64,000 nt of DNA from assembly GCA_026023565.1 (NCBI GenBank), contig JAPETS010000044.1, forward strand, positions 1-64,000. Reading direction: 5' to 3'. Made by a program: the position numbers and the translations under genes. Source of the stretch: Cirrosporium novae-zelandiae. Lineage: Eukaryota. Shown piece by piece: positions 1-64,000 of the stretch. Positions within the stretch are counted from its first letter, which is position 1. Every line of letters starts with the position of its first letter. The notes under the pieces are model-generated. The model saw only the letters and a list, made by a program, of their open reading frames with translations, was not told where the DNA came from and did not search any database.

Positions 1-2234
1 CTCTCACCCTAGTAGACATAGTGAGGTGAGAACTTAAGGAATGTAAAGCAAGTAACAAGAGGTTCTGGTGCGCGAAACAGGGGAATACGTGAAAGAAATG
101 GTTAAGCAAAGCCAGAAAGCATAAAATAAGATATAAAAGGGAGAGTGGAGGTGGAAAAAGAAAACAAGTGCTGGTCATTCAAACACACCGAAATTTCTCT
201 TCGAGAGGAATCAAACTATCACCGTTTTCCATATTCTTTTATTATTGGCTCGTTTCAAACCTCCCACTGCTGCACTATAGCCGAAAATAATCGAAATAAG
301 CGTAGCTTGTTGAAAGCACAGACTACTCTAGAAACTGTCGTGGAGATCGGAGATTGATATATGATGATAATGGAATTTATAGTGTATAACTGATGATAAT
401 CACACTGATTTGTATAGAAAAGTGAGGTCTACTATAGTATAAGTTTGGAGCAACGAGAGGCTTTTATAGACATCAGTGAGTGGTACTCTTCACCGAATAG
501 CGTTTTGCGCACTAACTTATAGCTGTAATACATGAAGCTTTCTCCTGATCGATTAGGCCAAGTAGCCACGTAATCTTAGCTAATGTCTGCATACGGCAGA
601 TATTAAATTTATCGAAAGCTGAGATGCTTCGACTGCCTCATCTTGCCGCCCAATCTTGAAATTATACTAGCATATGAGTGTCCCTTGATGATTGACTGGT
701 TTACATCCCCGTTAAAACGATATTGAAAGGTTTCAGCTGATCTCGATTCTCTCTTTAACCCTGCAAAACAGAATTTCGAAGGATTCACCTAATGTCAGCG
801 CTTTTTGCTGTTCAGGGGTATAAATTATATATTGTCGTATTCGGGCAATACCACCTCTCCAGTTTGGCGTAGCGACGTAAAAGGATGTTGGCACTCTCAC
901 CTCCGATAAACTGATCTCGATACCGATAATATTTCCTAGTTTCTTTTCTCTGTATACCCGTTCACCCGATCGCCTGACACATGCTGGAGCTCCTTCGCGG
1001 CGCAGCAAACACGGCAGTATTCCTGATCTCTATCCTGAGGCATTTTTATGATTGGTCTTTTTGCACAGGAGATGGAGACAGCCTCTTTAGACCCTCATTA
1101 TCACGGCTTTCAGGGTTTTCTATTGGAGGTTTGGGAGAGAGCCTTGCGAGGATACCGGATAATAGAATCGAGACCTTGATTATTGGAGGCAGAAACAGAA
1201 TACCAGAAAAACAGGTAAACGATAAAAAAATTGTATGATACCTCATGAGATCGTAAAGCAAGACTGAAGGAAAGATATAAGCCAAATATGAATTGAAAAA
1301 TAAACTAGAAAGACAGGTGCCAAATAGTGAGAATGTTCAATGTTTATATAGGAACAAGTAATCCTTCACGCAGACTTGCCTGTCCGCGTTGTTGTTGGTC
1401 TGGCCCAACGGATAGGCCAGTGAAGAAGGATTGTTAATTTCCTAAATATATGATGATGATACTATACGATAGCTAAGCGTAACGCAATGTGTGCCCTGCC
1501 AAGCAGTAAAGTGGAGCCAGGTGTTGAGGCCAGAACAAGGGGGAACTGAGAAATACTCTGCATCACCCTCGGCTCACTCCTCAACTCACCCACCATCGCG
1601 CGGTCGCGCGAGATCAGGGCGGCGAAACTCACCTACTAGAACGGGACAGGAAAAGACCAAATCGCCGTAAATATTTGTTCGGTAGGTAGAGTAACATACC
1701 AAGTACATGTACATGTACATATACATAACCCGTTAGGAAATGGTTGGGGGTATAGGAATCCAACAAATCCCATAAATCCCCCCCTCTACATACACATGTC
1801 CATTCCTCCCTCTTCTACTTATTCCCCCTCCTCTTCTTCTTCTCCAAGGGCTTATATCCCCTCGCCCACCCCCCCCGCTACCCCTTACTAGAATACTTAA
1901 ATACTTAAATTGAGTCCGAAAAAAACTACATGGATATTCCCTTTTTCTGAGGGGGGGCGTTTAATCTTATATAGATGTAATGTATGATGAGTATGAGTAT
2001 AGATGGCGATGTTTTGGATCGTATAGTAGATGTACAAGTAGATGTATAGAGTATGCGCCACCAGCAAGCTAAGTAGCCGATTTCCTCAACTTGAAGTCTA
2101 AAAAAAAAAAATTCCTTAGCTATATGTGTGCTCTATATAATAGATAGTCTATATATATAGTTCACGAAGCTAAGCTAAATAATCAAGCAAGCCTGATCAG
2201 TCGGTCACCTACTCACCCCACCCACCACACTCAC

Positions 2235-3623
2235 TCATTCACCCGGATCCAAAAGCATCGTATACTCCCTCTGACTCTCCCCAAACTTAACCACATCCCC
2301 ACTCTTCAGCTCCACGAACCGACTCTCAGGCACCTTCTCCCCATTAACAAGCGACCCATTTGCGCTCTCCAAATCCAACAAATACGGCTTCACCTCACCT
2401 CCCTTCCCCATCATCCCCACCCCTACCCCCCCACTCTTATCCTTACTTTCCACAAACCGAAACTGAATAACAGCATGCTGTTTCGAGCACGAAGGATGTT
2501 CGGTAAGGACATCAGCAACTAGCTTCTCACGACCGAAGAGCCAGCAGCTGCGGGTAGAGAGGTGCAAAGTTTCGAGCAGGTCTTTGTCCTTGAAGATGTA
2601 GAGGCGCCATTGTGTCGAGGCGGGGGGCTTGCGGCCTTCGGGGGGTTCAGTGTATTTTAGGGTAATGGAGGTGCCGGGCACGGTGAGGGTTTCAGCGGCT
2701 AGGACGCCCGTGGTGGAGAAGTTTGGTTTTTGTTTTGAAGGGGCGTTGGGGTCTGTGGCTGAGGGTTTTATGGAGTCTTGGGGTGGGAGGGGATGGCGCT
2801 TTGTGAGGGTGGTAAAGGTGGTGGTGGTGGTGGTGGTGGTGGGAGGGGGTTTGGTTTCTGAGGGACCAAGGGAGTCATGGCGTCTGTGTGATTTTTCGGG
2901 GGCTTTGGAGGAATGCCTGGGGGAGCGTCGTCTTCTTCGGTCGTCTCGGTCTCTGTTTTTGTTTCTGCTTCTGCTCCTGCGTCGGTCGCGATCGTGGTCG
3001 CGCTCTCGGCCATATTTTGAGTCGTTGTAGTCAGGGGGACTACGAGCACGTTTTCTATAATCCGGTGGGCTTCCAGATCGTCTTCGCTTCCTCCCGTAGT
3101 CTCGATCCCGACTGCGGCTTCTATCTCTCCGAGGTCTATCTCTCATGGTGGAACTATCGGGCGCATATCTGCTACTCCTGTCCCGTCGATCTCGGTTCCG
3201 ACTTCTGCTTCTACTTCTGCGGTCCCTTTGCGGTTTGTCTGGAACATATGAATCGCCACCTTTATCTCTTGTGCTTTTTTCTTTTCGATCGTAGTCATCA
3301 CCTCCTCCTCTTCTACTTCTTTGATATCGATTCTCGTCTTCATTGATGTCACGTCTCATTGACCTTGAAGAATAATCGTCGCGTCTCCCAGATCTACCAT
3401 CTGCATCACCAGTACCATCACCATCATCTCTTCTTCTCCTCTTTCTTCTTTCGCTATCTCTATCAAAGGATACGTCGTCGCGGCCACGGTCGCGTTCGCT
3501 ACGGGAGAAGGATGGCTTTTCACGTGGCGGGGAGATGCTTGGACGGCGGCTTCTTTTGGTTTCTGGGCTTGAGGGGTTATCGCGACTGCGCTGAGGTATA
3601 GGAGATGGCGAGGAGCGAGGCAT
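2235..3623 (-). CDS. SNIP1: FHA-domain pre-mRNA retention/splicing factor (SNIP1/Pml1, RES complex)
   Basis: Intronless 462-aa ORF. RS/RD-rich N-terminus; C-terminal LKYTEPPEGRKP...WRLYIFK...WLFGRE...HPSCSKQHAVIQFR...PYLLDLESANGSLVNG...KFGESQREY is the SNIP1-type FHA domain. Confidence 0.92.
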   Translation of the reverse strand: MPRSSPSPIPQRSRDNPSSPETKRSRRPSISPPREKPSFSRSERDRGRDDVSFDRDSERRKRRRRDDGDGTGDADGRSGRRDDYSSRSMRRDINEDENRYQRSRRGGGDDYDRKEKSTRDKGGDSYVPDKPQRDRRSRSRSRNRDRRDRSSRYAPDSSTMRDRPRRDRSRSRDRDYGRKRRRSGSPPDYRKRARSPPDYNDSKYGRERDHDRDRRRSRSRNKNRDRDDRRRRRSPRHSSKAPEKSHRRHDSLGPSETKPPPTTTTTTTTFTTLTKRHPLPPQDSIKPSATDPNAPSKQKPNFSTTGVLAAETLTVPGTSITLKYTEPPEGRKPPASTQWRLYIFKDKDLLETLHLSTRSCWLFGREKLVADVLTEHPSCSKQHAVIQFRFVESKDKSGGVGVGMMGKGGEVKPYLLDLESANGSLVNGEKVPESRFVELKSGDVVKFGESQREYTMLLDPGE

Positions 3624-4379
3624 GATGATAAGTGTGGTAAGGAGTAAATGGTCTGGGGTTGGATAAAGCTGGAGTCGCTTCAGGTTTAGATGTGAATTTG
3701 AAAATATTTGTTTGTCTTGTTTGCACAGATAGATCTCAACTCCTCCAGTAGACTAAATAATTATATAGAACCAATGAGGATTCTCAATTCTCATCTTTGC
3801 CATATCAATGCAAGTGATTCTGTTGGTATTTACGAAGCTAATTAATATGTTCAGATGAAGGCAGCCTTGGATGTGATGACTAGGCTTGGTTGTTGACATG
3901 CCATTATCCATCCAGTAACTGTGTCAGTATAAGAAATCATGCTATTATTATATTTACTAGATAACCTTGCACATGGTCTTTTATTTATGATGAATAGGAT
4001 ATCTATGCAATTTTAATTATAGGGAATTATTACTCTGCATCCTCTAGGAGTGCTTGTCTTGTCTTGTCTTGTGTTACCTTTGCAGAGCGACATAGTTGGC
4101 TTGATAAATGAAACTATAGCTGAAGATAAATCATTCTACTACTTCCCTAAGATGATGCCATTGAGGTTATTGAATCATCATATTTACATCCCTCGATTTA
4201 TCAAGGGGAAAGGGAGTAATTTCATTTCAGTTCATCTCATTTTATTTTTACTGAATAACTTTAGCTAAGAAGTAGCTATGTATGCCACTGTGTAGTGTCC
4301 CATCCTCAATGCAGCCATCTTCACCATGCTCACGATCATACGCTCCCCCCCCCCCCTAAACCATCTTACAACTTCCACC

Positions 4380-4847
4380 TCACAACTTCCCCTTAACTTC
4401 TCCAACCTTCTCCTTCGCACTCCCCTTAACCTCCTTCGCCTTCCCTTTAACTTCTCCCTTAATCTCGTTTGCCTTTCCCTTGGCCTTCCCCGCCATCTCC
4501 TCCGCCTCCGCTTGCCCCTTACTAGCATTTATCCCCAGGGATTCTTTTGTGGCTGTTGCAGCCTTTTCTGTAGGAAGTTAGTTTGGATGTGATGTGGGAA
4601 GAATGGTGGGGTATAGATTGGATTGGGGGAAATGTTACTTACCACCAGTCTCGATTCCCTTAACAGCAGCATCGGAAACGGTGCGATCGACTGTTTTTGC
4701 GGCGTTTTTTATGGTGGAGGTTACTTTGTTGTTGAGGGGTGAGGCGGTAGTGGTTAGGAAGCGTGTGGTTGGTGGTAGGGTAGTGGTGGTGGTGGGGAGA
4801 CGGAGCCGGAGGAGGAAGTATGGGGTACGGCGGGGTAGGAGGGACAT
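4380..4847 (-). CDS. Small LEA-like protein with probable mitochondrial presequence (2 exons)
   Basis: Exon 1 4847-4643 (Arg/Thr-rich leader, then KNAAKTVDRTVSDAAVKGIETG); intron 4642-4568 (GTAAGT...CTAAC...CAG); exon 2 has Lys/Gly/Glu helical repeats EKAATATKESLG...GKAKGKANEIKGEVKGKAKEVKG, stop at 4380. Confidence 0.8.
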
Positions 4848-5706
4848 TTTTGGTGTGGAGTTTGGTTTTTTGTTAGTGGGTTTTTGTTGATGTGATGTGA
4901 GATGAGGTGGAGTTTGAGAGTAGGTTGAGTAGAGTGAAACACTTGTGTGTATAACACAAGCTTGAGGTTTCTCAGCAGGTAATTGAATTGAATTGAATAG
5001 GACTGAATCGATTCCTCAAGACTTTATTATCTATTGATAAAAAGCTCTCAAAGTTAGATTCAGAGAGATAAGAAACAAAGAGAAAGAGAAGGAAAGGAAA
5101 AACAGAAAGAGAAAGTTGAGTTTTATAAAAAAAAGGAACAAGAGGCGGTGATTGCAGGAAAAAGAAAGACATCATTTTGGGATATGCAGATTTACTTTGG
5201 AGAAAGTGATGTCATGGTTAGCGCATTCTGGGGTAAATCTGCATCATCCCTGGAACGGATGATCGACGTCAGAGAAGGACTGAGGGGAACGCCCGCCTGA
5301 GGGGATCCACAGCATCATCAAGAGGGTTCATTAGGTGGCACGTGTGGTGGGGGAGCCCTAATTGATATATGCACACATTACAAGTAGACTGGATAATTAT
5401 TTGCTATTATAAGAATAAGCAACAGAGATATAAGACACCGCAGAAAAAAGGACAGAAATCTGCATTCGGAATATATCATGAATAGTAAAATTATTACTGA
5501 TAACCCCGTTTCATTATCAATCAATCAACATTGAGCACTTGCTAGCTTTTTTCCTTTTCAATCTTTGGGTAGCCATTTTCGTCAATAGAAAATCGCCGAA
5601 ACGAGGACACCTCATTTCCAGCAGGCGTTTCCACTACCAAACAAAAGGGAGAGATGTAAATATCTTCGGCGTTAGGGCTATTTATGACGTGGGGGGCTGG
5701 GGCTGC

Positions 5707-7578
5707 CTAGCTCCAGCCCCAGCGCTGGCGCTGCTGTGAGGGTTGTCGTACCCTCTCCTCCGGCTCTGGGAGTTTAGGTTTTTCGGCAGGGCGTTGTCGT
5801 CCTTCTGTTGATCGTTGGCGAACTACTCGTTGCGGTCTTGGTTGAACTGCTGGGCGTCTTGTCGTCCGAGGTTGCCATGCAGGCGACAGCCTCTCGGGAT
5901 CTACTGGTTGCCCCCTAGATGATGCTGCTGCTAAGGAATTTCTGAGTCGCTCCGCTTCGGCTTTTTTGGCCGCATGGAATGGTTTCAATTGAGCCCTGAG
6001 CATGTCCTCGTTCATTTTTTCGAAATTTTCTTGGAACATCTGGTCGTCCTCAAACAAGGTTTGGTCATCTTTGCAGTAAAGAAGAGAGTATGGGCCCCAC
6101 TCCTTCGGATTAACTGTTGCCGTGATCGGCTCGACCTTTTCTTTGATATGTTTATCAATAACGTCTCTAAGAAGCGTATAGATTTCTGGCCGTTTCCACT
6201 TCACTCCGTGCGTACATGCCTTTATTACTCGTAGTAATTCTGGGTCATATATAAAATTTTCTCTCGCTAGGTCATCACCCTGAGACCAATCCCTATAGAA
6301 TTCGCGATCAAACTTTTCTACCTTGTCAATTGCAACTTGAACCATGTCCCAAAGTATGGTGCCCATATTCCAGACGTCGCTATCCGTTCCTGGTGCCTCT
6401 GCTTCTAGGCGCTCTGGGGGTAAATAGCCTCTGGTGCCGAAACTATAAGACTTTTTCAAATTAATTACTGCCGTTTTGGATGGCTCGTTCATAGGAATTT
6501 GGTAAGCTCCTCCAAAGTCTCCAACTTTAACAGTTGGATAAATTGCTCCGGGCTCCTTGGAAGATGTTAAGAAGATATTACTAGGGTTGAGATCATTGTG
6601 TATGATGGGCTCCCAGCCCTCCACCCGCTCTGGGGCAGTGTTCTGGCCATACGCCATGTAACATAAAAAATCTGCTATGTCGCGGGCGACGGTCCATATA
6701 AAGGTTTCTGGGAGAACAAGATTATTATACCGATAGAACTTGATTATCCTCGAAAGATCTCCAAATTCGGCATACTCCATTAGCATGCGGAATGTTTTAT
6801 CCTTCTCACTATATAGCCAATCATAGATTTCTATAACGTTGTCGCATCCCGCTTGGTACAGTCTTTGAGTGAGCAGGCCTTCATGATTATAATCACGCCA
6901 AAAGGCCATCTGTTCGTAAGCGTCTTTAACGATCACACGGACCTAGGAGTAGATTAATTTCCATTGATACAGGATAAACAAGATGATTAAAAGGATGATA
7001 ACAAGAATAAGACTAGCATAACAACATATATATAGACAACTCACGTCATTGTGCTTATAATTCTGCCATAGTGTAGCTGCACCAAATCCTCCTTTGCCTA
7101 CCCGTCTAACAAGCCGCCAGCCCGATTTGGGATCATTTGCTGTCAGTGGAAGCAAGGCTTCCAAGAGCTCGCCATCTACGCCTCCCTGCCTGCCCAGTAT
7201 ATCCCAGTTTTCCCAGTCATTCATATGTTTGGAGTAGTAATTAAACGCATCTTCATCAATCGTATGCAGGAGTCTCAAGTCAAGGAGCCTTTTTTTAAAC
7301 CTTGGCGTAGTTGTCGTTTCTCCAGTAGGCAATCCCAGCAGAAGGGCCGCTCTCCGCGCAGCAACACTGGCATAAGGACTAGGACCAGGAGCCTGGGTAG
7401 CTGATCGTGCCAATGCACCAATTCCACGCGCAGCTACGGAAGCTCCTCGTGTAAGGCTATGTAATAACCCAGTAGGTTGCTGATCGCGTGGATTGATTTT
7501 AGGGCCAAATGGGTCTGTGGCGCTTATGTTTTGGAACCCACTCGATTTTCGATCCCCCCTCCGTCTTAGGTTCGCCAT
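5707..7578 (-). CDS. Divergent Ser/Thr protein kinase (non-RD), paralog A (2 exons)
   Basis: Exon 1 7578-7045 with VGKGGFG; intron 7044-6943 (GTGAGT...TAG); exon 2 carries VIVKD, MEYAEFGDL, HNDLNPSN, VKVGDFG, GTRGYLPPE, SDVWNMG. Confidence 0.88.
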
Positions 7579-9767
7579 AGTTTAAGATTTTGGTCAATTG
7601 TGGTTAGTTCTCGTAAGCAAGTCTATCTTCAAGTATTGGACATTCTTGGCAAGATAGATGAAAAATATTCAAGCCCGATCTAACGATGAAATAATATACT
7701 GTTCCATGATATAAAGAGATTTCATCGATATCTAGTCAAAGGAGGCATGTTGGGAACTATTGTTATAGCTACCCTCTTCCGCTTCCGGCGAATTGGTCAG
7801 ATTTCAACAAGGAACATTTGTCGAACACCAAATAAGTAAAAATTCCCTGGAATCGGACGATGATTAAAAGAAAGGAATAAAGAAATGCATTTAAGTCTAC
7901 AACAATCAAACGAATCGAGATTAACTTACTGTTATGTGAGTATTGGTTAATGTAAGGGGTGACATATCTCCCTGTGAATTTTCTTCCTTGAACTAGATAT
8001 TTGGATAAAAGCTATTTCGTCGGATAGTAGGCTAGAGCTTGAATTGCGTCCTATAAATTTGATTATTGCTGGACAGTGAATGTAATGAGAGGACTTTATA
8101 TTTACCTAGGTAGGTTCGGTGGTTGATAGTAATCAATGGGGTGTACTATGTATAATACCGAAAGTTGTAATCAGCAGTACATAGACTACTTGCGCCGATA
8201 CTCCTAATTTGGGTTTCAACATCTTTCTCTAGTCTAGACTAGTCTACTCAACTCAAGCCTGACCATCATAACTAAGGTGGCTAGAAGGCTTCTCAACACT
8301 ATCTATTACTCTCATGAACCATTTTCCGGGTTCTATTTCTTTCTTATTCACACCTTCCATCAACTTGAATGCTGTTCCACCAAGTCAAATATGAAACTTC
8401 CTTTTGACAGAGACAGACCATAATCTGACACTGGGTGTTTAGCACAGAAGTGATCCTGACCTTAATGCCTTTGTGAAAAAGATGCCCAGCCTTCCCGTTA
8501 ACAAGCTTAAGGGGGTAGCATATCGAATCATGTGCAATCTTCACCAGAGAGAAAAAAGCAAAGAGGCCCTTCTCCAGAGTTAAAGCTCTGGTTCCCTTCT
8601 AGTTTTCCTATGATCCCTATTAAATGTGTTTAGATGGAGTAGAGACGTAATAAAACGATGTACAAATAGGGGATCAAGAGAGGGAGGCAATAAACCAAAA
8701 TATACAAACCCTATCCTTCCGGTCTGAATTCTCACTCCCCAAGACCACCACCAAGATCGGGAGCAAAATGACTAAATGAAGAAAATTCCAAAGAGCTATA
8801 CTGAAAGTAAGCTAGCCAAGCACAAAGAAAATTAAGAGAATGATAAAAAACGTCAGCGGTCTCTAGAGACGTCTAAACAGAATCTAGAGGACTCTGACGG
8901 CTTCCTTTCGAAACGTCAAAGACGGCCTCACTTCCTAGGTCTATCACACCACGTCTCAGGTCGGGCAGGCTGATTGTGAACTGGGCGTGACACGACCTAA
9001 GAGTCGTTGATTATGGATAGGTGATATTGGAGTCAGCCCAGGATTTTTTGACTCTCCTTGAAATCTCTCGCCTGCTCTAGCAAAGGTTATTCCTTCTGAA
9101 ATAGAAATTGACAGCCATGGCGATAGCGATAATGCAAACAACGAGTAAATATATAATAGAGCAAAGATCATTTCCTTGAGTAGTCACCAATTCTGGTCTA
9201 GCTGCAAGACATGGTAATTGTTAAAGGCCCCTAGAGAATGAGGACTTGAATTCATTTGTTATTCGTTCGCTGTTAAGTGCATACCTTGCTACATGAAATA
9301 TAGTACATGTTCCACGTGTCCAAGAGTTGAAATCCGCAATACTGTAATGAGAACTGGATTCAAGTCTAGTAGATGGTCGGATTTAACACATTTTGAATGT
9401 TGCGAAACATAATCAAGACTGAACAAATTCTCACTGATACCAATATATCGGTCCAAGGGACCATCGGATGTTGTTTTTGGCCGCGTTCTTTCATGATATT
9501 GATGATCAAACAAAGGGCAATGACCTTATACTATCCAGAATGAGGATAAGCGAGGCAATCCCGGGACAATCTTTAGAAGAGTAAAATACTGGATGGAGGC
9601 TTTAAGCCATTCTGACTGGATTTAAAGTGTCTTGCCTAAAATTAGCCAATCAATTCCAATTCGGAGGGACAGTGAATTATGTCAGGGTTTCTAAGAATCC
9701 TTTCGAATTTGTTGTTCTGATCACCTTGTAGATTATATAATCATTACAGGTGCTTTCTTCGATATGG

Positions 9768-10985
9768 CTATCGTCTTTTTGGTGCCGAAAGGACGGCCCG
9801 CTGGAAAACGACGGAATCATCCCTTCCCCCAGTATTTCTACCCTTCAGCCTCTCCATACGTCTTATTCCCGAGGCGTCAGCGACAGGAGTGGCATCTAAT
9901 ATGTTGTCAAACGTTTCGTCGTCGTCCCCGGAAAATGCAATAGACGATTCTGATTCCGCATCTGAATCTTCAGAAACATGTTGCTGTTCCTTGGGAATAT
10001 CTATGATTGTAGGAGGTATCTTATGGGGCTTGACACTTTCGTCGGACTTGTTGGTAGGATGGAGGGGGGAATTTGGGTTCTGAAAAGTGCGGGAGGCAAG
10101 AACTTTGGCCCGAATAGCGGCCATTTCCTCCTCGTCATCTTCATCGTCGGAAATATCGAATGGGTCTTTCTCTACCTCCGCTCCTTCTACATCTTCTTTC
10201 TCCTCGTCTTTCCCTTCAATATCATCATTACCGTCTTTGTTTTGGTCATCATCGCTTGCATCTTTTTCCTCGTCGCTTCCATCGAGTGCGAGTGCTTTTC
10301 TAGGCATCCTATTCGTGTTCCCAGTCTTCCACATATCCCCGTCATCTTCCTCTTTCCCCTCTTGATACTCAGCCTCTAACTGGTCTAGATACCTCTTTTC
10401 AACTTTCTTTACTCCCTCTTCGTTTTCAGCTCCTGCGTAGGCTCTCAAGACTTCTTCATTCATCTCCAAAAAGGTTGTACCATATCCGAATGGACTCAAA
10501 ATCTCCTCTGCCCACTCCCATTTCCCACATATCGCAAACGAAGCAGCTAATGCTTCAGCGCAATTTAATTTCCACGGTCGTCCGTAGTTTACTGGGTTCG
10601 CAGCGATTAGGTAAGGAAGTAATCTTTCATGACGGCCACCAATGCGATTCCATGGAACCTCTTCTAGGCGAGCCCAAGAACACTCCACAACTGCAGCTCC
10701 ATGCTGTTCTAGAAGAGGGCGATCAGCAGGGGAGATGACATTTTTCGTATGAGGGGTTATGACGATGCCTGCATGCTTATGACCGATTGGTAGAGAAGTG
10801 AGGAGATTTAGGTGCATGAGACGACGTCCAGAACAACGCTTGGGATCACAATGACCAAGATCCCAAGCGTACGCCTTAAAAGAAGAAGAGGATGAAGAGT
10901 CTTTGGATGAGGGGTGAGGTCGAGAATGAAAGCGTTTCCCCTTGCCACTTTTGCTGGGCATGGAATCTTTCTTATGACGAACCAT
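9768..10985 (-). CDS. TSR3: 18S rRNA aminocarboxypropyltransferase Tsr3
   Basis: MVRHKK start at 10985; WDLGHCDPKRCSG, VVECSWARL, RLLPYLIAANPVNYGRPWKLNCAEALAA; long acidic tail. Confidence 0.95.
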   Translation of the reverse strand: MVRHKKDSMPSKSGKGKRFHSRPHPSSKDSSSSSSFKAYAWDLGHCDPKRCSGRRLMHLNLLTSLPIGHKHAGIVITPHTKNVISPADRPLLEQHGAAVVECSWARLEEVPWNRIGGRHERLLPYLIAANPVNYGRPWKLNCAEALAASFAICGKWEWAEEILSPFGYGTTFLEMNEEVLRAYAGAENEEGVKKVEKRYLDQLEAEYQEGKEEDDGDMWKTGNTNRMPRKALALDGSDEEKDASDDDQNKDGNDDIEGKDEEKEDVEGAEVEKDPFDISDDEDDEEEMAAIRAKVLASRTFQNPNSPLHPTNKSDESVKPHKIPPTIIDIPKEQQHVSEDSDAESESSIAFSGDDDETFDNILDATPVADASGIRRMERLKGRNTGGRDDSVVFQRAVLSAPKRR

Positions 10986-11374
10986 TATGAGATGTGGAGA
11001 ATTAATAGATTTTCGGACATTAAATGTAGCGAGTTGAGAGCTATGGTAGTAAAGGGAGTAATTGTGGGATATATCTATCAACGGCCTATCGTAAAATGAC
11101 ATCGACATGGCTCTCAACGGCATATTCCGGTTTTACCCTGTGGGTTCCCTGCAAGTCTAATAAGTGTAGTGTATCCGTAAGTGTAAGCCCTCCGATATAT
11201 GCCTGGGTTCCAGGTCATATTTAATCCAGGGTAGGTTATTAATGCCCTAAATAATCCTCAAGTCTTTACTCGTTGCTCTTAGTTTCGGATACCTTATTAT
11301 CTGAAGCTTTTCACAATTACCTACCCTTTGGGCCTTTAGGAATAACCACAAATCTGGAGGCAGCTTCAGCGCGA

Positions 11375-13723
11375 ATGGCCGCCAGGGACAGATGGACCCA
11401 CGGCGAGCCACCTAATCACCGTCCTTCGACTCTACATCGTTATATACGTATGCATCTACTACCTTGATAGTATCTATAACATTGGAGAACCCCTGCTGAT
11501 TATTACTACAAAGAGAGTGCTTGCGACCCGTCCAACTTTGAACCAAACTTGGCCCTAAACCTCGAAGTTGCAGACTTGATAAATACTAAGAAAGGCAATT
11601 CGTATGGACAAATTGCGATCAAGTTTTATGAGATGTTGTTGAAACTGACCCATTGAACGAGAAAGACCCCGTGAGGCAGCCGTTGCCATTGTCAATTATG
11701 TTAACCACCGAAATCCAAATGTGTCCAATCTTGCCTTGTCGGTATGCCTACGAACTACCTCTATTAATTACCGTTCGATCGAGGAACCTGATCTAACTTG
11801 TATTAGTTACTGGACATATGCGTCAAAAACTGTGGTTACCCATTTCATCTTCAAATCAGCACCAAGGAGTTTCTCAATGAACTCGTACGCCGATTCCCAG
11901 AACGCCCGCCCATCAGGCCCACAAGGGTACAATTGAAGATTCTGGAATTGATTGAAGAATGGCGTCAGACGATATGTGTCACGTCCAGATACAAGGAGGA
12001 CCTGGGTTTTATTCGGGACATGCATCGATTACTGACCTACAAAGGATACGTGTTTCCCGAAGTGAAAAAAGAGGATGCTGCTGTGCTCAACCCCAGTGAT
12101 GTAAGACTTGGTCTTGAACATCGGCGAATGTTTATATCTGACTGTTACAGAATCTCAAATCTGCTGAAGAAATGGAAGAAGAAGAGAAGGCAGCTCAATC
12201 AGCAAAATTACAAGAACTGATACGAAGAGGTGGCCCAGAAGATCTACAAGAAGCGAACCGTCTTATGAAAGTTATGGCAGGCTTTGATACCAGAAACAAG
12301 ACCGATTGGCGTGCCAAAGCTGCCGAGGAAGTGGGCAAAATTCAACAAAAGGCGAAATTGCTGGAGGAAATGCTTCAAGGTTTTAAAGAGGGTGATAAGA
12401 TGACCGAAGGCGATGTGTTTGAGGTGGGAAATTCCTAGGGAAGTTAGGGGTTATCAAGCTGATTGAATGCAGGAGCTCGCAAATGCTTTGCAAAGTGCCC
12501 AACCGAAGATCCAAAAAATGTGCGAGGAGGAATCAGATGATTCTGAAGCCGTGTCTAAGCTATTAGAAATCAATGACAGTATACACCGGACTGTTCAACG
12601 CTATAAGCTGATGAAGAAGGGTGATTTGGATGCGGCATCTAAGATTTCAAAAGGAACACTCGGCATAACTACAGGAGTAAAGAAGAATGCCGATAACGAG
12701 CTTTCTTTGATTGATTTTGGGGGGGATGAGGCCGAGACAGTAAATAATAATACAGCTGAAGCAGGGCCTACCACGGCAGCTGGACACGAACAGAAGGAAA
12801 CTTCACTGGAGGATGACTTATTAGGCTTGTCGTTCCAGGATAATAATTATGGGCAAGGAGGTGGTATTGCCCTCGGATTCGGTGCAACCCCAGGGCCCTC
12901 CTTCTCGCCACCACCACAACAGCTTGCTGCAGGAATTTCTCCGTCAATGTCCCCGGCGCCGCCTCAACAAACATCTGCATCCTCGCCAAGGCCCAACTAC
13001 AATGCATTTGCAGCATTCACATCCTCTAATCCACCATCTCAATCAACAACCCCAATACCCTCACTATATCAACAACAACAACAGCCTAACCCGGTTCCGG
13101 CTCCGGCTCCACTGCCCGCCTCTGACCCTTTCGCCGCCCTAAGATCTGGAGCATTTTCACCTTCACAGCCACCCGCCCAATCAGCCGCTGCTTCAACCCC
13201 TGCCCCAGCATCCTCCTCCCTTTTTGACCTCGCCCAATCAGCGCCCCCCTCCCAACAAAACGGCTCCAGTACTCCCTCCCAACCACCTTCCACCACTGCT
13301 GATGACGAATGGAACTTTGCATCTGCCCTCCCTCCAGAACAAGAAACCCCAAAAACCAACACGCTCACCCTCAAAGCCTCCCCAATCCGCATCATTTTCA
13401 CCGCCTCCCGCATCAACAATCCAGCCCTCCCAAACAGCATCGAAATCCAAGGCCGCTTCGAAAATGCAACCAATGTCGCGGTCTCAGAACTAAGGTTTCA
13501 GATCGCGGTCGAGAAGGCTTACAAGCTTCTACTAAAACCACAGTCAGGTCGGGATTTGGCTCCGGGTCCGAGTGCACCGATTACGCAGCACATTGCCATC
13601 ACAAATATTCCGACAGGGAGTGGAATGGGGGTGAAAATGAGGTGGAAAATTGGGTATAGGATTGGAGGGGAGGCAGCATTGAGAGAGGAACAGGGGGAGG
13701 TTAAGGGGCTAGGGATTTCATGA
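11375..13723 (+). CDS. GGA: GGA clathrin adaptor (VHS-GAT-GAE), multi-exon
   Basis: Spliced VHS domain (ACDPSNFEPNLALNLEVADLINTKKG; LLDICVKNCGYPFHLQISTKEFLNELVRRFP), GAT domain (KLQELIRRGGPEDLQEANRLMK), clathrin-box-like SLIDF, Pro-rich hinge and C-terminal ear. A possible upstream CTG start lies at 11354. Confidence 0.93.
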
Positions 13724-14998
13724 TAGTATCTCAGCGTGTTGCTATTTATGGGGAGGAGAGTGTAGGAGCTTAGTGGCCACATGGATAGGTGTGTGGATGG
13801 ATGCGCGGTAGTGCCGAACCGACTGTTACTAGAAGGAAGGAAAAAGAAAGGAATGAAGGAAAGAACGGACGGACGGAAAGAGGGAATCATTTTATCGAAG
13901 GGGAATGAATGGAAGGAAGGCGGATTGGATCAGCGAAATGCACGTACGTAGGTACGAATGAAGCGCAATATGAAAGAATAATGATGTCTGTCTTGTGAAA
14001 GGCAACGTAAGCCAAGAATCCAAGACAACCAATCAGTAAAAGAAACGAGCCGTAAAAAAACAGTATTGCAAAATATAAATGATGTACCAAAGTTCCTTCA
14101 AACGTATATTCTATATACAAAAAATATCGAAATTGTTTTAAAAGACAAGCCACTAACAACTCTTCTTCTTACCTACCTACCTACGGAAGCCTAACCTAGC
14201 AAAAAAAAAATCCATGTAATTAATTAAGAAAAACTATTTATTTATTGAATGAGAGAGGAAGGGTTCCTATATATATATATATATACATAGGCATATAGGG
14301 TAGGCTTATTAGATAGTTGAAAAAATAATAATAAATATGGTACTCTGTAGGTATAGGTATGGCGCTTTTTCTAAATAGAGAAAAAAGAGAAGCGTTGATA
14401 TATATGTATATCCATAATAAAAAATACAAAAAAAAAGTCAAGAGAAGAATAAAATATTCTACAATCCCACTTTGTTTACGCGACGGGTTGTAAATTTTTA
14501 TATTTTTATTTCGTTTGTATTTTTTTTACTCCAAGGGTATGTATAATATAATATAGTATAACATAATAGTCTAATTCCCAGTGTAACCTCCCCCTCCCCC
14601 ATCTTCCCTCCTCCCTTCTCTTCCTCCTTCCCCTCCCCCTTCTCCCCCATCTCCTCTTCATCCCCCTCCCCTCCACGGTCGTATCTAGATAGACAAACCG
14701 ATCTAAAACAACATCCCCCAAAAAAGAGAACCAAACACAAAAATGCGGTGAACAAATCACATCACACATCAACATCACATCAACGTCCTCAATTGATCCA
14801 AATTCCAAATGGGACTAGGATAAAAACCAAAAAAAAAAAAAAAAACACCTCGACCTGGTTTCTTCGCTATGGTAACGATATGCATGTTTTAATTCCCAAT
14901 TCCTCCTCCTATCTTGGTAAACACCAGTATACGTCCAACTCTACCCCACGTCTCGTCATGTCCCGTCCCATCCCGTCCCTCCCCCAAACACACCACAC

Positions 14999-17504
14999 TC
15001 AATGACTAATATACTGAAACAGCGCACTAACCTCCCCCTCCTGCGCCTCCTGCCTGAGCAACAAATCTTGAATCCCCCCCATTCCCCCCACGCCCTTCGG
15101 GCCATCATTCACGAAATGATTCCACGTGCTCGTATCGCCATAGCACATTCCCTTGGCCTTCACAATCTGCTTCCCATCCTCCTTGCGACACCGCTTACAC
15201 CGAAAGGTATCGTGGGTGTCGCTCGTGGTGTCGGGTTTGAATTGAAACAGCTCGCGTAGGGAGTCGAGACTGAAGTGGCGTTCGACGTCCTCGTTGCTGT
15301 CGACGACACAGGAGCTGAGGGATTGTTTGTGGGATTGGCGTTGGAAGATTTTTTCTTCGATGGTGCCGGTCGCGATGAAGCGGTAGACAAAGCAGTCTTT
15401 TTTTTGGCCGTCGCGCCATACTCGTGCCAGGGCTTGCTGGTCGGCGGCTGGGTTCCAGTCGGGGTCGAAGAGGACGAGGCGGTTGGCGCCGATGAGGTTG
15501 AGGCCGCAGCCGCCGGCTTTGGAGGAGAGGAGGAATATGAATTCGTTGCCTTCAGGGTTGTTGAATTTGTCGACTAGTTTTTGCCGCTTGCTGACGTTCA
15601 TGGTGCCGTCTAGCCGTAAGCAGGGGTAGTTTCGGGAGCGGCAGAGCCGGTCGAACAGGTCTAGTGTTTGCGTGTAGTTGGAAATGAGTACGATTTTGTC
15701 ATCGGTGTCTGCGCGGATCCGCGCAAGCATGCGGTCAAGGACCATGAATTTTCCTGAGTACCAGGTCTTGACGTCGCGGTCGCGGCCACGCGAGTCTTTG
15801 GGGGTGAAATCAGAGGGGAGGATATCATCACAGCCGGGAAGGTCGGAGGGGAGGTCGAGTAGATCTGGGTGGTTGCATAGCTTCTTGAGGAGGCCGATGG
15901 CTTTGAGGGGTTGAGACCCCTTTCCGCGAAGGAGAGACTTAATCTCGGGGGATTTGATGAAGTAGTTGTACAGATCTTTCTGGAAGGGTGAGAGGTTGCA
16001 GAAAACGACGTGTTCGTATTTAACGGGGAGGTATTTAGAGAGGATGTCGTTGGTGCGGCGAATGATGAATTTATTGACGATTCCTAGTAGCTCATGCAAA
16101 CGTTCGTCGCCCTTTTGGCGGTCGACATCTGTGCCGTCAAGATCACGGCCCCTGAGGATGGGTATTTCAAATTTCTTCCGGAAATCATTTCGGGATCCTA
16201 GGAGACTGGGATTGGCGAAATTCAGTAGCGAGAAATATTCAGAAAGATCGTTCTGGATAGGAGTTCCTGAGAGGATGACTCGTCGATGGACGTTAAGGCC
16301 GTTTAAAGCAGTAAAGGTCTGACTTTCTCCATTCTTCAACCGATGCCCCTCGTCACACAGTAGAAGCCCAATAGGCGTATCCCTCAGATTATCCACATTC
16401 AAACGTAAAGTCTCATAAGATACGATCAAAACCGGTCTGATAACAGACCTACCGCTGGCGATTGACCACTGTTTAAGCTGCTGCCCCAGCTCATCTTTGG
16501 ATAGTTTACCATCAATGGCAAAAGGCGTAATTGCATCTTTCCCGAGCCATTTCACAAGCTCGTTCGCCCAATTCCTGACCAAACTTGATGGACATGCAAT
16601 AACACATTTCTGTATGGTGGTTTTGCCGGCATCTGGACTCTGCCTCAGTAATGTCCACATTAACGCAATGCACTGTAACGTCTTGCCCAATCCCATTTCA
16701 TCTGCCATGATACACCCATTGGCTTTCTCGTCAATGAGACCAGTCGTACACCGGTAGAGGAACTTTACGCCCTCAATCTGATGCGGTCGTAACACTTTCG
16801 CTAATCGCGGATCAATTACAACGGGCACTTTGGGATGATCCTCCACTTGTTTCTTCAAACCTAATATGTCTGCCAGACTCTTATGCATGATTGGAACATC
16901 CAGCTTCGGCTTCTCGGGTTCTCCCTTTTCTGCTTCTTCCCCACCCTTCGATGCTTCCAGTGTTTTTGGTTTCTCGTCAATAGTAGGGTCGAAAAGGACA
17001 ATGGCAAATTCCCCACTCGGGTCATGTAAAGGTCTGGGGACAAACACGGCACCCTGTCGCATACCCAAAGTGCGTCCACCGCAATTGAAAGAGACGACCT
17101 CTTTATTCATTAACGGGATCGCAAAACGCTTTCTGAACGCCATCTCCTTATCCTTAGGTTTAAACACAGGGAATCTATTCACATCTCTCGTTGCAAGCGC
17201 AAGCCGTTCTTCGTTGGTGTAAACGCCCCCACCATCGTCAGCGCTTCCATCGGCATTTGCATAATTCACCTTTCGGCGTTTACGAGGTGGGTGCGTGGAA
17301 GATCGAGAGGGAGCTGCAGATCCGGGACACTTGAAGGGCTTAACGAGGCGATCAGTGGATTGGGGAGTGCCACCGTAGAGAGACGAGGCTCGACGAGCTG
17401 GTTTTCGATTTTCTTTATCTAGTGACGCGACGGATTGAGGACGATACCTATAATCGGTGAGTCGGTAGAACTTATGAATGCTATTATTTTATAGTAGCGT
17501 ACAT
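14999..17504 (-). CDS. RAD54: DNA repair and recombination ATPase Rad54 (SNF2 family)
   Basis: GCIMADEMGLGKT, LLCDEGHRLKN, SGTPIQNDL, LLSSKAGGCGLNLIGANRL, DPDWNPAADQQALARVWRDGQKK. N-terminus MYRPQS...KPFKCPGS is recovered by removing a 55-nt intron (17502-17448) that splits the ATG. Confidence 0.96.
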
Positions 17505-17944
17505 TTAACTATGGCCACGGAAAGGTGTTCTGGTTTGCTGAGATTCGAGGAATCGCAATGATGATGGTAGTATTAAGTAGCGGCCGTAGTCTCAAGAATC
17601 TCTATAATACCTTCATCTATTAATCGCACTCTAGAGGCGTAAGTAAATTGAAGTCTGTGGCGAACACGTAGTCGGGAAAAGAAATACTTTGGTAATCGAA
17701 GTAGCGATAACATCAATAATAGGCGCGTCAATCTCCAAACTCAACGCGATATCACATGACTGCCAGGCAACCCTTGGATTGAAGCCTCAGGCCGAAACAC
17801 TATTTACCAAGGTACTGTACTTTTTACCCCACGATAGTTTATATAGTGTGGATAGCTAGCTCGGTACATTCTAAGTCCCCCGCTATTGAATTGAAAAGTC
17901 CAATACAAAATGTAAATATCAACAACCTCTCCACTCTATAAATA

Positions 17945-19123
17945 ATGTTCCTCTCCGCCGATTTCCTCTCCTCCTACCTCTCCGGCGCAGTAGGCATTCT
18001 AATTGGAAACCCGCTCGACATTCTAAAAGTCCGGCTGCAAGCAGCCTCCCGGTCCACCCCTGCCTCCTCCTCCTCCCTCCCTTCAACCGAATCCACCGCA
18101 GCAGCAACAGCATCAACCCAAAAAACCACAGCTCTCAGAACATTCACCCATGGGACCCTAGCGCCTCTTCTCACATATGGCGCTCTCAATGCTCTCCTCT
18201 TCGTGACGTATAATCGAACTTTATCCCTTCTCTCCTCTTTTCATGGCTCCAATTCCCCCTCTCCGTCCAATGGTTCCATATCTTCAGTACAAGAATCCTC
18301 CTCCCTGGATCCGCGCCTCTCCGATACCTTCACTGCAGGTGTCCTCGCCGGCCTGGCAACCTGGGTCGTTTCCACACCCACCGAGCTATTAAAATGTCGG
18401 GTGCAGCTCCATTCAATTGGACCGGAAGCGGGAAGAAGGCCGCGCGGAGAAGATAGTGGCGGGACTTGGAATACGGCCCGTCACGTGTGGAAACGAGAGG
18501 GAATACGAGGATTCTATGTAGGCGGGACCGTCACTGCTATAAGGGATAGCATCGGATATGGGTTTTAGTAAGTTGTTTGGTTTCTTTTCCTCACTTCAAG
18601 TAAAGCAGATCGTGAACACCTTGCCGCATTTTCGTTGCCCCTCTCCTGAGGGCGGACCTGGTCCTGCCACTTAGCCAGCCGTCAAGCAAACACCAAGCAG
18701 AAGAAAAAAAAGAATACCGGATAAAATTAACGCCTCCCACCCCCTCCCGACAGTTTCTACACCTACGCCCTTCTCCGCACTCTCCTCCCCCCCTCCCAGT
18801 ACCATGAACCATTCACTACTCTCGTTAGTGGCGGCTTCGCTGGAATCGTATCGTGGGCCTCCATCTTCCCGTTAGACGTAATAAAAACCCGCGTTCAAAC
18901 CATGGCTTCTATGCCCGCATCCAACGAACCCAACACCCCCCTCCTCGAGAAAAGTGCCAGAAAAGGCGCAGTGCAGATTGCGAGGGAGGCATACAGGCAA
19001 GAGGGTGCGGGTGTATTTTTTCGAGGCCTGGGCATTTGCAGCGCTAGGGCATTCGCAGTCAATGCTGTGCAGTGGGGGGTATATGAGTGGATGATGAGGG
19101 CATTAGGGGAGGGGAGGAGATAA
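17945..19123 (+). CDS. Mitochondrial carrier family protein (carnitine/ornithine/YMC-like), 2 exons
   Basis: Three Px[DE]xxKxR signatures: PLDILKVR, PTELLKCR, PLDVIKTR. Intron 18568-18753 joins GYGF-Y-FYTY in frame. Confidence 0.88.
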
Positions 19124-19776
19124 ATTGATTGCTTGGGACGCCTTATGTAGTGAATAAAGGCTGACGGACGGATGGCCTCCTCGGAGGAATCGTGGAACAT
19201 GGCCGATTCCATCCCATCCGATCGATCTGTTAATACTATCAAGGATGTGGTAGGTGTACATACCCGGGTACATAAATAACGTCAGGTATATAACAAGAAG
19301 CATAACAAGCACAACGCCAAAGGCAAATTAAATAAAGTGAGTTGAAAAAAGTCCACTCCGCATTCATTCATTCTCTCTATCCCTACAGACAAGCTTTTGC
19401 TTTCAATTATATAAATCTTTTTTTGTTGTCCAGCAAAAACCCCGCCCACGTACATATGACAGACCCGCATCAAGTAAGTAAGTTGATGGTTGACACGAAA
19501 AGATAATATAAAAAAACTCGTGGTGCATACAAGAAGGAATGTTTGAAAAAAGAAATCACCATGCAAGCAAAAATCCAAAAACTCTGGAAATGAACATCCT
19601 ATATCTCTATCCATTTGAGCAATGATTACCTTTCATGGGTGATCGAAAAACGCCCCGAAACGCCTTCTAAGTGTATAGGCTGTAGAAACAGGATGAGCGT
19701 GTGACGACTCCTTTTGGGTAACATGGAAAAGGGCATTGGATCATCTCAACTGCATATTGTTGTCACGTTCGGGAGC

Positions 19777-21075
19777 TTAATCATCCCACTGCGGCACTGG
19801 CTTTAGTCCTTGAACCATATTCTCCAAATTCAATCTCGTGCTGTACACAACATTTTCCGTGAAACCAACCTCTCGGATTTCTCCGCCTGGACCGTATTTC
19901 CGGATGTCGCTTTCAGCAGCAAGGTAGCCCCTTGGTTTATGATGGTACATGAATGTCGGGTTGACGCTAATGCAACGGAACCCGAAGATCTGGTATCTGC
20001 ACATATCCGATAACACATTATCGAAAATGCCACCTAGACCCTTGATTGAAAGGTTGTAAAGGACTTTTCGAGCTCCTTCATGTGAAAGTGCGTACCCGAA
20101 TGTACAAATGGGACCTCCGGTTGTATGGACAAATCTTGTGTGCTCCTTGTAACTCTTCCAATCCACAAAGCCCGAAACATGATTGAAGCTCGGCACAGTA
20201 GGGTCGTTCTCGATAACGAATTTCCTTAGATCGGGGTCCTCAAGTTTAGGTTCAATTGTCTCGGGAAAATGCTCGCCGCAGTGACCGAGCCACAGGAGGT
20301 CCCACTCGGTACCATATGGATTATCTTCGTTTTGGACAGAGTTGGGGACTTGGAGGTGCATGGCTGCCTGGGAGAATTGCTGGAGTTGCTGGTGGACGGT
20401 CAAATCCCAATCAACGTCATCTTCTATAATCAAGGCAGAGCCGAGTGGTTCTTCGACGATACTATAGAAAAGCAGATAAATTAGTAAACGATCTTGCGAG
20501 AGAACCGCATGGAACGAGGCCTACGTTCTAATAGCATTCATATGCCCTCTCCATGATCCGACATTGGTCTCCCAGATCAAAGATCGATTCGTTCCCTTGA
20601 AGACAGCAGTTAGCCCAGGGTTCAGTCTCCCAAATCAAGGAATATCATAACAAAGCATACAAATGGTACGGCTTTATCTGGAACTTCTGAGCCCTTTACC
20701 CCCTTCATGAAATCAATCTTTAAATTTGTGTAGCTAGCGGCCAGCGTTTGAGCATCACGTTTGTCGGTTCGTTCAGGGAGATTTATCGAGTATATCTTGC
20801 CAAACTAGATAGCAACCGGGATTAGCAAATGTATTTGAAGCTCCAGCCCCCACATTGGAGGGACTCCTCCATTGTTATCAGGCTAGATTACTGACCCCCA
20901 GTGTTTTATTATTGATGGCGGCGCCAACGCCATTTGTTGCCTTGGTCTTTGTCCCCCAAAACACGCCGCCTTCCCCAGTTGACTGATAAACTGATGTTCC
21001 AGACGAGAATATGAAAAATAGGAGGAAGATGGCAGATGCTACCACGAAATAGAAGGCTGGCCGTATCTGAATCAT
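19777..21075 (-). CDS. Glycosyltransferase family 25 protein (type II membrane), 4 exons
   Basis: N-terminal TM; spliced INLPERTDKRD, GSWRGHMNAIR, ALIIEDDVDWD, WDLLWLGHCG, PICTFGYALS. Confidence 0.87.
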
Positions 21076-22317
21076 GTTGATTAAGGACGAAACAATTGGG
21101 AAATGCGATTATCGCAAAGGAGGGATCAGCAAAGTTTCATTAGATCGGTGGGTGATGCAGAGAACGAATGACAGGTTACTCGAATATTTATTGGAGTAAC
21201 GTAACAGATTGCGGGATGCAGTTGAGATGGTGAAGGATGTGGAGGAATGCGAAGAAGTCTCTTGGAAAAGGAAGGAGGGTATAGATGGATTGATTTAATT
21301 TAGAGCTCGGATACCTTCAAGGTATTGATTTAAAGTTGGAGGACGAGAATCAAGAAAGCAATTAAGAATCATTAAGTGCCATCTCTTGAAGGCGTTTGCT
21401 GTCGATCATTCATTTAATGACAATCTACAGGAGATTGTAATACATAACAGAGGAACAAAAAGAAATTTCCCAGGTCACCGATCACACCTTGGCGGAATCC
21501 TAACTCCTAGTGTTTCAGATCTAACTATAAAAATATTGAAATATTTACGGTCACAATATTATTTTTGAAATTTCAAAAACTTTAGTTGCTGTTGGTTTTC
21601 AGGGGACAGGAACTCCCGAACGGCCCTACAGATCCAGTCAGAATCTTATTACATACTTTGAGTCTCATCAGACTGCATCCTTTCCTCTCTAGTTACCGAG
21701 GCACACAGCATCTACTTGAGTACATACTTTCGAGCATCCCTCCATCTCTCAATGGCTCCATGGCGACCTCTCTAAGACCACAGGCATAAAACCCAATTCG
21801 AAGAAATCTATTATTAGAGGACGCGGTGACATCTCCAAAATTTAACAAGCTCGTGACACTGGCCAACTTGGAGATGATGTTATCCATCATAGAAAGGACA
21901 GCAATCGAAAACCCTTAGAGAATCATTACTCTTTACTTGCAATTAGGTAGCCCCTTGAACCGATATTCTTCATATAGGCTTGTTTGCCGGCTACCCATTT
22001 ATCAAAATACAGATACCCTTTAAAGGAATTCAAGCTTGACCAGATACTTTCCATAGATTTCTTCATCAACATAAGTTCATTTCACCTCTCCACTCCGGTC
22101 TGTGGAGTCGGTCATCATAGTGGACTTTTCCTCAAGGCCGATGCAATATCTGAGGAAATTCCGGTTGCAGTTGCAATTATGAGTGAGCCACTGTCTCAGC
22201 TTCGGTGCCTCCATTCTAGAGACATTCTGGGAATGCATCTAACAGGACGCGGCACCTCTTAGAATTTTCTTGAGTACATAGTTGGTAGACGTGAGGAGTG
22301 GGCAATCAAACGGTATT

Positions 22318-22822
22318 TCACTCAATAACATCCATCTTGTCCTCGGTAGACTGTTGCGCCATAGAAATTTCGGTTTCCTCAACCACTTCCATAGCACCAG
22401 AGGAAGGTCTGCCGTTATCTGTCCGCAGGCCAATCACTCTGTCTGCCTCTTTCTGAGTAAAAGGTTCTTCTTTTAACAGTTGGACTCTAACAATAATCAA
22501 TAATCAAAAGTTTTCGACCAAGGACGGTGAAGTGGGCTTACGAACCTTCTCTTATGATTCTTGCCCCGACGATGCTGTACGAGATTCCATTCCCCTTCAA
22601 ACCATTTTGCACATTCAATACAGTAGTGTCGTCCAAGTCCGGGGAGGTCCTCGGTAGCTTTGGTTTGTTTGTAGAGAGCGAGATGTTTGGCAGACTTTAT
22701 ATCGGCGTGGACTTGGTCGAGATCCCTAAGGGAATAAATAATTGATGAGCTTGAAAGAAATGGAAAGATGGTTATGCTAACCTTATGCGCCTTTTTGTTT
22801 TGCTCCTTCGAATTGAACCCAT
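22318..22822 (-). CDS. BUD20: C2H2 zinc-finger pre-60S factor Bud20 / ZNF593, 3 exons
   Basis: MGSIRRSKTKRRI-RDLDQVHAD...EDLPGLGRHYCIECAKWFE...HRRGKNHKRR-VQLLKEEPFTQKEA. Confidence 0.92.
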
Positions 22823-24017
22823 TATTGTAGATCTGAGGTGATATGTGGTTGAGTATGAGTATATAGTACCTCTTAGCTAGAAGAACGATAAAAGAGTTTT
22901 TACTCAAAAAAATTGGACAGTGTGACGCAAAGTTGGATGAATTGATAGTTCGTTAGTGGACCTTTTGGCTTCGGAAGCTAAGCACAAAGGCCTACTCGAG
23001 TAAGCTACCCCCCCCCTCATGCGCCCCTCATGCCCCTGTAACTAGCCCAGGAGGTTTTGATGGATCATGGTCCTTCCATTGTCACTCCGCCCCAGAGTAG
23101 GGCCAATTTTCATTCAACATTACAGACATAGATATTTATGTTGACGATTGAGATAAAATATAATCTACTTAGGAGACCATAATTACCATAGAAGACCTTT
23201 TTATTATTATCAACTATTATGCTGTAATCTATATTATTTCAGATTGTATCATCCCGTATCAATAAAACAATAAAACGGCCTTAAGGTGTCTTAGGCTTTC
23301 CTGCCACCCCCACTTTCTTGCCAACCTCCGTCGATTCTATCGATAAACTGCTGCATCATATCCCTCACAAGATTCCAAGCTTCCAAGATTCCAACAATTT
23401 CAACTCTCTCTGATTGTACTTATCATCACACACAGCAGATATACAGCTTCGTTGCTTATTTCATCCTTCCGTTTCTTTTCTTTTCATAGCTTTTCCCTCT
23501 TTTCTCTCCCTTCTCCAAACTGATCTCTCAACTCTAGTCCGACCTTAATTCATGCGTTCGTCCCATTGCATCTTTAGTCGGAACTGGTAGCAAATCAGAC
23601 AACTCTTCCGATTCTTCCGCATCGGTGCCTTATCAGTTTGGCGTACAACACGGCTTCGTGTTTCCTGCTCATTGTCTCTTTCCACCCCCTGGCCCCATTG
23701 TGTTGGCAAACCAGCGAAGCAGGCGCCTGATACCTTAAAATACTCAGCAACGGGAATCTCTCTCACCAATCTCTACCTGGTCAGCAAGGTTTTTAGCATT
23801 GCGACCTAAATACCCCAGGAACGCCTTTGCGCATATCCAGGGCTATTCTTTGGATGCATGGACACCTTGAATCAGGAGTCAATCCGGTTTCAAAAGATAT
23901 AAACCTGCCAAAACTTCTATTTCCGTTTCCTAAACTTGCCATCTTCCAGGATACCTCACATCAAAACATACGCATTGACAAACATTTTCTACCAATTCCT
24001 CTCATCTAATAATCACA

Positions 24018-24657
24018 ATGGCATCTGAAGTTGTGGTGGTGCAGCGAAGGCGCAGATACCGTTGGCCCGAAGTTCAGCTAAATATCTGGATATTTATCCA
24101 ACTAGTCGCGGCCGGCTTCCTTTTAGGTGTATTTGCCGACTTTCTCGCCATACAACAGCAGCTACGGCTAGGAACACCATGGTATGCGCTAATACGTGTC
24201 GTTGATGATTCAAGCTAATGCTGAACAGGCTCTTCCCATACATGATCACCGTTGCTTCACTGACGCTACTGGCCATTTTGGTGATGCTTATTCTGATTAA
24301 TCAACGGATGCTGTTACCCGGAGTCATCGTCCTTGCCTCCTTTATCCTTTTCGTTTTATGGTTAACCGGCCTTATTGAAACCGCCATTCAACTGTACGGT
24401 CCAGCCAATGTCAATGGAAATTGTAACAGATATGTGTACCATGAAGAACAGCATGGGCAAAGTCTAAATACTCTGGCTTGGTTGGAACAATACAATATAT
24501 GTTGGTACTCTCCTTGTGGCTGTCTCTGCAACTCACTAATAGATCTGCAGGTAATTTATGGAGAGCTGCATTTGCCTTTGAAATAATTGGGAGCGTTTTC
24601 TTCTTCTGGATGATGATTATGGCATGGCAGGTCTCCCGGGAAACGTACGATATGTAA
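24018..24657 (+). CDS. Four-TM MARVEL-like fungal membrane protein, 3 exons
   Basis: YRWPEVQLNIW...LGTPW-LFPY...GVIVLASFILFVLWLTGLIETAIQLYG...C...C-NLWRAAFAFEIIG...MAWQV; GT-AG introns keep the frame; stop at 24655-24657. Confidence 0.82.
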
Positions 24658-25482
24658 ACCGAGATGAGTATTTCAAGATGATTGAATTCGTATACGATAT
24701 TTGGTGTAAATGTACATGTCTTTATGGAACTGGCGCGAAAACGGGAATGTTTGATTATTATGAGATGGGATTCTGTGCGATAGTCTGTGATGATACCAAA
24801 CACCAAGCATGGGTGCTTCAGGAGGAAAGGATTCAATTATGATTATCAAGTGCGAATATCAGAAAAAAAATATATTTAGTTTTTAACGATAGATTAGATG
24901 AGTGCTACAGCAAAGGATGGAGTAGATATTTGGATATAGTAAGGATTTTCGGATCTTATCGTCAAGGATGTTCTGTAGTATCTCGTGGTGGGGTTGGATC
25001 GTTGGATCTCTTTGTTGTCCTAAAGTCTGGAGTCCCAACACACCGCATATGGATTGAAAAGAACATTCCATCAACTTTTCACTGTATCTGGGATAAATTG
25101 GGTAGAGAGTATGAAATGAATAAAATTTTGGTCTAATAAATAATCAGCCCAAGGCCAAAGGACGCGGTCATAGAACATGTGATTATGATTGGTCTGTGGT
25201 TGGCTCCAACCCCAACTCGTTCTTCCACGCTCTTTTCTCGCCAAAAATTATTCCTCACAAACCAAATCTTGGACGACTTCTCTACCACTTCCCCCCAAAA
25301 CAACTCAAAGATCCACGTCAGAGACCTGCCTATCGCTTTATCCTTTGATCGGTCGTTGATCTCGCCATCTGCCATAATCACGTTCGATACCAGCGCAAAC
25401 GTGGGGCAACTGGGGTAGCGCTCTTGCGCCTCTCAACCATTTGCTTTGCGCAACTACACCTTTTCCCTCGAAAGCGTTCAGA

Positions 25483-28400
25483 ATGTCTATCATAGCACCA
25501 GAGATTCATTCTGCCTTGGTTCAGCTGCTGGAGCTGCTTCAAACTCCTGATAATACTATCCGGGCTCAGGCTGAGTTACAGTTGACTACAGAATGGCTTG
25601 GCAAGCAACCCGATGTGCTTCTGATGGCTCTGGCCGAGCAGATGCAAGGCTCACCAGAAGCCAAGGTGACTTGAATTCTGATCCAAGTTGGATGGAGCCT
25701 AATTAACGTCATTGGTAGACTCGAACTTATGCCGCCATTTTGTTTAGACGAGTTTCTTGTCGAACTCGCAAAGTCCCAATCCCAGGAACAAACCCTCTAA
25801 GAGAGGACCAAAAGGACCTGTTTTGGTCATTGACAATTGATCAAAAGATAGCCATACGATCTAGGCTCCTGAGCTGTCTTGGCGAAGAGTCACTTTCGCA
25901 TGTGAGGAATCGGATAGGTGATGCCGTTGCTGAAATCGCTAGGCAATATTCTGATAATAGTATGTTTAAATGGATACAATTCCGGGCATGTCAGCAAGCT
26001 GATCATAAGTCACATTAGATGAACAATGGCCGGAACTTTTAGGATCCTTATTCGGATTTTCTCAGGCTCCTGATGCTGGCCAACGAGAGTGCGCCTTTCG
26101 AATTTTTACAGCCACTCCGACTATCATTGAAAAGCAACATGAAGACGTAATCCTGGCTGCTTTTACTCGAGCCTTTAAAGATGAGGGTGTTTTCGTGAGC
26201 CTCCCAACACTCGAAAACCCGACATTCAATGACTAAATATTTTGACAGATACGAATAGCTGCGATGGGAGCCTTTGCTGCATTTTTCCGATCAATTTCCA
26301 AAAAGTCACAAAAAAAATATTACCCTCTGCTTCCGGAGGTCTTGAATGTGCTGCCACCTTTGAGAGACAGCGGTGATACGGAACAGCTCTCGGCGGCTTT
26401 GCTGGCATTAATAGAGCTTGCTGAAGCTGCGCCAGCAATGTTCAAACCCCTATTCAATAATCTAGTCATTTTCAGCGTATCAGTGATACAAGATAAAGAC
26501 CTGGGAGACCAATCTAGACAGAACGCTCTGGAGCTCATGGCTACATTTGCGGACACTGCTGCTCCGATGTGTCGGAAAGATCCGAAATTCGCGTCTGAAA
26601 TGGTCACCCAGTGCCTGAGTCTGATGACCGAAATTGGAATTGACGATGATGATGCGAAGGAGTGGCTGGAAGCGGAGGATGTGAGTCCAACATTTTCTAA
26701 TAGAATGATTTGTTCTCATATGTTTATAGGTTGATACCGACGAAAGCGACTCAAACCACGTCACCGGTGAACAGTGTATGGATCGTCTAGCAACCAGACT
26801 CGGCGGGGCGACACTCTTGCCTCCTACATTCAATTGGTTGCCAAGAATGATTACCTCAGCTACATGGAGAGATCGACATGCGGCATTGATGGCGATTTCT
26901 GCCATATCGGAAGGATGCCGGGATCTCATGATTGGTGAACTGGGAAAAGTCCTTGAGCTCGTGGTTCCCACGCTGCAGGATCCGCATCCAAGAGTGCGCT
27001 GGGCAGGATGCAATGCTCTTGGTCAGATGAGTACTGATTTTGCAACGACAATGCAAGAAAAGTTCCACCAGGTAGTCCTTTCGCGCCTTATTCCTGTTTT
27101 GGGGTCAGCAGAGGCCAGGGTGCAATCTCATGCCGCTGCTGCTTTGGTGAATTTCTGCGAGGAGGCAGAGAAATCTACGTTGGAGCCATATCTAGACGAT
27201 TTGCTCAGTCATCTATTCCGGCTTTTAGAAAGCGAGAAATTATTCGTTCAAGAGCAGGCGCTTTCTACCATCGCTACGATTGCTGATTCATCTGAAAATG
27301 CCTTTGGAAAGTACTATGATACCCTTATGCCTTTACTTTTTAGTGTTCTCCGCCAAGAAGCTCAAAAGGAGAATCGGTTGTTGCGAGCCAAAGCAATGGA
27401 ATGCGCTACTCTCATTGCCTTGGCAGTGGGCAAGGAGAAAATGGGTCAAGATGCAGTTGAGTTGGTCAATATACTTGGAAATATCCAGCAAAGTATTACC
27501 GATGCAGATGATCCTCAAGCAACATATTTACTCCATTGCTGGGGACGAATGTGCCGAATCCTTGGAACCGACTTTTTACCATACCTGCCTGCGGTTATGC
27601 CTCCTTTGATGCTACTTGCGAGTGCCTCGGCTGACATTGAGCTGATTGAAGACGAAGATGAGGTTCGAAAGTACGAGGGGGAAGAGGGCTGGGAGCTTGT
27701 GCCAATAAAGGGGAAGACCATCGGCATCAAAACAAGCACACTGGATGACAAGAACATGGCAATCGAGCTGATCGCCATCTACACCGAAATTCTGCAAGAG
27801 CACTTTGAACCATATGTTCCTGAGATTATGGAGAAGATTGTGGTTCCTGGTCTCGCTTTCTTCTTCCATGATCCCGTTCGGGTTTCCTCTGCCAAATGTA
27901 TTCCATATCTCTTGACATCATACAAAAAAGCGCATGGTGTACAATCTCCGCAATTCCAGATGCTTTGGGCCAAAACACTCAAAGAAATCCTGGAAATCCT
28001 CTCAGCTGAACCTGCCATAGATACTCTGGCTGAGATGTACCAATGTTTCTATGAGTCTGTGGAGGTCGTCGGCAAGGATTGCATGGGGGAAGAGCACATG
28101 CAAGCATTCATCAAGTCTGCCAAGTCGACCCTGGAAGACTATCAAACACGAGTGAAACAACGTGAGGAAGAAGAGGTTGAAAATGACGAACTCGAGGGCT
28201 CTGACGAAGATCTTCTGTACGCTATCGATGAGGACCAGAGCCTTCTCTCCGATATGAACAAGGCCTTCCACACCATCTTCAAGCATCACGGTCCCGCTTT
28301 CCTTCAAGCATGGTCTTTGCTTCTTCCTTTCTATGATGCGTTTCTTACCAACCCCGATCCAACAAATCGTCAATGGGCTCTCTGCATCATGGATGACGTC

Positions 28401-29064
28401 ATTGAATTTTGTGGTGAGCAATCTTGGACTTTCTCCGACCACATACTGCAACCCCTCGTTCAAGGTATGGCCGATGATGCCGCTGCAAACCGTCAAGCCG
28501 CTTCCTACGGCGTAGGTGTTGCAGCGCAGAAGGGAGGACCGGCGTGGAGTGAGTTTGTTGCGTCCAGTATTCCAGCTCTGTTTCAGGTATGCGCCCACGC
28601 TCACGCAAGAGAGGATGATCATGTATATGCGACGGAGAATGCATGCGCTAGCATCGCTAAAATCTTACGTTTCAACGCCAGTAAGGTTGCAAATGTACAA
28701 GAGGTTGTCAACCACTGGATCAATACGCTTCCTTGTACAAACGACGAGGAGGCCGCGCCGCATGCATATACTTTCCTCGCACAGTTAATAGACCAGTATG
28801 CCCTTCCCCTCTCATGTCCTTGGATGTTTAAGCTAATTCCTGTCGCACAGACAAAATCCCGCTGTCATATCCCCAACATCAGCGCCTAACATATTTACAT
28901 CCATAGCTAAAGCTCTGGATGCCGAGACTCTACAAGGCCAGAATGCGGTCCGAGTAATTGAGGCAGCTAAGAAGCTTGTTCAGGCTACAAGCCTGGATGT
29001 GAACGCCATTTTTAGTACATGGGATCCAGACATGCAACGAAGTGTTAGGGGTTACTTCTCTTAA
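25483..29064 (+). CDS. PSE1: Importin beta-3 / karyopherin Kap121 (Pse1, importin-5), multi-exon
   Basis: HEAT-repeat protein with MDRLATRLGG, WRDRHAALMAISAISEGC, DPHPRVRWAGCNALGQMSTDF, RVQSHAAAALVNFCE, LLRAKAMECATLI, IGIKTSTLDDK; ends RGYFS-stop. Confidence 0.93.
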
Positions 29065-31268
29065 ACGAACATGGAAAGGAGGCTTCAAGGCTGGAAGCCG
29101 TGGTTGGGGATGAATGATGGAATGTGTATTGGAATTACGAACGAAGAGATGTGACGCGATGGATGATAGATGGATTTGACAAAAGCAAGATGTCTTGGCT
29201 TGAGCTGGGCAGAATAGATGGTCGCTGGTCCGGAGTCCACTGACATCTTTAGTTAGCTCCATGTTGAGTGATTGGCAAATGAGACCCATAATTGAATCTT
29301 TAGACAACCACAGTTTATTACTAAATAACTACTGTCATCTTATAATTTTATCATTTCCGTCGTAGGATTTAGGTGCAGTCAAGGTGAAACTAAGATTGCG
29401 TTCCAACCTTACAGTATGTGAGGTTTGGTGTTATCCAAGGCTACTCATTCCCACCAACCTGGCTATCTCGAAAGTACCACCATCCAATAGAAAGTACGGC
29501 GACTCCTGACAGCAAAACCTTGATTTTTATGTGTTTGAAATTAGTCTTCCAGATTTAACTTGGAAATCTGGCTGCCTGGACTATTTACTGTAGCTTGGAG
29601 GACAAGAGGCAAACTATTGACCATTTTTCTACTTCTTTGTACCCCCCCCAATGGGTACACAAGCCTCCTTTAAGCCTCTTGAGGTACCTTGGGATATAAT
29701 TATTGGCTGCAAACGGCTACACCTCCCTTCTCTCATCTATCCACCACATGTCATTTTTGTCCTGTGCGTGCAACCTCGACACAAGTTTGTTTTTATTTTC
29801 CACCCAGCGCTCATCCATCTAGGGCTAATCGGCCTTGTTCATTTGTATTCATCACTTCTGTCCTAGCACATATCCGAGCCTGTTGAAAGGTTGCACAGAA
29901 AGCAGCCCAGTTCACATCCGAGTGACCATCCTTTTGACCGCACCTTACGGAGGTTTCTTGACTATTGAAGATGGTCTACTTTCCCTGCCACTGTCCCGGT
30001 AGTATCTCACCGATTGAAGGAGTCGAATACGGGATGTATAGCTGTTCGATGCATCCTATTTGGTTGGAATGATGGTTGATAGAAGGGTAAAAATCATGAG
30101 ACAAGGAAAAGCTGAATCAGACACGTGGAATTTAGGTATTCCCAAAGCTCTCGTATCGCAGTGTTCCTGCGGGTGACATGGTTAGTGATTGATCGCTGAG
30201 TGTCGCAAAGATATACGAAACATAAAGTTCGATCTGCCAAGGGTTGCACTAACCTGTTAGAGCCGTTCTGTCAAAGGCTGATGCTGACATCCCCCGCCCA
30301 TGAAGGATCGTCATCAAGGTAGATTTTATATTTATCCAACCATTAACTATGCTTTATACGAACTTTTTACCCTATAAAAACTACAAACTACAGACTTACA
30401 CTTGACAACCCATCATATGACTCGCCTACCTGGGGAATCCAAATGATCATCTGTACCTCTGCTGTCAAACACAAACATATTTCTAGCTATTTCTATCTAA
30501 AGTTGTTGCGCCCTGGTTCCTGACTGCTATTTCTAGAGCCTGGCTTTTGTCCGTACCAATTATTTCTACGGGCGCTGTATTGGAATTCATGACAGCCACT
30601 TTCTGGTTGCGGCCAGAGGCTGGTGATGATATCTATCTAGCCGAAGTAATTTCTCTCCCAAATGCAAAATCCTCTTTGCTATGAATCGACTTGATCGATG
30701 CCACTGGATTCTGTGCGACAGATGAACTCGTAGGCGATGGCGTACCTACTATACCGAGTGACATTGTTTGCTTGTAAATTCGAGCAGGTTAATGAGCCTT
30801 GGCTCATCATATCATGTCATCACATTAACACATCCTTCAGCCAGTTCATCTCAGCTAAGCCTTCTCGCCTATTGGGTACGACTGCGGCAACATGGACTAC
30901 TTCTCGTCATGCAATGGTTGTATTGACGGACTGACCGCGTCCATTATTGTCAAAAATCCATTGGTATGGCGGTGGGAGGCGTGGTCCTGCGGTATATTGA
31001 GGATCTGGATCAAAGGATCTCCTACCTCGACATTACTAACTGTGATGCAACAGTCTCGGAGAATATGGGTGAGGGTTGGCGTCCTCGTATTAGTGTAATC
31101 GCATTTTGATGCTGTCCCTTGGAGATATATAAAGGGGTCATTTCTCCTTGGTTGTTCTCATTATTCAACCAAACATATCAGAATCAATTCTCAAGCCCTT
31201 CTAGTCAGACATATTGCAAAAGCAGCATATCCCCAACCAACTTAGTTCAAGCTATTCAATCATTCAAA

Positions 31269-31660
31269 ATGAAGACCTTGACCATTTCCGCTGCTGTTGC
31301 ATTCCTCGCCGCCATTGCTTCTGCGGCCCCGGCTCCAGCTCCAGTTCAACGTCGCGATACTGCCTATGCTAGTGTTACGTTTGAGGGCGCACCTCCTGAT
31401 GACGCTTACTTTACCATGTCCATTCCGGTTTACAGTTCTACTTCTATCAGTATGTCAAGAAATTGTGCCTTGTCTACCTCTATCATAAACTAACTATTAT
31501 AATAGCCAACTCCCTCAGCATTTCGCACATTAGCGTCGGAACTGGTGCTGGCTGCTACTTTTCTGGTATCGATGGTGGCTCCACGGTTGTTCATAGTGGT
31601 CAAACTATAGATGTCGGACCTCCCCAGACTCAAGTCTCTGCCTACTGCTGGGAGGAGTAA
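31269..31660 (+). CDS. Small secreted protein (signal peptide, RR processing site, 2 Cys), 2 exons
   Basis: MKTLTISAAVAFLAAIASAAPAPAPVQRR; intron 31450-31505; C-terminus CYFSGIDGG...VGPPQTQVSAYC; TATA-like GATATATAAA near 31123. Confidence 0.85.
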
Positions 31661-31959
31661 ACAGCCATTCATTTACATGGGTGGGTCATGGATACTTTAG
31701 GTCAAGACCTGAGGATGGGAAATGGGCATGGACAAGGCGTGGGATAGCATGGAATTGGGAATTGGACGGAGGGGACAGGAGTAAGGGAAATCATAAGGGG
31801 ATTGAAGTTTATCTTCTAGCCACTCTTTTAACTGTTTAGCTAGCTAGCAATAAGTAATTTCATCCCTCCTCTCAGAAAATATTATCCTTGGTGGATATGT
31901 GGTGTTGTTGATACATAGGTACCGTACCTAGGGAGTTATGATAACTGTGACGGCAAGAA

Positions 31960-32546
31960 ATAGTTCCAGCTCGGACCGACCATTGGTGGATCTGACCGAA
32001 GGTCCGGATATTCGGATATTTCATGGAATCTTGCGGCGTGAGCCGATAAGCTTGTTTTGGTAATACCGTTACCCGATATGGTAACTGTTGTTTGGATAGA
32101 TAACCTTATAGTGGACACCTTCCCCCCCCTAAGCATCCCATTCCATATCTTGAAGTTCCGTATTGCATTTTGTAGTTTTGTTTACTGTTAGTTTCTGCTT
32201 CTGAGTTTATTATCAGGTGCTTGGCCCAATTCTATTCATTTTGCTTTTATCCAGTTGATTCTTAATGTCCAACGTGCAAGCTCTTGGCTCTCGAGATAGG
32301 CCTCTTGGCCTTTGGGAGATAGGCAATTGGCTTTACCGATATCAATAGCTAACTGTTTGACTTATCGCAATATGTAAATTCTTAATGTTTCCCGATCATG
32401 ATATGCTTCTCCGTTTACTCGTGTGGTTGACCTAATGGAACTCCGATATCAAAGAAATGATATCTACTTAACGTGCATCATGTCTCTCACTCTTTACACG
32501 TTCCTTTCCTTGCAGTTGTCACCTAACTCGATCCATATTTTTCGGC
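31960..32546 (+). promoter_or_regulatory. Permease promoter with repeated CCGATA/CGG and GATA elements
   Basis: CCGATA at 32043, 32073, 32336 and 32443; CCGGATATTCGG at 32004; GATAAG at 32045. Confidence 0.4.
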
Positions 32547-34609
32547 ATGGCGAATGTTAAGAGTAACGATATCAAGCCTTCACCCCCTAAGGAGATAGCC
32601 ACCGTTGATGTCGAAGATGGAGAACTCAAGAGCTTGAATATATCTAAGGTCGACGAGGCTGAGATCTTCTTGCGTGAACATGATTATGATTGGGGGCAGG
32701 TCGAAACCTTGCTAAGCGACAAGGCCAAGCTGGGGAAGCTTATCCGCAAAGTTGACTGGATAATAATGCCTCTTCTCTGCGGGACATACTGCCTCCAGTA
32801 TATCGACAAGCAGGCATTATCTTACAGTGCTGTGTTTGATCTGCTTGATGAGACCAATTTGACAGGCGATGAGTATTCATGGCTTGGGAGTATATTTTAT
32901 TTTGGTATGTTTTATCTGGGACTCATTCTAAACCTTGTGTGAAAGAAAAACGAGGGTTTGCGTCGCGCACGATGCTAATTAGATGCTAATTATCTTCAGG
33001 CTATCTCTTCTGGGAGTATCCAGCCAGTTATATTGCCCAGCGTTTTAAGATGGGCAAATTCATTTCCCTAGTAGTGTACGTTCTCTTATAAATCTAGGCC
33101 GACTCGAGTTAGCTGACCTTGGACTAGGGTTCTCTGGGGGGCTGTTTTGATGCTTACCGCCGCGGCACACGACTTTGCAGGACTTGCAGCCTGTCGTTTT
33201 TTTCTGGGATGTCTTGAAGGTTGGCAACGTCACTTTAAATATTATAATATAGCACTGTCTAATCGTTATTCATATAGCGCCCATTACCCCATGTTTCATG
33301 TTGATAGTTGGCGCCTGGTATAGCCGACAGGGCCAACCTGCTCGAGCTGGCTTGTTTTACTGCTTCAACGGCGTTGGAGCAATGATAGGCGGCGTCCTGA
33401 CATATGGTATTGGTCAAGTAGACAACTTCCCAGTCTACCAAGCAATCTACCTCGTCACCGGAGGCTTGACAGTTTTGTGGGGGATACTCTTATTTTGGCG
33501 ACTTCCAGACCACGTTCTAACCACAAAGCTGTTCACCACCGAGGAGAAGCTGATGATTGTTGGAATTGGGAAAAGAAATCAAACTGTAAGCTTCAGTCTT
33601 TCCACAGTATTTATCGTACCTGTCCTCATCCTCTGTGTTTGACCAGGGCTTTTATAACCACCATATCAAACTCTACCAAATTAAAGAGGTATTCATGGAC
33701 CTCCAAGTCTGGATCTGCTTTCTGTTCGCGACGATTAACGAGCTCGTCAATGGAGGTATTGCAAACGTAAGCAAAACAATACCACAACAACAGCAACCTT
33801 TTCACAAAAGACATATCTCCTAACACCCAGAAAATAGTTTGGAAAATTAATCATCAAAGGCATGGTCAACGACCCACTGAAGACGGTTGCCTTGGGAATC
33901 CCCCAAGGAGCATTCACCTTGGTTTATGTATCCACGGGTCCTTGGCTCGCCACCAAGTACAAGAACGCTCGATGCTACATCATGGCGTTATATCTCATCC
34001 CATCAATCATCGGATCAGGCATCCTATGGAAGCTACCGCAATCCAACGAAATCGGAAGATTATTCGGATACTACATTGTAACCCCCCTACCCTCCCCTTC
34101 CCCTCTCAAAAACCCACCCACCCAACTAACCCCCCTCCCCTTCATAGACATCCTCCTACGTCGGCTCCCTAGTAATAGTCCTCCAAATGCCCGCCTGCAA
34201 CCTCCGCGGCTACACCAAACGTGTCACAGGAACCGCCTTCGTATTCCTAGGCTACTGTCTCGGCAACATCATCGGCCCCCACGCCTTCCTCTCCAGCGAA
34301 GCCCCCTATTACCAAACCGGTTGCGAAATGATGATGGCGTGTGCGATTTGTGAACTTGGGTTGGCGGTTATGTTGAGGGTGCTTTTGGTTAGGAGGAATA
34401 GGATTCGGGATCGGAAGAGGGCGGAGATGGAGAGTAATGGAGAGAAGGGGGGGGAGGAAGAGGGGGGGAGGGAGACTTTGCTTGATCAGACGGATTTTGA
34501 GGTATGTGTTTTTCAATTCTGTTTCTTTTTTTTCTTCCAGAGAAAGGAGCAATAAACTAACTTGATATCTACGTGATTCTAGGACGTCAATTTCAGATAT
34601 CAGTACTGA
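32547..34609 (+). CDS. MFS transporter of the allantoate permease (Dal5/ACS) family, multi-exon
   Basis: LIRKVDWIIMPLLCGTYCLQYIDKQALSYSAVF, YSWLGSIFYFG, CRFFLGCLE, NLRGYTKRVT...GYCLGNIIGPHAF, C-terminal LDQTDFE-DVNFRYQY-stop. Confidence 0.92.
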
Positions 34610-34962
34610 AAAAACATGCACGATCACTCAAATCCAACCGATTGCAAAAAAAAACTCCCCAATCAATATCCCGAAACTTATATCCGGGAAACCCCTTTGA
34701 ATGATAAAAATAGGGTCTTTTATATCTATATATAGCTAGCTTAATGGCATTATTATTTTTTATTTCTAGTGAAGGTATGGTGTGCTAATTGAAGGGGAAG
34801 GGGGTGTAGAGGTCGTGGGGTTGTGATGGGTAGAGTAAAATGTTGGAGAATTCGAGTCGTAAATAAATAGATGAAATAAAACAAAAGACTATAAGTTCTA
34901 CTAAGTAATCCCGGCACAGTCATGACTTTATCCTAATACCGATGGTATCCGCTCAAGTAACG

Positions 34963-35021
34963 GAGTGGGGTGGAGTTGATGTGGAGTGGAGTTGATGTGG
35001 AGTGGAGTGGAGTGGAGTGGG
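34963..35021. repeat. (GTGGA)n-type pentanucleotide microsatellite
   Basis: GGAGTGGGGTGGAGTTGATGTGGAGTGGAGTTGATGTGGAGTGGAGTGGAGTGGAGTGG. Confidence 0.8.
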
Positions 35022-35221
35022 ATACACCATGCATGGGTGTTTTTTTTGTTGTGGCTTGGCTGGGTAGTTAGGTAATTAGGTACCTAGATAGATAAGAATG
35101 GTTAGCTTTCCTTCTAACAACTAATAAATATAAGCCTTGAAGATTTTATATTTTTATATATATATTTTTTGTTCTTCTATTATCCAACCAGCCCTCCCCC
35201 CTCCCCCCCCTCACATATCAT

Positions 35222-36361
35222 TCAAAAAACACTAGCATAAGAATTCAACGCCAACTGCCCCCCCAAATGGGCATAAAGCACACAACTCCCCTCTTCAAAT
35301 TCTTTTTTGCGCGCCATATCCACCATCCCCGCAAGACTCTTCCCCTCATAAACCGGATCCGTGATAAACGCTTCTGTTGCCGCTCCATAGCGAATCGCAT
35401 CCAGTGTGCGCTGATCCGGAACCCCGTAGCAGCCCGCATGGTATCTGGGATCTAGAACTATATCTTCTAATGTTATAGCGTCGGCGCCCAGGCCGATCAT
35501 CTCGGCAGTTTGTTTGGCGAGTCTCAAAACTGTTTGGCGGGTTTCTTCAGGGCGGCCGGAGGCGTCTATGCCGATGACCTTGCGTTTGCGTTGATTGGGG
35601 AGGGTTTCGAGGAGCTTGAAGCCGGCGACTATCCCCGCCATGGTGGAGCCCGTGACGGCGCAGACGATGATGTGGGTGAAGAATATGTTTAGGGATTTTT
35701 CTTGGGCGGCGGTTTCGAAGGCCCAGCGGGCGAAGCCGAGGCCGCCGAGCGGGTGGTCCGAGGCTCCCGCTGGGATTAGGTAGGGGGTGTGGCCTGCGGA
35801 GGTGATGGAGGCGCAGATGGAGGCGAGGCGGTCTTGGTCGTTTTTGTGCTCGAAGGCTGTGGGGGTTGTGCCGTCGGTTACGAGGGTAGGTTGTTTGTTG
35901 TTGTTGTTGGCGGTGGATGCGGGGGCGATGGGAGCCCCGATGGTGATGTGTGCGGCCATGAGGTTTGAGAGTTGCAGGTTTGCCACCTTATCGTACATCG
36001 GGGCGTCGTCCCCGGGCACCCAGTGTTCCTGGAGGAGAGAGCATGCGAGGCCGAATTTCGCGGCTACGGCTGCGACCTGGCGCGTGTGGTTGGATTGGAT
36101 CCCGCCCACGCTGACGAGGGTGTCTGCTTTTTTGGAGAGGGCGTCGGCGATTAGGTATTCGAGTTTTCGGACCTTGTTGCCCCCGAAGGCGAGGCCGGAG
36201 TTGCAGTCTTCGCGTTTGGCGTAGATTTGAATGGTTTGGCTGCTGGCTTTGCTTAGGTCGGAACTCATGCGCGGGAGGTGCTGGATTGGGGAGGGGCCGA
36301 ATAGGAGGGGGGTGCGTGAGATGGAGGCGAAGGGTTCGGGGAGGGTTATGGTGTCTGCCAT
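35222..36361 (-). CDS. acdS: 1-aminocyclopropane-1-carboxylate (ACC) deaminase, PLP-dependent, intronless
   Basis: YAKREDCNSGLAFGGNKVRKLEY (PLP Lys), GGIQSNHTRQVAA, PYLIPAGASDHPLGGLGF, CAVTGSTMAG, FITDPVYEGKS and YAHLGG. The Glu of YEG and the Leu of HLGG are the residues reported to separate ACC deaminase from D-cysteine desulfhydrase. Confidence 0.95.
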   Translation of the reverse strand: MADTITLPEPFASISRTPLLFGPSPIQHLPRMSSDLSKASSQTIQIYAKREDCNSGLAFGGNKVRKLEYLIADALSKKADTLVSVGGIQSNHTRQVAAVAAKFGLACSLLQEHWVPGDDAPMYDKVANLQLSNLMAAHITIGAPIAPASTANNNNKQPTLVTDGTTPTAFEHKNDQDRLASICASITSAGHTPYLIPAGASDHPLGGLGFARWAFETAAQEKSLNIFFTHIIVCAVTGSTMAGIVAGFKLLETLPNQRKRKVIGIDASGRPEETRQTVLRLAKQTAEMIGLGADAITLEDIVLDPRYHAGCYGVPDQRTLDAIRYGAATEAFITDPVYEGKSLAGMVDMARKKEFEEGSCVLYAHLGGQLALNSYASVF

Positions 36362-36940
36362 TGTTGGGTATTGTGTGGTTTCTTTTGGTTGTTTTTTTTC
36401 TTTCTTTCTTTTTCTTTTTTTCTTTCTGCTGATGGGATGAGATTGAGGTGTGAGTATTTAATATGATATATATATCGAGACAGAGAATCAGAGAAGGAAA
36501 CGTTAACGGGGAAAAGAAATGACAAGCTCTAGCTAGCTAGCTTGACAAAATAGAAATGTCTTGTGACTTATAAATCTGTGTCGGGAAGGGGAAAAAAAGG
36601 AAAATTAGACAAGGATGATCACATCAGCCTGAGTGGTATTGCGGCATTCGGAATTGACATATAATTGTTGGAAGGATTGGTTATTAGACAACACCATTGA
36701 AGTCGACGGAGACGATGATTGTGGTGGAGAAGTTTGGCTGTTGTCGGAAAAGTTGGTTTGACTAACGGAAACTTTGTGCGTTGACCTTTTCCCGATATTC
36801 GGCCACGTCGGGGAACTTTGAGAGATAGATAAGATAGCGACTCCTTGGTATCTTGTCGTCTTTTCCGTCGGCTGCGTTTTCCCATCAACATCAATGGTGA
36901 TCCTCTTTCCACATCAATTGTTGTTATTGATTTTCCAATA

Positions 36941-39568
36941 ATGACCGAGGAAGTGGATAGGCGTTGGGAATCTTCCCCGTCGGCTACCGCTCGTCCCTAC
37001 AGGTCTCATCGAATCCCAGCCTGCGATTTTTGCCGTCATCGCAAAAGCCGATGTACTCAAGATGCTGCTCATGGGTCATGCATGCTCTGTATGCTTCATG
37101 GCGTAGAATGCTCAAGAGATGGTGTCCAGAGGAGCAGGACTAATCCCCCAGCATCCTCACCTAGAGGGAGAGCACCCAGACAACCCAAAAGACAGCGGAC
37201 TGCATCTCCGAACCGTCGTGATGTCGCCCCAATTATTGATATTTCAAGTCCCCATTCGGGACTAGAGGTAGTCAGACAAGCAAGCATACAGTCGGGAAGT
37301 GCGCATTCAGGTCCAGAGTCTCAGGCATTACCTCCTCAGTCAGCACACATAATTGGTCCAGCTATAGCACGCGACGTCCAGGTTCTAGAACGTTATATGT
37401 CTCCAAAGTACAATCTTGCCGAGTCTCATGTACGGCCTAATCCCTACAATGTTTATTCGGACGACCCCACGGACCCCGTCGTGTATATGAAGGTTCCCCG
37501 GCAACGGGTTGTTCTACCATCGGGAAACGGGTCTCCAGCCTTTAAACAGCTGGAGATTTTGGACAAGGTCTTCGAACCGCATTCTGAAGAGCTATTCAGT
37601 GTGTAAGTCTCCACAACTGGAGACTTCCAGCGTATGTCAAAATGCTGAACTACCTGTTAAAGCTATCTGGAGAGGATTCACCCCAGTTTTCCTGTCCTGG
37701 ACGTGAAGACGGCGAGCGAAGCGTATCGTCACAATGGACTCCCCAACGCTCTCGTGTGTGAAATTTATGCCGTCTCACTCATCTCCTGGAACACGTCCGC
37801 CAAGTTAGTAGCCTCAGGCCGCTCGCGACCCGATGTTCGCTTCATTTGGAATCTTACAGTGAGCGCTTTGCATGAAGACTTTCTAACACCGAGTCTTTCT
37901 ACTATTCTCGCGTCCATTCTGGACCTTATGGGAAGACCAATTACGTCCATTACCTATAATGCGGTTAACCTTGGTCGTACCGTCGCGCTCTCCCATAGCT
38001 TGGGATTGAATCGCAACCCGTCGACATGGAGACTCGATCAACGTCAGATAGGTCTTCGAATTCGAACGTGGTGGGCTATCTTGATTCATGACCGCTGGTA
38101 AGGGATCTTAGATCTTACCCCTTTAAATACACCATGTCCCAATGAAGAGTTTGACTCCTAACAAATAATTTCAGGGCAAGCCTTGCTCACGGAACACCCC
38201 CTCACATACACCGTGAACAATATGATGTCCCTCTTCCAGGTCTAGACATCTTGGTTGAAAAGCCCTCTGAAGACACCGTCGAGACTGGCTCACAAGACCG
38301 TCGTAGGGGAGCTCACTGCTTCATCGCTCTCTGCCAATTAACCGAGATCCTAGGAGAGGTTCTGCATCTAATGTACAACCTCCAGATACCAAACGGGACC
38401 GCTCGTTTGAAATCCATTAGGCGATTCGAAACCCACCTCGATGAATGGGAAGACTCCCTTCCCTCGTGGCTTAATCCCATCGAATCCGATTTCGACAGGC
38501 TAGCTCCCGGCGCGAGAAGCTTGCAGCTTTCTTTTTATGCCCTGAAGATGTGTCTTTCCAGAGCTGCTTTACATGTTAGTCATCTATTTGCCTCGTATTT
38601 AGCTACGATCTGTGTTTTTGACTTTATCTGGCGTTGTGCGCAAATAGGAGTTTACTCGATCAGGAGAAGCCGATGATATTGCCGCACGGCTATATCACCA
38701 ATCCAGGTGTCAGAAGGCGGCACGGGTCGTCGTAGATTTTGTCGTTTCGCTTCAAGCCGATGACCTGGATGTATTTTGGCTCCCTTGTAAGTCCCTACCC
38801 TCAATCCATCCCCCTCGTAATCTTGTAAAAAAATGGTCCCCCCTAACTAACCCCCCCATTTAAATAGACAGCGCCTACCACTTCACCTCTGCCACAACCC
38901 TAACCCTGCGCTGCGCACTCGAAGCCGAGAACGACGACACAGCCCGCGAGTGCATCACCAATGCCAAAGACCTCATCAACCGCCTTCGCTCCGCCAAAGA
39001 CAACCAGGGTTGGGATCTCGCTGAGATCTGCCTTGCGCAGTGCGAAGCCGTAGTCAATCAGATGTGGGATGGGGGCCTGCCTTCTAAGAAGTTAAATGGT
39101 TCTTCTTATCGCCAGAGCCAGAGCCAGAGCCGGCAGTTGGGGAATAGTGGCGGGAGGGGTAGTGTGGATGGGAATTTGAGAGAAGCGAGTTGTCATACCC
39201 ATGTTGTGAATGGCGGTAGTAATGGTAATTCTACCACCCGCCAAATGAGTTTCAGTCCAGATATCATCCACACCCATACCCGCCGACAACATCCTCATCC
39301 TCATCACCCCGAAGCCACACCAACACAACCAGCACCAGACGAAACCGTCCTCAGCATGATGAACGCCACAATCCCTCCTCCTAGTAACAACAACAACAAC
39401 AACACCAGTACTTTCGACATGACTGGTAGTAGTAATGATACTCGGTTATTTGGTGGTACCGCTGGAGCCAACAACAACAACAATAACAACAACAATATCG
39501 CCACTCTCAGCGAATCTTTTCCAAACTTATGGGATACATTTAGTTTAGATCGATATGGGACTTTTTAA
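36941..39568 (+). CDS. Zn(II)2Cys6 transcription factor with fungal-specific TF domain, multi-exon
   Basis: CDFCRHRKSRC...CMLCMLHGVEC; YLERIHPSFPVLD; SHSLGLNRNP...RIRTWWAILIHDRW; transcribed divergently from acdS. Confidence 0.92.
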
Positions 39569-39834
39569 TCGTCATGATGATGGATGGCGGTAGTGCAACT
39601 TAGATTTATCGATTCGATTCGATTTATTTTACATGATGATTATTTCGTTTTTATTATATCATACGCTTTGAGCGAATAGACATGGAACCAGAAGCTGGGG
39701 GGAAGGGCGAAGGGCTAGAGTAGATTTGATATACCTTTTACCTATACATTATCTCCCTATCTCTTTTTCCTCTCAATTAAAGAGAGACAAAACTAAAAAC
39801 TATAGTTGATTAAATTTATTTCTTTCCCCTAATC

Positions 39835-40094
39835 ACTCTCGTGATATTCTGGTGGCCTATTTCGGTTTACTTATATATACGTACGATTCTATCTCACCTC
39901 CAACTTCCTTTATTCCACTCCATTCCACCCCACCCCATTCCCCTCTACTCTATCCACAACCAATATTTAGAATAAACCAGACATCGACCAAACTAACCCC
40001 CATTTATACAGACCAAATAGATTTCAGGCAGTCATGATCCAGTCGATCTAAGGTCTATAGGCAATCTGTTTGGTCCAGCCTATTCATAACATTG
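39835..40094 (+). mobile_element. Degenerate 3' part of the hAT-like MITE family (copy C)
   Basis: ATTTATACAGACCAAATAGA...TCTAAGGTCTATAG...CTATTCATAACATTG aligns by eye with the right end of the 40347-40783 element; the left boundary is approximate. Confidence 0.65.
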
Positions 40095-40346
40095 GTCTGT
40101 CCCAAGTCGACCTTCACATACTACAACTGTTTGCTCAAAAGGGGTCCGCCACGCTTCCAAATTATAACCACCTCTCGATTCCACGAACTGCCTCTTGAAT
40201 ATAAGATGTAAATTCCTTTTTTACCCAACACAAATTGCACTATTGATTATCTTAACTGCTCTCTTCATCCTTTGCTGTTCTTACCAAGTCTCCTCCACCC
40301 TTGCTGCTGTCTGATCCAATTTCTCTCGCTTGCTAACAATCGACAC

Positions 40347-40783
40347 CAGTGTTGTCGATGGACCAGACCGACCAGACCGACCTAAAATATCGGTCTGGTC
40401 GGTCTATAGATCAGCGGTCATATAACACCCGGATAATATAACCCGCGCGGAACGGGCCCAAAATTTTTGAATCTCGATTCACTACACCATATCTTATTTC
40501 TACGTGATATTACGTGGAGATAAGGTTTTACTAATCTATACGAAATAAAATACCGAATTCCGACACCCCCAAATTTCCCTTTACAAACCCTAAAAATATA
40601 CCTCCTATTAATAATTCGTATTTATATAAACCAAATAGATCTTGGATAATCAAAGTCTGGTCGGTTTATTAAAAAGCTCGGTCTGATCGGTCTAGTCTAT
40701 TCAAAAATTTGGTCTGGTCGGTCTAAGGTCTATAGACCGTCTATGGTAGACCGTCTATTTAGTCTGGTCTATCGATAACACTG
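40347..40783 (+). mobile_element. Non-autonomous DNA transposon (MITE), hAT-like, copy A
   Basis: 22-bp TIRs CAGTGTTGTCGATGGACCAGAC / GTCTGGTCTATCGATAACACTG (2 mismatches); subterminal GGTCTGGTCGGTCT repeats; no ORF; no intact target-site duplication seen. Confidence 0.85.
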
Positions 40784-40827
40784 TTTGAACCACCACCACC
40801 CATTGTAAAAAATAGTTCATGGTAGGT

Positions 40828-42797
40828 TTAGTCTTTGATCTCCCTGGTGGAAGTAACAATGATATTTTGTTCCTCCTCCTCATCCTCTTCTTTAATCGTA
40901 CTAATGGCCTTCGTCGTCTGCCCCGTGTCTTTTTCCTTCGGTGAAACGTCTCCCTCATCTCTCTCCTGTCCTAGCTCGTGTACTTTGCCCCTCAGCTTCC
41001 TAGCAACATGATCCGTCATTAGATGCGCAATATCTTTGCTGAAAAGAGCTGCTACCAGTGCTAGGCCTCCAAACGCGATACTGGCCAAATAAACTGTTCG
41101 GAATGCTTGCGCGTATGCCGTCTTAACCGCCAGGTCGACGGCAGAAATAATCTGGGACGTGATTCCAGGGACGGAGGTCAAGGATGATGGTGAAGGTGTT
41201 CCTGCTGCTGCTGTGAGGGCTTTTAATAGGGTGGGGATCTCGGATCCGGGGAGGCCGGCGGATAGGGCCGCGGGGATTATGTTGGAAGGAATGGTGGTTC
41301 CCAAACGGTTTGTGAGGATGGACATGTAGATGGTGGTGGCAATGCAGCCGGAGACTTGGCGTAAGGAGCCGAGGAGTCCGCAAGCGAGGCCGATGTCACT
41401 GGGTGAGCAGACTAGACCGGCTATGACAATGGTGATGAATTCGAGGTAGCCGACGCCAAAGCAGGCGAGGATAGTGAATGCCAGGGCGAGAGGTTTCGTG
41501 TCTGCTGTTGCGGCTGCCATGCCGCCGACAAAAGAGGTATAAAGGAGGCAGCAGGCGATGAGTTGCCACTTTGCATGTCCGAGGCGCTTGAAAATTACTC
41601 CTGCCGTTACTCCGCCGGCTACAGTGGCAGCGGGGGGAGCGCAGGACAACCAGCCAATCTCGATGTTGTCGGTGCTGTAGAGGACTGCGATCTGCTGCGG
41701 CCAGAGGATTGCCGAGGAGTAGTATATCATTGCTCCGACGCACGCGCTGATTGTTATAGAGTTGTAGTTAGTGATTCTGAATAATTTCATTGGGATCAAG
41801 GGCTGTGGGAGTGTAACGCATGTCTCATAGAAAATGAGAGCGACCAAGGCGATGAAGCCTACGACAAGAGGCACGAGTACCGAACTAGAGGCCCATGGGT
41901 AGGCCGAGCCACCCCACGAAAGGCCAAGAAGTACGAGTGTCAAACCACCTGAATATAAAACTAGCCCAACGTAGTCGAGTTTTTTCAGTTCTGCTCGTTT
42001 GGAGGTGTTCGGGGTTAGCTGGTTGAAATTTGGTGGGAAGTAGAATAACCCAAAGAGAATAACAGAAATGCCGCAGGTTATGGCCTCGAGGTAGTAATAC
42101 CATCTCCAGCCTAGCTTTGTATTCGAGACCAACAATCGAGCAGCAGCAGGTCCCATTGACATGAGTGGAACCGTTGAGGCAAATAACCCAGCATTGGCAT
42201 AAGCCCTATCTCGATTTGGCACCAATTCCTGAACCACAAAAGTAAAAGTTAACTGCACTGCAGCGGCAATACCGATAATGACCGTGCCTGCGATTAGGAT
42301 ATTGATGGTATTTGCTGTTGCGCAGATTAGAGAACCAACAAAGCCTAGGATCTGGCCTCCAATCAAAAAATACCGACGGCCCAAGATGTCACCAAGGCGA
42401 CCGACGAGGGCAAGGCCAACGCCACTGGAAAGGGTAAAGGCGGTCGATATAAAGAGGTAGTTGGGACTGGGGCCTATTCGTGGTCCAGTGTCATCAAAAG
42501 CTAAAGCTAGATATAGGTAAATGGAACAAACCTATATCCTCATTTATGATGATAAAGGCATTCGCCTAGCAAATTTGGTCAATGAAAGCCCGTCGACGAT
42601 AACAGAAATCCCAAATAGCATACTGGAAGCATGAATCCAATATATAAGCTATTGGTAAGCAATATAATAGCAATATAGCTGCCGATGAATCTGGGAGAGC
42701 AGTAATAACCACTGGGAAGATCTTTCAGGTGGCCACCAACAGTGGTATTAGTAGTATCGTATACCTCGACTGTCGTTGTCAACTTTTCTGGATTCAT
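40828..42797 (-). CDS. MFS efflux pump, trichothecene efflux (TRI12)-like, 3 exons
   Basis: Exon 1 LPSGYYCSPRFIGSY; micro-exon ANAFIIINEDI; then GPSPNY...VGRLGDILGRRYF, ELVPNRDR, WRWYYY, YFPP, AYAQAFRTVYLASIAFG, MTDHVARKL. Confidence 0.9.
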
Positions 42798-44808
42798 GGT
42801 GTTTGGTATCTCGATAATGGTAGAGCCACCGGCGTGCTTTCACAAGCAGTGAGGAGATAGGCTAATAGGATTTAGTATTGAGATGGCGAGGGTAATAAAT
42901 AAACATATAAGTTCACCGAAAGATACTAGTGAATTGAACTGCAAATTTGAATATCAATGGTATTCAAGTCCCGCATATAATTGACAGAAGATAGCCATAA
43001 CCAGGTTTATATAAACATACAAGTACCTGAAAAAGCAATAATGCAAGGGTTATGAACAGAAGGGATGGATGGTAAGGTTGTTAGGTTTGCTCAAGGTTCT
43101 TACACTCGTTTAATTTCTAGGAATTTCTGAGCGAGGAATCAAGTTGGGAAAGAATAATCATCAAGAATTCAACGATTTTGTGAAGCCACATATATGATTG
43201 GCGAGTTACACACTGGTCTTGGACATATCTAGTTGATTATTGTAGGCGTTGAAGATCGGGTAGTATTTGGTGATGGGTCCTGCAGCTAGTCGCTCGTGAA
43301 ACGTGGGGATCCTTGGGTTTGGCTGGAAAGATCTGGAACAAACCTTGTATAAGATTGATTTTGTTCTATAGATTTGTTCCCTTCCATTCTCTTTGATGAC
43401 ATCGGCAGTGAACACCCGAAGGCTTACTGTGCCATTTTCGGAGCTTAAATCTTGATGTCGGCCCCTCGCTTGGCTGCCTTTCAATTATAAATTCCCCTGT
43501 TGATATTTCCTCGGTCTACCTGAGACATGGAAATGGTGCCTGTATGTTTGTTCTGCATCATGAGAGGCCATATGTGTAACTCCGAGGATTAATATTTGGT
43601 ATGGCTAGAAGAGGCATATGGCCATACTAGATAAACCTTAGATCCAGGCACATGAGCAGTTGGAAGTGATCAACAATGATATCCCATGGAGTTATAGAGT
43701 CCAGAATGGCCCATTGAACCTATTCCTTGTGGTCAGCAAAATTATAAAGTTGAAATAGAACGTATCGAGATTAGTCTAACCCATCTGTCCCCCCTCCTGA
43801 TGGATTATTCATATCGCACCCACGATTTAAACCTGGTTTAATATTCAGTCTGTGTCTCTAGGTTCGGGATGAATAATTAAAATATGTCTATGAAAGTAAA
43901 TTGTTGGTTGACGTGGATTCGGGCGATTGAAATTAAGAATTAAGGTTGTCTGTAGCGTTAAAAGCTAAATAACGCCGTCGTTTATGCGTTGTTTAGGTGT
44001 TTATTTGAATTATGAAGGATGTGGCAAATATCAGCCCTCAGCTTCGTTCCGACATGCCAAATACTCCCATCCGCCGTATTGGTTATATTGACTGCACGTT
44101 TCCTAAAAGGGTTACATCCTTCCTGATGATGGTTTATGGTTCTCCATCCAAATCTTTGCATAGCCGTGAAAGCTTGGTAAAAGCTCGTTTACTATTGACA
44201 TCAACGAGCCCCTCGGATAGTGGCTCACTTTTGTTGTTAATCTAAAATACCTCCGGGGATAGATACTTCACCTTTGTCTTATATTTCCGCATTGGGAGCT
44301 AATCTACAGTGCCTGGATAGCTTAGGGGATGCAAATCTCTTTTCCTTGATAATTTTATCCTTAGTTTTCCTTAATTAAGTCTAGAGATATCCAAGACTCT
44401 AATCAGCGAAAGTAATATTACGGTTATGCTGATCGTGTCTCTCTTGATAGCACTAGTACAGACACTACACAAGTATCATTGCAATATGACATTTTTCTTA
44501 TAGGTGGAGACTTTATTCAGTATGAGCCTATATGCCGGAAGTGGTTTCAGTAAATCTAACTTGAAGCAGTCGTTGACATCTTAATCGGATTGAATCAGCT
44601 GGTTGACTACGTTATTAGTATAGTTCCTACCAATGATTACCGGGCTAGTCTTTGAAGACATATCATTAGGAACCCATGATCTCTCGGGTTTAATGTCTGT
44701 AGATTTCTTCAAGCAGTCAGATAGAATCGAGATGTTATATATTGAAACCGAGCGGTGAGGTTGTAGATAACATTGATACTTTGGTGACGCGACAAGAATC
44801 TGCGAGGC

Positions 44809-45117
44809 CAGTATTGTCAAAAGACAGGACCAAATAGACAGTCTATAAACCTTAGACCGACTAGACCTTGACTGCTCAAATTCTATTTGGTATATATAAA
44901 TACGAATTATAAGGTGGGGGGCATATTTTTGTGGTGTTGAGGTTTTTGGGGAAATTTAAGGGCATCGGAGCTCGGCATTTTATTTCGTATAGATTACTGT
45001 AGTAGAGTCACGTGAATATAAGATAAGATGTGGTAAATCGAGGTTCGAACAAATTTTTTCGCGGGTTATATTATCCGAATGTCATGTGACCGACCGTCTA
45101 GTCTATTGACAACACTG
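44809..45117 (-). mobile_element. hAT-like MITE, copy B, inverted relative to copy A
   Basis: Ends CAGTATTGTCAA... and ...GTCTATTGACAACACTG. The reverse complement shares CGGATAATATAACCCGCG, AATCTATACGAAATAAAAT and ATAATTCGTATTTATATA with copy A. Confidence 0.85.
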
Positions 45118-45864
45118 CCCTACCCTCTGCTCTGTAGCCGTAGAGTAGCAAACCAAACCCCAGCATCGCACATCAATGGCGGGTAAATCGGTCCGGTCGG
45201 GGAAAAAATATAATAATTAGGTTTTTTCTTTCTACTTTCTTTGAAAGGGTAATTAGAAGCTATGGGAGTTTATATGCAAGATACCTAGGTAATTAATCAA
45301 TTAATCGATTGATTGATGGGGCTTTTAATAGAGTGATAATGCTGCTGCGCCACATGATATAGCAAGATAGGGGAACCTCGCTATCTACATTAATTAATTA
45401 GTGACAAGTGAGTGGCTTAGTTACCTAGCTCAGAGGTACGCAACGAGTCAAAGTCAAGGTTCCTCCTCGGTAAATTTTTTAACCACCTCCCCCCCCCAAT
45501 CGTCATTATGGCCTGTGTGTTGTGCTCCAAGCAACTACTCTCCTCCATGCCCCACATTGCATTACGTGGTTTAACACAACAAACCGGACTAGAGCTGGCT
45601 TAGGAACAGGTTCTAGTTCCATAAGGCTAGACTACATAACATGCTCAGGGTTGGAAAGTTGGAAGGGAGGGGATTGTTGGGTTTCTTTTGAAAACATACA
45701 TACATACGAAAAGAAACAGAAGAAAAAAAGAAAGAGTTGCGTTTGTTTGTTTATTTGATTGATCGATTTGAGATTCGAAACAAACCAAGAAGTATATATA
45801 AACATATACATACCCATCCTACCACATCATACGAACCCTCTCTCAGCCTATCCATCCATCCATC

Positions 45865-46581
45865 ATGGATAACGGCAGCGACCGCGGCCTCTTCGGCCAC
45901 GGCTACGGCTACGGCCAACAAGGCGGCCAGAAACAAAGCTTCCTCGAAAAGATGGCCCATAAAGTCGAACAGAAGATCGTCGGAGGACATCAAGGAGGCG
46001 CCATGTATAGTGGTGGTGGACAGTCCGGCTACGGAGGACAGCAGCCACAGCAAGGATATGGGGGACAGCAACCACAGCAGGGATATGGAGGGCAGCCACA
46101 ACAGGGATATGGAGGGCAGCCACAACAGGGATATGGAGGACAGCAACAAGGGTTTGGGGGACAACAGCAACATCCTGGTGGGGGAGGAGGATTCGGAGGG
46201 ATGGGTGGGGGACCCGGCGGTGGGGGTGGTGGGTTTGGGGGACACCATGGTGGTGGTGGTGGCGGGGGCTTTGGTGGGGGAGGATTTGGCGGTGGTGGTG
46301 GTGGACATCACGGCGGCGGGGGCGGCGGAGAAGGCTTCGGTGGCGGTGGACATCACGGTGGCGGCGGGGGCCCCGGAGGTGGATTTGGAGGAGGTCCCGG
46401 CGGGATGGGCGGTGGGGGCTTCGGTGGTGGTGGTGACCATCATGGTGGCGGAGGGTTTGGTGGTGGCCCTGGTGGTGGTGGTGGAGGCGGCGGTCCTGGA
46501 GGCGGGTTTGGTGGAGGTCCTGGTGGAGGTGGAGGTGGAGGTGGAGGTGGTCCCGGTGGTGGTGGCAGGGGTGGATGGTAG
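45865..46581 (+). CDS. Gly/Gln/His-rich low-complexity (prion-like) protein
   Basis: 238-aa ORF with four QPQQG[YF]GG repeats followed by GGFGGG/GHHGGG repeats; synonymous variation among Gly codons; TATA-like GTATATATAAA near 45792. Confidence 0.8.
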   Translation: MDNGSDRGLFGHGYGYGQQGGQKQSFLEKMAHKVEQKIVGGHQGGAMYSGGGQSGYGGQQPQQGYGGQQPQQGYGGQPQQGYGGQPQQGYGGQQQGFGGQQQHPGGGGGFGGMGGGPGGGGGGFGGHHGGGGGGGFGGGGFGGGGGGHHGGGGGGEGFGGGGHHGGGGGPGGGFGGGPGGMGGGGFGGGGDHHGGGGFGGGPGGGGGGGGPGGGFGGGPGGGGGGGGGGPGGGGRGGW

Positions 46582-48575
46582 CTCTAAGTTCTGAAAATCG
46601 TTATTCGTATTATTCGTGTTGTTGCTGTTGTTGTTGTTGTTGCTGGGTCGTCTTATCTCTTTATATATCTCTTACATTGGCCCGAAATACACGTATTTGA
46701 CGTCTGAATTTATCCTCATATGTTCTAGATATATACACGTATAAATTAAAAAAAGTCGTATTCTTAACATAAGCGGAATTCCGAAGTATATCGGGAATAC
46801 TAATAAAGCATTTCGTATTTCCCGCGAGTCTAGCTATCTAATTAACGTAACCCATCCTTAAAGTTGATCACTCCACCAAAAAATCTAACTTTTTATATTA
46901 TTCCCTTCACCAACTATTTTATTAATAATTATTGTAAAAGAGTTTTTAAATTTTCAAGCTATCTGAGGTATTTGTATCAGCCCTACGGCCTAGATAAGGC
47001 CTTAGGTTTAGCCCTTTTTTTTTTTTAGGCTAATCCTAAGTTCTTGTAGTTTTATATATATTTGTGATGGAGCAGCCTTTTTTTACATAACGCCTCTATA
47101 AGCATGTACCTACCTCCCTACCTATCCATCTATCTCAAAAGATAGGCTCTCGGGGGAAGAAATATCAAAACTTCAAACCAATAGCTATAAGGCCAAAATG
47201 ACATAAAATAAATAAATAAGCAAATATACACCGAATCAATTAACCCAATTAACCTCTGTGCTCAAGTGTGTAATCTTGTATGACTCATTCTAATAACGGA
47301 AAGTCTATTTGAAGGGTCTTATCCCCTGACTATGTAAGAGCAATCCTAAACACCCCGAGCCTTATGGAAGCAAGTCTTAAATAAACTTCCCCTGGAAGTA
47401 GAAATTTCCATGAAATTCCACACGATCGATTTGGGGAACCAATAGTCGAAGTAATTAAGGTGTCGCCGACGGCCTCGGTATCTTTTACCCTCAGATCCCG
47501 ATAAGCTTTCTTCTCCTTTAAGATTGATTACTTAATTCGGGTTATACTGTCGGCAGGCTATCGCTTACCGGTTTGGCAAGGTGAGGTTGATGAGATCTTG
47601 GAATATTCGGGTTTGGGGGACCTACTGATAGGGGGTCGTCGTGGTTAGATAGTATCTAGTTCGGGGATAGCTAGGTATACTCTTTGCTTTTATCGCAAAG
47701 TCATTGAGTGAGTCGATTGAGACCTGCCACTCGAAGATGAAGTTAAGTAAACATCGATCACGGTATGCTGCAGTCAAACCAAGGCTCTGAAAGTCTCTTA
47801 GGGATGGGATCTGGGACAGCGTCTTCTTCCAAATCCTTGGGCTACATACTTCATCAACGTTTCCTCTCGAGAAGGCCATATTCGATGGGGGTGGAATCAT
47901 GTCCATACGAATATGAGCAAAGCTGCTCTCTCAACATGCTCATATAAATAGAAGCCAAACCTCTTCGGAAACCTTAAATATGCAGCCATAACTGTGCTGT
48001 ATATAAGATAGTGTCATCATAACTGATGCTGTGACATATAATGGAGCGAAAGTCTGGGCCAATATCTCTTTTTTCTGAATCACTGGTTTTGTAAACCATG
48101 GTACTTATCTTGGTCCTGCAACAAGACTGTACCTTCTACCAATACTCAAATATCAAGTCAACTGATTCGTTCCTTAAACATCTCAACGTTGTCCTATCTC
48201 ACTTTCCCACCAGGTTAAGAGAACATACCTTCATTCAATACAATGAAATTGCGGAATTTCCTTAAACACCCCTTTTGTTCAGCATGTTGAGATTTGCTCG
48301 AACTATCTCATATGTCCTCGCCTCTCAATATGGAGTGCTTCGTATTGGCCTTTTCGCCAATGATATTACTTCTCTGGTCCCACTAAACAGCCTAAACAAG
48401 GATCGGAAGCCAGTACTTCAGGAGGACTCACAAATTTGATTGCTTAGATATTGATGACTTTACAATTTTCCAGAATAATTATAAGAATGATATATGACAT
48501 TTTAATAGTAGTTTATCAATCTACCTTCGTTACATATAATTATTCATTATTGTGTTGTGGTTCAATCCTTTATAT

Positions 48576-48684
48576 CAGGGTTGTCGGAACATAGATTATG
48601 AATGTCACGTGGAGATGAAAATAAAATATAGTGAAACGAGGTTTAAAAACATTTTCGTATTCCGCTCGCGTTATATTATCCATT
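48576..48684 (-). mobile_element. Short eroded fragment of the same MITE family (copy D)
   Basis: TIR-like CAGGGTTGTCG, then GTCACGTG...CGAGGTT...CGCGTTATATTATCC resembling 45007-45077 of copy B. Confidence 0.55.
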
Positions 48685-48833
48685 CTTTAATTGATTGATG
48701 TACTTAGGAATCCTTCGGGGCCTGTCTAAGCAACATAAGGATGGCTTTCCTAGTTAAAATCAAATAAATGTTGAGGTATTGAGGCATCAAGGCATCGGGG
48801 ACGGGATTAAGGGACGGGAATTAAACCACGGAC

Positions 48834-48867
48834 ACGGACACGGAGAATATCGAATCTCCGTGTCCGT
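48834..48867. promoter_or_regulatory. Perfect 13-bp inverted repeat with CGG triplets upstream of a Zn2Cys6 gene
   Basis: ACGGACACGGAGA-N8-TCTCCGTGTCCGT. Confidence 0.5.
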
Positions 48868-49046
48868 TCATCTCCCTTAACTTTGCTGCCTTGTCGCAAT
48901 TCTTTTATTCCTTAGTTTCTATTAATTAATTAATTCCTTTGGTAATCAAGTCATTAAGGAAAATAGACTGGATCTCAGATTGATTTGTATTTATACAGCC
49001 ATCTATCAATCACGGGGAACGGAGCAAATGTTAAATAGTAATAATC

Positions 49047-51259
49047 ATGGACGAAACCATAATGAACAGTCGGAACGGCGGTCGAGCATGCCGGAGGTGT
49101 GCAACAGCCAAGACCAAATGTGTTTACCCAAACACCTACACCAGCCCCATCGGTCAATGTGAACGGTATGCAATGCTTATCACCACTTTTAGAATTCAGC
49201 CAAGGACTCTCTTTAACATTATTCTTACTGCAGATGTCGTCGATTGAAGAAAGAGTGTGTTATCCGACCCGTGGTCCCTCATAAGCGGAAACCTCCCAAG
49301 ACGTTTGTTACCCCAACTCCGGTGACATCACAGATATCAACTAACCTCTGGAATCACTCTAGACGTGTCGCACAGCTGGAGCAGAAGCTCGATGGCATAG
49401 TAAATCTGCTTACATCCTCACAAGCATCGCGGGGGACCTCTTCACCTGGCGAAACCATATCCCTCTGTTCAAATCCACTTCCATCAAATAGTTTCCATCC
49501 CGTAACCCCTCAACTCAGCGACAATGGCTCTCTTCCAGATCCTGATGTCGATCCCGAATATGAGGAGGTCCTTTTTAATCTGTACCAAGCCAATATGGCC
49601 GGATATTTCCCGTTTGTCGTCATACCCCCAGACACAACTGCTAAGAACCTAAAAAGCCAGAAGCCATTCCTACTCAAAGCAATTATTATGGTGGCTTCTT
49701 ATCAAGATCCAGCGAAACAGACGGCCCTCGGAAAAGGCATCATGGAATATCTGAGTGTGCATATGTTATTACAAGGGGAGAAAAGCCTAGATTTATTGCA
49801 GGGTCTGCTTGTATACATTGCATGGTCAGTTTTACCCAGCTTGTGGAAATTCATTCAGTATCAAATTGCCAATATTGCCCGATCCACTAGCATATACCTA
49901 TCCATATTTTGTGGGTTTGCTTTTCATTCAATCGCTTACTTTGGGTTGCCCTAGGTATCACTATTCGTGGCATCCTAATTATCAAATGACCAATTTACTG
50001 CAACTTGCAGTCGCACTATTAGTCGATTTGCGATTAAATAAACCACCCGGGGGGATCGAAAGATACAAGATGATGATTGAGACCATGCGAGCCGCATATG
50101 GAGACGCAACAGCTTCGGAACCTCACACGCTTGAAGAACGGAGGGCCCTTTTGGGCTGCTTCTATCTGACTTCAATGTACGTTCTTCATCCTTTCAACTC
50201 TTTTGGACAAAACAAATCTATTGATGGATATTTGAATGAGAGAACTGTGTATGTTTTGTGCTTGAAGTTGATGTCTGAGTTCAGTTGCATGGGATTTATA
50301 CTTACAACCTCCCTAGGGTATCAGCAACCATCCGAAAGCTAGATGCTTTACGGTTCACGTCGTATATGGATGAAGGTTGTCGGACCTTACTTGAGGCTGG
50401 GGAATATCCAAGCGACACCTATCTAACGCATTTGGTAAATTTACAGAAGACAGTAGAGAGAATCAGCGAGAGCCCTCTTCATAGCGAAGCTGATTCTTCT
50501 TCAAATCGCAAGCCTCCTGTTGGCATGTATGTGAAAGGGGTTCAGGAGGAAATGACCCGGTTTAAGGACTCTCTTCCTCCCGAGCTTCAACAAAGCCGTG
50601 AGTACCTCCCTAAACCGACTTTGGAGGAATGCTTACTTATTGTGGTATTAGCCTTGGTTCTGTTGTATTATTATAGCGCACAAATTCGTCTCTACGAAGT
50701 TGGTGTATACGATTCACCAAAGCACATATACTACGGCAATTATCCCTTTGGGCATTTAGAAATCCTCTACTCCTGCATTATGGCTGTTAAAGATTTGCTT
50801 GACACGTATTACTCTATCCCCCCCGCGTCATATTTCGGGTTTCCATTCTACACATGGCTACAGCTAGGTCATGCACTCATAGTGCTGTCCAGGCTCTCTC
50901 TTTTTCAATGTGACGGCTGGGATCTAAGACATATTAAGACTATAGTAGACTTCTCAGAGGCAATTGACAGGGTGGCTACTCAGTTTGAAGAAGCTCGGGA
51001 GTTTTATCGTGTCAATGAGCTATCAGGAGAATCGGAAGACATTTTATCCAAGTTTTCGCGAAAGCTGCGGCGAGTCAAAGGATGGTTCGAAGCAAAGTTG
51101 GCTACAGAGTTGGGCCCAGAGATACCTCCACAACCACAGAGTTTGGTAACACCTCCAGCAACGGAAGAGCTGATTGACGAGTCTCTCTTTGAACAGCTAG
51201 ACAGTTCCTTTTGGGATGAGATAATGGGGAGCTGGCCTTTTATACCACCAATCCAATAA
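49047..51259 (+). CDS. Zn(II)2Cys6 transcription factor, multi-exon
   Basis: CRRCATAKTKC...CER-CRRLKKEC; RVAQLEQKLDGIVNLL; YFPFVVIP...KPFLLKAI; EKSLDLLQGLLVYIAW; EERRALLGCFYLTS. Confidence 0.9.
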
Positions 51260-51824
51260 CTATTTTTTTTTGTAACATAGATAGACGATCGTTGATAGGA
51301 GTTCGAATTTAATATTAGGATATACTGTGTCTACAGTATAGAATCTTCTGAAGTATCCTAGTTTCCAACAAAGCATCCACCTAAGACTCAAAAATATGGT
51401 GATATCAAACTAGGTAATAAGCAAGAATCACATTATCGATGACCCCATCCATTCCTTCGGTCATATCCACTAACCAACTAACTAACTAACCAACTAACTA
51501 ACAGGGCCCCAACAAAAAACGGGGGCGAGGGCAAGAAACCAAAAAAACTCCGTTCCCGACATACGACACACGAACGGGCACGGTTTCGAAAGATATATCC
51601 GTTCGCCGCATAACACACTTCACACTACACACTTCCAGAGACCAGAGAACAAATAAGTACTGAAGAGTTCCTATGGTAATTAGCATAGTGTAATAAAAGC
51701 CGGAATATTTAATTATACCAATCTTAATTTTAAAATCTTTATATACCAAGTTTTTACCAACGGTAATTTTTTTTTGATTTGACTTGGCATAAATCTTTTT
51801 TATAAAACGAACGACTTACCGATT

Positions 51825-54089
51825 ATGCCTCCATCCCTTCCTCCTTCTATACGTCGATTGCTTGACCATGATCAAAAGAAGACTTCACCCAGCAACAAGG
51901 CCTCGATCGAGAAGCAAAGAAAAAATTCATCGGAGCCTAGTACTCCTTCTTCGGAGCAGGAAATAATAAACCAACAACTAAACAACGATACCACAACTAC
52001 AAATTCAGATACTGCCAATGGCAATAATGACACCACTACAGACCCTACTACAGACCCTACTACAGAAGAGCAAGATGACTCCAAAGTCCTCAGAGGCTTC
52101 AAGTTATACATCGTATTCTTTGCAACAATCCTTGCAATCTTCTTGATGTCTCTTAATGGGACTATTGTTTCTACCGTACGTTTTGTCCTACCCCCGTGAA
52201 GTGTTGGTTCTAAGACTTACACGTTATGGAAATAGGCCATCCCACGAATAACGAGTCATTTCGATTCTATTGCTGATATTGGATGGTATGGGTGTGCTTA
52301 TCTGCTTTCGAAGTAAGTCTTGACCCCCCCCCCCCGGGTCGTCCGTTATATGTGGAAAGCTAATATGAGGTGTTGTGGTGTGGTGATATAGTTGTGCATT
52401 CCAACCCCTGACAGGGAGAATCTATAGTCTTTTCTCAACAAAGGTTTGTTTGTCTCTTACCAATTCTCTTCCTAGGCAGGAAGCTTGCTCTCTCTCTCTC
52501 TCTCTCTCTCTCCAAAACTTGAAGCGTATCCCCTCCCCATATCCATCAATTAAATCAAACTAACCCCTTTTTTACGTCGTTTTTCCATCTAGTGGACATT
52601 TATAATCTTTATCATCGTCTTCGAGCTAGGCTCCCTCCTATGCGCCGCTGCCACATCCTCAAACATGTTCATTATCGGCCGTGCTGTCGTAGGACTCGGC
52701 GGATCGGGTCTTTATAATGGCGCCCTCACTGTCATTGCGGCTACCACACCACGCGAACAACGGCCCGCGGTGCTAGGATTTGGCATGTCCATGTCCGGCA
52801 TCGCCTCGGTTGCGGGACCCCTGATCGGGGGTGCGCTCACGGAACACGCATCTTGGAGATGGTGCTTTTATATCAATTTACCCCTGGGGGGAATGACGGC
52901 GCTCCTGCTGTCGACCCTGGGAATCCCAGAACAGATGGCGAAGACGAAAATCAAGTCCATCTGGGAGTTGTTTGACAGATTGGATATGGTGGGGTTCATT
53001 CTGTTTGCGCCCGCGTGCATCATGCTGCTCCTGGCGGTCGAGTGGGGCGGTGTCAAGTACGCCTGGTCGTCGTCGCGCGTCATCGGGCTCATCTGTGGTG
53101 CCGTGGGCACGGTTGTCGTCTTTGGGTTCTGGGAGCATAGGAGGGGGAATGAGGCCATGATTCCTTTGCCCATGCTCAAGAAACCGATCATGTTCTTTAG
53201 CTGCGCGACGGCTTTTTTTCAGATGGGTTGCTTGATGATGCTGACGTACTACCTGCCGATCTGGTTTCAGGTCATCAAGGATGCGAGCCCGACTATGAGC
53301 GGAGTGATGAACTTACCCACGATAATAAGCCAGGTCATCAGCGTCATCATCTCTGGACAATTAGGTACGTCAACCTCAACCACAACGCCCCCATACCCGC
53401 CTTACTAACACCCCCCCCCACCAGTTACCCGAATAGGCTACTACACCCCCTTCGCAATTCTCGGCAGCATGCTCACCGCCATCGGCGCCGGCCTCCTCTC
53501 AACCTTCACTCTCACCTCCGGCTCCCCCCAATGGATCGGCTACCAAGTAATAATCGGCGTCGGCCGGGGTCTCGTCCTCCAAATGCCCATCGTCGCCGCC
53601 CAAAACGTGCTCTCCCCCTCCGAAGTCTCCGTCGGATCCGCCCTAATCGCCTTCAACCAATTCTTCGGCGGCGCCCTATTCGTCGGCTTCGCGCAAACGG
53701 TTTTCCAGAACCGGTTGAGGGCCGCGGTGGAGGCCGGGGTGAAGGGGGTTGAGCCGCAGGAGATTATCGATGTCGGGGCTACGAGTGTGAGGGGGTTGTT
53801 CAAGGGGACTGGTTTGTTGCAGGAGGTGTTGAAGGCGTATAATGAGGCGCTGACGCAGACGTTTTATTTGTCGGTGGGGGGGGCTTGTGTGGCGTTTTTG
53901 GCGGCGTGGGGGATGGGGTGGAAGAACATTAAGAAGGGGAAGAAGGTTGCCGAGGGGGGAGATGTGGAGAGTAAGGGGGGGGAGGGGGGAGAGAAGGTGG
54001 AGAAGGAGAAGGAGCAGGAGGAGCGGAAAGCGGAAGGGGATAATAAGGAAAGAGAAAAAGAAAAAGAAAAGGAAATGGAAATGGTATAA
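51825..54089 (+). CDS. MFS drug:H+ antiporter (DHA2, 14-TM; GliA/AflT-like toxin efflux pump), multi-exon
   Basis: FLMSLNGTIVST-AIPRITSHF...IGWYG; FIIGRAVVGLGGSG; GPLIGGALTEHASWRWCFYINLPLGG; YYLPIWFQVIK; WGMGWKNIK. Confidence 0.92.
52487..52512. repeat. (CT)n microsatellite in an MFS intron
   Basis: Direct read of a CTCTCT run. Confidence 0.85.
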
Positions 54090-54093
54090 ATTC

Positions 54094-54155
54094 GTGGAGT
54101 GGAGTGGAGTGGAGTGGAGTGGAGTGCGGGTAACACATACACACACACACACACA
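54094..54155. repeat. (GTGGA)n followed by (CA)n microsatellite just after the MFS stop codon
   Basis: Direct read of tandem GTGGA units, then ACACACAC. Confidence 0.85.
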
Positions 54156-55230
54156 ACGCAACCACAATGGATGGCTGGACATTCCAAAAAAAACCCAAAA
54201 AAAACTGGGATCCCTTCCATTCTTTTATTCTTCCCTAATATTAATTTTCTTTTGTTAAAAGTGGGGAAAAAGAGTGGGTTTAATTAATTATTATACATTT
54301 AATTCATTTCGTTTCGTTATATTGTTGTTATTATTCTTTATATATATATATAGATAGATAGATTTTAGGGGTATAAATATTGATAGAAAGGCAAACTAAT
54401 AGAACATTTATACCTACGTACCGATCTAGGTAAATAAGCTAAAAAAAAAGGACACAAGGGGGTTGGTGATTTGCTAATTAATTAAATTACCTGAGCGGAT
54501 GGATGCCTGCCTACTCACTCACCCGATATTAGGAGAGAGATAACTAGCTGTGTTGTAATAGTATGTATTGCCACCCCTGGCAAGTAACTTTTTTTTTATT
54601 CGTGATTGACTGGAGTTGGATTTTTTTTTTAATTTTGGGGATGTTTGTGGGATATATGTGATCTACAGTAAATGTAGATAGGTAAGACTAATTGATTGAT
54701 TGATTGGTTAATTACATTCAGATATTGAGATCACACGAGGGGTGGAGTACAACTATAAATTCTCAATGATGGATTTTCGTCTTGGCTTGGCTCATCTTGG
54801 CTATCTCGGTTTTGAAGTTTGGTTTGGTGTGGTTGGTGGTTGGTGGTAGAAGTTGGTATGAAGAAAGGGGGGGGAGGAAGGGAGATCTGGGAGATGGGTT
54901 GGGTTTGTCTCGTTTTATTCCGTTTACCCCGATTGCATCATGCCGTGCCGTAGCTTACGCGAGAGAGTGGGGAGCATTTGGACTCGCTGGTAGATTGAAG
55001 TTTGCGAGGTCTGATTAGGGCCCGAGGGATGCCCGTGGCGATGAGGATGGACCTTGTGCTGTCAAGAGGACTCTGGTCTGGATCTGGTGGGAAGCGACTT
55101 TGCTTTTCGGTATACATGGTCATGAACTCCTGGCGTAGAAAGGAAGGACGGTTGCGTGGAATGACAATGTCGGTCGATTGTTTTCGTTAGGGTTCTTTGT
55201 TGCTCGTGACAAAGGATTGAAAGGAGCTTG

Positions 55231-55698
55231 TTAAGGACCTCGTTCATGAAGTTTGATTTCTTGTTCGGTCAGCGTTGTACCTTCCCTAAAGTCTGAACCT
55301 GTCGCCAGCTGGAGGAGGATGTCGTCAAATTCCTCTGTTATATTCTTTCCCTCGAACTGTGCTGGATCGTCGACTTTGAATCCCCGTTTGTGCCATTCCT
55401 CAAAGTCGGCCATTGTGATGGTGTGATAAGGCTTCTTTAGGTCTTTGACAACCCGGTACTGCCAAGCCATGTAGGTTATAGCTGATCTCTTACTTTTCTC
55501 TGGTCCACCCATGATTTCACCCTGTCTACTGCTTTCCCGGATATCCTGATCTATAATGGCGTCGATGTTTTTAGGTCTACGCCTAGGTCCTACTGCCTTT
55601 GCGATTTTGTGGTACGCCATCTTATACCCCAATTTATCGTAAGTTGTGGCGCCTTTCGGACCCCTCCTCTGCGAATTTGGTTTTCTTTGTTTCAACAC
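55231..55698 (-). CDS. Fungal hypothetical-protein domain overlapping the end of the Amun-like ORF in another frame
   Basis: RGPKGATTYDKLGY...EIMG...MAWQYRVVKDLKKPYHTITMADFEEWHKRGFK...LATGSDFR reads as a protein, but no ATG precedes the RGPKG block. Confidence 0.55.
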   Translation of the reverse strand: MLKQRKPNSQRRGPKGATTYDKLGYKMAYHKIAKAVGPRRRPKNIDAIIDQDIRESSRQGEIMGGPEKSKRSAITYMAWQYRVVKDLKKPYHTITMADFEEWHKRGFKVDDPAQFEGKNITEEFDDILLQLATGSDFREGTTLTEQEIKLHERGP

Positions 55699-56535
55699 TT
55701 TTTTCCAGCTTTCTTTTTTTGGATGGTGGAGGTGGCCCTAATTTCTCATTGTCGTCTTGAACTTTCTCCCATTTCTGAAGAGTGCCAGACATTCCGCCTT
55801 GAGCTTCCTTTGCCAGCACATATGCCACCATTTCGGCATCGATCGCTTTGACCTCCTGTTTGCCGAGCCGGGTCCGCAGTTGTTCAAGCAACTCACATAG
55901 ATCCTTGTATTCTTTCATGGTATATTTGATCTTTCGATCCCATTTCTGATTTTTCGCATCCTGCCAGTGCAACCAGCGGAAGAGCTCATCGGAGAAGAAA
56001 GGGATATTTTCGCGGTCATAGCAGGAAAGTATGAGGGATGCCGTTGCAGGGCCAATCCCTTTCAGCTTTACGAGCGCAGAGAGAGCTTTACTCTTGCTGT
56101 CATCTGAGGTGGAGGATGCGTAGGTTGGTGAAGGCGGATTTAGTTATTGTGCGACAGTCTTCGACTGAATTCTGGGCGACTAGTTTGGCAAGGTTAGGAC
56201 GATAGGTTCCATGCTTTCTGTTCATGTATATTGTTGACAGTGATCAGCAATGTGAAGTCATTTGTTTGTAAGGACCAACAAGTCTTGGAGTAACCATGAC
56301 TGTTGTCCTGCTGCGAATAGAAAACTCACAGTTTCCAATCCACAAGACCTACTAAGTCTGTCTTTTCAAGAAAGGCATTGTTTTCTTCACGTCGTTTGAC
56401 TAGAACATCTGGGACAGTCTCGTTGCGGAATTGCTCGGCTCCTTGTAGCTTCGAGTCTATGGTCTGATGGTATCTCGCAAGGGCATTTTTAAAGTCGTCG
56501 AGACTAATATTATCGAAAGAAAGTGATGACTTCAT
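55634..56535 (-). pseudogene. Amun-like helix-hairpin-helix (DNA-glycosylase-fold) protein with an internal +1 frameshift
   Basis: Exon 1 56535-56330 (...LVGLVDWKL), intron 56329-56218, exon 2 KHGTYRPNLAKLVAQNS runs into TGA at 56102-56100. The conserved LVKLKGIGPATASLILSCYD...PFFSDELFRW...IKYTMKEY continues in the +1 frame. Confidence 0.7.
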
Positions 56536-57166
56536 TGTCGTTCAGATAGGTACATGTAATTATTATAATTGCAATAATGGTGATTGTTGGCCATGATAGA
56601 TCTGTACGATATGAGCCAGGGGAGGAACGTGTCCCCCAATTACGTCATCAAGGGGCAACAATCTTGACTCTTATAACTTTTATAACTCTTACAGCTCTAC
56701 AACTCTACAACTTTCACCACTTTCATAAAACAGAAAGATAAATATTTCCATGACTTTTAGAACTCAATTAATATTCTCTACCATCGGCTATATTCTCAAC
56801 TTGCATCTTCTAATTAGGCTTGGTGTTCCCACCTGAACTCTAGCTCTGATTACTGCCTTTGCTCATTGATTCTGATAGTGCCTTTGAACTCAACCTTGTC
56901 GGGTTCGGCCAAGGGAAGGTTTCTTTCAAATTTGATATTTTTATTATTTTCTTTAATCATCATTTCTTTAACTGATTGTTTTGCTATTATCATGCTGATA
57001 ATTCGATTCTTGTTCGTTCTTTATTTGCCGATGCCGAAAACGGCTGGCCCTGTCTTCCTATTAATATCAAGTCAAAACTACCTACATCACCTACTCTAGT
57101 CAAGGAATAATTCTTTCTATTTCATCCAAAACCATCGCTGTTTCCGTTATCGCCATCATTGCCATC

Positions 57167-59336
57167 ATGTTCCGCGTCGGGAAGGCCAATGCAAAGTCCA
57201 GAAGGGCACCGGTTCAACCGTCAGGCCTTCGAAAGGCAGCAGACGCTCTCCTCCATGATGAACCAAATCTTCCAGATGGCTTCATGTCTAGACTTAACTC
57301 CCTCCTAGGTACACGAGACCGAGTAGGACTTGATCGAGAGGTGTACGACTGGTACCGCAACAAGATGGCCCGTCCAGATTATCCGTTGATGCGGACTCTA
57401 GCAAACGAGAAACCAGATACCTTGCTCGCAGATGAAGTTCCGGCTGGATGGACCCAAGTAACAGACTTGGGTCAAGGAAACTTCGGATCGACTTCTTTAT
57501 GGATGCGTGACGAAGACGATGTAAGCACCCTTTTGTTGTAACCGTTATCAAGGCATTGAATCGAGGTACTGGCAATAAAATAGTCATTGTTTCTAATTAA
57601 ACATGATTCTTTCAATGAATACATACCTGATGCCTCTATAATGTTTCTGTTTATCATGACACTACCGAAATCTTTTGATTTAGTAACTTGACAATTTTTA
57701 TAGGAACTCGTTGTCGTAAAGGACACCAAATTTGACGAAGAGTTCTTCAAAGATTACAATAACGAAGGTTACTTGACCTACAGATTAAACCGCGCCGGAT
57801 GTCCCCATGTCATTAATGTTGAGGATTGGTACACCTAGTATGAGTGACTCGTATACTTCAGAAGAAATATTGATAAACTGACCTGAAACCTATAGTCCCG
57901 ATGCCCAACAGCATCGGCTGCTCTATGAATGGGCCGAACATGGTGACCTCCACAACCTATATAGCTTTTACTGGGTAAAAGGACTACAGATTCCAGAGCT
58001 ATTCATATGGCATACCTTTTATAGTATCGCAAACGCATTGTGCTTTATGCGATACGGCCAGAACACGAGGAAGAAGACCAAGGAAGGTTGGGAACAAATC
58101 CTACACCTAGATCTAAAAATGGAAAATATTTTCTTGTTTAGCCCCGGCGAAACCAATACGTTCTATCCTACCGTCAAGGTTGCAGATTTTGGCCAGGCTT
58201 ACACCCTTCCCCAGGGCAAGGAGCTTAACGCAGTTCTAAATTACAAATCGTCCTGGATAGGTGGCACCCCGGAGTGGAGGGCTCCAGAAAGGGTAAATGA
58301 GCAAGCTCCTGGCAGCTACAGTGATGTATGGGCATTGGGAAAGCTGATGATCGAATTGATGAGACCGGCTCAAAAGTATCTAGAGGAACAGCTACCTTTT
58401 GAACCACTTGGAGGAGAGCATTTACCATATAGCACAAAGCTCTTGGACCTGGCGTTTGATGCTTTTCATGATGACCCGATGCAGAGACCGGATATCTTTG
58501 GCCTATTCCAAGCAGTTCGTAAGGAATACAAATATCATACAAGGCAAACGGAGGCTACGATTCAAGCGAACAGGACGGCAGCCCAGCCGGTCGCATTCCT
58601 ATCGCATGAAATCTTATACAAACGGCAGCACCAAGATATGTTCAATACTAACTCAAATTTTGCAAATGAATATAGAGAAGCAAATATCACGGTATCCGAA
58701 ATGGATTTTGACAACATAGTACGGGCGATCAGTATTAATCCCATCCCACTCTACAAGTTTCCTCCTCCTGCATATTTGGAGGACCCTGACGACAATCCTG
58801 TGGCCCCCCCTCGCATTGAGTCTGGACATCCTCCCGTCGCAGAAGCCAGGACTCAAAACGTTCGGGATTATAACCCTCCAATTAGTGCTTTAGAGCGTCC
58901 CCTTCGGCGCCGTTCACATGTCAGGCGAAGGGCCCCGCCACCTGCATATCCAGCTCTCGAAGAAGATCCCATGGACTGGGAGAATGATCTTATCCCCCCT
59001 CGTTCAAGGTCCACCCGTGCATCTGCTTCATCTAGACACCATCCCGCGTACCCGCCTCCTACATATCGCGCGTACTCGTCTCCTAAATATATACCTGCAC
59101 CTCGATCACCGCTCCAAAAGTCCATACCAGCTACGCATTATTGGCAAGCAAGAGAACAACGACGACGGCGGCAACGGCAACAAAAACAAGAAGAACCCTA
59201 TACAAGCCAGGACGATCAGCCTTATGCGTCTTCCTCTCATAGTCCTGCTTCATACACCGAGGAGGACTATATATTACCCAATGCTCCAATAAATCTCCCA
59301 CAGCGTCCTTCCCATGTACGCAGACGGCCCCGCTAG
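57167..59336 (+). CDS. Divergent Ser/Thr protein kinase (non-RD), paralog B (3 exons)
   Basis: LGQGNFG; intron 57521-57703; ELVVVKD...YNNEGYLTYRL; intron 57838-57895; YEWAEHGDL, HLDLKMEN, VKVADFG, GGTPEWRAPE, SDVWALG; Pro/Arg-rich tail. Confidence 0.88.
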
Positions 59337-62300
59337 GGTACAGACATAATAAACAGGACGAGTCTCGGAACCACAAGCCCATGGAAGCTTCCGTCTGCTG
59401 CAAAGGATCTCAACGTCAAAAGAACAAAAACATATTAAACTGAAAACTTTGAAATAGCGTGCTAGTTTCAGGAGTTATATACAGAATGCAGGCTGGGGTA
59501 GCTTTGGTACTAAATCTTTTTAGTTTGGTTAATAATTATACTTTGGTTGAACTTGCTTTGTGAATTTGGGATATTTACACTTTTTATGATATGGGTAGTT
59601 TAGCTAGTATAATACATGTGTGTATGGTTGTGTTTAAATTTGCTCGGTATGAATTTAGGACCTACTACTACTCTTACTTCCTACTAATTCCTCACTCCCC
59701 CCTTCCCCCTCCTCCACACTCTCTCTATTACAAGCACAACCAAATTATATTATCCCAACACCTAAATATATATATCTATTTTATTCAAGTAGCGGATTAT
59801 ACCTACCTACCCCCCATATATCCTGTTGGATTTAGCTGGGTAAGAAGAGTCTTAGCTTGCGCTTGCGTTTTAACAAGGAACAATATAATTCAAACCCCTT
59901 TTTTTATTAGATACGAGGAATCAATATCCCGTTAGGTCCCCTCTCCATATTTCCTGCCTCCCTCTCAAACATGTATACATGTATACGAATCCACCATTCT
60001 CATCTAATACCCAATACCCAATACCTAATACCCAACCCCTGCTAGTAAAAACATCGCCCCTCCCCTTTTTTTAATTCCCACCCCCAATCACTCAATCACT
60101 CAATCATACCCCTCACACTCCACCTCCACCTGCCCTTCTAAATCTCATAATCTCATAATCTCACAGCCCGTTCCGGTCTGTTCCCTCCCCCCACGTATAA
60201 AATCCAAATTCCAGATCCATCCACTTACACATCCACATACTGACTGCACCATTCATTCTTCCTCCCTTGATATTTCTCTCTTTTAGACTTTCCGAGATCA
60301 TTCAACTACCCATACTACCTAGTGTAAACATAGTGCATAGTGTAAGTCTCTCGTTTAGAGTAAATTAGGTCCCAGAAGCGATTTTTCGAGTTGGATAAAA
60401 TTATTTCCATATTATATAGCCAGCGTAACTACCCCAAAAATAATAACTTGGAAAACCCACAGGAGAGTTATATCCTCAACGAAATAACCATAAATAACCC
60501 ATGAGAGTGCTTCTCCATCCCTTTCCCTGAATATACATGAGAAACTCCCCCCCCCCCCCTTTTATCCAAGAAATACCTTCCTTTCTTACCTTCCTTCCAT
60601 TATACATCCTTTCCCCTTCCCCCCTCCTCAAATTCCGCCCATCCACCCATCCATGCTTCCATCTTTCCAAACCAACCAAACAAAACAAGAACAAAACCAA
60701 ACATGACCAAAACCCAAAAAGACTAAAATGATAAAAATCTCTCGAAAGCTTCTATCAACTAGCAGCTACAGTTTATTTATTGTTCTGCAGCAATTCAATT
60801 CAACTCATGCTTTAGGTTGGCCAAGGGTTTTAAGGTTCTGAAGGTCAGTAAAAAATGGTAGGGTAAGGTAATAGATAAATACTGTATGTATTGTACTGTA
60901 GATGGCTTTGGCTGAGTTCTGCAAATTTGAAGATGTGGATGAAGATCCGGGGGTTTGCAGCTCTATAACTATTAAACTATTTTCTCCTTATCACAATCAC
61001 AATCACAATAACAATAACAATAAAAAAAAATAAATCTTTTTCCAGAGAACTCTCTCTCTCTATATATAAACTTATTATGAAAAACAAAGATCGAACCGCC
61101 CTCTTATTTTCCAATATATTCATTCCATTTCCCAAGACCAAGAATAAAAGGGGAGTGGGGGTTCGAGGGGGGGGGGGTTGAAGTTATGGTTTTGGCTGGG
61201 TGTGTTATATGCAAAAAAAAAGCAGGAAAAGGCAGGAAGTCTTCCCTCAATACACACCAAAATCCCCTGGGCAGGGGAGGAACTAATTAGAGAAGAAAGC
61301 CCCCCTCTCTATTTGAGACAGCGGGAGCCGTAAAGCAAAGTAAAACCGTTTATTGTCTATTTATTTATTTATTTTTTGTTCTGGAAATTTTCCCCAGGAC
61401 GGTAGACCTAGTTTATCTACTTGTTATCTATCTTATCTCCTAGTTTTTTCTTTTTTCAAATTCTTGGAGAAGTTAAAACATGGATATATATATATATATA
61501 TAGATATAAAATGGTTATTATCAATTCTCCTTGAACTGGTTCCTGCGTGTACCTGTTTTATTGAGTAGATCGATCCCCTCTCTGCTCCCTTTATACCACA
61601 TATATTTTCCCTCGTCTCGTCCGCAGAGGGAATTTGTTATGGGCTGTTTAAATATAGTTTTACTCGCTTTGACTAGTTAATAGGTGAAACCACGTCCTTT
61701 TTGGGGGGGGGGGGGCTTAAGGGTTAAGGAGATATTTGGCTTAATTCATTAACACAAAGAAATGTTCGTTGACGGGGGGTCGGGGGGAGAGGTCCTTCTT
61801 CTCTTTTACTTTTATATTTCTTTTTTAATAATGGTTTTATCTTTCTTTATCTATCAATATATATCTAGTATCTTTTCTATTCTTTTCGGTTAATTGAGGT
61901 TATATAACTATTATTTCCTTTTGAATGTTTCCCCCCACATCTACCCCGTTCATTCGAACCTTCTTTTTATGTGTTTCCCCCATATGTATCTATATGTCCT
62001 TCTTTAATGCGAATAATTCTTCCAAAGAAGAAGCTAGCCAGTCCATTTTTTTTCACCAATATTAGATATAACGTAAAGAATAAATTATAATATTAGAAGA
62101 CCGAGGTTATTGTAAAAACCTTTCCCAAGTTTTTAGTCAGCGTACTTTTGATTTTTTTTGCTCAAAGGACTTTCTTTCTTTTCGTTCCTCGTCCTCGTTA
62201 TCCTTCCCCCCGCCAACCCCCGTGAGATATCGATGGTTTTTTTCTTTCTTTGCTAACCAATTCACAAAAAGATCACAGAGAATTGTCTCAAAGCGCCCCC

Positions 62301-64000
62301 TTTTGGCTCCATTCTTGATATTCAAGCCCGTGCCACTAGGTAGGTCCTGATATTGTACTATTCTAAAAAGAACGTTTATTATTCTCACTAAGTTCATGAG
62401 TTATTAATACCACGTGCATGGTAGCTCCTCCTCTCAGGCATGCCGTGTGAAGATTAGAATTTGTGAGCATCTCTTCCTCTGCTTTGATTGTAGGCCATAT
62501 ATCTTTCAAGTGATCCACAAAGGAGTAGATGTTATGAAGGTTGATGGTAGAGTTACCCATAGTTTCGAATTCCACTATACCCTCCTTCGCTGTCGAAGGG
62601 ACCCAATGTATCCTTGGAGCCCGAGACGCCAAGGACGGACATCGCGGAAGAAGATGGCGATGTCAGAAGGTGACGGGTTCGTTGTTTGGAGAGAGAGTCT
62701 CTCGAAGCAGAGGGTTGACCCCATTTCTTTTTTTGGGTCTCAGCCTGAGTTCTTCGAGTTGTGGGTGTCGCGCTTGATCTGGAAGTAGTTGAGATTTGTA
62801 GTTGAAGTTTAGAATTTGTACACTTCTTGCTTAACAAGCCTGTGCAAAGCTATAAAAAATTCAAGCGAGCCAGAATCTTTCCCTTTAAAAGTTTGACTGT
62901 GTAGGTAGAGGATTCAATACCTTGGATCGGGGGGGGTGGGCGTTTTTTTGTTCCTATAATTGTGGTTGAAGTTGTAAAAGCATGGTATAGTGCCTAAATA
63001 AACCTAGACATCAATACACTGTGGTTGTACATTTTAATCCTAAAGGAGAGGGTCAAATGATAGATAGTTCCTGAGAATAGTCTCCATCTAAAAGGCACAC
63101 CTTGCCAGCAGTTAAAGGTCTCGTAATTTCAGCCTTGGTTCTGGAACCCATGAAACAATAATTCTTGGTTTCGCGCACTTTAATTCTAGGGGGAAAATGT
63201 GGTCTGAAAGGAGGGAAGGCAAAGACTGAATCAAATGTATGGTAGCCTCTAAAACATATTATCCATATAATAAATTAACGGTGGTGGTAGTGAGGGATTA
63301 GCCAAATGAGAGTAGGGATGGTTCAGGGTAATTAGGGTGAAGGTATATATAGGCTCGAAAGCAATATTCATCAACTCATTCATGGTAAACCCCCTGCTGA
63401 CGCAGAACCTTTGTAGCATCCTACGTTATCCTTTGTCCTTGGATTATTGAGGGCCGCGAGAGCTCAAAAAGGTTTTGCCGTCCGATTTCATTTTTTTCAG
63501 TGCATGGTCTAGAGCTATATACCACAATTCGAATAAAATATCCCCGCGCGCGTGTGTGTAATGCTTTGCAATCAAAACAGACCCCTATATTTCCGGATTG
63601 TGGTAGGCAACACTAAAAAATTCGATTTAAGGTTAACTTCCTTAGTAGAGTGAATTTTTTGGCAAACTAGGCCTCACAGGTTTGATCTCTAAAGGCCGTT
63701 GCTGCGTAGGTGTGGTTTCTTCTTCTTTTTGATTGTAAAAGAGAATGAAATTGATCAACCGAAGCTTGCGGTGAAAGTATATTCTTTTTTATAAATGCTC
63801 TAGCCCCTGTAAACTCTTGTGGAGGATCAGGAGTTTGACTGTTGAGAATCGCTAATAACTGGTTGTTTACCCTTCAATTTTTTCCTATAATTTTATTGGG
63901 GGGTCCTAGAAGGTATAATTTGCTAACCACCACAAAGGTTTGGAATCACAATTCTTGGGCGAGACTTGAATCTATAAAGAGCTCGCCTGTCTTGCTTGAA

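Follow-up and report, generated by a model that had tools for sequence, protein, structure and literature searches.

Organization of the locus

The window, i.e., the whole 64-kb stretch of DNA that was analyzed, originates from Cirrosporium novae-zelandiae and harbors a locus composed of genes for a permease, an ACC deaminase and a Zn2Cys6 transcription factor (TF). The following features were delineated, with the positions of the two multi-exon genes being taken from an exon map onto the window:

31700-32546, no strand: permease upstream region with candidate cis-elements
32547-34609, plus strand: ACS/Dal5-family MFS permease (P0202, locus tag M1834_006876), 8 exons, 524 aa
34610-35221, no strand: spacer between permease and ACC deaminase, 612 bp, tail to tail
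35222-36361, minus strand: ACC deaminase (P0001), single exon in one open frame, 379 aa
36362-36940, no strand: divergent promoter common to ACC deaminase and TF, 579 bp
36941-39568, plus strand: Zn2Cys6 TF (P0121, locus tag M1834_006878), 5 exons, 778 aa

As the ATG of the TF gene (36941) lies 579 bp from the ATG of the deaminase gene (36361), both genes are transcribed divergently. The permease gene ends at 34609, 612 bp away from the deaminase stop codon, so that these two genes are positioned tail to tail, and the spacer between them contains no ORF of at least 60 aa that could be assigned to a gene. All three genes are thus present in the order and orientation given in a preliminary description of this DNA (deaminase head-to-head with the TF and tail-to-tail with the permease); the start position of 31960 proposed there falls into the upstream region of the permease, whose ATG is at 32547. 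That this layout is found again in other genomes shows that it is more than a coincidence. The locus is a conserved catabolic cluster, for which we infer the substrate, the inducer and the targets of the TF.

Predicted functions of the three proteins

The ACC deaminase exceeded the cut-off of the equivalog model TIGR01274 (EC 3.5.99.7) with 458.6 bits against 392 and matched the solved enzymes from Pseudomonas (PDB 1RQX, E = 8e-104) and Cyberlindnera saturnus (1F2D, E = 2e-86). In an alignment to both, GGNK, GGIQSNH, CYG, VYEGKS and AHLGG are all retained, the latter two within DPVYEGKS and YAHLGGQ, and K63, S90, Y312, Y338, E339 and L366 are invariant among 22 aligned fungal sequences. K63 (GGNK) and S90 (GGIQSNH) align to the solved enzymes, in which the PLP-binding lysine and its neighboring serine are K51 and S78 in Pseudomonas numbering. 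E295 and L322 are reported to distinguish ACC deaminase from D-cysteine desulfhydrase (PMC4048297), and the window enzyme carries the corresponding residues, with Y338 and E339 in VYEGKS and L366 in AHLGG aligning to 1RQX. The earlier assignment, which had been based on the YEG and HLGG residues, was thereby confirmed, and by every sequence criterion tested the enzyme is predicted to be an ACC deaminase. Two other identities were tried and rejected: models for D-cysteine desulfhydrase scored 181–211 bits against cut-offs of 429–610, and the match to the model for CuyA was far under its cut-off.

Characterized ACC deaminases include those from Penicillium citrinum and Trichoderma asperellum as well as Acd2 from F. 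graminearum (PMC4048297 and PMC6746940). The window enzyme shares the fold family and the catalytic residues with the characterized enzymes from Pseudomonas (1RQX/1TYZ) and C. saturnus (1F2D), but is placed in a fungal clade of its own, the “long” one (SH-like 100). Members of this subtype carry a loop insert of ~25 aa, at about residues 142–174 of the window enzyme, and a further insert of 4 aa at the N-terminus. The enzymes from Phlyctema and Coleophoma, with which the window enzyme groups, are likewise in this clade. To our knowledge, no ACC deaminase of the “long” subtype has been assayed.

The permease contains a Pfam MFS_1 domain (106.3 bits against 33.4, residues 78–442). Its top NCBIfam model, ahead by 150 bits, was TIGR00893 (2A0114; ACS family including Dal5), which is matched over positions 3–397 of 399 with a score of 197.4 bits, under the cut-off of 395. 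The previous designation as a Dal5-type permease holds at the family level only. While this full-length match is a likeness to the yeast Dal5/ACS transporters Dal5p, Yct1p and Seo1p (PMC7617739 and PMC2329640), the permease differs from them in its sub-cut-off score and in forming a sharply bounded orthogroup of its own, the best full-length representative being 55% identical and the next full-length proteins, paralogs, at most 42%.

The TF exceeded the Pfam cut-offs both for the Zn_clus domain (22.2 against 21 bits) and for the middle homology domain Fungal_trans (PF04082; 82.6 against 23 bits), in line with its initial classification as a Zn2Cys6 factor. The six-cysteine binuclear motif CX2CX6CX8CX2CX6C could be read directly from the protein: CDFCRHRKSRCTQDAAHGSCMLCMLHGVEC.

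Candidate cis-elements

The upstream region of the permease contains CCGGATATTCGG at 32004-32015, CCGATAT at 32073, 32336 and 32443, (TAGC)3 at 31837-31848 and eight HGATAR sites, corresponding to 9.4 HGATAR sites per kb compared to 3.5 per kb window-wide. In the divergent promoter, CCGATATTCGG is located at 36792-36802 and (TAGC)3 at 36530-36541, and a tandem of three HGATAR sites spans 36823-36837. Across the 64 kb, the exact sequence GATATTCGG is present just twice, with one copy per cluster promoter. As all of these motifs were picked post hoc from the sequence, they are candidates only.

Conservation of the cluster in other fungi

Both proteins, i.e., an ortholog of the TF and an ACC deaminase, could be placed in 17 species including the window itself, with four classes being represented, and in 16 of them the two genes were found at most five gene positions apart or fused. 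No deaminase sequence was available for eight further species with an orthologous TF, which are therefore not among the 17. Gene order was approximated by the order of accessions or locus tags, with the accession proxy failing for T. pinophilus and T. verruculosus. The distance is one position in Phlyctema vagabunda, Coleophoma crateriformis, C. cylindrospora, Xylariales sp. PMI_506 and Xylogone sp. PMI_703, and two to five positions in seven Aspergillus species, Talaromyces verruculosus and “Penicillium occitanis”, while in Thozetella a single gene model fuses the TF with a PALP domain. In the 17th species, TF and deaminase are on contigs of equal length. A paralogous TF group served as control and was located on different contigs from the deaminase in all four species (Helicocarpus, Myotisia, Malbranchea and A. 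heterothallicus). The window TF falls into a clade of 19 rows (SH-like 100) and groups with the TFs from Phlyctema and Coleophoma (SH-like 99), the same neighbors as in the enzyme tree, with which the TF tree is congruent.

Among the 887 candidates obtained with the N-terminal exon as query, there was no orthologous TF to accompany the nearest “long” deaminases, those of Phaeomoniella, Rasamsonia and Claussenomyces, and for Onygenales deaminases only the unlinked paralogous TF was found. The deaminase gene of Fusarium verticillioides has another context, beside PDX1/PDX2, which speaks against a universal arrangement. The linkage in 16 of 17 species, compared with the unlinked paralogous TFs, shows that the TF is no chance neighbor of the deaminase and indicates joint inheritance of the two genes throughout Pezizomycotina.

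An apparently equivalent block in Aspergillus nidulans has been covered by array data, in which AN8899 (ACC deaminase), AN8900 (lipase), AN8901 (MFS) and AN8902 (Zn2Cys6) rise together (PMC4830055). The values for choline minus control, apparently log2, are +3.2, +2.2, +2.8 and +1.3, respectively, and the flanking genes are flat (AN8897 -0.05, AN8898 +0.35, AN8903 +0.33, AN8905 +0.03); the inducing condition was choline in 15-day cultures and not ACC (PMC4830055). Judged only by gene order and annotation, AN8901 and AN8902 would be the orthologs of the window permease and TF. AN8902 is annotated as Zn(II)2Cys6, and a strain over-expressing it exists (PMC12511407).

That the three genes are adjacent by chance, or that the TF serves a neighboring secondary-metabolite cluster, appears hardly credible. 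SMURF did assign AN8902 to the AN8910 polyketide cluster, but manual curation bounds this cluster at AN8905–AN8910 with AN8902 outside, no PKS or NRPS gene is present in the 64-kb window, and the linkage across four classes contradicts such a reading.

The linkage of the permease is weaker than that of the TF and the deaminase. The preliminary description had regarded unlinked orthologs in other genomes as evidence against the cluster; this does not apply to TF and deaminase, but outside the window permease and deaminase are linked in only one of three evaluable species. The linked case is the T. amestolkiae permease (BHQ10_009336; 54% identity over the full length), the sole Talaromyces protein among 29 permease matches, which is two locus tags from the deaminase (BHQ10_009334). 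In the other two species, Exophiala bonariae and, apparently, E. dermatitidis, the permease-like genes and the deaminase gene do not share a contig; orthologs in Cytospora, Fusarium and Aspergillus glaucus come without evidence of a linked deaminase. One could therefore argue that the TF-deaminase pair alone is the functional unit, with the loosely associated permease carrying a different organic anion (e.g., a vitamin, dipeptide or sulfur compound) and with ACC entering via general amino-acid permeases. The very diverse substrates of the Dal5 family, in which Yct1p carries cysteine and Seo1p gamma-Glu-Met (PMC7617739), would fit with this. Given the linkage in T. amestolkiae, the MFS gene in the co-induced A. 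nidulans block and the CCG-N5/6-CGG element common to both window promoters, we nevertheless regard it as unlikely.

A carboxylesterase/lipase gene, which had been missed in the preliminary description, recurs near deaminase and TF in other fungi, for example as AN8900 in A. nidulans or as a fused TF+COesterase model in Scytalidium; in Eurotiales, the TF-deaminase unit would also include such a gene. The window of C. novae-zelandiae contains no esterase, lipase or amidase gene. This recurrent neighbor raises the question of whether the substrate is something other than free ACC, namely an ACC conjugate that the linked esterase would release or process (gamma-glutamyl-ACC or malonyl-ACC), or else a D-amino acid or a cyclopropane amino acid bearing substituents, with the “long” subtype of the window being the likeliest to differ. 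The clade-specific insert and changes (PGDDAP replacing DWED-P) in 10 of the 22 aligned deaminases would be in agreement with this idea, as would the transport of a gamma-glutamyl dipeptide by one Dal5-family member (PMC7617739) and the acceptance of D-serine, D-cysteine and other analogs by ACC deaminases (PMC4048297). However, the window deaminase keeps every ACC-specificity residue and passes the TIGR01274 equivalog, its insert is modeled as a surface loop of low confidence (pLDDT of the model, 81.4), and the esterase or amidase is missing from the window, which makes another substrate unlikely.

Proposed mechanism

The best overall explanation, which we hold with slightly more belief than doubt, combines import by the permease, catabolism by the ACC deaminase and activation by the Zn2Cys6 factor with inheritance of the TF-deaminase pair as a unit. 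The substrate would enter the cell via the proton-coupled ACS/Dal5-family permease, and the cytosolic PLP enzyme, judging from its family membership and conserved catalytic residues, would open the cyclopropane ring to yield 2-oxobutyrate and ammonium. The TF may activate the genes for enzyme and permease in response to an inducer, probably by binding CCG/CGG-containing candidate sites such as CCGATATTCGG, once per promoter, alongside candidate sites for GATA factors responding to the nitrogen status. Induction by ACC has been described for the deaminase from P. citrinum (PMC4048297). The interpretation given in the preliminary description, in which the permease imports ACC or an ACC conjugate and the TF is a eukaryotic functional analog of AcdR, is supported in part by these data.

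A more specific version, which we propose only tentatively, is a regulon that comprises the genes for the ACC deaminase, the ACS-family permease and the Zn2Cys6 sensor-activator and, as a fourth member in Eurotiales and some Leotiomycetes, one for a secreted carboxylesterase. Its genes would be inherited jointly throughout Pezizomycotina and may enable fungi to harvest plant ACC or conjugates such as gamma-glutamyl-ACC.

It would be very unlikely that the module, instead of scavenging ACC from plants, balances the fungus's own ACC and ethylene, as proposed for P. citrinum, with the permease being irrelevant or an exporter. P. citrinum produces ACC, whose intracellular build-up induces its deaminase (PMC4048297), and induction of the A. 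nidulans block took place in old axenic cultures that contained neither a plant nor added ACC (PMC4830055). Yet, an importer-type symporter and GATA-rich promoters suit nutrient scavenging, and no ACC synthase-like gene is present in the 64-kb window.

Comparison with known systems and significance

The prn (proline), qut (quinate) and hxn (nicotinate) clusters of A. nidulans each combine a pathway-specific Zn2Cys6 activator with a dedicated permease. The window cluster resembles them in its set of transporter, enzyme and Zn2Cys6 factor, its divergent promoter and its GATA sites suggesting nitrogen control, but differs in its substrate, as far as this can be inferred, and in the orthogroup of its TF.

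With the bacterial acdR-acdS system the cluster shares a regulator gene that adjoins the deaminase gene, divergently so in Cirrosporium as well, and a pair that evolves together, as the evolution of acdR and acdS is reported to be coupled (PMC4048297). The bacterial regulator is, however, of the Lrp type, whereas the candidate regulator described here is a Zn2Cys6/Fungal_trans protein unrelated to Lrp/AsnC, and the fungal unit additionally includes the permease and, in other fungi, the esterase. The resemblance to AcdR would thus be one of functional analogy only.

ACC is the plant ethylene precursor, and ACC deaminase ranks among the best-studied microbial traits that promote plant growth. 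A search of open-access papers and preprints found no description of a regulator of a fungal ACC deaminase or of a route for ACC uptake in fungi, which agrees with the earlier statement that no characterized fungal ACC transporter or regulator was known. If the regulon reading is true, the TF would be the first eukaryotic ACC-responsive transcription factor, the permease would be the first microbial transporter for ACC (or an ACC conjugate), and AN8899–AN8902 would offer a ready genetic model in A. nidulans. The conserved TF-enzyme pair, the linked permease and the A. nidulans block make ACC sensing and uptake genetically testable, and knowing this regulation would help to predict the plant-responsive ones among the ACC deaminase genes of fungi.

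Structure of the cluster and its surroundings

The exon maps of the permease and of the Zn2Cys6 transcription factor (TF), together with the open frame of the ACC deaminase, bear out the order and orientation of the three genes given in the preliminary description:

32547-34606 plus stop, + strand: permease P0202, 524 aa in 8 exons (database protein mapped onto the DNA; locus tag M1834_006876)
35222-36361, - strand: ACC deaminase P0001, 379 aa, single uninterrupted frame
36941-39565 plus stop, + strand: Zn2Cys6 TF P0121, 778 aa in 5 exons (database protein mapped onto the DNA; locus tag M1834_006878)

The start of the cluster, which had been put at 31960, falls in the upstream region of the permease and has to be moved to 32547. 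The start codons of the divergent deaminase/TF pair are 579 bp apart, and 612 bp separate the end of the permease from the end of the deaminase. The window is fungal, and the sources of M1834_006878 and M1834_006876 describe both as MAG proteins from Cirrosporium novae-zelandiae (Xylobotryomycetes). Upstream, the cluster is preceded by housekeeping genes (importin, Rad54, GGA, mitochondrial carrier). PKS, NRPS or ACC-synthase-like genes were not found in the cluster surroundings within the 64-kb window. According to a competing but unlikely explanation, the cluster would govern the ACC that the fungus makes itself, on the model of Penicillium citrinum (PMC4048297). The following genes were also noted:

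31269-31660, + strand: small gene upstream of the permease with a signal-peptide-like N-terminus (MKTLTISAAVAFLAAIASAAP...) and without a family match
40831-42531, - strand: TRI12-like (DHA2-like) MFS efflux pump gene, 1.3 kb past the TF, with no visible tie to the cluster
49217-51256, + strand: gene whose N-terminus is rich in cysteine and which may encode another Zn-cluster factor, without a Pfam match at E 1e-3 or better
52593-54086, + strand: MFS/TRI12-like transporter gene adjoining the preceding gene, with which it may form a separate TF-transporter pair

The ACC deaminase

P0001 scores 458.6 bits against the curated equivalog TIGR01274 (cut-off 392) and stays far under the cut-offs of the models for D-cysteine desulfhydrase, CuyA and XcbE. 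Its sequence can be aligned with two ACC deaminases of solved structure, 1RQX from Pseudomonas (E=8e-104) and 1F2D from Cyberlindnera saturnus (E=2e-86). The catalytic residues are in place, with K63 (GGNK), S90 (GGIQSNH), Y312, Y338-E339 (VYEGKS) and L366 (AHLGG) being invariant across 22 aligned fungal homologs. The positions described as diagnostic against D-cysteine desulfhydrase are E295 and L322 (Nascimento et al., PMC4048297).

In a FastTree phylogeny of 43 chosen rows, P0001 belongs to a "long" clade (SH-like support 100), to which 10 of the 22 sequences in the alignment belong and which is marked by a 4-residue N-terminal insert, PGDDAP replacing DWED-P and an insert of about 25 residues after LSNLMAA. 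In P0001 the latter lies at residues ~142-174 and is predicted as a low-confidence loop in an AlphaFold model (mean pLDDT 81.4, pTM 0.85). As its second half is conserved throughout the clade (TDG..N.FEHKDDK.RLA), the insert is coding sequence, and an unspliced intron is ruled out. We know of no assayed ACC deaminase from this "long" fungal clade. Two other deaminase models, P0010 from Verticillium longisporum (406 aa) and P0014 from Metarhizium acridum (383 aa), contain an internally duplicated PYYIPAGASDHPLGGLGF segment, reflecting a tandem duplication or else an artefact of annotation.

Linkage of the Zn2Cys6 factor and the deaminase

P0121 bears a CX2CX6CX8CX2CX6C cluster and a Fungal_trans domain. 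Its first exon, used as a query against longer proteins, yielded 81 matches in two tiers, of which 37 (all 19 of the top tier and 18 others) were used for a FastTree phylogeny. Group 1 (SH-like 100) comprises 19 rows that are 41-53% identical to the query exon, and the paralogous group 2 (SH-like 100) comprises 15 rows, all from Eurotiomycetes. ESM Atlas names for the TF and the permease were limited to generic Zn2Cys6 and MFS clusters.

Distance in gene positions between group-1 TF and deaminase, with GenBank accession or locus-tag order and contigs of equal size as proxy for position
1: Phlyctema vagabunda, Coleophoma crateriformis, C. cylindrospora, Xylariales sp. PMI_506, Xylogone sp. PMI_703
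2: Talaromyces verruculosus (locus tags)
3: Aspergillus heterothallicus, A. granulosus, 'Penicillium occitanis' (both its records)
4: A. calidoustus, A. germanicus, A. keveii, A. insuetus
5: A. pseudodeflectus
Fused: Thozetella sp. PMI_491 (one 998-aa model with Zn_clus, Fungal_trans and PALP)

By this accession/locus-tag proxy, TF and deaminase are at most five gene positions apart or fused in 16 of 17 evaluable species, the window counted; another eight species possess a group-1 TF but offered no deaminase sequence for comparison and fall outside this number. In the seventeenth, T. pinophilus, both genes are on a contig of the same size with non-sequential accessions, and in none of the 17 were they on separate contigs. 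The group-2 TF, used as a control, was on a different contig from the deaminase in all four species (Helicocarpus griseus, Myotisia sp., Malbranchea cinnamomea, A. heterothallicus). By this proxy the linkage of enzyme and regulator is conserved, which speaks against an adjacency by chance.

The TF-linked enzymes are found in the "long" clade and in a single clade of mixed classes (SH-like 97), with corresponding subclades in the TF tree. As the two trees are congruent, the pair is inherited as a unit. The mixed-class clade spans Leotiomycetes, Sordariomycetes and Eurotiomycetes. It fits a transfer between fungal classes, as suggested earlier (PMC4048297), in which case the whole cluster may have moved.

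The pairing is not universal. Deaminases of Onygenales are accompanied by the unlinked paralog TF only, and for Phaeomoniella, Rasamsonia and Claussenomyces no group-1 TF was retrieved among the 887 candidates of the one-exon query. In F. verticillioides the deaminase adjoins PDX1/PDX2 (PMC10512309), and a paper on the F. graminearum ACC deaminase does not mention the neighbouring genes. A metagenome scan with the deaminase gave 80 loci (47-57% identity), with the TF in none of them and nothing beyond distant MFS genes (20-28% identity) in two; judged by identity, these loci look mostly bacterial.

The permease

P0202 matches only MFS_1 in Pfam. Among the NCBIfam models, TIGR00893 (2A0114, anion:cation symporter family) scores far better than any other. 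As this match runs end to end and yet scores below the cut-off, the designation as a Dal5-type permease is valid at the family level only. In an exhaustive search of 1.84 billion representatives its orthogroup was sharply bounded: the best full-length representative is 55% identical and fragments reach 48-59%, while the next full-length proteins do not exceed 42%.

The permease shares the synteny of the other two genes only in part. In T. amestolkiae, BHQ10_009336 (54% identity over the full length) shares its contig with the deaminase BHQ10_009334, at a distance of two tags, whereas in Exophiala bonariae and E. dermatitidis the nearest permease-like proteins, with 50-51% identity, are encoded on contigs that differ in size from that of the deaminase. 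Linkage outside the window was hence found in one of three evaluable species, and the permease might lie outside the functional unit. Among the species of the ten best permease representatives, only Exophiala dermatitidis also had known deaminase/TF accessions.

An apparent counterpart in Aspergillus nidulans

AN8899 is named as the ACC deaminase of A. nidulans in two papers (PMC4830055, PMC5371717). In the array annotation that supplements PMC4830055, AN8899 is likewise entered as ACC deaminase, AN8900 is an extracellular lipase, AN8901 an MFS transporter and AN8902 a conserved hypothetical protein, the latter being entered as Zn(II)2Cys6 in PMC12511407; an over-expression strain of AN8902 already exists. 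The deaminase-TF distance is three, a value shared with A. heterothallicus and A. granulosus. SMURF had put AN8902 into the AN8910 polyketide cluster; as manual curation bounds this cluster at AN8905-AN8910 (PMC3689640), the reading of the TF as its regulator is rejected.

The intensity sheet of PMC4830055 covers control, choline and [C2mim]Cl with three replicates each (values apparently log2); the stimulus was choline in 15-day cultures and not ACC. Choline minus control was +3.2 for AN8899, +2.2 for AN8900, +2.8 for AN8901 and +1.3 for AN8902, and stayed flat in the flanking genes AN8897 (-0.05), AN8898 (+0.35), AN8903 (+0.33) and AN8905 (+0.03), which shows co-induction of the four-gene block. 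On [C2mim]Cl, AN8899 alone goes up (+0.74). With orthology presumed from gene order and annotation, AN8899-AN8902 is apparently the equivalent of the cluster in the window.

In other fungi, TF and deaminase repeatedly have a COesterase/"extracellular lipase" gene next to them, which in A. nidulans takes part in the co-induction. Scytalidium lignicola P0135 is a fused gene model of group-1 TF and COesterase, and no COesterase/lipase gene was found in the window.

Promoter motifs

In an unbiased k-mer scan of the permease upstream region (31700..32546) and the divergent deaminase/TF promoter (36362..36940) against the rest of the window, (TAGC)n was the top result. The palindromic 12-mer TAGCTAGCTAGC occurs in the 64 kb only at 31837-31848 and 36530-36541 (0.13 expected); it may represent a microsatellite or an element common to both promoters. 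Each promoter also contains one inverted CCG...CGG pair (CCGGATATTCGG at 32004, CCGATATTCGG at 36792) with the 9-mer GATATTCGG in common, which has no other exact copy in the 64 kb. Of the 24 occurrences of CCGATAT/CGGATAT in the window, five fall within the 600 bp that precede the permease. HGATAR occurs eight times in the 847 bp before the permease, compared with 3.5 per kb overall, and three times in tandem in the divergent promoter (36823-36837). As the motifs were picked after inspection of the sequence, they are candidate sites and not evidence of binding.

Proposed mechanism and significance

The permease would import ACC or a near relative, which the PLP enzyme would turn into 2-oxobutyrate and ammonium. 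In the presence of an inducer the Zn2Cys6 factor would activate the deaminase and permease genes from CGG-type sites, and general nitrogen control would overlie this activation. We lean, if only slightly, towards this three-step explanation as a whole. The analysis shows conserved linkage with congruent trees, the family membership and catalytic residues of the proteins, and co-induction of the apparent A. nidulans counterpart; the substrate, its transport, the inducer, the targets of the TF and the orthology of the A. nidulans genes are inferred. As to the imported compound, gamma-glutamyl-ACC is a plant conjugate. The true substrate might instead be such an ACC conjugate or an analogue, in line with a Dal5-family member that carries gamma-Glu-Met (PMC7617739).

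The enzyme family and the transporter/enzyme/Zn2Cys6 layout are already known, and the architecture is unsurprising. No description of a fungal ACC regulator, ACC cluster or ACC transporter was found among about 8.4 million open full-text papers and preprints; the single Zn2Cys6 match (PMC6050962) deals with a protein that is unrelated (E=0.78 to a deaminase). The cluster makes two questions directly testable in a model fungus, namely the regulation of ACC deaminase in fungi and the route of ACC into the cell.
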